Shown: positions 1 through 64,000 of the stretch, piece by piece
Layout: every line of letters starts with the position of its first letter
How positions within the stretch are numbered: the first letter of the stretch is position 1
Origin: Eledone cirrhosa
Lineage: Eukaryota
Direction: 5' to 3'
DNA: 64,000 nucleotides
Assembly (NCBI GenBank): GCA_964016885.1
Contig: OZ024742.1
Span: 99,014,001 to 99,078,000, forward strand
Position numbers and translations under genes: made by a program
The notes under the pieces: generated by a model
Databases searched by the model: none
Told to the model about the DNA's origin: nothing
What the model saw: only the letters and a program-made list of their open reading frames with translations

Positions 1-344
1 GGCCAGCGAGATAGAACTTAGGAGGCCAAGGCTAAACAGAAAAAATGAATGGAATAGCAACCACACCCAAACAAACAACACTGATCTAAGCGAAGTATAA
101 ATAGATAGATAGATAAATAATTATAAATAGATAAATACATACGCAAGCGCAATAACAGCAAACACATATAAACACACACTAGTAAATTAGATAGAATACA
201 TTAACCAATACACAGTCACCCAAACAAGAACATCCATCAAACGAAACACTATACGAAAACGCATGCGCAGAGAAGACGAAAAAATAAACAAATAAATAAA
301 TAAATAAACTGACTAAATAAAGATGGCGTAAACATACAGTGAAA

Positions 345-655
345 CGGGAGGAAACATAATAGCAACACTGACGATGTTGCAGATGTGCAACGAAAGAACT
401 TTGAAAGACTATATATATGTGTTTGTATTTTGTATCTGTATTTTTGACTGTTGGTCAGTCAATGGCAACATTGAGGAACGAATAAATTAAATTAACCGAT
501 ATAAAAGACACATAAGCGAAAACGAACCAAACAGTGAGTGAGTTCTGTTACTAATTCTGGCAATATTCCACAAATATGACCTTCCCCAAGTATAACAATA
601 TTTGTTTCGACACACGATTTCATATCAAAAAGCTCGCAAAACTAATTCATCGCCG
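345..655. mobile_element. ~300 bp repeat with two convergent hammerhead-like cores; reverse-complement copy at ~60213-60506, fragment at ~5853-6002
   Basis: Plus strand 368-395 CTGACGA-t-GTTGCA-gatg-TGCAAC-GAAA; minus strand ~590-650 ends gtgtgtc-GAAA-caaatattgtta. The whole block aligns by eye, inverted, to 60213-60506. Confidence 0.6.
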
Positions 656-656
656 T

Positions 657-1000
<344 letters not shown>

Positions 1001-1034
1001 ATGTATATGAATATATATATATGTATATATATAT

Positions 1035-2164
1035 AATAACTAGAAATTGATTAACATATAGATAAACATGAAAAATCACAGGAGATAATTTTTACAAGTG
1101 TGTAACCACACATACCTAAGTAACTAGATAAAGTTGAGCAGAACTTCAAAAATAGATATGATTAATCTTTCCTGTATATATTCCATTAAAGAAATATATT
1201 TCACCAATTAATCGGATGATAAACCACGGAAGTGGAGACTTGGATTTTCAACAAGGAAGAAGTTCCAGCGAACCGTATTTACACTTCAAGTTCAAATCAG
1301 TGACTGGCCAGCACCACTTGTTGCATTTACTAGAAATACACACATCATACTAGCTTCGTCCCAGTGGCGTGAATAGGGTTATGGACAACTAGAAACAGCA
1401 GTCGAGTCCTTTCAACAGAGTTAGCCCTACAATTAAGGAGCCGTATTTATATATCTATATCCAAAATTGAGATAAATCAAATGAATTTAATCTAAATCAA
1501 AGTTATGGGTGTCATGCCAGAAAGACATGCGCCATATCACCCGCAAAATAAACTCTAAGATTCTAACGAGTAGGTCCGAGCATTTTATAATAACTAGAAA
1601 TTGATTAACATATAAATAAACATGAATAATCACAGGACATAATTTTTACAAATGTGTAACCACACATAGCTAGGTAGGTAACTAAATAAAGTTGAGCAGA
1701 ACTTCAAAAATAGATACCTTATAATATGATTAATATTCCCTGTATATATTTCATTAAAGAAATATATTTCACCAATTAATCGGATGGTAAACCACGTCTG
1801 AAAATCCTAGTCTCCACTTCCGTGGTTTACCATCCGATTAATTGGTGAAATATATTTCTTTAATGAAATATATACAGGGAAGATTAATCATATTATAAGG
1901 TATCTATTTTTGAAGTTCTGCTCAACTTTATTTAGTTACCTACCTAGCTATGTGTGGTTACACATTTGTAAAAATTATCTCCTGTGATTATTCATGTTTA
2001 TTTATATGTTAATCAATTTCTAGTTATTATAAAATGCTCGGACCTACTCGTTAGAATCTTAGAGCTTATTTTGCGGGTGATATGGCGCATGTCTTTCTGG
2101 CATGACACCCATAATTTTGATTTAGATTAAATTCATTTGACTTATCTTGATTTTGGATATAGAT
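1035..2164. mobile_element. Family B non-coding element: 554 bp partial tandem plus inverted arm (Penelope-like architecture)
   Basis: taactagaaattg at 1037 and 1591; ~1815-2164 is the reverse complement of ~1451-1796; degenerate core CTGAAAA...GAAATATATTTC at ~1798-1858; (TA)n on both sides. Confidence 0.75.
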
Positions 2165-2174
2165 GTATATACAT

Positions 2175-2326
<152 letters not shown>

Positions 2327-2344
2327 GTATATATATGTATATAC

Positions 2345-2376
<32 letters not shown>

Positions 2377-2377
2377 A

Positions 2378-3133
2378 TATGCCATACGGTATATACATAT
2401 ACATACATATATACATGTGCATACAGGTACACATACATATATGCACGTATCAGTTTAGCGGCGCTAACGTCGCTTTGTTCGTTTGTAAACAAACTGAACA
2501 GCCTGAATTTATGCCATACGGTGTTAAGGCAACCACGTCACCTTTTTGTTCAACACTGACACAGGAACGATGTACTAGTTTCAAGCTTGTTAGCTATCAT
2601 CAGCACCGTTTACCCATCTGCCAGATAGTTGAACGTTCGAAAGTATATACTTTCCTTATGAAAATTAACGGCTGAGCAGCCTAATTTGCATATTGAGTGA
2701 GTTAAATCGGTCAGGCATACCGAAAACGATAAGTTGAAACAAAATGAAAACGAAATTTCATTTCTCACTCTTAGTATGGCACTTACTTAAATGTAAGTAT
2801 GCATGTATACGTACATACATATATGTATACAGACGTACAGTAGCATGCACATATATATATATATACATACATATATACATACATATATACATGTGCATAC
2901 AGGTACACATACATATATGCACGTATCAGTTTAGCGGCGCTAACGTCGCTTTGTTCGTTTGTAAACAAACTGAACAGCCTGAATTTATGCCATACGGTGT
3001 TAAGGCAACCACGTCACCTTTTTGTTCAACACTGACACAGGAACGATGTACTAGTTTCAAGCTTGTTAGCTATCATCAGCACCGTTTACCCATCTGCCAG
3101 ATAGTTGAACGTTTGAAAGTATATACTTTCCTT
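2378..3133 (-). mobile_element. Family C retrozyme-like element, 476 bp head-to-tail unit with two HHRs
   Basis: ~2400-2655 is repeated at ~2876-3133; each repeat carries an HHR on the minus strand. Confidence 0.8.
2568..2608 (-). ncRNA. Type I hammerhead ribozyme (minimal, palindromic stem III); identical copy at 3044-3084
   Basis: Minus strand: cggtg CTGATGA t-agct-aaca-agct-t GAAA ctag TA catcg; stem I cggtg/catcg, ACTAGT palindrome. Confidence 0.85.
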
Positions 3134-3142
3134 TCTTCTCAT

Positions 3143-3215
<73 letters not shown>

Positions 3216-3254
3216 CACATATATATATATATTTATATATATACATATGACTAG

Positions 3255-3308
3255 CTGCCTGATGAGGTCATAGCCATTCAATGGCTATCATCGAAATATA
3301 TATAGTAG
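3255..3308 (+). ncRNA. Type I hammerhead ribozyme (family A); inverted copy at 3861-3914
   Basis: ctgc CTGATGA ggtc-atagccat-tca-atggctat-catc GAAA tatata TA gtag (gcag in the minus-strand copy). Confidence 0.8.
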
Positions 3309-3358
3309 TAAATAAAGGATTATGAGTTCATACAATTGACTTATGTTTCGTCACTATA

Positions 3359-3459
<101 letters not shown>

Positions 3460-3477
3460 ATATATATATATATACGT

Positions 3478-3574
<97 letters not shown>

Positions 3575-3613
3575 TATATAAATATATATATATATAGGTA
3601 TATATATATATAC

Positions 3614-3693
<80 letters not shown>

Positions 3694-3711
3694 ACGTATA
3701 TATATATATAT

Positions 3712-3818
<107 letters not shown>

Positions 3819-3953
3819 CGAAACATAAGTCAATTGTATGAACTCATAATCCTTTATTTACTGCTATATATATTTCGATGATAGCCATTGAATGGCTATG
3901 ACCTCATCAGGCAGCTAGTCATATGTATATATATAAATATATATATATATGTG

Positions 3954-4022
<69 letters not shown>

Positions 4023-4026
<4 letters not shown>

Positions 4027-4676
4027 ATGAGAAGAAAGAACACTACCTGGTTTCACATGGGTTACATATGATAAAAATAGTCCTTCATCAGTGATTTTCC
4101 AACCTTCATTGGTATTTCATCGCTTTAAAAATCATATACCTCCAGTTGATGCGAGCAATAGCTAAATAAAGCTATTGGGACAAGTAAATCGCGTAAAGCG
4201 AGCGAGACAAGTAAACAAACATAGAAGGATAGCAACGCAAAGATAGGAAAAAACAAGCACATGAGTGTCCGATCAGCTTTAGCTGTGTGGATTTCATGGG
4301 CGAGAGACTACACACCGTCCGACGCGAGTGAGGTTTGAGCAGGAAACGATCTCACTACAGGCCAAACTGGAGGAAGTGAGAAGGGGAGAAGCAGAGAGTG
4401 AGTGAGTGGAAGTGCGAGGAAGAGGCCAGTCGAGAGAAAGTGTAACTGACAGAAGGGGCGAAAGAACTTGAGAGAAACAGAGAGAGCGGGGAAGCAGTAA
4501 GAGAGAAACAGACTAATGCAGCTGGGGAAAATATATATAAAAAACATGAGAAGAAAGAATACTGCGTGGTTGCACATGGGTTACATATGATAAAAATAGT
4601 CCTTCATCAGTGATTTTCCAACCTTCATTGGTATTTCATCGCTTTAAAAATCATATACATTCAGAAGGTGCGAGCA

Positions 4677-4678
<2 letters not shown>
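4023..4678 (-). mobile_element. Family D element: ~137 bp direct terminal repeats (period 519 bp), each with an HHR-like core
   Basis: 4023-4160 repeats at 4542-4678. Minus strand 4041-4094: CTGATGA...GAAA ccagg TA gtg (stem I imperfect; second copy has GCAA). Confidence 0.7.
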
Positions 4679-4724
<46 letters not shown>

Positions 4725-4727
<3 letters not shown>

Positions 4728-5791
4728 AACAAGTAGGACCCCAACGGCTGTGCTCAAGCCGTTTCGACGGCTAATTCTGGATTAAACGAACATTTTTATC
4801 CTGGTAAATGAACGGCCGAACTTCTCAGGGGGTAATTCCATATATGGTAAATGTGATTGTCACAAGGATTGGTAAAAAGTTTGCTGTTGAGACACATGAT
4901 TCTATCATGGCATTTTTGGAAGGTAGGAGTAGCTGAACTTGCCAGTAGAAGAAAGAGGGATAGGGAGTGGAGGAAACCCAGTCAGTCGTTGAAAGTGACA
5001 AATACAGCAGATTCTAAAGATAGAAGGTCGAAAAAAGTATACTAGGGAATGGGATGGGGGAGGAAGTTGAAACAATAAGTAAATCTAAATGGAGTAAATA
5101 TATAGAAAAAATATAAAAAAAACAATTTCTGTTTAACAGTCCCCTTCCACAATCATCAAATCTCTCACTGTTACTGCTAAGCTATAGAGAAGTTTAATAG
5201 GTAGGACCGAATACTAAATACGAGATTGTAGTGAAATAATTGTATCAGTTAGTAGTAATCGGCCAAATCTATCAACGAGTAGGGGGCCAACATACTAAAA
5301 AAAAAAATAATAATAATAATAATACGAAATAATAATTCAGAATCCCGAAACTAATACGAAATATTAATTCAGAATCGCGAAACATGAATACTAATACGAT
5401 ATATATAAGTACTGCTACAATACATAAATTGTAATACAAACTACATAAATACCCATAAATAGATATAAAAAACTAATACAATATATATAAATACTGCTAC
5501 AATACATAAATTCTAATACAATCTACATAAATACTCGTACAATATATATGAAAAACTAATACGAAAAATTAATTCAGAATCCTCCAAAAAATAAATACTG
5601 ATATACGAGAATCTAAAGCAGAAATAGCACTAAGAAATCTAGAAATCACGGAAATGGGGCAGCAATCAGAGAAGAAAGCAAGTATCTGGGGTCTAACACA
5701 TCTGCTATAAAAAGCGGAATCGGCCAATTCTATCATAAAATAAGTATTGAGTACTTTGGTGCGTCATGGTCCATCTGGTTCCTTACCACAT
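4725..5791. mobile_element. Family E non-coding element (long copy) with HHR-like motif at 4739-4832 (-); short fold-back copies at 36617-36808 and 45121-45317
   Basis: Minus strand: cccc CTGAGAA ...~60 nt... gccgtc GAAA cggct-tgagcac-agccg TT gggg. The other copies have GTC at the cleavage triplet. All three share the ends gttccTA and cttcgtTA. Confidence 0.75.
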
Positions 5792-5814
5792 TTCCTTCGT
5801 TATCTATATATATG

Positions 5815-5859
<45 letters not shown>

Positions 5860-5997
5860 ATATTTGGGGAGGGTCATATTTGCGTAATATTGCCAGAATT
5901 AATAACAGAACACACTCACTGTTTGGTTGGTTTTCGCTTCTCGCTGTCTTTTATATATATATATCTGCGATCTAACTTACTCGGTCCTCAATGTTGC

Positions 5998-6090
<93 letters not shown>

Positions 6091-6142
6091 GATATATATG
6101 TATATATATAGATATATATGTATATATGTATATTTTTATATG

Positions 6143-6221
<79 letters not shown>

Positions 6222-6226
<5 letters not shown>

Positions 6227-6440
6227 AATAGTGAAGAATAACATGGTCGGCTCAACAAAAAGGTCGAGTGACGCCATTGCAGGTGATCAGCGGCCTTTAG
6301 ACACACCTGATCAATGAAACAGTGGTTATTACTGTAAATAAAACCCTTTTTGTACAGCCGACCATGTATATCTTCACTCTTTCACTATTAATTCTCCAAG
6401 AATAACCTACATGGGAATTCTCGCAAACTCGCTACCTAAC
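6222..6440. mobile_element. Family F fold-back element with 3' half of an HHR
   Basis: 6222-6260 is inverted relative to ~6346-6387; GAAA cagtgg-tta-ttactg TA at ~6316-6336 followed by aataaa; (TA)n on both sides. Confidence 0.6.
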
Positions 6441-6597
<157 letters not shown>

Positions 6598-6840
6598 GAA
6601 AGACGCAAATAAGAAAGTTATGAAAATTGACTTACTTACTAAAATTTCATTCCAACTAATTAGTTTATGTAAGGGGATAAATATGGTTACGGAGCGCTTC
6701 CATAGAGAAGCCTTACGTTATCAGGGAGTCTATTCTCAGCTAAGCTTCCAGGCAATGCGGGGACAGTGGGAACTTATATAAAAATAATTCAGTGGATGGA
6801 AAAAAGCGAACGGGGACTAGATTCCAAGACATTGAAAAAT

Positions 6841-6901
<61 letters not shown>

Positions 6902-6938
6902 ATATACGTAAGTATGTATACGTACATACATATATATA

Positions 6939-7198
6939 CAGCGTTCCTTTGTCAATGTTGAACAAATGAGCAACGATGGTTGCTAGACACTGTACGGGAT
7001 GTTTGTTTACAAACACACCGAACATCATAATAAATGTTCGGTGAATCCATACGTACATGTATATATGTGTGCATGTATATATATATATACATACTACTGT
7101 ACGTCTGTATACATATATGTATGTGCGTATACATACCTACATCTAAGTAACAGCCGTACTAAGAGTGAGAAATGAAATTTCGTTTCATTTTTTCCGTT

Positions 7199-7200
<2 letters not shown>
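6939..7200 (+). mobile_element. Diverged family C copy
   Basis: cagcgttcctttgtcaatgttgaacaaa and tactaagagtgagaaatgaaatttcgttt match the reverse complement of ~2480-2572 and ~2740-2790. Confidence 0.65.
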
Positions 7201-7230
<30 letters not shown>

Positions 7231-8339
7231 GACACACACACTCACACACATACGGGTGCAGAGGTTGCGAATGCTATCATCAATGCTATATTCCAATATA
7301 CAATATTCAATTGGAACTCCGCTACATTTGTATGGTTGATGGATAACCACTGGGTTTATCCGCCCTTAGTGGCATATATTTGTCATTGTCCTGTCAGGTT
7401 TCCCACTCATCTTGTTTTCTCTGCCTGTTCTGAGTATAAATTCATCCCTTCTTCACACCAGTTTTGGAAGCCATTCAAGAAGTATATGGAATGCTTTCTT
7501 TCCTCCTTGGCAAAACTAATGCTTCTCAATATTTGTTGTCCAACATTCCACTTCGAATTTAAAAAAAACACCTGTGTTCCTATGATCGGAAAGATTTAGC
7601 ACATAGCATAATACATACACCTCATTATGATGTCGCCCATCTCATATTAAGAAACATTCGTTCAAGACTTAAAAATATAATAGTAGTTAAACCTGGGCAT
7701 GCAACTGGTTATCATCATATTTGAACCAACAACACTTTACTACAAATAACGCATTATCTACATAGACATCAGAACGCCATCAAAAGTTTAACAGAACGAT
7801 TTTGTGTTCTTTTTTTTTTGTGTTAATATTTTTCATTTCACTTTCCTAAAAAAATACTTTATGAACCTTCGCGTTAACAAACTATTTCCAGGACCACTCG
7901 GTAGTAATATTACACTTGGTCTTTTTCTGTGTTTTGTCTTCTAGACCCTCCTCCTGTTTGCTAAAGAAAGGAAGGATATTTATCAACTACATTCTCCGCA
8001 CAACAATATCCAATTAGACTCTATTGGAATTTTCAAAAATTTATGTTTTCATTTAGACTTTTTATCATATCACTCTGTAATCAAATGCTTCATTTCTATT
8101 ATTAGAAACAAAAACTTTTACAATCATTAATATTATAGTTATGTGTGTGTTTGCTTTGTTACTATAACAATTTGTCATTATTGTTGTTGTTTTTTTATTA
8201 TTATTGTTGATATTGTTGTTGCTGTATCATATTTTTGTGAACTTCCTCTCCAGTTTAATCAATAGAATCCTCACATGCATTGTATTGCGTTGTGTTCCTT
8301 GCTCCCATGTGACCGAAAAAAGAAATTGCTGTTAATATT

Positions 8340-9945
8340 ATAACCATTCAACATCAAGCGATTGTTCCACCAAGGTAGTCCCCTCTCGTCCCAGTTGTAT
8401 GCATTGACTCTAGAGCCATTACTGCACAAACTAGAGACGTTCATGGGGCATCCCGCGCACACTGGGATGCGGAAGATCCATGTCGGCTTATGCCAACGAC
8501 GTCATCGTAGTTGTGTCGAGCGCTAAACACTTCGAGGCTATCGGTACTATACTAAGAGAATACGAGGCGGTGACAGGACCAATGATTAACCAGGAAAATT
8601 CGATGGAACTGCGGCACGGCAGCTGGAGAGGCAGGTCATTATCCTCCTATAGCGTCGTCGTCCGCTGGATGGACCTACCAGTTAAATTGCTAGGGGTTAC
8701 GTTTGGTCCGGACTACCATACGGACAAAACATGGGACGAGGTTACGGGCAGGCTGGCTTCCCTTCCCGAGAAATGGGCCAAGAGAAAGCTGTCCCTGAAA
8801 AGTCGATGAAGGTGGCGAAGACGTACATCGCATCCGTCATCTACTGCCACCTGACTGTCATGCCTTCTGCTAAGCCTCGTCTGACTGCACTGGAGTGTTT
8901 GCTGTTTCGCCTTTTGTGGAAGGGACGCACTCCAATGGTCAGACAGTCCATATGCTGTCAACACCTGCTGCATGGAGTAGTGGACATGCCATGGCTGATG
9001 ATGCGAAGACATGCGCTGAGGCTACATCTCCACATTTCCTTCAATGGTGAATAGTTTTGGTCGCTTTTCACTAGGCACAATTTTTCCCCAGCTCATTTCC
9101 TTGAGTCAAGCGAAGACTGAGAGAGAGCGCTTAAAAAGAGGAATATCTTCAAGCGCTCACTGCCCTATTACACTGCATTTCGATCGGTGGAAACTCTGCC
9201 TTGATATGCTGTAGTGGGTTAATGGAGGGTTAGTTTTACGACGTCATTGGGGAAACTCTGTGTGACAATGAAAGCCAACAGGATATTCTTTACGGGAGGG
9301 GTTACAGGCCTTGGCCCAATAATAACATCCTAAAATCCCTGGCATAGCAGTGCAACAGGGGAACGTTGCTTTTTAATGATAAACTTTAATGGCATGGAAT
9401 TTCCGTCAGCCGGGCCTGTCTGAGAAGCACGTAGGGTGACGCGACAGTCCTGTACGCACCCGTCCAGTAGCCAATGAGAAAGTGGTCGAATGGTGGACTC
9501 GTCTGAAAGGGGTGAAGACTGGAACTTTCCTTTTCGGTGACGCTCTCACTCTCTTTTTTCAGATTTCACATGAAAAGGAAAATCGGTGTGGAGAGCTAAA
9601 TGCTGCCTTCCAATCAGTTTGTTGAATGTAGGATGAGAGAGGCAAGAATGGCCCGTGTGAATGGGCCCGCTCTGAGCGTGTGCTTGTAGTATTGTAGGAG
9701 GACAGCTACGAAAGGGCGCTTTCCATGGCGGTCAGAGTTACCGTGGCTTTTGAAGGCGTTCTCTACGAACGAGTAACACTCGGTGCTCTGACCACTATTT
9801 GGGATGTTTCTTTTGTTTCCATTTTATTGGTTACATCCTTTGTTTTTGTGTACTTTTGATTTTTTTACAGGCAGAAACACAGATTTGTAACGCTCTGTGC
9901 TGTACTTAATGTATTTCTTTGCAAACATTTTTGTGGTTAATAAAG
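8340..9945 (+). pseudogene. Decayed L1/Tx1-clade LINE, RT C-terminal part and 3' end
   Basis: QGSPLSSQLYALTLEPLL at ~8371, SAYANDV (decayed YADD), KLLGVTFG, W..RKLSL; frameshifts; aataaa near 9939. Confidence 0.8.
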
Positions 9946-10112
9946 AAAACATTATTATTTTATTATTGTTCTTTGAGTCTCAGTCATTGATGTTATTTAA
10001 CTGGAAAGTTTGTTGAAATAAATATCAAGCCGCTACCTGCAGCCTCAGAGATTCAGGACGTATCGGAGGGTTCTTGCTGTTCCCAACAAGCATGCCCTTT
10101 GAATTTATTATT

Positions 10113-10300
10113 GGCGGTGGATTGGCAGTATCGGTAGAGGGTCGGACGCCATGCTTTCCAGCATAGTTACGTCCCTTTACGATCTGAGTTCAAATCCCGC
10201 CGAGGTTGACTCTGCCTTTCATCCTTACAGGGTCGATAAAATAAAGTACCAGTAGTGCACTGGGTAATTGCTGGCCTCGTGCCTAAAGTAGAAACAATTA
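10113..10300 (+). mobile_element. tRNA-derived SINE (octopus-type)
   Basis: A-box-like tggcagtatcggtag, B-box gagttcaaatccc, body gcctttcatcc...gataaaataaagtacc; four more copies at 57345-58350. Confidence 0.85.
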
Positions 10301-10420
10301 TTACTGTTGTTGTTGTTGTTGGTAGTGGTGGTGGCGGTTGTGGTGGTGGTGGTGGTGGTGGTGTTGGTGGTAGTGGTGGGGGTGGTAGTAGTGGTGGTGG
10401 TGGTAGTAGTAGTAGTAGTT

Positions 10421-10453
<33 letters not shown>

Positions 10454-10630
10454 TAGATATATCCTTATTGTGTATTTTGGCTGGATAATGGACACTTTAA
10501 TTTATATATTTTCTAATATGTGCGTTAACAATACGCAAAATATTACGTCCATGTCAGGATACAACGATACGTTTTAGGTTTTATAAGCCACTCCGTTACC
10601 CATGTCTATGTGATTGCTTGGATAGTATAC

Positions 10631-10676
10631 ACGCCTACGGATGAGAACGTAGCTAGGTTCGAAAATCGATTAAAGC
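10631..10676 (+). ncRNA. Degenerate hammerhead ribozyme
   Basis: CGGATGA gaac-gtagctag-gttc GAAA atcgat TA aagc; AATCGATT palindrome; one core mismatch and weak stem I. Confidence 0.6.
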
Positions 10677-11046
10677 TATTTATCATTTTCTCAATTTATT
10701 GGCAAATATTTTCCTGTGTCGTGTTGCACGTCTATACATTAAATATGTGTAATTCTATACACGCATCTATGCAATTTTGGTTAGCACAATATTGCATATA
10801 TACAGATATAACATTATCGTATGTCTAGGTTTCTTACTGCACAACTAAATTTATCTACACACATACCCTTTTAATATATAAGTGTGTGCGCGAGTGTGTG
10901 TGTGTGTGAGTGTGTGTGTGTGTGTATAAATGTATATTTGCACCCACACGCATATTTATATAGAGATAGAGGGGGAGATATACACAAATACATACACATA
11001 TAAACATGCAAGTATATATGGTTACTTACAAGCATATATGTCTATA

Positions 11047-11101
<55 letters not shown>

Positions 11102-11350
11102 ATATATATATAATTATACTTATTTTTTAGTGTGTCTATCTATTAGTGCGTGTCTCTCTTAAAATGTAATTGAAATTTACTATCAAGTTCATCTTTGTCG
11201 TAGTATATTCATGAAGTTCTGAAATTCATTTCGCAGTATAATAATCTATATTTTCTGAAAACCATATATTATTTTCCATACCTATTAAATATCTACACAT
11301 GAACACACAAACACACAGACACACACTAACACAGAGGAACACACACACAC

Positions 11351-11420
<70 letters not shown>

Positions 11421-11848
11421 CTAAACGCGCACTATTTGCTATATTCCGTTTCATGTTTCCGATTTAAATCACCTACCAGCAATGTCGGCAACTGATCTAC
11501 GTGTGTTTGAAGTCACGAGACAATGTTTCCTCTGCATAAAACACCTGTACTATTTAGTAAAACACTTTCTTTGCTTCAGGGTAGAAGGCGAATTCTTAAT
11601 AAAACAACAATACATTTAGTGCTAATAATTTATATTTTAAAATAAACAATACCTGTTAAAAAAGAATTTGCTATGCTGTGTATGGTATAGGTGAAGATGG
11701 AAAACAGTCAACACTAAAATTTCGATGGAAGAAACATGAAGACCTATGAGGTCATTATCTTATTTTTATGTGCTTTCAAGAATCTAATTGAGTAGTGTGT
11801 ATATTACCAAATTACCCGTCGGCGTTTAGGTGGTATATTTAAATATTC

Positions 11849-11909
<61 letters not shown>

Positions 11910-12185
11910 GATAGATAGATGGATATAAACAGTATAGTGTATGTATGTATGTATGTTTATGTGTTTGTATGAATATTTGACAATAACTGAAACGTCGACG
12001 TTATTGTCAAAGTCAGCATTCACTGTGTTTCTACATTCTAACAACTAAATTTGTGAGTTCATTCGGTGAACGTTTGAATGTTTTAAATACCACGTTATTC
12101 TCAACACATGGGCTAGCTTCCGAAACTGTTATTTTTCCCAATTCCATCCCGACCGTCCCCTCATTCTATCTTATTTCTCATTCTT

Positions 12186-12221
12186 TCTTCTGATGAAGGA
12201 CTAGCGTCCGAAACGTTAAGA
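12186..12221 (+). ncRNA. Minimal type I hammerhead ribozyme in family G pLTR-like repeat (~12130-12310); second copy at 14882-14917 (-)
   Basis: tctt CTGATGA a-ggac-tagc-gtcc GAAA cg TT aaga; flanking sequence repeats inverted at ~14795-14960; fragment at ~53165-53200. Confidence 0.8.
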
Positions 12222-12360
12222 CCCTCTTCCTGCTATATCAAGCGTTAACCTAATATATCCCTTCCATAGACTGTACCGTTTGTGTTGTTATTTTTGTTTA
12301 CCTTTTACATATATATATATATATATATCTATATATATATAGTGTGTTAATATAGAAGAG

Positions 12361-12407
12361 CTTCTACAGGACTAGAACTGTTTCATTCGTGAAAAATCAT
12401 CAGGAAG
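12361..12407 (-). ncRNA. Type I hammerhead ribozyme with full stem III
   Basis: Minus strand: cttc CTGATGA tttttcacgaat GAAA cag-ttctagtc-ctg TA gaag; stem II is weak. Confidence 0.7.
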
Positions 12408-12609
12408 TTGGCTGTCCAAGTAAGTGCTATTATTTGTGTCTTTCCTTATCTGGTGGAACGAGAGGGTGGTTATTAGGATGGGTGTAGGTCATTGGTTTAA
12501 GGAATTAAAGAAAGCGGATTCATTAAAAGCTAATTCTTTAAAGTTATAATATTAACAAGGGCAGAAAGAATACTGTAAACAAGTTCAAAATTGGAATACC
12601 AATCCTTGT

Positions 12610-13470
12610 TTATCACTTAAAACCTAATCTATGTTTTGACCTGCTCAGGTTGTCAAGAGCACTACTTAGGAGAGACAAAAAACAGCCTCCGACAACGTAT
12701 GACCGCCCATAAATCACAAATCACAATACAGGAATACAGAAAGATTGCGTTTAGTGAACATATCGCCAATTGTGCACCCAACCAACATCTCCAAACTTTA
12801 AAATTTTCCCCATTTACAAATTCATAGACAACGCTACTTTCATCCATCGTACAAATAATGAAACGTATTTCATTAACAAATTCCAACCTCTACTTAATGC
12901 ACTAAACTTCGGACTAAACTAAAACTGGAACAAACAATCAAACATTTACAAATACCTATGTCTCTCTAAAGAGTTACAGCCCTCACACCCTACCTAATCC
13001 TTTTTCTTAAATAAATTAAATATCATATAGCATGAATTACCTCCCCCTGCATATTAACTCTCTAAAAAGGGAAATCATATCAAACCCCAGTCCACCATTT
13101 GCCTCCTTCATGAATCAACTAAGCACTCTTGCTATATTAACACATTTTGATCTGCTTATCTTCAAGAACTATGCCTGTAAATAACATTATTTTTTCTTTC
13201 ACATTGCGTTATTATGCTCCACATTACGTCCCTTTTTTTCTTTTTTCTTTTCACTTCATAAACCTTGTATGTAAATAACATTATTCTTTCTGCACCATTT
13301 CTTTAACATGTCCAACACCACCATTCTACACCAATACATATTATTATCATTTGATAATGCATAAAAATGCTGAAACCGGTAACAGACAATTATTAAATAT
13401 ATAAATAAATAACTAAATGCCATTGTTAATTAATTAATAAATCAACTAATACCTTAACACTTCACACAAA
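12610..13470 (+). pseudogene. Penelope-like element 3' remnant: GIY-YIG endonuclease plus 3' region with degenerate HHR (13351-13385)
   Basis: NLIYVLTCSGCQEHYLGETKNSLRQRMTAHK; downstream TTGATAA t-gcat-aaaa-atgc-t GAAA ccgg TA. Confidence 0.8.
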
Positions 13471-13627
13471 CTAAAATATTTCGTTTTAATGATTTTCTAA
13501 CCCAGAAAAAAAGAGAGAAATAAATAAAAAGGGAAAAAAATTATTTACTTCCTAATAATCATCTTTTCTCCATATATACAAATCCTAACGTGTGTGCTTC
13601 CTCTCCACATTTTATATATATATATAT

Positions 13628-14328
13628 ATTAGAAATTGAGGTTTTTTTACAAAATGAAAAATAACCGGTGTCCTACACGAGTGAAAGTATAAAGAAAAAA
13701 AGATGAAATCGAAAATGCAACTGGAGTCTTATTTAAAAAAAATATATATATATTTATTTGGTTCCTTTACCGGTTTCGCAGTTATTATGCTTTTCAAAAG
13801 TAGAGTTGAGATGGAGGGTCTGTGGTTTTTCTCACATCTGTTTGGTCTCTGAATGTTACTTGTTTTATATGGAAAAAGTGGCTCGAAATTTCAGGTTTTT
13901 CGAGAAGTAATTTGATTGGTTGGTCAATAATTATAATAAATTTCGCGCCAGTTCGCGTTACAAAGTTCTTCAAACAAGGAGGGGGGTCACAGGTTGTTTT
14001 TTCATATATGAGTGTTTGAATTTCTTTGTACTTGAAAAAAGGGGCTCCAGAAGGCTTTTTTTAATATGCGTAATTTGATTGGTTATAAATGAAATTATGG
14101 CTGTCACGTGAACAAGTTTTCATTAAATTTTCGCCCCCTTATTTGGAAATCCGTTCAGTAGCCTTTTTAGAGAATTTTATGATAAGTAAAAGATAATGGT
14201 CAAGAGAAATGGGATGGGAGAATTGTTCTGGTTCAGTGAATATGGTTAGTTCGCTGGGGTGTCAGAATTCAGATTTTCTATTGAATAAAGAAAGTAAAGA
14301 TATGTATGTTTATTTGTGTGCTTGTCTG

Positions 14329-14361
<33 letters not shown>

Positions 14362-14362
14362 T

Positions 14363-14422
<60 letters not shown>

Positions 14423-14711
14423 GTGTGTGTGTTTGAATTTCTTTTTACTTTAAAAAAAGGGGGCTCACGAAATTTATTATAATTATTGACCAACCAATCA
14501 AATTACTTCTCGAAAAACCTGGCATTTCGAGCCACTTTTTTCATATAAAACAAGTAACATTCAGAGACCAACCAGATGTGAGAAAAACCACAGACCCTCC
14601 ATCTCAACTCTACTTTTGAAAAGCATAAGAACTGCGAAACTGGTAAAGGAACCAAATAAATATATATATATTTTTTTTAAATAAGACTCCAGTTGCATTT
14701 TCGATTTCATC

Positions 14712-14716
<5 letters not shown>
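13628..14716. mobile_element. Family H fold-back element with variant HHR core; second insertion at 61289-61577
   Basis: ~13692-13990 is inverted relative to ~14445-14715; core ctt TTGAAAA gca...tgc GAAA ccgg TA aag (13765-13800, -); internal (GT)n. Confidence 0.7.
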
Positions 14717-14769
<53 letters not shown>

Positions 14770-15207
14770 TATATATGTGTGCGTGTATGTGTGTGTAAAA
14801 GGTAAACAGAAATAACAACACAATCGGTAAAGTATATGGAACGGATATATTAGGTTAACGCTTGATATAGCAGGAAGGGGGTCTTAACGTTTCGGAGGCT
14901 AGTCCTTCATCAGAAGGAAGAATGAGAAAAAAGACATATTTAGGAGACGGGCGGGTTTGAATTTAAAAAAATGTCTTTAGATAAAAATAACAGGTCAATT
15001 CATGTTGACATATCTTACAAAACTGTTGGTGCTGGAGTTTTGTGTATGTTTTATTCTTTAGAAAATTGGATGATGGAGCGCGTCTACCTGAAATGGAAAA
15101 GAAAAATGTTCTCATCTTTTGCCATTTCTCCGAGGGTTCTTAACCCCATAATCAGGCTAAATAAGTTTCTTTAATTTCTTTAGTCAAAATACGGCGATAG
15201 CTTACAT

Positions 15208-15239
<32 letters not shown>

Positions 15240-15400
15240 GGAGGAGGTTATAGTTCACTTGAAGCATTGTGTAATGAGGTATAAACGTTTGAATATGTAT
15301 AATAAAGCCAAACCAATGCAGGTATGGACATAGAAAAAAGAATGCAATTGCAAAAGATATTGTTGACAAATCGTCTTTTACCTTAGATTTATTTAAATGT

Positions 15401-15435
15401 CCTTAATTTTCGAGATAATATCTCTTCTTCAGAGG
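15401..15435 (-). ncRNA. Minimal hammerhead ribozyme of the Penelope pLTR; second copy at 18230-18264 (+)
   Basis: cct CTGAAGA a-gagat-att-atctc GAAA at TA agg; AATT palindrome in place of a looped stem III. Confidence 0.75.
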
Positions 15436-15817
15436 GAAATAAAGGTCTCAAACCAGCCTTCTAAATATCTTGCCAAGCCATGCTGACAGGAAATAGTATA
15501 GAGTATCTGTTCTATCTCTAATGGCAAAGCCTTAAAATTAGATGGATAAAGATAGTCTCCCTTTAAAAGTAGTTTGTTTAGGGTTTGTCTATTTTTTTTT
15601 ATATACATGCCTGTTTAAGTGTGTGGGAGAATGCATGAAGGTGTAAGTATGTGAGTGTGTGTGTGTGAGTGTGAGAAGATAAGACTATTCGTAAATGTGG
15701 GGGATAGGTGTTATCTGGTGTTAGAACTAGTTTTGTGTGTGTATGTGTGAGAGAGAATAAGTGGAGGTGTAAGCCTGTGTGTGTGTGGGGTGTGTAATTA
15801 TGGGATTAGAAGCCCTA

Positions 15818-17178
15818 TCAGGTTATAAATTGGGTGTTGAGTTCTAGTCTATTATTGATTGGTGGTCGTGTTTTATCTATAATTAGTGCTTCCTTAATTC
15901 TAAGATTGCCGAGGTTTCTTTCCTTAGTTTCTATCCTAACTGTTATGGTTTTGTCGGTGTTTTTGCATTTAACCAGGTGTTTCTTAAATGAGGAAGCGTT
16001 AGTATTGAGGTGTTCTTTTATTCTTATGTGGAGTGGACTGGTGGTGCTACCTACGTAGAAGTTGTTGCATTTGTCACACTCTAGTCTGTATACGACGTAA
16101 GCCTGGTGGCATAGTTCTGTGTCGTTGATGGGGCAGCTGGCTAGTCTGCAGCAGTTGTCATGTCTGGTGGAGTGTCTTTTGGTTAGCTGTCCGCGTAGAG
16201 AAGGACCTGAGTGGGCCAGTTGGATATCTAGTCCCTCTCGTCTGATGGCTCTGCGGATGGCTGTTGTTGTTTCTTCACTGAAGTGTGGGAGCTTCAGGAA
16301 GCAAGTGTTAGTGCCTCGGGTGTGGTGTCCTCTGTTCTTTCTGGCACGGTTTGTGGTGGATGTCGTGTATCCGTTCAGTTTGAGTACTTCCAGGAAATGT
16401 GTGGTGTGTGTGTCTCGGTCTCTAGCGTCGGTGCATTTGTTCCGGATACGTGCCAGTTCGTTCCTTATGTATCCGAACTTGGCACCGAGGGGGAGGGCCG
16501 ATCTGAAATGGACGAACAGGTCCCTGCTGGCGGCTTTTTTATAGAAGCAAGTGTGGATGTTGCCTTCCTCTGTTACCCTGAGTTGGAAGTCCAGTATGGA
16601 TAGGGATCCGCGGTCATCGGGGTGTTCCATGCTGAACTTTATACTGGCGTCCATGCTGGAGAATGTTGTGTATATTTTATCTGCCTCCTCACGGGATGAT
16701 GTGAGGATGAGTATGTCATCTACATATCGGGTGAAGAAGGCATGGGAATGGCAGGTTTTGAGGGCTCGGGATTCTAGCTGGTTCCTGTAGGTAATGGCCA
16801 GCAGGCCCGATAAGCTGGATCCCATGGGTAATCCTGTTGTCTGTCTGTATGTGTGGTGGTGGAAGGTGAAGTACGTGTTGTCTACTGTGAAGGACAAAAG
16901 CTGGTGTATGTCCGTCGGGTGGAGGCCGTAGCAGTGGGTGTCCTCTGCGACCACGCAGTCCGTCAATAAATCGACAGTTGGATGAGTGGGGACTGTAGTG
17001 TAGAGGGAAACAACGTCTAGGCTAAAAGCGTATATATTTAGTTTAAGTTGTTCTGGCTGGAGTTGGTGTAGTCTACGTATAACTTCGTCGGAGCTACTGA
17101 CATGCCCGGGAAAGGTGGAGAGTAGAGGCTTGAGGACCTGGGAGAGGAGCCAGGAAATTTTGTTTAGGGGTCCTTCTA
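15818..17178 (-). CDS. Penelope-like RT + GIY-YIG endonuclease, N-terminally truncated, uninterrupted frame
   Basis: SLDVVSLYT, GLPMGSSLS, RYVDD; Cys-rich linker CCRLASCP..LC; VVYRLECDKCNNFYVGST..LHIRIKEH; KEALII..PPIN. The first ~67 aa of the called 520 aa ORF are antisense of the inverted arm. Confidence 0.93.
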
Positions 17179-18378
17179 TGCCAAGTTCGGATACATAAGG
17201 AACGAACTGGCACGTATCCGGAACAAATGCACCGACGCTAGAGACCGAGACACACACACCACACATTTCCTGGAAGTACTCAAACTGAACGGATACACGA
17301 CATCCACCACAAACCGTGCCAGAAAGAACAGAGAACACCACACCCGAGGCACTAACACTTGCTTCCTGAAGCTCCCACACTTCAGTGAAGAAACAACAAC
17401 AGCCATCCGCAGAGCCATCAGACGAGAGGGACTAGATATCCAACTGGCCCACTCAGGTCCTTCTCTACGCGGACAGCTAACCAAAAGACATTCCACCAGA
17501 CATGACAATTCCTGCAGACTAGCCAAATGCCCTATCAACGACACAGAACTATGCCACCAGGCTTACGTCGTATACAGACTAGAGTGTGACAAATGCAACA
17601 ACTTCTACGTAGGTAGCACCACCAGACCACTCCACATAAGAATAAAAGAAAACCTCAATACTAACGCTTCCTCATTTAAGAAACACCTAGTTAAATGCAA
17701 AAACACCGAGAAAACCATAAAAGTTAGGATAGAAACTAAGGAAAGAAACCTCGGCAATCTTAGAATTAAGGAAGCACTAATTATAGATAAAACACGACCA
17801 CCAATCAATAATAGACTAGAACTCAACACCCAATTTATAACCTGATAGGGCTTCTAGCCCCATAATTACACACCCCACACACACACACGCTTACACCTCC
17901 ACTTATTCTCTCTCACACATACACACACAAAACCAGTTCTAACACCAGATAACACCTATCCCCCACATTTACGAATAGACTTATCTTCTCACACTCACAC
18001 ACACACACTCACATACTTACACCTTCATACATCCGCCCACACACTTAAACAGGCATGTATATAAAAAATAAAAAATAAAAACCCTAAACAAACCCCTTTT
18101 AAAGGGAGACTACTCTTTATCCATCTAATTTTAACTCTTTGACATTAGAGATAGAACAGATACTCTATACTATTTCCTGTCAGCATGGCTTGGCAAGATA
18201 TTTAGAAGGTGGTTTGAGACCTTTACTTCACTCTGAAGAAGAGATATTATCTCGAAAATTAAGGACATTTAAATAAATCTAAGGTAAAAGACGATTTGTC
18301 AACAATATCTTTTGCAATTGCATTCTTTTTTCTATGTCCATACCTGCATTGTTTTGGCTTTATTATACATATTCAAAC

Positions 18379-18417
<39 letters not shown>

Positions 18418-18457
18418 AAATATATGTGTGTGTGTGTCGGTGTATATATATATATAT

Positions 18458-18630
18458 GTCTCAGACCCATACAGCAGCACAGACTCCACTACGGCAAAAA
18501 GGTTAACGTATGTTGATGCTCTAAGGACAGACACTGGTATGTTGGAGACGCAGGACATGGCAGCGATAATGAGGGACAGAGACCGCTGGAGAGAACTCGT
18601 CCATGGATCTCGGGAATTTTACCCGCCTTA
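18458..18630. mobile_element. Short 5'-inverted copy of the RTE LINE at 29362-32660
   Basis: 18458-18498 matches the reverse complement of ~32234-32272; 18499-18630 matches ~32529-32660; (TAGA)n tail. Confidence 0.85.
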
Positions 18631-18731
18631 GATAGATAGATATATATATATTTGTGTATAGGGGCAGCTATGGTGCTTCCGTAGGCGGTATGCCAAAATT
18701 AGCAGTCGATACTCATCAGAGTAGAGTGTAG

Positions 18732-18945
18732 ATATTATAAAGAAAACGAAAAATCAGTGATGCATCTGGACTTAGTTTATTTCGTGTTACAAATGTTTCG
18801 CCGGCATGTAGCTCGAATCATGGTCCTTGCATGGATCTGGCTGATTCTACAAGGACCATGACTCGAGCTACATGCCGGCGAAACATTTGTAACACGAAAT
18901 AAACTAAGACCAGATGCATCACTGATTTTTCGTTTTCTTTATAAT
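18732..18945. repeat. ~100 bp-arm fold-back containing an HHR 3' half
   Basis: Near-perfect inverted arms around ~18830-18850; gccggc GAAA ca-tt-tg TA acacg aaataaa. Confidence 0.8.
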
Positions 18946-18980
18946 ATATATATATATATATATATATACATAACATACAT

Positions 18981-19067
<87 letters not shown>

Positions 19068-19875
19068 TAAAGAGCAGTGGCATTCCACAGAGGCAAAGTA
19101 AATCCAAAAAATTGTGGTTGTGTAGCGAACACTTTAATGACACAACCATGCTTTACCGTACCATACATACGTTCGGTGTCAACTAATTTTCCTGATATTT
19201 GTAGTTTGAAAATTAAGAACGTAACAAAGTGTTAGACTTCTATTATATTTACTAGCAAAAAACACCCTCCGGGTAGTTTTCTGGTAGCATCTGTAGTGTG
19301 TATATTGATATTATACGCAAGTATATATACCTGTAGATATGATACAACAAATAAAATCGTAATTGACAAAATACACAGATATTGAAGAGAGTCTGTGTTA
19401 CACCCTCTTATGTAATCAGTAACGTAATCCATGGTACATTAAAAAAAGACGATATTATATATAAACTGCATTAGGAGAAAATTAGTGACAGAAAATTAAT
19501 GATTATTTAAGCGATCGCCACTGGAGAATTTTAAATAAGTGAATCTTTAAAATATATTTAATGAATAGCCACGAAATTTAGTAGATAAATTATGTAATAT
19601 TCATTTATGATTTATTCAAAATAATTCAACTTATTTTACGAATGGGATGAAAAAAAGTATAAACCGTACGCAGTCCCACGCTTCTTACTTTTTAGTTCTT
19701 ATAGATTAGATTAGAACTTCAATGCATTGGAAATTTGAAATTAAAACTTCCGTGGGTACTTCCGACCTTAAACGCGTGTGTCCATTCCTTCACATTTTCT
19801 ACAGTGTTTGCATATGCTACAATTAAGGCAGTATGACATACCTTCAGATAACACTCCTCACCACACACATGTATT

Positions 19876-19978
<103 letters not shown>

Positions 19979-20534
19979 TATCCCTAAAAATAAATCTCTC
20001 TCATATAAAATGTATGGGGGATGGGTGTGAATTTTTGTTTGTGTGTGGCTGGGTTTGTGTCTGTGTTTACGCCCATTACAAGGATAAGAATTACAAGGAG
20101 ACAATGTGAAAAACAACTCTACTACAAAATCAACTACTTTTGAAATAAAAAAAATCTCTGAGACTAATGGATAGAATATGTAGAACATCGAATTTCCCAT
20201 TTTCTAGATGGCTTTTGGGATTGAGACCTCTAGGGATTCTAGATTTCAATCTCTTGACAGCGAATGTCACTTAACATTGCTTGTAGTAGATTCAGTATTT
20301 CGTTAACTCCTAGTCGTCGTCGTCGTTGTAACGTCAAGAATATTGGGGTGGTACTATTAGTGGTAATATTATTTTTGTTTCTCGTTTGATTTCAATTTTA
20401 TTTCATCTTCTCAACTACAGACCTGAGTCACGCATACATTCTTCTTCTTCTTCTTCTTCTTCTTCTTCTTCTTCTTCTTCTTCTTCTTCTTCTTCTTCTT
20501 CTTCTTCTTCTTCTTCTTCTTCTTCTTCTTCTTC

Positions 20535-21100
20535 GGCAGTGTAAATGCTCGTGACCTGGCATCTTCTGGGAAACAAAGTCACCTGCTCAACGACCTCAGG
20601 TCACTAAACATAGATGTGGTGGCCATCAGCGAGACCAGAATTTCCAACGATTGTAAGTTTGCACTCATCTTCGGCGGTTAAGAAATGTACGCATCTCCAA
20701 GCCAGCACAGATCTGGGGGCGGTATCACTGTGCTATTTCGGAAAGGCCTGGATCTTGGATATGTGGACCATATTCCTCGGTGCAGAAGGTGAGTTGGTGG
20801 TGCTGGAGTGACCAGCAGTGAAGGCTATGATTTCATACTAATCGCTGCCTATGCCCCGACAGGAGCAGGAAGGCCAGATTTCTTCAGACACCCTCAGACC
20901 TTTATAGGAACGTACTGCTCTTTAATGTTATTGAGGGACTGGAACGATATCTTGGATGCACGCTGGGACTCTGTGGGAAGAACAGATAGGGGTGGAGGGT
21001 GTAAAAGCCTCGCAACCTACTCTGACGCTTCCAACTGTGTGACAATTACCAACTGGATTTCCCGAATCTACCAATGTGGACATGGAACTGCAACGGTCTT
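20535..21100 (+). pseudogene. L1/Tx1-clade LINE APE endonuclease remnant
   Basis: GSVNARDL...DVVAISETR; AAYAPT; LLRDWNDILD (decayed GDxN); frameshifted. Confidence 0.75.
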
Positions 21101-21299
21101 CCAGATCGTATTGGTGGTGGTGGTGGAAGTGGTGATGGTAGAGCTGGTGACGTTGGTGTAGGTGTCGGTAATATTTGCCTCAAGCCTTTAGCTTTTTGTT
21201 CTTCTTTATTTAGAGGGTGAAGTCAGAGAGTTTTTTTCTCTTTTTATTATTGTGAAAAAGGTTTTTCTCCACCTCAACTTTGCTACAATTTGTATCCAA

Positions 21300-22500
21300 T
21301 TATGTGATGTCAGGTAGAAGCATCTTTTCCACGCGCATGGATGTTGATGCTGCAGTGGGGTGGTGCAGCCTCAGTCTCTGATATGCTGTTGCTGCTGCTG
21401 TTCTTCCTGCCTCCTTTCCTGCTGTCATTGTAGATGTTTTTGCTGTTGTTGCTGCGGTTTGGGTGATGGTAATGGTTCGGATTTGCTATCTTTTATTCCT
21501 TGTTTAAAGCAGAAAGCCCTTAAATGAGTGTTTGCACCGCAGATATGACATCGAGGCCACCTCCCTTCCACTGCTAGGAATAGTTCTGTGCCATTTGGCA
21601 GCTTGATGATATCAAGAACCTTTCTTAGCTTTTCCTAATTCATTTGGAGCAGAAGCTTTATCCCAAAACCACTGAAGCTCTCCAGACATGAGGTTTGAAA
21701 TTAGGTGACATTTCGAATATCCTCTTTGTCCTTCATGATGGCTGCTACTAAACAGGGTTTTTTTTTATTTCGGGCGGAACATTTTTTACTATAATGTTTG
21801 TTACATATTTACCTATGTATGTTGGGATCAGCAAGAAATTCTCACTCTTTAAGGGGTTGATAGAGTGAGACTTAGCTTACATTTCCGATGCAAATCTCAC
21901 TTCTATCGTCCCATACTCACTTCCTCTCGAAACAAATGTTTTTTGCCCATAACTTCTTTAAGATATGTTGAGCTTCTGCAGAGATATACACATTTATAAA
22001 TAATTGTTTATTTCTGTGCATTAGAAATTACGTGTTCCGGCATTGTTATTTGTACATTGCTGCTATTTCTTTATATATGAAGCTTCGCTTCTCTGAAGGT
22101 ATCTAAATGCACTGTTTTTTTTTTCGTGTCTGGCTTTGCTGTGATACTGTATTTACATTTTCCTTTGTAATTGGAAGCAGTGTTATTGGTCTCCTCGTTG
22201 CTGCTGTTGTTGTTGTCTTCGTTACTTGTGTCACCGTTGTTGTGCAGGACAAAGTAGGAACACGTTCAAAGTCTAAAGCTATGTTTTGGTTGTTGTTGTC
22301 CTTGTTGCTGTCGTCATTGTTATTGCTGTTGCTTTAGTCATGGTTGGGAATACAGTTGTCAGTAGCTTCATTAGCAGCTAAAACTGATGTGTCATCCCCT
22401 TATTCTTTTCAGTAGCTTTTTAAAATGCTAACGCATAATGTTTGCCACAGAAAAAACTGGACATTTTTAAAAGTTTGGCAAAAATGCTAACAAATTTCCA
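21300..22500 (-). pseudogene. LINE ORF1 (gag-like) remnant with CCHC zinc knuckle
   Basis: Minus strand ~21503-21577 translates as LAVEGRWPRCHICGANTHLRAFCFK (Cx2Cx4Hx4C); outer limits uncertain. Confidence 0.6.
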
Positions 22501-23032
22501 CTTTCGAAAAGGCATTTCAGCCCGTTCCAATAGGGTTACTAAAAAGATTTTTTTTTTCGGCGGATAGAACACAGCGTTATATTAACGATCCTATCAATAT
22601 TTTGACTCGATTTTTACGAAATAGAAACAAAATTTAAAACACATATCAGCAGCAAATACAGCTTGGTATTATCCCCCGTGATAGCAACAACAGCAACAGC
22701 AACAAGATCTGATATTAAGCAAATACATCTATGGTAATGATAATTTTTAAAGCTATCAAGAATTTTCTTCTTCAATTGTATCTTTTTAAAAGGCAAGTCT
22801 CGAGCAATATTCGGTTCATATATCTACCAAGGTGGGATAGTGCATAGTGTCTCACGCGTTGCCTATATCAAGAAGGAAATGAAACGTACGATGAAAATTA
22901 AAGTGGTAAGGACTATACGTTATTTGCCTTTGTAGTAACACAATAGGTTATTTAATTAGGCTTATAAAACAAGAATAAAAATGAGTAAAGATAGACATGA
23001 ATATATGGTGCAGCTCCAACTTCGGTTATACT

Positions 23033-23076
<44 letters not shown>

Positions 23077-23081
<5 letters not shown>

Positions 23082-26000
23082 GGTTTGAGGTTCACCACTG
23101 TATAGAGCTGGTCTATTCCGTATGGTCAATCGTAATGCAATAATATAGAGAGTACTCAACGTAAAGCAGTTCAACCGTCTTTGTTTTTGTAGTTGGTGGT
23201 GCTATTACGGAGTTAAATATTATAATGAAATGACAGGAGGCTGGATTTGTGTAAATCCTTGAAAGGTTTATTATACTATGATCATTTCAATGACCGGGTT
23301 CCGTATGAATCCGGTGATATCATCAGGTATTCGAAATATAATACGTGAATGTAATAGGTAAAATCCATGGGGCTGAAAATCGAGACCCGAGGGCGACTGC
23401 TATTCTGTTCCTTCAACCTCAGCCGGTCGCCCTGGAGTGACGTGGCTAAATTTTATAGTATGCTACTACCGGTCAGATGAACGAAAACAGAAAGAGATGG
23501 GAGCATAGGTTAACGTCGATCCCATGACACAAGGTAAAAGAAAGAAAGAAAGGAAGGAGAAGAAGGGGGAAGAAAGAAGAAGAGAAGTCAGGGTTAATGT
23601 CAGCTAAAAGAGGAAGGTAACTACTACTGGTCAGATATAGGCAAGCAAGAGGGGGAAGGAAGATAAGTCTGCAGGGAGGAGGAGAGGAGAGAAGGAAGGG
23701 AAGAGAGAAGTAGAAAAGTAAGGGTTGATGGCTACAAGAAGGAAGATAGAAAGGAAGAGGAAGAAAGGTCGATATTAATGTCAGACCACAGTCAAGCCAG
23801 GAGTGGCGCGAGAAAATTTTCACAGGGACCCGCATCTTAGCGGAGATGGATATATTGGGAGTCAGTGTTTTACAGTGTTTAGACTTCTAGGATGAAGTTA
23901 AAAACATTCAATAATCAATATTCAATATTAAAGAGGTTAGAAAATTTAAAGTTCAACAGTTTAACAATTAATTATATAATAGTTCCGATTTGTTCTGTAA
24001 TTTAAAGGTACTATTTGGCGGTTAAAACAACGGCCGCGCCCCGGGCCCCATGGCGAATTAAGCCACGCCGAGTATTTTCATTTACTGAAAGAAGGGGAAA
24101 TTTATTTTTCCAAGCACTCTAGGTGAGCTCGTTCGCCACGGAGCTGGTCGCGCCGCCATTAAAACCCACCCAACAGTCCGACAGAAAGTTGGAACTTTAA
24201 AATTTAGCTTAGAGAAGTAAAAGAGTAATGGTTGATAGCTACAAGAAGGAAGATAGAAAGAGAGAGGAAGGAAGGTCGATATTAATGTCACACCACAGTC
24301 GGGCCAGGAGTGGCGCGACAAAATTTTCACAGGGACTCGCATCTTAGCAGAGGTGAATATATTGGGGGTCAGTGTGTTACAATGTTTAGACTTATAGGAT
24401 GAAGTTAAAAAATTAATAAATTAATAATCAATATTCCATATTAAAGAGGTTAGAAAACTTAAAGCTCAACAGTTTCAGGTTGATATATATAATAGTTCCG
24501 ATTTGTTCTGTAATTTAAAGGTACTATTTGGCGGTTAAAACACCGGCCGCGCCCCAGGCCCCATGGCTAATTAAGCCACGCCGAGTATTTTCATTTACTG
24601 AAAGAAGGGGAATTTATTTTTCCAAGCACTCCGGGTGAGCCCGTTCGCCAGGGAGCTGGTCGCGCCGCCGCTAAAACCCACCCAACGGTCCGACAGAAAG
24701 TTGGAACTTTAGAATTTTGCTTAACTTTATCGGATGAAGTTGAAAGAATTCAGAATAACATTATGAAACTAAGGAGTAAGAGGATTGAGAATTGAACAAA
24801 CAGAAAATTGAAGATTAGATATTCAAATAACTTCTATGAGGTTTTGGGTTGCGGGGTTTAATTAAACAGTCTTTTATGAAGAAACGTTAATTGTATTATG
24901 TAGATCTGTAATTTATCCTAGTGGGATGTAGAGTACGGGATATAGTCGTGTAATGTTTAATTTTTGTTCTCAGGAGGAGACATTCTAGTGTCGTGTGCTA
25001 ATGGGTACAGGTCCCAATGTGAGGAGTAGAAATACGTGGATACATAGAAGTGGAATACGTGGAAGAGCTAATGGGTACAGGTCCCAATGTGAGGGGTAGA
25101 AATACATGGATACATAGAAGTGGAATACGTGGAAGAGCACATTGGTACAGCAGAGGTATAAATATATAAACATATCAATATATAGGTATAAACATGTAAA
25201 TAAACCAACAAGAGTGGTGTTGGAGTAAGATGGAGAAATCAGGACATTAATACAGCAAACAAAGATGTGAAGATATAGATAAACAAACAATAGTCGTTGT
25301 CTAGTAAATGTAGAGTTCAAGAGACAGGAGAAATACAATATAGTTCGGGTTGCGGTATTTATGTTCCCAGGGGGAGATATTCCAGTGACGTGTGCTGAGG
25401 GTACACGCGAGTAAAAGTCCGAATAAGGGAAGTAGAAAGTACATGGATGTATAGAGGTAGAATACGTGGAGGAGCATTAATACAGCAAATAAAGATGTAA
25501 AGATATAAATAAACAATCAAGAGTCGTTGTCTATTAAATGGAGAGTTCAAGACACAGGAGAAATACAATATAGTTCAAGTTGCAGTCAGATAATGCATAT
25601 AGATGTGGAAACAGTGCGTGTTCGAGTCTGGGAGTTCAGTGTGAGTTATACATGCCCAGAAGTATAGGGTAGCCATTTAGTTAATTCAGTGCAGTACAAT
25701 ACATGTTATGGTCCAGTCCGTGGAGTTTCGTCGAAGTTCGGATATTCTGTGAGGGGAGTAGCAAAGGGCCAGGCGAAAGCACCGGGTAGCCAAAGTTCGA
25801 ATTGTGGTTAGATATATTCAGTCCCATGCCGCTGTTGATTATTACATTTTGAAGTGCTCAACATTTCAGGAGCGTTATTTATTCAGGTTTGAGGTTCACC
25901 ACTGTATAGAGCTGGTCTATTCCGTATGGTCAATCGTAATGCAATAATATAGAGAGTACTCAACGTAAAGCAGTTCAACCGTCTTTGTTTTTGTAGTTGG

Positions 26001-28368
26001 TGGTGCTATTACGGAGTTAAATATTATAATGAAATGACAGGAGGCTGGATTTGTGTAAATCCTTGAAAGGTTTATTATACTATGATCATTTCAATGACCG
26101 GGTTCCGTATGAATCCGGTGATATCATCAGGTATTCGAAATATAATACGTGAATGTAATAGGTAAAATCCATGGGGCTGAAAATCGAGACCCGAGGGCGA
26201 CTGCTATTCTGTTCCTTCAACCTCAGCCGGTCGCCCTGGAGTGACGTGGCTAAATTTTATAGTATGCTACTACCGGTCAGATGAACGAAAACAGAAAGAG
26301 ATGGGAGCATAGGTTAACGTCGATCCCATGACACAAGGTAAAAGAAAGAAAGAAAGGAAGGAGAAGAAGGGGGAAGAAAGAAGAAGAGAAGTCAGGGTTA
26401 ATGTCAGCTAAAAGAGGAAGGTAACTACTACTGGTCAGATATAGGCAAGCAAGAGGGGGAAGGAAGATAAGTCTGCAGGGAGGAGGAGAGGAGAGAAGGA
26501 AGGGAAGAGAGAAGTAGAAAAGTAAGGGTTGATGGCTACAAGAAGGAAGATAGAAAGGAAGAGGAAGAAAGGTCGATATTAATGTCAGACCACAGTCAAG
26601 CCAGGAGTGGCGCGAGAAAATTTTCACAGGGACCCGCATCTTAGCGGAGATGGATATATTGGGAGTCAGTGTTTTACAGTGTTTAGACTTCTAGGATGAA
26701 GTTAAAAACATTCAATAATCAATATTCAATATTAAAGAGGTTAGAAAATTTAAAGTTCAACAGTTTAACAATTAATTATATAATAGTTCCGATTTGTTCT
26801 GTAATTTAAAGGTACTATTTGGCGGTTAAAACAACGGCCGCGCCCCGGGCCCCATGGCGAATTAAGCCACGCCGAGTATTTTCATTTACTGAAAGAAGGG
26901 GAAATTTATTTTTCCAAGCACTCTAGGTGAGCTCGTTCGCCACGGAGCTGGTCGCGCCGCCATTAAAACCCACCCAACAGTCCCTTCTTTCAGTAAATGA
27001 AAATACTCGGCGTGGCTTAATTAGCCATGGGGCCTGGGGCGCGGCCGGTGTTTTAACCGCCAAATAGTACCTTTAAATTACAGAACAAATCGGAACTATT
27101 ATATATATCAACCTGAAACTGTTGAGCTTTAAGTTTTCTAACCTCTTTAATATGGAATATTGATTATTAATTTATTAATTTTTTAACTTCATCCTATAAG
27201 TCTAAACATTGTAACACACTGACCCCCAATATATTCACCTCTGCTAAGATGCGAGTCCCTGTGAAAATTTTGTCGCGCCACTCCTGGCCCGACTGTGGTG
27301 TGACATTAATATCGACCTTCCTTCCTCTCTCTTTCTATCTTCCTTCTTGTAGCTATCAACCATTACTCTTTTACTTCTCTAAGCTAAATTTTAAAGTTCC
27401 AACTTTCTGTCGGACTGTTGGGTGGGTTTTAATGGCGGCGCGACCAGCTCCGTGGCGAACGAGCTCACCTAGAGTGCTTGGAAAAATAAATTTCTCCTTC
27501 TTTCAGTAAATGAAAATACTCGGCGTGGCTTAATTCGCCATGGGGCCCGGGGCGCGGCCGTTGTTTTAACCGCCAAATAGTACCTTTAAATTACAGAACA
27601 AATCGGAACTATTATATAATTAATTGTTAAACTGTTGAACTTTAAATTTTCTAACCTCTTTAATATTGAATATTGATTATTGAATGTTTTTAACTTCATC
27701 CTAGAAGTCTAAACACTGTAAAACACTGACTCCCAATATATCCATCTCCGCTAAGATGCGGGTCCCTGTGAAAATTTTCTCGCGCCACTCCTGGCTTGAC
27801 TGTGGTCTGACATTAATATCGACCTTTCTTCCTCTTCCTTTCTATCTTCCTTCTTGTAGCCATCAACCCTTACTTTTCTACTTCTCTCTGCCCTTCCTTC
27901 TCTCCTCTCCTCCTCCCTGCAGACTTATCTTCCTTCCCCCTCTTGCTTGCCTATATCTGACCAGTAGTAGTTACCTTCCTCTTTTAGCTGACATTAACCC
28001 TGACTTCTCTTCTTCTTTCTTCCCCCTTCTTCTCCTTCCTTTCTTTCTTTCTTTTACCTTGTGTCATGGGATCGACGTTAACCTATGCTCCCATCTCTTT
28101 CTGTTTTCGTTCATCTGACCGGTAGTAGCATACTATAAAATTTAGCCACGTCACTCCAGGGCGACCGGCTGAGGTTGAAGGAACAGAATAGCGGTCGCCC
28201 TCGGGTCTCGATTTTCAGCCCCATGGATTTTACCTATTACATTCACGTATTATATTTCGAATACCTGATGATATCACCGGATTCATACGGAACACGGTCA
28301 TTGAAATGATCATAGTATAATAAACCTTTCAAGGATTTACACAAATCCAGCCTCCTGTCATTTCATTA

Positions 28369-28375
<7 letters not shown>
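23077..28375. mobile_element. 5.3 kb non-coding Penelope-type insertion: 2804 bp unit, partial tandem copy and 1.4 kb inverted arm, with three HHRs
   Basis: 23077 repeats at 25881 through 26983; 26982-28375 is the reverse complement of ~23217-24609; internal ~0.5 kb duplication at 23703-24720; (TA)n on both sides. Confidence 0.9.
28261..28318 (+). ncRNA. Type I hammerhead ribozyme; minus-strand copies at 23273-23330 and 26077-26134
   Basis: atac CTGATGA tatc-accggattc-atacg-gaac(a/c)cggt-catt GAAA tgatca TA gtat; ATGATCAT palindrome; aataaa follows. Confidence 0.85.
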
Positions 28376-28408
<33 letters not shown>

Positions 28409-28503
28409 GTATAACCGAAGTTGGAGCTGCACCATATATTCATGTCTATCTTTACTCATTTTTATTGCTTGTTTTATAAGCCTAATTAAATAACCTCTTG
28501 TGT

Positions 28504-28534
<31 letters not shown>

Positions 28535-28538
28535 ATAT

Positions 28539-29282
28539 ACAATATGTTGAAAGGTAACACACTAGAGAGACATACAGTGCGCCATCAATAAAACAGGGAA
28601 AAACCACCAGTCGATGGAATCTATAACCTATGAAAGGCAGAATATAGACACGATAATCAAAAATATAAATTAAAGCGTCAATAAATACCTCTATAACTAT
28701 ATAACACACGTACAAATCCAAAGTGATCTGTTTCGCCAGTGAGTTGTTGACGGAAATGAAATAACCCAGGTCCATCAGCGTGTGTAAGGCTATACATTTC
28801 AGACAACACTACGAGAATCTTTTAAGCGGCCGTCCAACTACACGTGGGAGAGAGAAGTCACAGCGTGTTTAAGGGCAGTGAACCAGTAGCCTCTGAGGGA
28901 CGAGCTGCTAGAAAGGGCAGCCCAAAACCACTCAGAGAAAGGTGCTCAACCAAACAGGGAAAGAGGATTATTTCATTTCCGTCAACAACTGGCTGGCGAA
29001 ACAGATCACTTTGGATTTGTACGTGTGTTATATAGTTATAGAGGTATTTATTTACGCTTTAATTTATATTTTTGATTATCGTGTCTATATTCTGTCTTTC
29101 ATAAGTTATAGATTCCATACACTGGTGGTTTTTCCCTGTTTTATTGATGGCGCACTGTATCTCTATCTATCTCTAGTGTGTTACATTTTCAACATATTGT
29201 ATTTTAAAGTGCTCAGGATTTCCTCTCCTTTGAGCACATTATTTACAGGAAACGGCGAGAGTCTATGGCTCCGTTAATGTAT

Positions 29283-29288
<6 letters not shown>
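28539..29288. mobile_element. Family I HHR element, fold-back insertion; others at 41282-41655 and 55985-56853, fragment at ~36310-36368
   Basis: Minus arm 28539-28963 (HHR 28704-28785, core CTGATGG) and plus arm ~28966-29288. Confidence 0.85.
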
Positions 29289-29354
<66 letters not shown>

Positions 29355-29361
29355 TATATAA

Positions 29362-32300
29362 GTCCTGGGTATGACATTAAACTACATCTAATGGCAAGGC
29401 ACCAGTGTGGGAGTTCAGGAGCTGTGGGGAATGTGGAGTTACCCCTTAGTTGTCATAACTCCCAGGTCTCCTCTGACACGGAGTAGTAGTACCTGTTAGG
29501 GCCCCATTTATGGGTTAAATAATTACCTTATTCGAGTGGCGCCGGTAAGCTCTGGTCAGCCATTGAAAAGAAATATGGAGAGTCTATCTAACATCACTAG
29601 GGTTAGAGCCCCTAATTACACTGTCAAGGAGCAGCCTGGTCGTTATGATTCTGTTGGCTTAGAACCACAGGTAGTGCCAGTGGATGATGGATCAGCTGTC
29701 TCTGAGACAAATATAATGAATGCAGTTTTGTCCTGCAGAAGAGCCATCACAATGGGCACTTTGAATGTGAGGACTATTCGGACGCTGGAGAAGAGAGTGG
29801 AGTTGGGACATCTGTTCGAGAAGAGTGGTATACAGATACTTGCGATCCAAGAACACAGGATCCTACACGATGAGCCCGTGAGGAGTGTGATGATTGGGAA
29901 GATGAGCCAGCTCATCACCACATCGGCAGTGAGGAATATGACCAATGCTGCAGTGGGAAAAGTGGGTTTTGTTTTCAGCACAAAAACCATTCTACTGGTG
30001 AGGGAAATAATACCTGTCTCCCCGCGAGTGTTGACGGTGACCTTCAATGGAAACCCAAGACTGACGGTCATCTCACCCTATAGTCCAACCGAGGCAGACA
30101 GTGATGTGAGTGCGGAAGCGTTCCATGAAGATGTGTGTAGAGCTGTCAACACCACACAAGCACAGAACATCCTGCTTGTTTTGGGGGACTTTAATGCACA
30201 TCTGAGTAAGGAGGGCAGTGAAGATCCCTGCTGGTACTTCCATAACAACACCAACCGAAATGGAAGACTACTGAGAGAACCCTGCTTGAGGCGAACTTGA
30301 TAGCGACCAACCTAAGGTTTAGGAAGAATCCGGGGAAGATGTGGACCTACATCTCAGATATGCACCTGTCCAAATCCCAGATTGATTTCATTCTGGTGAA
30401 GAAAAAGTGGCGCAATAGTGTTCAGAACCATACAACTCTTTCAGTACACTGGGTAGTGACCACCGGCTTGTTATGAGTGAGATCCAGGTGAGCTTAAGAA
30501 AGAGCAAGGCTCAGCCCTGGAGAGCAATCTATGACTGGGAGCTTTCAAGGAAGATGATAAGCTACAGGGGAGTTTCACAGTGGAATTGTGGAACAGGTTC
30601 AGTGCTCTGTGTGGAAAGACAGAGGAGAGAGAGATTGGATGGACTGAGGAGAGTGTGACGAGGAGGTACGGGCACTTCACCAATGCAGTGGCGGAAAAAA
30701 GCGAGACCCTGGTGCCGACGAGAAAGAACAAAAGGAAGCACGTCAGCTCTGCAGACCCAAAAGTGTGTGCAGCCAGAGAACACTTGAAAGCTGCCAAGGA
30801 CCAATTCTATGCTGATCCTACGGAGGAGAGGATGGAGACTGTGGAGGTGATGAGGGAAGAACTCCCTACCGCTTACACTGAGGCCAGAGAAGAGGCACTG
30901 ATAGAGAAGATCAGAAGTGTGGAGAGGGCGGTTGACAGGTCTGGATGTAAGGAGAGCTGGATGATCATCAACGAGATCACAGGGAGGAAGAGAAGGTGTT
31001 CGAGTCAGATCCAGGGAACAGGGCCCGTAGATAGGAAGAGGAAGTGGCTAGACCATTTTTGGACCATACTACGAGAGCCGCCCTCCACAGCCCAGAGCAT
31101 TGGGGAGATCAGGCGGCTGTTTGAAGAACTGGATATTGAGACAGATCCCTTCACCAGAGAGGAGCTTCAGAGAGCCAAGAATAAGATCAAGGAGGGCAAG
31201 GCTCATGGAGAAGATGGAGTGGCATCAGAGGTGATGAAGAGGTGTGATTTGGATGATATCCTCCTGGGGTTCTGTAACAAGACACTGGAGAAAGGAGTTG
31301 CCCCGAATCAGTGGAGGATCAGTAACATCGTCCCAGTGCCAAAGAAGGGAGATCTCTCTAACACCAACAACTACCGGGGGATCTCACTGACGTCACTTGT
31401 GGCAAAGACCCTCAACAGGATGATTCTTAACAGGATCCAGCCTGAGATGGAGAAAAAACTCAGGGACAACCAGAACTGCTTCAGAGAGGGAAGATTAACC
31501 ACCAGTCACATCCTGATGCTGAGGAGGATATTAGAGGGAGGAAGAGAAAAGTGCCTTCTTGCGGTCATGGTTTTCATTGACTTTATGAAGGCCTTTGATT
31601 CTGTGGACCGTCACTGCCTGATGAAGATCCTACAGGCTTATGGAATCCCCAAGAAGATAGTGGACCTGATATCACTGCTCTACACCAACACCAAAGCCCA
31701 AGTCATTACACCTAGTGGGATGACAGAGTTCTTTGAGATATTGGCTGGAGTGCTCCAGGGAGATATATTGGCTCCCTACCTTTTTATCATCGTAGAGGAC
31801 TATTTTATGCGCCTTGCACTGGAGAAACACCAGGACTCTGGCTTTACTGTAGCACTGGCTCAGAGCAGGAGAGTTAAGGCGAAAAACATATCGGATGCTG
31901 AATTTGCCGATAACATAGTTTTGGTGACAAACACAGTGAAGGAGGCTGAGGATTTGATGCAGGAGGTTGAGACTGTGTCGATGAGTGTGGGACTGAGAAT
32001 GAATGAGACTAAAACAAAATATCTGCTAGAGAATGTTGAGAAGCCAGAGGAGATCACTAATGTAAACGGGAAGCCGCTAGAATTGGTTGAGGACTTCCTG
32101 TATTTGGGAGCAAAGATTGGGAATACGGAAGATGATGTGGTTGAGAGGAAGAGCAAGGCCTAGGCGGTGTGCCACAGCTTGAGATCGGTGTGGAAGTCGG
32201 ACCTTCGTAAAGACCTGAAAATCCGCCTCTTCATTGCTGTAGTGGAATCTGTGCTGCTGTACGGGTCTGAGAATTGGACACTGACCAAGAAACTCACTCA

Positions 32301-32660
32301 GATGGCGGATGGGTGCTACACGAGAATGCTGAGGATGGCTCCGAACATTAATCAGTATACACTGAGGAGGAAAAACTGAGAGCTGTATGGGAGCCTCCTA
32401 AAAGTCAGCTCAAAAGTGACACAGAGGAGACTGAGGTTAGCTGGACATGCTCACCGACATCCAGATTTGACATTGCACTCAGTGCTCCTGTGGGAGCCCC
32501 TACATGGACACACTGGAAGAGGATGACCAAGGTTAACGTATGTTGATGCCCTAAGGACAGACACTGGTTTGTTGGCGATACAGTACATGGCAGCGATAAT
32601 GAGGGACAGAGACCGCTGGAGAGAACTTGTCTATGGATCTCGGGAATTTTACCCGCCCTA
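29362..32660 (+). mobile_element. Near full-length RTE-clade LINE (APE + RT), disrupted
   Basis: GTLNVRT, LAIQEHR, YSPT, LGDFNAH (29536-30300); PVPKKGDLS..NYRGISL, FIDFMKAFDSV, GVLQGDILAPYLF, FADN (30580-32163); SVLLYGSENW; frameshifts and stops. Confidence 0.93.
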
Positions 32661-32673
32661 GAATATATATATA

Positions 32674-33125
32674 TACTAGCAGAGGTACCCGACGTTGCTC
32701 GGATATTAAATAGCTGTTGTGTATACCATTTATGTCAATACTTCAGTGCTGCTTCGAAAATTATACTTTTACAAAATCATCGGCTTTTTCCAAAAGGGGG
32801 TTCCTGCCCACAGGGGTCCCCTAGCCAATATGTGCCAATTCTGAGAGTTCACATTAATCTGTAGGACAAACGTAGCCCATGTGTCAAGTTTTGTGAAAAT
32901 CGGTTGCGAACTCCAGAAGTTATGACGTTTTGTTGCATTGCACTGCAGTGCTTCAGTCGACTCCAAGTAAGTGGTTAAAGTAGCTAAAGGGGTTATCTGC
33001 CGGGGTGCCCTATAATCAATATCTGGAAAAATGACAGTGCCCATGACCATCCGGAGTACATAAGTAACCTATGTCTTAGGTTTGGTGAAAATACTGTAGA
33101 AATGCATAAGGTTTATACATACACA
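32674..33125 (+). mobile_element. Probable non-autonomous Helitron/Helentron-type element
   Basis: Starts tactagcagaggtacccgacgttgctcgg (CTAG plus short hairpin); internal aagttttgtgaaaatcgg motif typical of such elements. Pattern recognition only. Confidence 0.4.
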
Positions 33126-34697
33126 CGTGCGTTCCTGTGTGTGTGTATGTATTTGTGTGTGGGTGTGTATGTATTTGTGTGTGCGTATATATGTGTATGT
33201 CAGTATGTATGTACATACCATACGTATGTACTGGCCTAAATCTTCACTATTTACTTTTACTATTTTAATAACCTCTGTCATTTTCGTTTTCAATTTTAGT
33301 TACATCATTCTTAAACTCCGGGACTGGAAATCATTCTCTTATTTTAAATAGAATATTAGTCTAACGACTCCATTTATACCATAAACTTGGTCTTGTCTTT
33401 GCATGAAATTGTTCTTCACGCTCCACATAACGACATATTATCCTCGCTTTTTTCCCTTTCATTACCAGGGAACGTCTTCACGAACCAAAATATCGTCTTC
33501 CTGTTTTCCTTCGGTTGCAACTTTTCTCGAAATATTTACGTCTGCATTCACAGATTACTCTCAGTTCAATTTAAATGGGACATTCCTGTTTCATCAATTT
33601 TCTCCGTAACCATGGAAGCTTGTAGCTTGAAAGTCGACCTAACGCCTCTTAGGCTCATTCTGCATAATTATGTACATTTTCGCTGCATTCCACCGAGCCG
33701 TTTCGACGTTTATCCGACTACACCTACATATACAACGTCCGACCACTTCCAATTTATATATTAGATTTGTTTATATATGAATGACAAAAAGAAAAGTACA
33801 AAACTATACATGAATTGTTTCTACTAAAGCTTCAATCTAAGACACAACCTACATATTTGATAGGACCTTCTTCTTCTTCTTCTTCTTCTTCTTCTTCTTC
33901 TTCTTCTTCTTCTTCTTCTTCTTCTTCTTCTTCTATTACTCCCCCTGAAACATTGGGCTGCGAGCCACCCCCACACAACGCCATGTTCTGAGTCTGCTTT
34001 TCAACTCCACCGTGATGCACGGTGCGTCATGGTGTATCTAACCATTTTTTAGGTCTTACTACGGCTGATTTCTTCCAGAGAGAAAGAACGTGATGGCAAA
34101 AGGCAGAGAGGATTCATCCCTGGAGGAATAATAAAAAATGTTTACACTGCACATTTCATTTTTTCAAAGCTAAAGCTGCCGATCCAAAATTAGTAATTCA
34201 ACTCCCTGAAAACTTTCAAATATATGCTGTTCTAGCATGAATGTTATGCTAAGGGGCAGCTGTCCACAAAGTAAGATTTACTTGCATATCGCCGCTCATA
34301 TTAACAGTTCAGGTTGGCTTCTCAATCAGCCGAGACAAACCTACATTTGGCGCAAAATCAATTTTTAACATTCACATGACCTCTACCGACCAATCAAAAT
34401 TGTTTTGACCAGAAGAATTTTTGCAACACGAATTGGCGCGAAACTTATTTTAATACATCTGGAGCCATTTTTTTTCACGTAAAACAGTTAGCATTTCCAA
34501 AACTAATCAGATTAGAGCAAACATCACGGGCGTTCTATTTCAAAATTATTATTTTTGAAAAGCATTAGAAATGCGCAACCGGTAAAAACTTGAAACCAAA
34601 ACTGAATACTAACCAATACTTATTACTAATTTTTACTTATTGCTAATTAAACTATTTTTCACTGGGAACAATTTGTCACCATTTTCTATTCCTTTTA

Positions 34698-34786
<89 letters not shown>

Positions 34787-35224
34787 ATATGTAGTGACGA
34801 AACATAAGTCAATTGCATGAACTCATAATCCTTTATTTACTGCCTTATTTGTATGAAATTGTAAATAACAATGAATATTGAAAGCAACTACGGAAAATGA
34901 CTCATCCAAGAATTAGAACAGCGGGAAATAACTCACCGAACGCGATAGTAAATAGACCGTTTGGGGGCCCTAGGGAACAGATTTTTTTAAGTTAGAGATT
35001 TGAAACCTCGTCTATTTGCTTCCTTGGCACTTTTTACATAGGTGTGTAAATTTTCATGTCCGTCCGACCATGTCTACTACCATTTAACCGTGCACATCTG
35101 AATTTCGACCACCACCCATTTCACAAATATATATTAGATTTTTTTTTTTCCATTTTGACGTTATAGTTACTTATATATTATGAAATAGTGTTGGCTTCAG
35201 GCTCACAATAATTTCTATACTTTC

Positions 35225-35356
<132 letters not shown>

Positions 35357-36360
35357 GAGGTAAGAAAAATAGATCTTCACGTAAATATCATACATACTAA
35401 AACACAAATTACTTACTGCAGAATGAAAAGAGAAACAACATTTGTTACAAGAACACATGAGAGAGCGCTAAAAAAATTTGAAACGGAATTTACAGAATTA
35501 AATTAGACATCTGAAGAAAATAAATCTAAATTAAGGAAATTTAATTCTAAAGACAATTGACCAAATATTGCCCTACTTCTTCCGATTTATTTCAATTTTT
35601 AGAAAATTGTTCTTTCTGCATTAAACATTTTAGGAATGTAAGATTAACAAGAAGAAATTCTTACAAATTTACCATAGCTAATGGAACAAAAACAATCAGC
35701 TTAACTCTTATTAATGACTCTTCTCACTATGCTGTTCTTATTTAAGCCTTCATCATCATTAAAATCGTGATGCTTGTTGTTTTTGTTGTTCTAGTTAGGG
35801 TGTGTGCACTTTATCAGAGTGGATTTGAAGAGAATATTTTTCTTTTTCCTTAAAGACAAATTGCTTACACATGGAATATACATTTAGGGCTACTTTAACG
35901 TTTCTAATTAACGTTTCATCATCATCTTCATAATCAGTAATGGGTGGTCGATAAAAGGAGTCATAAGAACATTGGGCAGGTACTTAACATTATTTGTTCT
36001 GACTCTCTCCGATCTGATTTCACCTCCAGTCTACGACTTTCATCCTTCCGGAGTCTAAATAAATAATGTAACAGCCAAGTACTATACACACACACATACA
36101 CACGCATGCACGCACACACACGCCACAGATATACTCACACACACACACACACACATACACACACATATATGTGTATATATATATATATATATATAATATA
36201 TGTAAGTCGAACATGTTAAAGTTGGCTTCGCTTATTCTAATTCGCTGCTATATATATTTCAGTGACAGCCATTATTGTAAACAACCAACACATACTCAAT
36301 ATATATATCTATTTGACTGATGGCGCACTATCTCTCTCTCTAGTGTGTTATCTTTTCTGC

Positions 36361-36413
<53 letters not shown>

Positions 36414-36577
36414 TAGTTAGTAGGAACGTAGTGTCAGAGTTTCATCATCATATTTATTCACGTGTCATGAGCGTTTTACAATTGATCAGCTCAAGGTACG
36501 TCTCTTAATCTGATGAGCTAGCGATTGCAGAGGTCCGGTGACATCCATATATATATATCATATGTATATATCATGTG

Positions 36578-36618
<41 letters not shown>

Positions 36619-37434
36619 CGAAGGAAATGTGGTAAGGAACCAGGTGGACCATAACGCACCAAAGTACTCAATACTTAGGGTAGTAGAGTGGGTAATAGGA
36701 ACGAGTATGACCCCGATGGCTGAGCTCAAGCCGTATCGCCGGCTAATTCGACCAGAATTAGCCGTCGAAACAGCTTGAGCTCAGCCGTCGGGGTCCTACT
36801 GGTTCCTATATATATATATATATATATATATATGATTTTGTCATTTATTTTGTTTAAGCTTTTCAGTTGACTTGTTTTTTGGCTTAGGTGGTTAATGCCT
36901 TCTTGATCGCCTTCTCAGTTTGTATGGCGTTTGCATATGTTTATAGCTCTGGATTTTTAACCCATGGAGCGCTTGCCAGCATGACACTGAATTTGCGTTA
37001 CGTTTCTTTTTTTCTACCCGCCGAAATGCGATTCTCGCTGAATTTATATTTGTATTAATCTCCCGATTCTTACAATTAACCTGTTAATAATTCTAATGAC
37101 AGATTAATTGCATAAGTTTATCTTAAAAACTAGCCGTGTGATTGCTTATTCGATTTGTGCTATTTATCCTTTTTTTTTGCATGATTTACACATACTGAAT
37201 ACATTTGCCAAATTTCTGCAGCTTTTCCCCTTGTGCGTTACACATCTGCTTTTTACAAAATACTACATCTTTCACAACTCTGGCGCAGAACAAAATTCCT
37301 GGTGATAACGTGATATTCCACGTTCGATCATTACACCAAAAGCTTATGGTTTTAAGCAGACAGTATTATTGATTTCGGTGTCACAGAAACCCTGTATTTG
37401 GATTTTACTATCAATTCCAATGGGTCCAGGTTGG

Positions 37435-37515
<81 letters not shown>

Positions 37516-37778
37516 TATATGTATGATTTTGTCATTTATTTTGTCTGAGCTGTTTAGCTTTACTTGTTTTCTGGCTTAGGTGGTTAATCCCTTCTTGACC
37601 GCCTTCTCAGTTTGTATGGCGTTTATCTGTTAGCACAGGAAAAGTGTGAAACAACAGAATGTTCACTTTTCGTGTTCTTCTAACATATATGCGTAATTCT
37701 TCATAAATTTTCCGGGGATAGCCGTGGTGGTGGTGATCGTATGTCATTGGCTAATTTTCAACCAATCAGAGTAAGTGT

Positions 37779-37822
<44 letters not shown>

Positions 37823-38424
37823 TATTCCCCCTCTCTATATATATATCTTACGCTTTCGCTTTACACTCCTCCCCTTCAATAACACATTTCCCCCTCTCTA
37901 TATATCTCTTATACTGTTACACTTATATTTCCATTTATTTATTACCCCCTCTCTCTATATCTCTTCCACTGTTACTTACGCCTGTTTCTCTCTATCTGTT
38001 CCGTCTCTATATATATCTCTCTTACTCTTTCGCTTTGCACTCCTCCCCTTCAATACCATCTCTCCCCCTCTCTATATATTCGTTACTCTATCGCTGCACG
38101 CTCCTCCCCTTCAATATATCAATTACACACTTACGCTTTACACTCCTTTATCCCCAGCGCCCCTATATATACCCCCCCCCCGCATCTATATTTTAATGTT
38201 CCGTTGCACCGTGAATATATGTGTCTATATATATATACATATATATTGTATATACACATTCATGTATGTGTATACACACTCATGTATGTATATACACTGG
38301 TTTTATGTGTGTATTGTAAATTTGTACTGTTAAAACACGAAACTAACATTCGATTGACACTTTGATTACCTGTACAGGCAATAGTTATTAGAATGCTGTT
38401 GAAGTGTGTATATATTTTTGGTGA

Positions 38425-38575
38425 ATCCGCGATAGTTGAAATGCCAAGTAGCGAGGTATCACTGTATATATGTTTAAATATATAGTGTAGCTGTGAAAAC
38501 TGACTTTAAACGTGTTTCGGTTTACGAGCGCCGCGCCGGAACGAATTAAACTCGTAAACCGAGGTGCCACAGTAT
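38425..38575. mobile_element. Two Tc1/mariner (Tigger-like) terminal inverted repeat remnants
   Basis: gcgaggtatcactgTA (~38450-38466) and ctcgtaaaccgaggtgccacagTA (~38551-38574). Confidence 0.55.
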
Positions 38576-38661
38576 ATATATATATAAAATAAAAGAATTT
38601 ATTCAGTTTTGGGACAATATAATTTTGACTGATAACAAATGTGAAATTCTTAACTAGCATC

Positions 38662-38712
<51 letters not shown>

Positions 38713-38886
38713 ATGAAACTTCTAGGTATGTCACGATGTATCTAACATTACGTTGACACTAATATTTATAAGATAATTTATAATAACAATTACATAATCT
38801 AATTACATTACAACGATTATTTATTATTAATATATATCCTGTTTAACTAGAGTTATTACAAGCGTTGCCTCAAAAAAAATATTAAA

Positions 38887-39841
38887 CTAGACATGAAAAA
38901 TGCGCAAGCTCAAAAGTGCCACAGAATGTTATAATAAACCTTCAAAAGTGTGGGACTAGAGTTGTTGCTAAAATATATTGTAATCATTATATATCGTACA
39001 TCTGTGGCATCCTTTATAAAAATAGCTTAAACCAACGAAGCCTTCTTTTTTACGCTATTTCACTTAGTTAATTCTTAGAGTGTAACATATAAAAATAAAT
39101 ACATCTATGTTTAATATAATAACAGCTATAAATAATTACGTAATATTATTATCATATACTCATAGTAACAAAATAATTATGTTGAAAATTAATATGATGC
39201 TTATATGAACGATCAAATCTATAATGATAATTTCTTAAATATACTAATAGTAAAATAATTTAGTTATCTATTGTTACATTTTCATAGAACTATAATATTA
39301 ACAATCGTATTGCATTATCAAATTTTTATCACTACAAACTTTCATATTGGAATTACCTTAAGCCACTTATTATTACTTCGCTTTCGTACTTTTACAGCTG
39401 TAGATATTGCGCTGTATCTTATATCTAATATCAATATCTCATGGTAATTTGCATGCAGTGTAAAATAGGTTTATTAATAACTTTAATATGAAATGTATTA
39501 TACAGGGTTGCGGAGTCGGCCAAAAATTGACTGGCTCCAACTCAGGATCCGATACTTCATTATTTCCTAAATTTCAGCTCCGCAGCTCTGTTATTATATT
39601 AATTAATTTATTTTATAGTTGTAAATCATATTTTTATATGTTACACTCTAAGAATTAACTAAGTGAAATAGCGTAAAAATAAAGGCTTCGTTGGTTTAAG
39701 CTATTGTTATAAAGGATGCCACAGCATGTACGATATATAATGATTACAATATTTTTTAGCAACAACTCTAGTCCCACACTTTTGAAGGTTTATTATAACA
39801 TTCTGTGGCACTTTTGAGCTTGCGCATTTTTCATGTCTAGT
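38887..39841. repeat. ~210 bp inverted repeats around an AT-rich spacer that holds a small MITE-like insert (39502-39590)
   Basis: 38887-39098 vs 39628-39841; cagggttgcggagtc ... gctccgcagctctg. Confidence 0.75.
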
Positions 39842-39970
39842 AACATATGTTTATAGCTCTGGTTTTTTAAACTATGGAGTGCTTGTCAGCATGATTATGA
39901 ATTTGCGTTACGTTTCGCTTTTTCTATCCACCGAAATGCGAGTCTCGCTGATTTAAAATTTATATATATC

Positions 39971-40001
<31 letters not shown>

Positions 40002-40199
40002 GATATTCAATTTGCTGGTAATTCAACAAATATGAATATTTATAACTGATTTAAAGCACTCGACTGGTTTTCTGGAGTATAATATTCAATGATATTATAC
40101 ATATATATATATAGGGCGGGTAAAATTCCCGATATACATATATATATATATATATATAGCATATATATACGTGTATATATATATATACATATATATATG

Positions 40200-40368
<169 letters not shown>

Positions 40369-40876
40369 GGGAGGGCTCCTTATCTGGGTGGTGTCTTTCT
40401 GTGTTATTGTATTCTTAATATTTCCTATGAAGGCATGTCATTTTTATTGTTGCGTTATATATTTGTCACGTTAGATTATAATCATTAACACATGTTCAAT
40501 TTTAATTTGTTTCCTCAATTTCATCCTAATTTCTTGTTATTCTCAGCTCGTAGCACGATGAAACATTCGTTCAAATTTGCTATGAATTATAATTATAAAA
40601 CAATTTGTTGATCTATCAAAAATGCTTTCTTTTCAACTTTGCTATTTATGTTAAAATTACATGCTATTGAAATTCTATTTCATAAAAGTACAGAAAAATA
40701 TTATATATATATACGTACATGTGTAGCTATATACATATACATGCATGCATATACATTTATATACATATACTTATACATTTATATACATACATACACACAC
40801 ATACACACACATATATATATATTTATATACATATATATATATATATATACATATATATACATATATATGCATATAC

Positions 40877-40936
<60 letters not shown>

Positions 40937-41186
40937 ATATATATATAAACATATATATATATATATATATATATGGGGGGGGGGTATATATGTTTTACTT
41001 TATGATGTAAATTCATATAACATTGAAAATTATTTATTCCACCTAATCTTCTTCAAATGCTTCATGCACAATTTTCTCGAAGGTTGTTTAAATTGCATAC
41101 CCCCCCTCACACACACACACAAACACACACACATATATATATGTGTGTGTGCATGAAGTTTAAACAACCTTCGAGAAAATTGTTTG

Positions 41187-41286
<100 letters not shown>

Positions 41287-42065
41287 ATGTTGAAAAGGTA
41301 ACACACCAGAGAGAGATATATAGTGCGTTATCAATAATACAGTTTAAAAACCACCAGTGTATGGAATCTATAACTATGAAAGGCAGACTATAGACACGAT
41401 AATTAAAAATATAAATTAAAGCGTAAATAAATACCTCTATAACTATATAACACACGTACAAATCCAAAGATATGTTTCACCAAAAATGTGTCGTAAGAAA
41501 TGTCTAGTCTCGGTTGATAAGCGTGTGTAAGGCCATACATTTTAGACAACACTATCTCTTCAACATATTGTATTTTAAAGAGCTAGGATCTCTTCTCCTT
41601 TGAGCACATTATTTACAGGGAATAGCGAGGGCCTATGCCTCCGTTTTATCGTGATATATACATATATAGTTAGATAGCTTGATAGATATATGTCACGTGT
41701 TGTGGTGTATTATGTGTATGTACGAAGATTTACTGTGAGCCTCTTTTTTATATGTATGTATGTATGTATATGGTGTTGATTCTGTATGTATATTAATGTT
41801 TGCGAATATTTGTCGTTTGTTTGATACTCGCGTACCGTCTTTCTCTGCTGTTGCTTCAAAATGAAATCCTATTTCGAAAATTTAAATGCAATTATGAATT
41901 CTTGAAATGAATTATTTTTGTTTTGGGCGAAACGTGCGTGTATCTTCGTGTGCTTTTGTACATGTGTGTAGTTATATTTTCAGTGTCCCTAGATTTTATG
42001 TACATGTTACTAAATATATATATATATATATATGTGTATGTGTGTGTTTGCGTGTGTGCGTATGC

Positions 42066-42137
<72 letters not shown>

Positions 42138-42438
42138 GTGGAATAAGGGTTAATAATGGAAATATACATGTATACCTGCAGGATGAATCAATTCGTGTGA
42201 TGTCGTCCATATTGCCAATGTTTTTAAAAACAGAAAATACAGACATATTACATGAATCCAGATAAATCCAGATTGCCATATTGCACATAAGCATTGTTAT
42301 TTTGACAGTATAGAATCTGTTCCGTTAAATATATTGCGACAAATTTCAATCTTGGTCTCTTTCTGTTTCATCACCTACCACCACACATTCACATACGCAC
42401 GAAGGCACTTGCGCAGAAACATGTACAAACATATATAT

Positions 42439-42486
<48 letters not shown>

Positions 42487-42829
42487 ATATATAAAAACAT
42501 ATACATATATATTATCATATACATGTATATGCAAACATTTATGTACATATATAATTTAAATAGGCACATAGGTGTATGTGCACGCGTGTTGTTAGAAAGA
42601 GCATTATGTTTCAAATATAAAATTACAAAAAGAGTAATTCTAATATCATCACCGTGCGTCATGTCTTATAAATATTGTGTATATGTGTAGCGCCATTACT
42701 CCATGTCTATTAAACAATAATCTATTCTGGATATTAATAAAACAAACAATTATATAGTTATATAACTGAATAATTAATCATAAAAATGCATTAGTAAATA
42801 TATGTATATATATACACGCACACACGTAT

Positions 42830-42862
<33 letters not shown>

Positions 42863-42993
42863 CACATATGCATAAATATATATGCGTATAGATACATACA
42901 CGCACACACACGTATATATATATATATATACACACACACAAACATATATATATATATATATTTATAATATATATAAATATATTTGTTTATATA

Positions 42994-43052
<59 letters not shown>

Positions 43053-43106
43053 GTATATATCCATAGATATATTTACATATATATATTTATATATATATAT
43101 ATACGC

Positions 43107-43205
<99 letters not shown>

Positions 43206-43551
43206 CATATATTATATACATACAATTTCATTTTCAAAAAATTACTTCATACAATACCTAACAGTAAATTTTCGTATCTAACGTTTCACTAATATAATGG
43301 TTATTTGCATGTTTATGTTCAATTTCAATTGAAATTTATCGCCAGATTTATATAATTGGCTCATTTTACAGAAATTACCAGTAAGAAAATATTCTCCCAA
43401 ATATGATTGGTCTGTAAATAGCTTCCACGATCGTTTTTGTAACAAACACATTTTGCATTCTGATGAAAATGAATAATACATAGTCATCTTAAAACATGTG
43501 CATTCTTATATGTTTCTATCCAAATGCTTATGCGCGTATTATTTTATATGA

Positions 43552-43617
<66 letters not shown>

Positions 43618-43619
<2 letters not shown>

Positions 43620-43920
43620 GAATAATCGAGTATCGAAAAATCGGCACACGAGTTCACGATAAACAAATTCGACATGAGTGGCGGAGGGCTCAATAATTCA
43701 GATAAATCAGAGCTATAACTATCGTTAAAATACCAACACACAAAGATTATGTCGAAAATCACCCATACGACCGAAAAATTACGATCAGAAAGATTCGGGT
43801 CACTCAGATAAAATATCAATAAATCAATAAATCATATGAATGTAAAAAGCTTACCCGGACCCACTAGAAAGATGGTAAATCTAGCTTCTTGGGTTTCTGT
43901 AATTCCTTAATCCGCCCCCT
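43618..43920 (-). mobile_element. 5'-truncated element with HHR 3' half, between (TA)n tracts
   Basis: Minus strand ~43850-43896: GAAA ccca-agaag-ctag...ctag-tggg TC cggg (GUC triplet); no CUGANGA upstream. Confidence 0.5.
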
Positions 43921-43956
43921 AATATATATATATATATAGTTTCATATAAAATATAA

Positions 43957-43996
<40 letters not shown>

Positions 43997-44011
43997 TCAT
44001 ATAAAATATAA

Positions 44012-44067
<56 letters not shown>

Positions 44068-46389
44068 GACGTAATATAAGAACATTTTTAAAAAATTCAA
44101 AATTAACTTACTTACTAAAATGTTCACTCCAACTAATTAGTTTCTGTAATGGGATAAAGATATATATATATATATATATATATATACCTATTTCGTCTTT
44201 TTTCTCTGCCTGCCCACCTATCTAATTTGGTCTTTCCTTCCATTAACACTGTTGCTGGTTTTGCCTACAGAAAAACTGACATTGTGTGGCATAGACGTAA
44301 ACCACTGCTCTCTTATTCCACTATTCCAGTGTCAGAACAACAGAAATTCCGGTTATGTCGCACGGGCTAGCATGATCCTTCCTTTTTACCGCAAGAAAAT
44401 AATGATGCTATACAAAGAAGCTGATGAATTTATATGACGCTAAAGTTTATTTTTTTTAGTTTAATTTCTCAATCATATTTCATTTATTTATTGTAGTTCT
44501 CCAAATGTTCTGCTCCATCTATCCCATTCCCGCTTTTCTTTTGTCTTCTTTTCTCCCTCTCTATATTCAACCTCATTTCTCATCTCATGCTTTAGATTTT
44601 CTTTCTTTCTCTCCCTCTCTCCGTTTTATATGTGGTTATATTTTAACTCGAATGTTTCCTATACATATAGAATTCAGCTAGTAACGCTACAATTTTATGA
44701 AAGTTCATATACACTCATCGCTTCAGACCTTTTCAATTAATGTTTATATATATATATATATATATATAAACTTGCAGAGGTCAGCCGTGTCTTTTTTCTC
44801 GTCCGCACAATCTGGAACATATATTCAGTAATTGCCGTGGACTTTAATTTTCTCTCTTCGAGATGCTCATACACACTTTGGTTTGTTATTTCCCGTTTTT
44901 TTTTCGCTGTTCTTTTCCTTTCTTTTTTTCTTCCCTTTTCCCTTCTGTTATACTATATTTACTTTCTCCCCCTCCTTTGTTTCCCTAATAACTTACCTTA
45001 GTTATTGAACGCACTGGAGCGAGATCGTCTTTAATGCGTAGAAATATGCCAAACACCTAGCAGACAACTGATGAAGGAAAACTTTCTTCTTATTTTTAAG
45101 TATATATATATATATATATATAGGAACGAGTAGGACCCCGACGGCTGAGCTCAAGCCGTTTCGACGGCTAATTCCGGAGTCCAGAATTAGCCGTCGAAAC
45201 GGCTTGAGCTCAGCCGTCGGGGTCCTACTCGTTCCTATTACCCACTCTACTACCCTAAGTATTGAGTACTTTGATGCGTTATGGTCCATCTGGTTCCTTA
45301 CCACATTTCCTTCGTTATATATATATATATATATATATATATTCATACTTATATATTTATGCGTGAATATGTATGTCTGCATATGTGTGAAAGCATGGTG
45401 TTTCGTCAATTTTGACGATGAACATTTAGTCACCAGAACACAATCTGACTCTTTAATTGCTGTGTACATAATTTAATATCCTTTAGTCACTTGTCTGAAT
45501 AATTTCATTCTTGCAGACAACCAGCATTATATAATGTGTGGCAAGGCCATTTCATTGAAAGAGAGGTAAATTCTTCCGATGAGTGTACCCACAGTTTCAG
45601 TCTATCCAATTTCATTAACAAGGCCTGGTATGTTCCGTTGTCATGATTAGACACTTCCACAATAAGCTGCGAAATTGCTGACTCTTCAGTCTTGTGGAAG
45701 AATTTCATATAAACATAAACAAAATTTCCTAGCTATTAACAGAGTGTGGTTATAATACCATATCCTTCCTTAGACTAATCATATCCCGATATTCAAGAAT
45801 CTAGGTCATTGAAGATTCCTTCACCTTTCTACAGAGCAAAGGCAATGACAGCTAATCCACTCTCTATCACCTCACCAGCGTCATATACAAAGAGTTTTCA
45901 AAGAATTGAAACCGATACTAATGAGAGCATTGAATTTTACAGTAATACGACTGCTTATAATATTGTATTATACAAGCTAACTGGGGAATCCCTAAATAGC
46001 AGGTGAATCTACTATGAAAAGACACCATATCTCCTTCAAATCATATTTGACACAAAAATGAAGGCACAATGATTTATATTGTGATAGATATTCAATTTCT
46101 GGAAGTAACAAAGCATAAATTGAATGGGCACAGCTAAAATGACCTTCGAGTTAAGCCTACTAGATCTCGTTTTCGTCTAGCCGACAACAACGACATCAAC
46201 ACTAAAGAGAACAAACATAACAATATGTATGGAAATAATAACTACAACTATGATATAAACTAAAAGAAAGAGAAGATTAACAACAAGAAGTACGATAATA
46301 AGTAATTTAACAATGAGAACAACAACGGGAACAACAACAACAACAATGAGAACAAGAACGAGAATAATAATGAAAATAAGAACAACAAC

Positions 46390-47060
46390 AACAACGAGAA
46401 CTACAATTACAGCAATGAGAACTACAATAACAGCAACGAGAACTACAATAACAGCAACGAGAACTACAATAACAACAGCGAGAACTACAATAACAACAAC
46501 GAGAACTACAATGACAACAACGAGAACTACAATAGCAACAACGAGAACTACAATAACAACAACGAGAACTACAATACAACAACGAGAACTACAATGACAA
46601 CAACGAGAACTACAATAGCAACAACGAGAACTACAATAACAACAACGAGAACTATAATGACAACAACGAGAACTACAATAGCAACAACGAGAACTACAAT
46701 AACAACAACGAGAACTATAATGACAACAACGAGAACTACAATGACAACAACGAGAACTACAATAGCAACAACGAGAACTACAATAACAACAACGAGAACT
46801 ACAATAACAACAACGAGAACTACAATAACAACAACGAGAACTACAATAGCAACAACGAGAACTACAATAACAACAACGAGAACTACAATGACAACAACGA
46901 GAAACGAGAACTACAATAACAACAACGAGAACTACAATAACAACAACGAGAACTACAATAACAACAACGAGAACTACAATGACAACAACGAGAACTACAA
47001 TAGCAACAACGAGAACTACAATAACAACAACGAGAACTACAATAACAGCAACGAGATCTA
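46390..47060. repeat. 21 bp minisatellite (aacaacgagaactacaataac)n inside an (AAC)-rich tract at 46180-47215
   Basis: About 30 visible tandem units. Confidence 0.95.
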
Positions 47061-47224
47061 CAATAACAACAACGACAAGAACAAGAACAAGAACAACTAC
47101 AACGAGAACAGCAACAACAAAAAACACGAGTAAATGCGACAACAATAACGGGAACAACAAAAACGACATCAATAGCGAGAACATCAAAACTATGAAAATA
47201 ACAAGAACAACAGCAGTACATTCT

Positions 47225-48200
47225 GTGCAAGAGACTAGATACTAACCCATGGCAGTGTGGGAGACTATCTGACTGTTAAAATGACAAGTCAGTCAATCAT
47301 ATGGGTAGCCTCCCCACAGCCCCGGCGGACAGAATGGAGAAGGCGTTTCCCCGGAGGACGGCAAGGGAGACGCGTTGGAAAAGCCATTCCAGCTGGCGAG
47401 GTTCACACCTTCGGCTGGCCAGCTCAGCACCTATGGTGGTGAGTAGGGACGCAGCCCTAGGGTCGAGGACACTAGAAGTCTGCACTGCCAAGGATAAAAC
47501 GCAAACCTGTCGGAGAGCGACCGGTATTTGAAGAGATCGGCCTCCTCAGCCCGACGTGCAGCAGAACCTGTGTTAGTCACAGATTGCACCAGGTGGCGGC
47601 TGGAGAAAGTGTCGGTGCACGTGGCATCCCAGACAAGGGCTTTGTCACCACGGCACGGGAAGACGGTCATGCCATCTGGCCTTTTGCCGTCCCCTCGGTC
47701 CAGCCCCACCGGCTCGAGCTGGGAAGGGAAGCCTGCAGCGCCCAAGCCATGCTTTATGACCTCGTTGAGAGCAGCATGACGAGGAAGGCGGCCGGAAGAT
47801 CCGGAGGTCAAGCCTCAAGGAAACGTCGATGCGCAGGCTATTGTTATCCAGCTGCGTGAGCCTGACTGAAGGCAGGCTGCACTGAATGGCATCCCAAATG
47901 CATTGGGGGGGGGGGGACTTGACGTCAGCAGGGGGAGAAGGAGGAGGATCGTCTACTGGGCTATATCCCAGCCGTTCCCACGTCTGAAAGGTGGCCTCAT
48001 GTTTCCTGATTACGGATGGTGCCATTGTGTTTCGGAGAACCCTGCTGAATAGGACGCGGCATAAGGTTACCGACGAAAGAAACGCCGGAAAAACCACTGA
48101 AATCGGGGACTTGATCCCAAGCCGCCACACCTGACAGTTAAAGTGGCCTGTTACCATCCAATGTCGTCAAACCTGACGTTGCATATCTCCTCAGCATTAC
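47225..48200 (-). pseudogene. CRE-clade non-LTR retrotransposon 3' remnant (restriction-like endonuclease)
   Basis: RHAALNEVI..LEPVGLDRGDGKRPDGMT..LVWDATCTDT..AARRAEE..KY and LFQRVSLAVLRGNA; frameshifted. Confidence 0.85.
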
Positions 48201-48316
48201 ACTGCCACATACAATAAATGAATGTCGCCAACATTCAGTAGACATTTACATATAATCTGCTACTCAAACTCATCCTCTATAAACTGCATTTAATAATGTA
48301 TCAAATTAGTTTCGCT

Positions 48317-48355
<39 letters not shown>

Positions 48356-48940
48356 ATGTTTTTTTTGTGTGTGTATGTGTGTGTATATGTGTGTATATGT
48401 GTATGTATGTGTGACTGTGTGTGTATGTGTGTGTGTGTATATATATGTGTGAGTGTGTATGTGTATGTATGTGTGTGCATGTATGTGTGCATGTGTGTGT
48501 TTCTGTATGTGTGTGTATGTGTGTATGTATGTGTTTGTATGTATGTGTGTTTGTGTGTATATGTGTCTGTGTGTGTGTGTAATGAAGGTATGTGTTTGTG
48601 TATTAATGTGTGCGTTTGTGTATGTGTGTGTATGGATATGTGTGTTTGTGTGTATGTCTCTGTTTGTATGGGTGCATGTGTGTGTGTATGTGTGTGTGTG
48701 TGGATGTGTGTGTGTGAGGAAAAGTAAAGGTATATATTTATTGCGGCATTATCACGGCATTGTAACAGATAACAACAAGAAGGATAAAATAATATATGGT
48801 ATATTGTAAGAATACGGAAAAATGTCGGAGACGATGAAGGAGGGAGTAGAAAGCAGGAGAGGGGTAAACCGAGGTGGGAGTAAATATAAGAAGCGGAATG
48901 AAAAAGAGAAGCGAGAGAAAAGCACGTGGATGAGAGTGAG

Positions 48941-49160
48941 GAAGAAGAAGAAGAAGAAGAAGAAGAAGAAGAAGAAGAAGAAGAAGAAGAAGAAGAAGAA
49001 GAACAACAACAACAACAACAACAGCAACAACAACAACAACAACAACAAGCACCAGAAGAAGAAGACGACGACGAAGAAAACGAAGAAGAAGAAGAAGAAG
49101 AAGAAGAAGAAGAAGAAGAAGAAGAAGAAGAAGAAGAAGAAGAAGAAGAAGAAGAAGAAG

Positions 49161-49201
<41 letters not shown>

Positions 49202-49226
49202 GTACAAGAAGAACAAGAAGAACAAG
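48941..49226. repeat. (GAA)n/(CAA)n compound microsatellite
   Basis: Directly visible. Confidence 0.98.
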
Positions 49227-49329
49227 TAGAAGGAAAAGAAGAAGTGAGAGAGGTATGAAAACGATTCCTTTTTTCCCATCCGCCTGACCTAGGAATGTAT
49301 ATAACTATGGAGGAACCATTGCGGTATTA

Positions 49330-49645
49330 TATCAGTCATTACTGCAATAACAAGAACATGACACGTGATATAGTGTAGAAATAATAAATGAAGAAAGACA
49401 AGAAAACTGACGTAACAGTTCACATCCACCCACTATCTACCCTAATGTCCACATGTAGCTGTTGTTAGCAATAAAATAAAAGAAATAATTCTCTACTGAT
49501 GTTTCAGTGACAATATTTTATCATCACACAACAAGATTATCACCTCTATCTTTCTGTACTTTCTTTAATCCTTTACTTATTGCCTGCCATCGACTTCAAC
49601 ATGTTCAACCACTTCAAAAGCAAATGAAATCCATCGGAATGAGCT
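49330..49645. repeat. Dispersed repeat with a diverged inverted copy at ~53563-53890
   Basis: cctgccatcgacttcaacatgttcaac vs gttgaacgtgttgaagtcgatggcagg, with colinear flanks. Confidence 0.7.
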
Positions 49646-49893
49646 TTTTACAGCAGGTATCGATATATGAATGCATATGTGAATATATAGGCGCACACAC
49701 ACACAAACAAGCATACACATATATAACTATATATATATATATGCGCGCGTGTGTGTGTGTGTGTGTTTATGTATGTACGTATGCAAGTATAACAACGTAT
49801 TTTTGCTATAGAGTAAAGAACCGGAACACACTCAGACACACACACACATATATATGTGCATATATCTAAATATATATATATAATATATATATA

Positions 49894-49982
<89 letters not shown>

Positions 49983-49983
49983 T

Positions 49984-50018
<35 letters not shown>

Positions 50019-50024
50019 ATATAT

Positions 50025-50157
<133 letters not shown>

Positions 50158-50701
50158 TATATATATGCACATATATATAATAATATATATATGCATATAT
50201 ATATATGTACATATATATATATGTACTATGCTAAACTACATGTGTTGATGTGTTCGTACGTGTGCATGTATCCAATAAAAACCAAACTAGATAAGAGCTT
50301 CAAGAAAATAAATAATACGTTATGGCTGTAAATATAATCACCATAATAGTACAACAAGGACCAAAATTGGAATATATCTGTAAGTATCTGTATCGTAAGA
50401 AACTATCAGCTCCATTGAGGGACACAATGAAAGGTATATGATACAAAACTAATCAAAAAGAATGCAGAAAGAACATAAGAATGTGAAGCAGAGACTCGTG
50501 TAATATGGTGACTGGATAAAAAAGTTAGAAAGTTTCTTGTCTTATACGTTTATTGCTTTTGTATAATGATACTGGTATTTGCATGAGTTAACTTAAGCAC
50601 TTCAAAAGGCATGCACGCATATATAATTGTATCCAGACCATATCCGTTTCACATTTATTTACATACACGCATATATACGCACAGAGATAAATGGATGTAT
50701 G

Positions 50702-50740
<39 letters not shown>

Positions 50741-50745
<5 letters not shown>

Positions 50746-51079
50746 GTATAAATATTTCGTATCTCAAAAGAAATACGGTTTTAGGAAGCCTTTGCTATGC
50801 AAACACCGGGGGGCTAACGCCCTCCGGTGATGTCCAGCAGAAGCAAGGGGGACAACCGTCTATGCATTTCAGGCTTAACTGATCTTCGCCAGGACGGTTG
50901 CGACTGCTGGACTAGAAGACAGCCGAGAATATATACTTTTCTCGTCTGTGTAAATGAGGTGATTAATCTCATTTGCATATGAAGCTGCATAAATTGGCTC
51001 AACTTTTAATAAAAAAGAAATAGGATTTCGCTTCAAGCATAGCTTTATACAATATGTATAAATATTTCTTATCTCAAAA
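50741..51079 (-). mobile_element. 310 bp highly structured retrozyme-like monomer with 29 bp terminal redundancy; HHR at 50853-50900
   Basis: Minus strand: caaccgtc CTGGCGA ag...ct GAAA tgca TA gacggttg; four further stems; direct repeats 50741-50769 and 51051-51079. Confidence 0.7.
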
Positions 51080-51259
51080 ATAACCATACTGCATCCGGGT
51101 TAAGAAGGGGCGTGTCCATGCCTTAAGCAGAGGAGCCTGTTCGAAAAACATGATTTTCGATCTTCATTTCATGCCTCAAAAATTGGGGATAGGTCTGCGA
51201 TATGTACTGGGAGGCGTGGGATGGACGTACAAAGATTGTGTCCCGAAACACCAAAAAGG

Positions 51260-53150
51260 ATCAACTGACAATTGGTACCTGGAACATCACAACTGTTAGA
51301 GGTAAACAGCAGAAACTAGTGAAGGAGGATAGATGATGCGGGCTAGATATATTCAGGGATTCCTCAAAAAAGTTCCGTGGTTCTGATACTGTTGATTTGG
51401 ATGGAGGATGGAAACACCACAATTAAGCTGTGGCACAGAAATGTGTGCACTCACTAGCCCCGGCTGTCAGAATGTGTTATCTACGCTATCCAATGAGGAG
51501 GGAGGATATGCCCCATGAAGCTTAAGCTGAAAGATAGGTCTCTATAGATGGAGCATGTTTAATCAAGCCAGACACGGAGTCCGAATAATGATCCTTCCTT
51601 CATGAAGTCACTGTAGCGTTAGCGGCTGTTAAGACCGAGCCATATAACCTGATGGGAGACTATAATGCACATGTTGGCACAGATAAACTGACAGAGAAAG
51701 GAGTGATTGGAAGGAATGCAGAACATAATCTGAATGCGGAAGGAGAGACCATATTAGACTTCTATTCTAGCAATGGACTATCTATGATGAACTCTTATTT
51801 CCAGCATTAGGCATTCATAAACGTACATGATAAACAAGAGAAGGGATGATCTGTCAACAGATCACCATTTAGTTATCTGCAACTTGAAAATTTGTGAAGC
51901 CAAAACAGCCCACAAAACTGACAGGTCTACAGTGACCTACAAACATTGGTGGATAAGAAAGCATTGGGAAGCATTGGTGGATAAGAAAGTCAGGACAAGG
52001 TATGCATCCAAATTCTGAGAAATCCCTGATCAAACTGACGACGTTGAGACAGAGTGGAGGTTGTTCAGCTCAGTAATTTCTGTTTCAGCTGTTAAAAGCT
52101 TGCAGGCGAAAGAGGCTTGATGCGGTGCTGGATGGCAGGAGGGCCCCTTTTTTTCAATCAAAAGGGCAAAAGTGCCATCCGAGCAAAGAAGGAGGCCTAC
52201 AAAGCTTGGTTTGGTAATAAGTCCTCCTTCTTGCACTTGTTGTTCAAGCAGGCACTGAAAATCGCAGCAGAGACAGTTAAAGCGTCCAAAGATAAGACAT
52301 GGGAGGACTTTGAGTTTAAGCTGGAATCCGACTTCAGACTAGCAAATAAATTGTTCTGGCAAACCATCCACCGACTTCGGAATAAAAAGCCCACATCACA
52401 CCTACTATCAAGAACGCATCTGGTGTTCTCTCTCCAGAGAGGAGCATCCTCGCGAGATGGAGAGAATATTTTTGGTGATCTCTTAAACCCCATCACAACA
52501 GCATTTTATTATATACAATGGTGCATCTTGGAGATGTGACTGATCTCTCAGAGGCTGAGCTCACAAGAGCAATCACAGAGCTCAAATGTGACAAAGCCGT
52601 TGGAGAAGATGAAATCCGGCCCGAGATGTCAAATGTCGTAAATAGAAAAAGTATTGCCTGACTCATTCGTACCGAGTGGCCTGGATCTCTGGCAATACAC
52701 CTAAGCAATGGCAATCGGGAATGATAATCTCAATTTTCAGAAAGGGAGACAAGAGATATTTTTCCAAATACAGAAGCCTCCCACGTAATGTTTATGCTAA
52801 GTGTCTGGCAAATAGATGAAGCGAAATTGTCGTATCCAGCGTTTCTCTCCCCAGACGCACCAGAGCCGACCACATATTCACACTGCTGCAAGTATTCGAT
52901 AAATCGTGGGTGTTTTGCCAAGAGGTATATTCTTGTTTTGTCGACGTTGAAAAGGCATATGACGACATTCCACGGGACCTGCTGTGGAAGGTTCTGCAGG
53001 ACTATGTCGTCGATGGTCAGCTGCTTGCTGCCCTATACGAATGTCCGAATATTTGTGTTTGTATAAGTGGTACTAAATTGAAACCATTCAATGTGGGAAT
53101 CAGAGTCCGCCAAGGATGCGCATTGTCACCTCTACTGTTCATTACGTACA
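51260..53150 (+). pseudogene. Decayed RTE-clade LINE (APE + RT)
   Basis: IGTWNITT, MGDYNAHVG, TDHHLV, CFVDVEKAYDDIPR, RQGCALSPLLFITY; many stops. Confidence 0.85.
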
Positions 53151-55051
53151 CGCCTCCTGTGTGTGTGTAAAAGGTAAACAGAAATAACACAATCGGTACA
53201 GTACACATACACACAAGTAAGAAATGCGAGTCGTATTTCAGGACACTTAAATATACTCATAATAAATTTCCTTAAATATCCGTCGCCGCCCCCTGTACAT
53301 ACATGTCCATACATAAATATACATACATATACATATTAATACATTACAGATACATGCGTGTGTTTATATATATATATATATATATATACAGTGAGAGAGA
53401 GAGAATATGAGAGGAACAGAGAGAGAGAGAGGGAGCTAGAGTGAGTGTGGGTGTAAGAGTCATAGTCAGTGAGTGAAAGAGAATGTGAATGTGAGAGATA
53501 GAGAGTGAGGGAGTGAGACAGGAAGCAGCAATACATACAAAAGATTCAACCTGTTGAATATACCTCATTCAAATGTATTGGATTTCATTTCCTTTTGAAG
53601 TTGTTGAACGTGTTGAAGTCGATGGCAGGAATTAAATAAAGGATTAAAGAAGGAAAGTATAAAAAGATGCAAATGATAATCTTTTTTGTGTGATGATAAA
53701 ACCTTGTCACCGAAACATCACAGGATTATTCCTTCTTTTATGTTATTGCTAACAATTGGACGGTAGGGGAGATACCTGGGTGGGGAGGATTTGAACTCTT
53801 ACGTTAGTTATCTTGTCTTTTATTCCTACCGTTATTATTTCTACCCTATATCACATGATGTGTAGTTGTTGTTGCCAATGACTATTATAATACAATGTGG
53901 TTACAACAATACATGTACATACATATACATAAGATATCTAGGTAGGAAGATATAGGTGGATTTAATGCGCTTCTCCCTCCTCTTCTTTCTCCTTCCTATT
54001 CCTTCTGAGATGTTTTCGCTTTCTGCTTTCTCCCTTCTTGCCCTTTACTTTTCACTTTCTTCTCATTCTTCGTCTTCTTTTATTGTTGCAATATATCATA
54101 TATCATGTTATTGTTACTGTGATGTTTATTGTTGTCGCGCAGTATTATGCTGCAGAATTAAATAACCAGTCAAACACACAGCCGTGAAACTAATCCTTTT
54201 GTAATATAAAAACAAGACTTTTATATATATAATTACTCATTATGTCTCCAGCCAACAATTGGGTTTATATGGAGTTAATTGATCTGCTGAATAAAGCATC
54301 CAGTGCTTTTTAAACAATAACATATCATTTCTACAATATTGGACGCTGACATGGCTGCGTGGTTAAGAAGACTCGCAAACCTGCGACTTTTACATGTCAC
54401 TCAAATTCAGTCTACCAACACATGCGGTTGATCTTACGCTGGATTTTCGTAACGCCAAACCAGGTTAATTTATGATATCAGGTTATTTATGATATCAGAT
54501 TTGGTTGCCTTTACGGTGGACTCATTGAACGACGCATGAAACCGAACCCAGCTCCTCCGGCCTTTGTCCAAACAGTTCCATAATAGAACATAGAAAACAA
54601 GCGACGAAATTAAAAGTATTATTTAGTATTGTTCGTTATATGCGGCAAATGACGTAGTAAAAGGTCCGCAAGTATTGAGGGAGTCGCAGTGGTGTCGTGC
54701 TGATACACGGCGAAGGTTGGGCATTTAAAACCTGGCGGAGGCCATCAATATCCAGGTAGTATCACAGCTAACTTCTACAAGAAAAATAAAGAGAGTGGGC
54801 GCAAGAGCGGGAGGGAGAAAGGAGACAGGAAATGAAAGAAAGATGGAGAAGAATAGACCTCAGTACTTGATTAACACTTTATTGGTAAACTGCGAAAAAG
54901 AAAAGACACAAGTGACTTCAGTGCAACTTGAAATCTGAGCGCAGCTAGCCGGAACAAATTCACAACCACTTTTACTCCAACGCCTTTATGTATTTATGTA
55001 TGGAAATAGGACTTTATCAATGTTTACATCATAAATATTTTATCTATGTAA

Positions 55052-55210
55052 GGCAGTTATTGCTGGGTGCTTAAGCAGTTCATTTGACAATCACGAGGCA
55101 CTTGATTGGATCCCACTGCGTCACATCTGGGGCAAGGGACTTGTTCATAACCTTATGTCAACATAAACCTTGTGAGTACATCGGGTAGACAGAAACAGTG
55201 TGGAACCATA
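55052..55210 (+). mobile_element. Diverged tRNA-derived SINE (second family)
   Basis: atcccactgcgtcacatctggggcaag ... ccttgtgagt...ggtagacagaaac resembles a common octopus SINE as I recall it; not searched. Confidence 0.5.
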
Positions 55211-55909
55211 TCGGATGGATTATAACAGTAATCTAAATGTCCAACCTTATCACAAATTATGTCTGAGAATTATATCAAAAGCGCATGCGTGTTTAGAAAA
55301 TGCAAATACATACACTTAATTCATAAGTTGGGTCGATTTGATCAACATATTGAATATTCATCGTCGAAAGCGATGACAGACCGACGCGCAGTGCTTATAT
55401 TAATTTGGAATATGAAATAATATACATTTATGTAGAGAACGTATGCAGAACAGCATTAGCTTGCTAGTAGCATCGTCGTTGAAGTATATAGTGTGTAATT
55501 TAAGAAAGGTGTAGTAGCTCTATCTAGCATTTAAATGCTTCTACACAATTCAGTCTGTATATATACATATTCACTTCTTCCATCGTCCCACACCGTGCGA
55601 AATACTTTCCTCGCTTACTTTTTCACGGTTAAGATGTGTCTTTCGTCTTCTCGTCAATATTCGAAACTTCTTATGTTCAAATGAATCATTGACTTGTTTT
55701 TCTCATTTTTTTCCTCTCTTTACGTTGCCTCACCATTCGTGTTTGTTTACATGTCTCTCATTCTCAAACCAATTCTTTTTATCCCAATAACTTATTTTAG
55801 CTATTATTCACGCTAGTCTTAGGTATCTGGTCTTTAATGCAAATAAATACCTATGATGGCTAGTAGACCACTGATGATGGATAGTCCTGGCTTCTATTTC
55901 TAATTCTTC

Positions 55910-55984
<75 letters not shown>

Positions 55985-55989
<5 letters not shown>

Positions 55990-56847
55990 ATAAATTAACG
56001 GAGCCTTAGACTCTCGGCATTCCCTGTAAATAATGTGCTCAAAGGAGAGGGAATCCTGAGCTCTTTAAAATACTCTTTAAGAACCGGGGTTATTTCATTT
56101 CTGTCAACATCTTACTGCCGAAACAGATCTCTTTGGATTTGTACGTGTGTTATATAGTTATAGAGGTATTTATTTACGCTTTAATTTATATTTTTAATTA
56201 TCGTGTCTATAGTCTGCCTTTCATAGGTTATAGATTCCATACACTGGTAGTTTTTCCCTGTTTTATTGATAGTGTATCTCTTTCTGGTGTGTTCCCTTTT
56301 CAACATATTGTATTTTAAAGAGCTCAGGATTTCCTCTCCTTTGAGCACATTATTTACAGGGAATGGCGAGAGTCTATGGCTCCGTTAATTTATCGAGATA
56401 CTTCGCTCCTTATAACAGTCTTTCCTCTCTCTCTGTTTGGTTGAGCATACTTCTCTGAGTGGTTTGGGGCTGCCCTTTCTAGCAGCTCGTCCCTCAGAGG
56501 CCACTGGTTCACTGCCCTTAAACACGCTGTGACTTCTCTCTCCCACGTGTAGCTGGACAGTCACTTTAAAATTATCTTAGTGTTGTCTGAAATGTATAGC
56601 CTTAGACACGCTGAAGAACCGTGGGTTATTTCATTTCTGTCAACAACTTACTGGCGAAACAGATCTCTTTGGATTTGTACGTGTGTTATATAGTTATAGA
56701 GGTATTTATTTACGCTTTAATTTATATTTTTAATTATCGTGTCTATAGTCTGCCTTTCATAGGTTATAGATTCCATACACTGGTGGTTTTTACCCTGTTT
56801 TATTGGTAGCGCACTGTATCGCTCTCTGGTGTGTTACCTTTTCAACA

Positions 56848-56853
<6 letters not shown>
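55985..56853. mobile_element. Family I element: 536 bp partial tandem plus short inverted arm
   Basis: gaaacagatctc at 56120 and 56656; 55985-56073 is inverted relative to ~56310-56400. Confidence 0.85.
56606..56684 (+). ncRNA. Type I hammerhead ribozyme with long stems II and III
   Basis: acacg CTGAAGA a-cc-gtgggtt...aacttac-tgg-c GAAA cagatc-tctttg-gatttg TA cgtgt. Confidence 0.85.
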
Positions 56854-56909
<56 letters not shown>

Positions 56910-57344
56910 ATTTGACTGAACACCAAAGTTAACAATTTAAATCCAATAACTTTTTTGTCCGTTTCGATACATGCATATGAAAACAATCGTAAACAATTAT
57001 TAACACTATAAATAATAAATATAATTGTATTTCTCTAGGAAATGTAAGAAAAAAAGGTTTACAAAATTCAAAGATAGATAAGAATAAACCCTATATCAAA
57101 CATAGTGCGTAAAGCAAGCAATTAAATATAAAAACAGATTGTACATGGAGTTGTCGCAAAGCGCAACAATATAGGTTGAGGTGAAAAGCATTACATCATT
57201 TTTATTCCTAATGTTATTATCAATTGTCATTATACAGTTACAATAATACTTGTTATTTAGATATGCAAGGGTTGAAGTCATTTAAAGGCAGCAGTAAGCA
57301 GTAAGCATTAATATGATTACAGCTTTTCTCACCTTACCAAAACT

Positions 57345-57607
57345 AATTGTTTTTATATTTGGCACAAGGCCAGGAATTTTACCAGTGCATTACTGGTACT
57401 TTATTTTATCTACCCCGTAAGGATGAAATGCAAAGTCAACCTCGGCAGGATTTGAACTCAGACCGCAAAGGGGCGTAACTCTAAGCTACAAAGCATAGCG
57501 TCCGACCCTCCACCGATACAGCCAATCAGTGGAATACTTCATAATAACGAACTATATATTTCTTTTGAATGAAACTGTTCTAATCTTGTAGAAGCAATTC
57601 CTATGTT

Positions 57608-57663
<56 letters not shown>

Positions 57664-58350
57664 GAGAGAGAGGGGGGGGGGAAGAGAGGGAAAATATGAG
57701 TGTGACACAAGTATATAGTTAGAAATAATTGTTTCTACTTTTGGCACAAGGCCAGCAATTAACCAGTGTATTATTGGTACTTTATTTTATCGAGCCCATA
57801 AGGATGAAAGGCAAAGTTAACCTCGGCGGGATTTGAACTCAGAATGGCAAGGGCCGTAACTATATGCGTCAAAGCATGGCGCCCGACACTCTACCGATAC
57901 TGCCAATCCACATGCCTATATAGTTAGAAATAATTGTGTCTACTTTTGACACAAGGCCAGCAATTACCCAGTACATTACTGGTGCTTTATTTTATCGACC
58001 CCATAAGGATGAAAGGCAAAGTTAACCTCGGCGGGATTTGAACTCAGACCGTAAAGGGACGTATATAGTTAGAAATAATGGTTAATATGTTGTTCATATA
58101 ATTAATGGTGGCTTATGACCGCTAATATCTTAACACCATCCAACTAGCCACCCGACAATCTACCCATCATGCTTTATTTGTATTCACAGTTTACTGACAA
58201 AACTGACTTCATTTTTGACAATCTCCCATTTAAGAAGCAAAGGTAATAATTGTTTCTACTTTTGGCACAAGGCCTGCAATTCCCATTGCATTACTGGTAC
58301 TTTATTTTATCGACCCCGTAAGGATGAAAGGCAAAGTTAACCTCGGTGGG
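57345..58350 (-). mobile_element. Cluster of four same-orientation SINE copies (~57345-57530, 57727-57915, 57930-58063, 58246-58350)
   Basis: Reverse complements of 10113-10300 (ggcacaaggccagcaatt...cctcggcgggatttgaactcaga). Confidence 0.85.
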
Positions 58351-59567
58351 GCAAAGGTAATAATATTGGTGATGTTAGAAATTGTGATGTCGGTGATGGC
58401 AATGGTAGAAGTAATGATGGAGGTGGCGCTCTTCATCGTCGGCGTTGTCGTCGTCGTCGTCGTCGTCGACGACGTAGTAATAGTAGTAGTAGTAGTAGTA
58501 GTAGTCTTGATATGAGTGTAATGACGGTGGTGGTGGTATGTTGTTTGGTATTGAATTGTGGTAGTTGTAGGGGTAAGGTTGTGAAGGTTGTATGTGTGGC
58601 AATGATAATGATTGGGTGAACGTGCTAGTGGTGGCAAATGAGTTAGAAAGTTAAAATAATTGAAAGACTCTTGTTAACAGAGCAGAAATAATTTTTGCAA
58701 GAAAACAAAATACTTGCCGCCTTATTATTTAATTATTTACTGGTGGCTTTGGAAAGTTGTATGGATTGGAAGGGGTGGTTGTTGGACAGGGAGATATAGA
58801 GAGAGCCAATGACAGGGCGTAGATAGGCAGAAAAGCAGACGCAGAGAACGGCAGACAGAGGAACAGACAGACAGAGAAGAAAGCAGGCAGACTCAAAGAA
58901 ACTGAGAGAGGAATAGATCAGGCAGAAAGACAAACAGATAAAACGCAATCAAATGAAAAAAACAGACAGTAAGACATACAGAGAGAAGAAACAAAGGAAA
59001 ACAGGCAATGTGACAAATAATAAATAAAACAGGAAAACAAAATGACAGAGAGAATAACAGGCAGATACACAAAGAGACTGAATAGAAACAGAGAGTCAGA
59101 GGTAAATAGAGAAGTGGTGGTAATTTATATAGTGGTAGTAGTGGTGGGGGTAACGTTGGTGTTTTTTGGTGGATGTGGTTTGGGGCATGTCTGGCGGTTG
59201 CGATGAAATCCAAGAAGTCAGAATAAATAATGAAGTACACTTAATGAGAGTAATAACTGACAACAGATAGACAGCGGAGGTGCGGCAGATGGGGTGTTAG
59301 AGGAGTAGGCGGTGTTTGATTTGATGTAATTATGGAAGAGAAGGTAGGGAAAAGATGGAAGGAATAAAGAACAAAGAGAAATACTGGTAGGTGGAATTTA
59401 AAAGATATACAGGAATATATAAAATAAAAGTTGTGATGTACTGAGAGTAATGGGGGGGGGGGGGCAATGGAGCCTATTTTGGCAGTAGTACACATAAAGA
59501 TATAGCTAGGTAGATAAATAAGGTTGCACATTCATATATATATGCATATATATATATATATATATAT

Positions 59568-59597
<30 letters not shown>

Positions 59598-59601
<4 letters not shown>

Positions 59602-60153
59602 TAAGACAAACATGTTAAATTTGGCTTCGTTTATTAGAAATTCTCTGGTATATATATTTCAGTGACAGCTATCATTGGCATGGCATTACGAATTATTGTA
59701 GAAAAAACAGGTAAACATGGTGTTGAAATGTGTTCCTCTATGTCAATTCATCGATATGTCCAGCTCCTGTGAGTGTTGTTAGTCCTCGAAGAACTGGAAT
59801 CATATCCAGTTGATTCTATATGATTCCAGTTCCTCGGAGGACTAACAACACACCCAGGAGCTGGACATATCGATGAATTGACACTGGAATCCATTTCAAC
59901 ACCATGTTTACCTGTTTATTAATTCGTACATTAATTTGTACATTAATTCGTACTGCCTGATGAGGTCACAGCCAATAATAGCTGTAACTGAAATATATAT
60001 AGCAGAGAATTTATAATAAACGAAGCCAAATTTAACATGTTTGACTTACTTATTTTACATTACTCCGGAGTAAACAAACCAGCCTGCCTACTTCGTCAAG
60101 TGCTCCAACCTGCTTACTGAGGTGTCGGTAAACAACCAACACATACTCAAAAT
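59598..60153. mobile_element. Fold-back HHR element related to family A, with nested palindrome at 59706-59916; short copy at ~36203-36300
   Basis: HHR 59953-60005: ctgc CTGATGA ggtc-acagc...gctgt-aact GAAA tatata TA gcag; 59598-59680 is inverted relative to ~59965-60052. Confidence 0.8.
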
Positions 60154-60163
60154 GTATATATAC

Positions 60164-60216
<53 letters not shown>

Positions 60217-60969
60217 TTGCAAGGTTTTTGATATGAAATCGTGTGTCGAAACAAATATTGTTATACTTGGGGAGGGTCACATTATTGTAATAATATTGTC
60301 AGAAATAACAGAACACACTCACTGTTTCGTTGGTTTTCGCTTCTGTTTCTTTTATATCTCCATAGTTAATTTATTTGGCAATCAATGTTTATCATTGATT
60401 GACCAACGGTTAAAAATATAGATATGAATATATATACATATAGTCTAACAAAGTTGTTTCGTTGCACATCTACAACATCATCAGTGGGTTTATTATGTTT
60501 CCTCCCATTGTATTGTATTGTATATATCAACTACTCGAATTTCACCACTCATCCCTAACGGAAGAATTCTATTTGCCTCTTCTTTAAAAGGTCACGTGTT
60601 TCTGTCACAGCTTTTGAGGATGCTGTCACTACCACGGCGAGGGCCCGTATTAACTCCGGCAGTCTCTCATAGTAAATCTTCCGTTAGTTTTAGGACTGAA
60701 CCCTAGTTATAAGAAATTTCTAATATTTAGAAAACATAGACCGGGTTCTGCATGCAGCAGTTACAATTGCATCGGCTTGTATAGAACGCGGTAATGAAAC
60801 TGTTAAAGTTATGAGCAGTATACATGATCCCACACTAAGTAATTTACCCACTGCTTAATATTTATCTGACTTGTGGATTCGTAATTACAACAAATTCAGC
60901 GAGTGGATAGCGACAGGGCTATGTCTAATCTAAATGTATAACTCATACCTAATTATATATATATATATT

Positions 60970-61088
<119 letters not shown>

Positions 61089-61153
61089 AGTAAGAATATT
61101 TTCGAAACAGCGAGTTGATTTGAAATTATTAGAAATGTAAGCTATCGCCGTTT

Positions 61154-61293
<140 letters not shown>

Positions 61294-61570
61294 AAAAAGG
61301 GATGAAATCGAAAATGCAACTGAAGTCTTATTTTTAAAAAAAAATATATATATTTATTTGGTTCCTTTACCGGTTTCGCAGTTCTTCTGCTTTTCAAAAG
61401 GTGAGTTGAGATGGAGGGTCTGCGAAACCGGTAAAGGAACCAAATAAATATATATATATTTTTTTAAAAAATAAGACTTCAGTTGCATTTTCGATTTCAT
61501 CCCTTTTTCTTTATACTTCCACTCGTGTAGGACACCTCGGTTATTTTTCATTTTGTAAAAAAAACCTCAC

Positions 61571-61646
<76 letters not shown>

Positions 61647-62883
61647 AGGAGATGTTAAGGGCAATGCGCTAGAGACGGTTGTTGTTACCATGCAACTTCT
61701 TTGTCAGTGCATATGTCAAGGTTAATTTCTTTGATCAATAAAGGGCTGATTCCACGGTGGCATTGAATAACCTGATTGTGGAGTGATTGATTTGTGCTGG
61801 GTCGACTTTAGGAATAGAGTGGATAGCGCCTAATACTTGACGGATTCGAGTCTCTGGCATTTGCCAGAGTGGCATGGGCTTTATTCGTGGTTATGTTTGA
61901 GAACTCCATAGTGTTTTCAAGTAACTAAGATGAGTTGATGAATAGCCAGTTCTAACAACTGGCGATTATCCGCTAACGGGGTTGGTTGACGATTGACTGT
62001 CCGTTGGTTGAAGCGGTTCTTCCGTCAAACAGTGTCATGTAGTTTCGCCGAATTATGATCATACGTCGAATGAGATCAATGTACCGAACTTCATATCTGA
62101 TACTGCTTCCCATGCCTTCATTCTTACCCTAGCTCGGGGATTTTTCTTTATTGAGGTTAACTCCTCAAGGGGTTTTAGTCACTTATATATATAAAAATAG
62201 GAAATGCAAAATGAAGCAAGATAACGTTATTCTTTTAATTTATTTTAGAAAATTAAATGTCACACACACACACACACATACACAGAGACACTCACACACA
62301 TACACATACACACACACACGCGCACACACAAAGACGCACACACACTTATATACTTACTATAGGACTGTCGTTGAGTCTTGCATATTCCTCCGACCTTTTA
62401 ATGTGTTTTATTTATGTCCATATATCACCCGCTTCACGAAGCATTCGTGTCTGGTGTGCCGATTTAGTCACCTACGACCCGATCGTATGATGTACTAGGT
62501 TAAATGTTACCAGTAGCACTTGAAGGGTGTGGGTGTAAATACAGCGCCCGTGTGATGGTGTTATATAGAATGAACTAAAATATCAAAGACATCCTACAAT
62601 CTATTTAGTGTAATTTAATATAAGCTAATATCTCTGGAATCAGAATCTTGAAATATTGAGGGTGATTATTTTCTTGGGAAGTTTACTAGGTAATACTCAA
62701 AACAAATTTTAAAAGCTTTTAACATTTACAAATTTCAACAATTTAACAATTTTTAACAATCTAAGATATTAAAAATGATAGGAGCGTAATCAATGTGTTT
62801 AGTGTATTTTAAACAGCTTCAACGCATTTTCAAGTATATAATATTTGTATAAGTTGACTATGTAAACTATTGTAGAGTGAATA

Positions 62884-62922
<39 letters not shown>

Positions 62923-63129
62923 ATAATAATAAATTTGAAGACTAAAATACAAAGAGGGTTTGATAAGGATAAATATATATAAAATATATAAGAACCGTAC
63001 AGCAAATATTTATTAAAATTACAGATTAAAGTTTAAGCAAAGAATCGCTCCTTAAAGGAACCTTCTGAAACTAAAAAATCAATCTGTGAACGCAGAAGTA
63101 AATATTTCAAAAAACGTTGCAACTGGAGG

Positions 63130-63455
63130 AAGACAGGAAGACGAGACTTTGGTTCGTGGAAACGTTCCTTGGCAAAGAACGGGAAAAAACGAAGATAATA
63201 AGTCATTATTTGGAGCGGTGAAAAAGAATTACACGCACAAAGAAAACCACGTTTATGGTATAAAAGAAGTCGTAGACTAATATTCTATTAGGTGGTTCAC
63301 GGAGACGTTCTCTGGCAATGAACGGAAAAAAACGAAGAAAAAAACGAAGAAAAAACGAAGAAAATACGTCATTATCTGGATCGGAGAGAACAATTGCACG
63401 CAAAGACAAAACCACGTAAATGGTATAACTAAAGTCGTAGACTAAAATTCTACCT
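63130..63455. repeat. Diverged ~165 bp tandem duplication
   Basis: gtcattat...cacgca...aaaaccacgt...tggtataa...aagtcgtagactaa occurs twice. Confidence 0.7.
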
Positions 63456-64000
63456 AGGAAACCGAATGATTCTCGGCTTCAGAGTTAAGAATAAAGTAAA
63501 TAAAACACAGAGGTAATTGAAATTAAATAAATACATACACCATCCATATACGAACATATACAAGCATACGCGAAATCACTCGCCATAAGTATACAAATAC
63601 AAGCACGTACACAAAAAAACATGCACACACATACAGAAACCACGCAATGCCTGTACCCACACACATACGAATGTATACACCAAATACACATAAAAATATA
63701 TATAAAATATATATATATATGTGTGAGTGTGTGTGTGCGTGTATACATATAATTAAATAAACGTATATAAATAAATAAATACGTATATAACGCGCCCACA
63801 CACATACCTACATGTAAATACACATATGTTCGGAGACTACGTCAACCAAAACACAAAGTACACGTATACACACACCCTACATACGTACGAACCCGCATAC
63901 TCACACAGACGCAAAACTCGCGTATACATATAACCAAATGCATATGTACCAGAATATATAATATATACGCCATAACATATACAATCAAATATACGTACGA

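What the first reader, a model, noticed from the sequence alone, without database searches (positions are those of the whole stretch)
50741..51079. 310 nt structured HHR monomer with 29 nt terminal redundancy, a possible cDNA of a circular RNA
Seen: stems at 50804-50829 (11 bp), 50832-50840/50904-50912, 50853-50860/50893-50900 (HHR stem I), 50919-50949 and 50952-50974. The minus-strand HHR has an AUGCAU palindromic stem III and one core change (CUGGCGA). The HHR is mid-unit and the ends repeat 29 nt. Established: animal non-LTR retrozymes are a few hundred nt and form circular RNAs. Inferred: reverse transcription ran just over one turn of a circle; a long target-site duplication is the alternative.
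Basis: partly seen in the sequence, partly recalled or inferred. Interest (0 to 1): 0.7.

Follow-up and report, generated by a model that had tools for sequence, protein, structure and literature searches.

The report
Penelope-copied hammerhead retrozyme, 1.09 turns
This is a damaged copy of a 323-base ribozyme-bearing repeat present in well over a thousand places in the genome, and the ends of those copies carry the footprint of Penelope-type jumping genes, which likely copied them from a small circular RNA.

Summary
In detail: 29-nt ends (28/29 identical), the listed stems and a minus-strand type I hammerhead are all there. It is one copy of a family with a 323-nt head-to-tail unit (1,394-1,523 exact 19-mer hits). 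This copy lost 13 nt and changed core CUGACGA to CUGGCGA, so it is likely dead. The 29-mer is internal in other copies, so it is not a target duplication. Copies end at two sites 43 nt apart (about +119 and +162 from the cleavage site), mostly against (TA)n. About 60% are back-to-back inverted arms, one per site (27 of 29 informative pairs). This is the Penelope-like-element (PLE) 'tail' signature, and a GIY-YIG PLE of the same genome shows nearly the same geometry. cDNAs run through the cleavage site without stopping (79 of 83), and rare variants recur in successive turns (17 vs 2.7 expected). That favours a circular template, but an uncleaved linear multimer is not excluded. No RNA run was listed and no sequence-related autonomous partner was found. 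Verdict: a new non-LTR retrozyme family, with unusually direct genomic evidence for PLE mobilisation.

The parts
50741..51079 (-). Whole insertion: 1.09 turns of the 323-nt unit (unit positions 92 to 323, then 1 to 120; position 1 = first base after the cleavage site); 12 substitutions and a 13-nt deletion against the family majority
50741..50769 (-). 3' end of the copy (unit 92-120), ending at priming site S1 (about +119)
51051..51079 (-). 5' end of the copy (unit 92-120 of the previous turn), a random truncation point; carries the same rare u95 T variant as the other 29-mer; its last 4 nt overlap an A-run of the flanking LINE
51009..51050 (-). 'Tail' between priming sites S1 and S2 (unit 121-162); internal in this copy, terminal in about half of the family's outer ends
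50855..50898 (-). Type I hammerhead: stem I 50898-50893 with 50860-50855; core 50892-50886 (A6 changed to G in this copy); stem II 50885-50871 (two changes here); GAAA 50870-50867; palindromic AUGCAU 50867-50862; cleavage site between 50861 and 50860
50898..50899 (-). Site of the 13-nt deletion in the extended stem I 5' arm
50832..50912 (-). 9-bp helix (50832-50840 with 50904-50912) that closes the ribozyme domain
50711..50740 (.). (TA)n microsatellite at the 3' end, the likely target that primed reverse transcription
   Evidence: family pattern
51080..53170 (+). Flank, not part of the element: 5'-incomplete, decayed LINE (copies about 75% identical; RVT_1 in 52820-53167)

Best explanation
This is a 5'-truncated, likely inactive copy of a non-coding 323-nt hammerhead repeat (a non-LTR retrozyme) that was likely reverse-transcribed by a Penelope-like element's RT-endonuclease from a template that is probably a circular RNA. 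Steps: (1) Inferred: loci with two ribozymes in tandem are transcribed and self-cleave, probably as dimeric hammerheads, into 323-nt monomers that are ligated into circles. (2) Inferred from copy ends: a PLE protein nicks (TA)n DNA and starts cDNA inside the RNA at one of two sites, about +119 and +162 from the cleavage site. (3) Shown as DNA pattern: cDNA runs back through the cleavage junction for 0.1-2.6 turns and stops at scattered points. (4) Shown as pattern, inferred as mechanism: in about 60% of insertions both target strands are extended, one from each site, and the two cDNAs are joined back to back. The window copy is a single arm primed at +119 that stopped after 1.09 turns; the 29-nt redundancy is that overshoot.
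For: Copy number: 1,394 exact 19-mers across the cleavage site, 1,523 at unit 57-75, 994 at unit 166-184; reversed controls 0. Ends: 106 of 137 outer 3' ends fall at S1 or S2 and 107 of 137 abut a microsatellite. In the overlapping set, 89 of 115 are at S1/S2 and 0 of 115 lie within 7 nt of the cleavage site. Inverted insertions: 52 of 85; where both ends are at S1/S2, 27 are S1+S2 and 2 are same-site; 22 vs 1 (binomial p 3e-6). Published PLE signature: two RT start sites delimit the tail, both strands are extended, AT-rich targets (PMC11167929); an inverted 5'-truncated copy, with the tail often at one end only (PMC8557442). In-genome control: an RT + GIY-YIG PLE family (6,848 hits) ends at about +123-128 and +162-175 after its own hammerhead, with 7 S1+S2 pairs vs 1 same-site. 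Continuity: of 83 arms reaching the junction window, 4 end there and 79 pass, with no rise in hazard; 48 of 54 junctions keep the exact length. Same template per turn: rare variants shared by successive turns, 17 vs 2.7 expected; the window's u95 T is in both 29-mers and, with u36 G, in all three passes of L016. Functional ribozyme: stem II (4 of 4 pairs) and stem I (2 of 6) show two-sided changes across subfamilies 60-99% alike. 11 held loci carry two intact cores in tandem.
Against: No RNA evidence of any kind, so expression, cleavage and circularity are untested. No autonomous PLE with sequence similarity to the unit was found among 48 GIY-YIG loci or beside 50 older-subfamily loci; the link is architecture only. 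In the one PLE tested in vitro, uncleaved linear RNA was the main substrate and ribozyme mutants still inserted, which favours the linear rival. A 10-unit tandem array exists (L177), so linear multimers are possible. 494 rare variants sit in one turn only; I read these as later decay, but did not prove it. 31 of 137 outer ends are at neither site. Both priming sites are AU-rich, so microhomology with (TA)n may blur or partly explain their position. Covariation rows were chosen by motif, and the count of covarying pairs does not beat shuffles (83 of 500).
Confidence: 0.72

Rival explanations
1. Same family and same PLE machinery, but the template is an uncleaved linear multimer read through tandem loci. 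The repeat then behaves as an ORF-less PLE (pLTR-only partial tandems), and circles, if made, are by-products.
For: Unprocessed RNA was the dominant substrate for Anolis Poseidon in vitro. Multi-unit loci exist, up to about 10 units. Run-through of the cleavage site is equally expected.
Against: With internal priming and 5' truncation, linear multimers can only shrink each generation (inference), yet the head-to-tail unit persists from subfamilies about 60% alike to 99% alike. Rare variants are shared between turns 6-fold above chance. Only one array longer than 3 units was seen among the 40 candidates scored with a 2.3-unit query, and its u291 variant is in 18 of 191 arms.
Confidence: 0.2
2. 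The template is the self-cleaved linear monomer; RT reaches the 5' end at the cleavage site and jumps to a second monomer.
For: It would also give shared variants if both RNAs came from one locus. Template jumping by non-LTR RTs is recalled, not tested here.
Against: No pile-up of 5' ends at the cleavage site (4 of 83) and no systematic junction scar (48 of 54 exact length).
Confidence: 0.04
3. Mobilised by a LINE (for example the RTE-like neighbour) as a SINE-like passenger.
For: The copy abuts a LINE; LINEs also give 5' inversions (recalled).
Against: The neighbour's copies are about 75% identical, far older than the 2-4% diverged young family. There is no poly(A) or shared 3' end, 5' flanks of 41 single-direction copies share no common parent, and the inverted arms overlap in unit coordinates and use two fixed sites.
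Confidence: 0.03
4. The 29-nt repeat is a long target-site duplication around a 281-nt insert.
For: Only that it is a direct repeat at both ends of this one copy.
Against: The 29-mer is continuous with the unit on both sides in other copies.
Confidence: 0.01

Closest known systems
Metazoan non-LTR retrozymes (Cervera and de la Pena 2020, PMC7229834; coral, mussel, axolotl)
   Same: Non-coding 150-450 nt unit, under 50% GC, highly self-paired, one canonical type I hammerhead per unit with a short palindromic stem III, head-to-tail repeats, thousands of copies, PLEs in the same genome.
   Different: Most copies here are dispersed, permuted arms of 0.1-2.6 units, often inverted back to back, rather than arrays. 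No TSD is visible. Circular RNA was shown by northern blot there and is untested here.
Penelope-like elements, pLTR/tail architecture (Poseidon of Anolis, PMC11167929; Neptune, Naiad, PMC8557442)
   Same: Two internal RT start sites delimiting a tail (43 nt here, 30-40 nt published), hammerhead upstream of them, inverted 5'-truncated arm, tail on one side, (TA)n targets.
   Different: No ORF; the unit closes on itself after 323 nt. The hammerhead is canonical (stem I 6 bp, stem II 4 bp) rather than the minimal PLE variant (PMC4209133).
Xenopus retrozymes as non-autonomous PLE derivatives (bioRxiv 10.64898/2026.07.22.740005)
   Same: Proposes the same partnership; monomers are dispersed and multimers are rare.
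   Different: That link rests on pLTR homology and co-occurrence. Here homology was not found, and the link rests on insertion ends, which the parts I read do not analyse.
Non-autonomous Chlamys elements such as MRC1 (PMC8557442)
   Same: Non-coding PLE passengers with head-to-tail copies.
   Different: Described as lacking canonical hammerheads and as sharing 3' ends with their autonomous partners.

Membership tests
non-LTR retrozyme | Type I hammerhead with conserved core in each unit | tested here: met
   Family CUGANGA in 40 of 53, covarying stems. Not met in the window copy itself (CUGGCGA). No Rfam hit.
non-LTR retrozyme | Non-coding unit of 150-450 nt, GC under 50%, no LTR | tested here: met
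   323-nt unit that wraps onto itself; no shared flanking parent sequence.
non-LTR retrozyme | Head-to-tail copies with two or more ribozymes | tested here: met
   11 held loci with two intact cores in tandem; one array of about 10 units. These are a minority of insertions.
non-LTR retrozyme | Self-cleavage of the transcript | not testable with these tools
   Needs in vitro transcription.
non-LTR retrozyme | Accumulates as monomeric circular RNA | not testable with these tools
   Indirect DNA evidence only.
non-autonomous Penelope-like element | Two 3' ends delimiting a 30-40 nt tail | tested here: met
   Ends at about +119 and +162, 43 nt apart.
non-autonomous Penelope-like element | Partial tandem and inverted 5'-truncated copies, tail on one side | tested here: met
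   52 of 85 inverted; 27 of 29 informative pairs use one site each.
non-autonomous Penelope-like element | Insertion into AT-rich or (TA)n targets | tested here: met
   107 of 137 outer ends abut a microsatellite; no genome background computed.
non-autonomous Penelope-like element | Sequence homology to the pLTR of an autonomous PLE | tested here: inconclusive
   None in 48 loci drawn from the 150 scored of 10,597 GIY-YIG candidates; the sample is small. One family matches in geometry only.
autonomous PLE | RT + GIY-YIG ORF | tested here: not met
   The unit joins to itself; no PLE ORF is attached upstream in the older-subfamily loci searched.

The most novel reading that the evidence does not exclude
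A ribozyme-made circular RNA has parasitised Penelope RT-endonucleases across a long succession of subfamilies, mimicking the geometry of their two priming sites without detectable shared sequence. Each inverted insertion records a two-headed reaction in which one RT starts at +119 and the other at +162 on the same circle. The family would be a genomic record of rolling-circle, two-strand target-primed reverse transcription, and a minimal 323-nt substrate for PLE-based insertion.
Probability: 0.35. Interest if true: 0.72.

Novelty: new member of a known kind. Interest (0 to 1): 0.5.

Why it matters
Which enzyme moves animal retrozymes, and whether their circles are the template, were left open in PMC7229834; the 2026 preprint argues for PLEs from homology and co-occurrence. 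This family shows the PLE priming signature in its own insertion ends, next to an autonomous PLE with matching geometry. That gives a defined RNA, defined start sites and a candidate protein for a direct test. The one-site-per-arm rule also constrains how PLEs build their inverted ends. The single copy in the window is ordinary decayed repeat DNA.

Tried and rejected
Rfam: no hammerhead family hit on the window region or on an intact copy; only microsatellite-driven miRNA noise. RNA: no RNA holder listed. The three listed runs are contigs of one sample; laying them shows only that the family and its head-to-tail joint exist in that data, which is no evidence on expression and not independent. 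Partner hunt: GIY-YIG loci gave only low-complexity matches; sister-hammerhead loci and the oldest subfamily were again ORF-less units. Chimera with the flanking LINE: rejected, because the LINE is much older and its other copies continue upstream in unrelated sequence; its missing upstream part was not found in the window. The first 30 loci and those are biased to long copies, so end statistics come from pattern-anchored sets. The set is anchored on the cleavage junction and cannot test stops there, so one search used another anchor; junction substitution rates are biased for the same reason and were replaced. Antisense RNA as template: both strands fold equally well (z -8.4), but the fixed ends are 3' ends only in ribozyme sense. 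Earlier findings of this scan: none. Two short endonuclease-like LINE frames gave no Pfam hit.

Full report
Observation. The 339-nt stretch 50741-51079 has 29-nt ends identical at 28 positions and 310 nt apart. The listed stems are present and both strands fold far better than shuffles (z -6.5 minus, -9.1 plus). The minus strand holds a type I hammerhead: stem I, CUGGCGA, stem II, GAAA, palindromic AUGCAU, with the cleavage site between 50861 and 50860. This is the canonical animal form (helix I 6 bp, helix II 4 bp, a 1-2 bp helix III with a palindromic loop, thought to work as a dimer; PMC4209133). Rfam does not score it. The left flank is (TA)n. The right flank is an old LINE whose copies are about 75% alike and extend further upstream elsewhere. 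The genome is 3.0 Gb; I guess an octopus from its repeats, which is untested.

A family, not a single locus. A search of the own genome gave 1,805 candidates, 40 scored. Exact 19-mers occur 1,394 times across the cleavage site, 1,523 times at unit 57-75 and 994 times at unit 166-184, with 0 reversed-control hits. The majority of 56 full-length matches defines a 323-nt unit. The window copy differs by 12 substitutions and a 13-nt deletion in the extended stem I arm. The family core is CUGANGA in 40 of 53 copies and CUGGCGA in none. So this copy has one damaged ribozyme and could not release a monomer. The 29-mer is continuous with the unit on both sides in other copies, which refutes a target duplication. 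A degenerate pattern finds 2,365 related cores (control 6). Loci from it and show older subfamilies 60-85% alike, with the same self-closing unit and the same two ends. Across 33 aligned rows, 92.8% of cells pair, and all 4 stem II pairs and 2 of 6 stem I pairs change on both sides. The covariation score beats 500 of 500 shuffles, but the number of covarying pairs does not (83 of 500), and rows were chosen by motif.

Where copies end. With position 1 as the base after cleavage, I mapped 85 insertions drawn from the first 100 listed hits (clusters touching a locus edge were dropped). Of 137 outer 3' ends in ribozyme sense, 52 lie at S1 (112-127, mode 119), 54 at S2 (149-166, mode 162) and 31 elsewhere; 107 abut a microsatellite. 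52 insertions are two arms back to back with 3' ends outward. Of these, 27 pair S1 with S2, 2 use the same site twice, and 23 have at least one other end. The partly overlapping set (70 insertions from 67 loci, 3 duplicates dropped) gives 45 inverted, 22 vs 1, and no outer end within 7 nt of the cleavage site. 5' ends are scattered round the unit. Of 78 inversion joints, 39 overlap by at least 1 nt, 11 are blunt and 28 have filler. The window copy is a single arm ending at S1.

This is the PLE signature. In the Anolis Poseidon element, RT starts at two internal sites that delimit the genomic tail, cuts AT-rich DNA and extends both strands (PMC11167929). PLE insertions often carry an inverted 5'-truncated copy and a 30-40 bp tail at one end only (PMC8557442). 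This genome has 10,597 GIY-YIG candidates; ORFs with RT plus a C-terminal GIY-YIG were confirmed, and most have an upstream CxxC motif as described for the Neptune and Nematis clades. One such family (L160, L164, L165, L168, L174, L176; 6,848 hits) has a hammerhead with its own palindrome. Of its 33 arms, 13 end at about +123-128, 16 at +162-175 and 4 elsewhere; of 10 inverted pairs, 7 are S1+S2, 1 is same-site and 2 have another end. Two other PLE families end at other distances (about +76/+142 and about +200). The match is in geometry only: the unit has no meaningful sequence match in 48 GIY-YIG loci. The partner is therefore a candidate, not identified.

Circle or linear template. Of 98 arms primed at S1/S2 that reach position 57, 83 reach the junction window, 4 end in it and 79 pass, at the same hazard as neighbouring windows. 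48 of 54 junctions, in loci not anchored there, keep the exact length. So cleaved linear monomers were not the template. At 18 polymorphic non-CpG sites, successive turns share the minor allele 41 times and disagree 28 times; adjacent arms 57 and 28; random pairs 522 and 6,436. Rare variants are shared between turns 17 times in 9,820 site pairs against 2.7 expected, while 494 are in one turn only. The window copy carries the rare u95 T in both 29-mers, and L016 carries u95 T and u36 G in all three passes. A monomer circle explains this most simply. A linear multimer from a homogeneous tandem locus also fits: 11 held loci have two intact cores, one array has about 10 units, and Poseidon preferred uncleaved RNA in vitro. 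Against it, internal priming plus truncation can only shorten multimers, yet the unit has persisted through many subfamilies (inference). I put the circle at roughly three to one over the linear multimer.

Comparison and novelty. It meets the sequence-level definition of a non-LTR retrozyme (PMC7229834) and the insertion-level definition of a PLE passenger. Self-cleavage and circular RNA are untested. The PLE partnership was proposed in 2020 and supported by homology in Xenopus in a 2026 preprint. In six searches of the held library I found no description of this family and no analysis of priming sites or inverted arms in retrozyme insertions. The library lacks most subscription papers and repeat databases, and I saw no supplements, where such a family could be listed. 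What I read: the preprint, parts 1-3 of 5; PMC11167929, parts 1-2 of 4; PMC4209133, part 1 of 4; PMC7229834, passages plus sections 14 and 17; PMC8557442 and PMC6431247, passages; other papers as listings only.

Verdict. The feature is real, and it is a new member of a known kind. The window copy is a dead insertion. The value lies in the family's ends, which make the retrozyme-PLE-circle model directly testable. Interest 0.5.

Noticed in passing
window 2315-3133 (-): Two identical type I hammerhead motifs with palindrome ACUAGU at about 2603 and 3079, inside a 340-nt direct repeat (91% alike) between (TA)n tracts: a second retrozyme- or pLTR-like family.
   Followed up: partly
window 15821-17209 (-): PLE ORF fragment 93% identical in protein to the RT + GIY-YIG ORF of L171.
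   Followed up: no
window 8447-9680 (+) and 12621-12788 (+): Fragments of Neptune-like PLE ORFs.
   Followed up: no
window about 61397 (-); L161, L162, L170, L172: Hammerhead variant with UUGAAAA core (the U3-A8 type of PMC4209133) and ACCGGU palindrome, at the 3' end of a PLE family whose copies end at about +76 and +142.
   Followed up: partly
L314-L343: Many copies of the candidate partner PLE stop 56-73 nt upstream of its cleavage site, at a hairpin, giving short inverted elements.
   Followed up: no
L140:975-1313, L176, L179: Another hammerhead-bearing repeat nested in (TA)n, with two ends about 60 nt apart.
   Followed up: no
L177:2131-5435: Array of about 10 units with internal deletions filled by C-runs, the only long tandem seen.
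   Followed up: partly
L003:1154-1851: Two variants shared by the inverted arm and the second turn of the other arm but absent from its first turn: possible gene conversion or a mixed template.
   Followed up: no
G000:C1:143.35-143.97 Mb: Family hits recur about every 59 kb, suggesting a large tandem segmental repeat (L079, L080).
   Followed up: no
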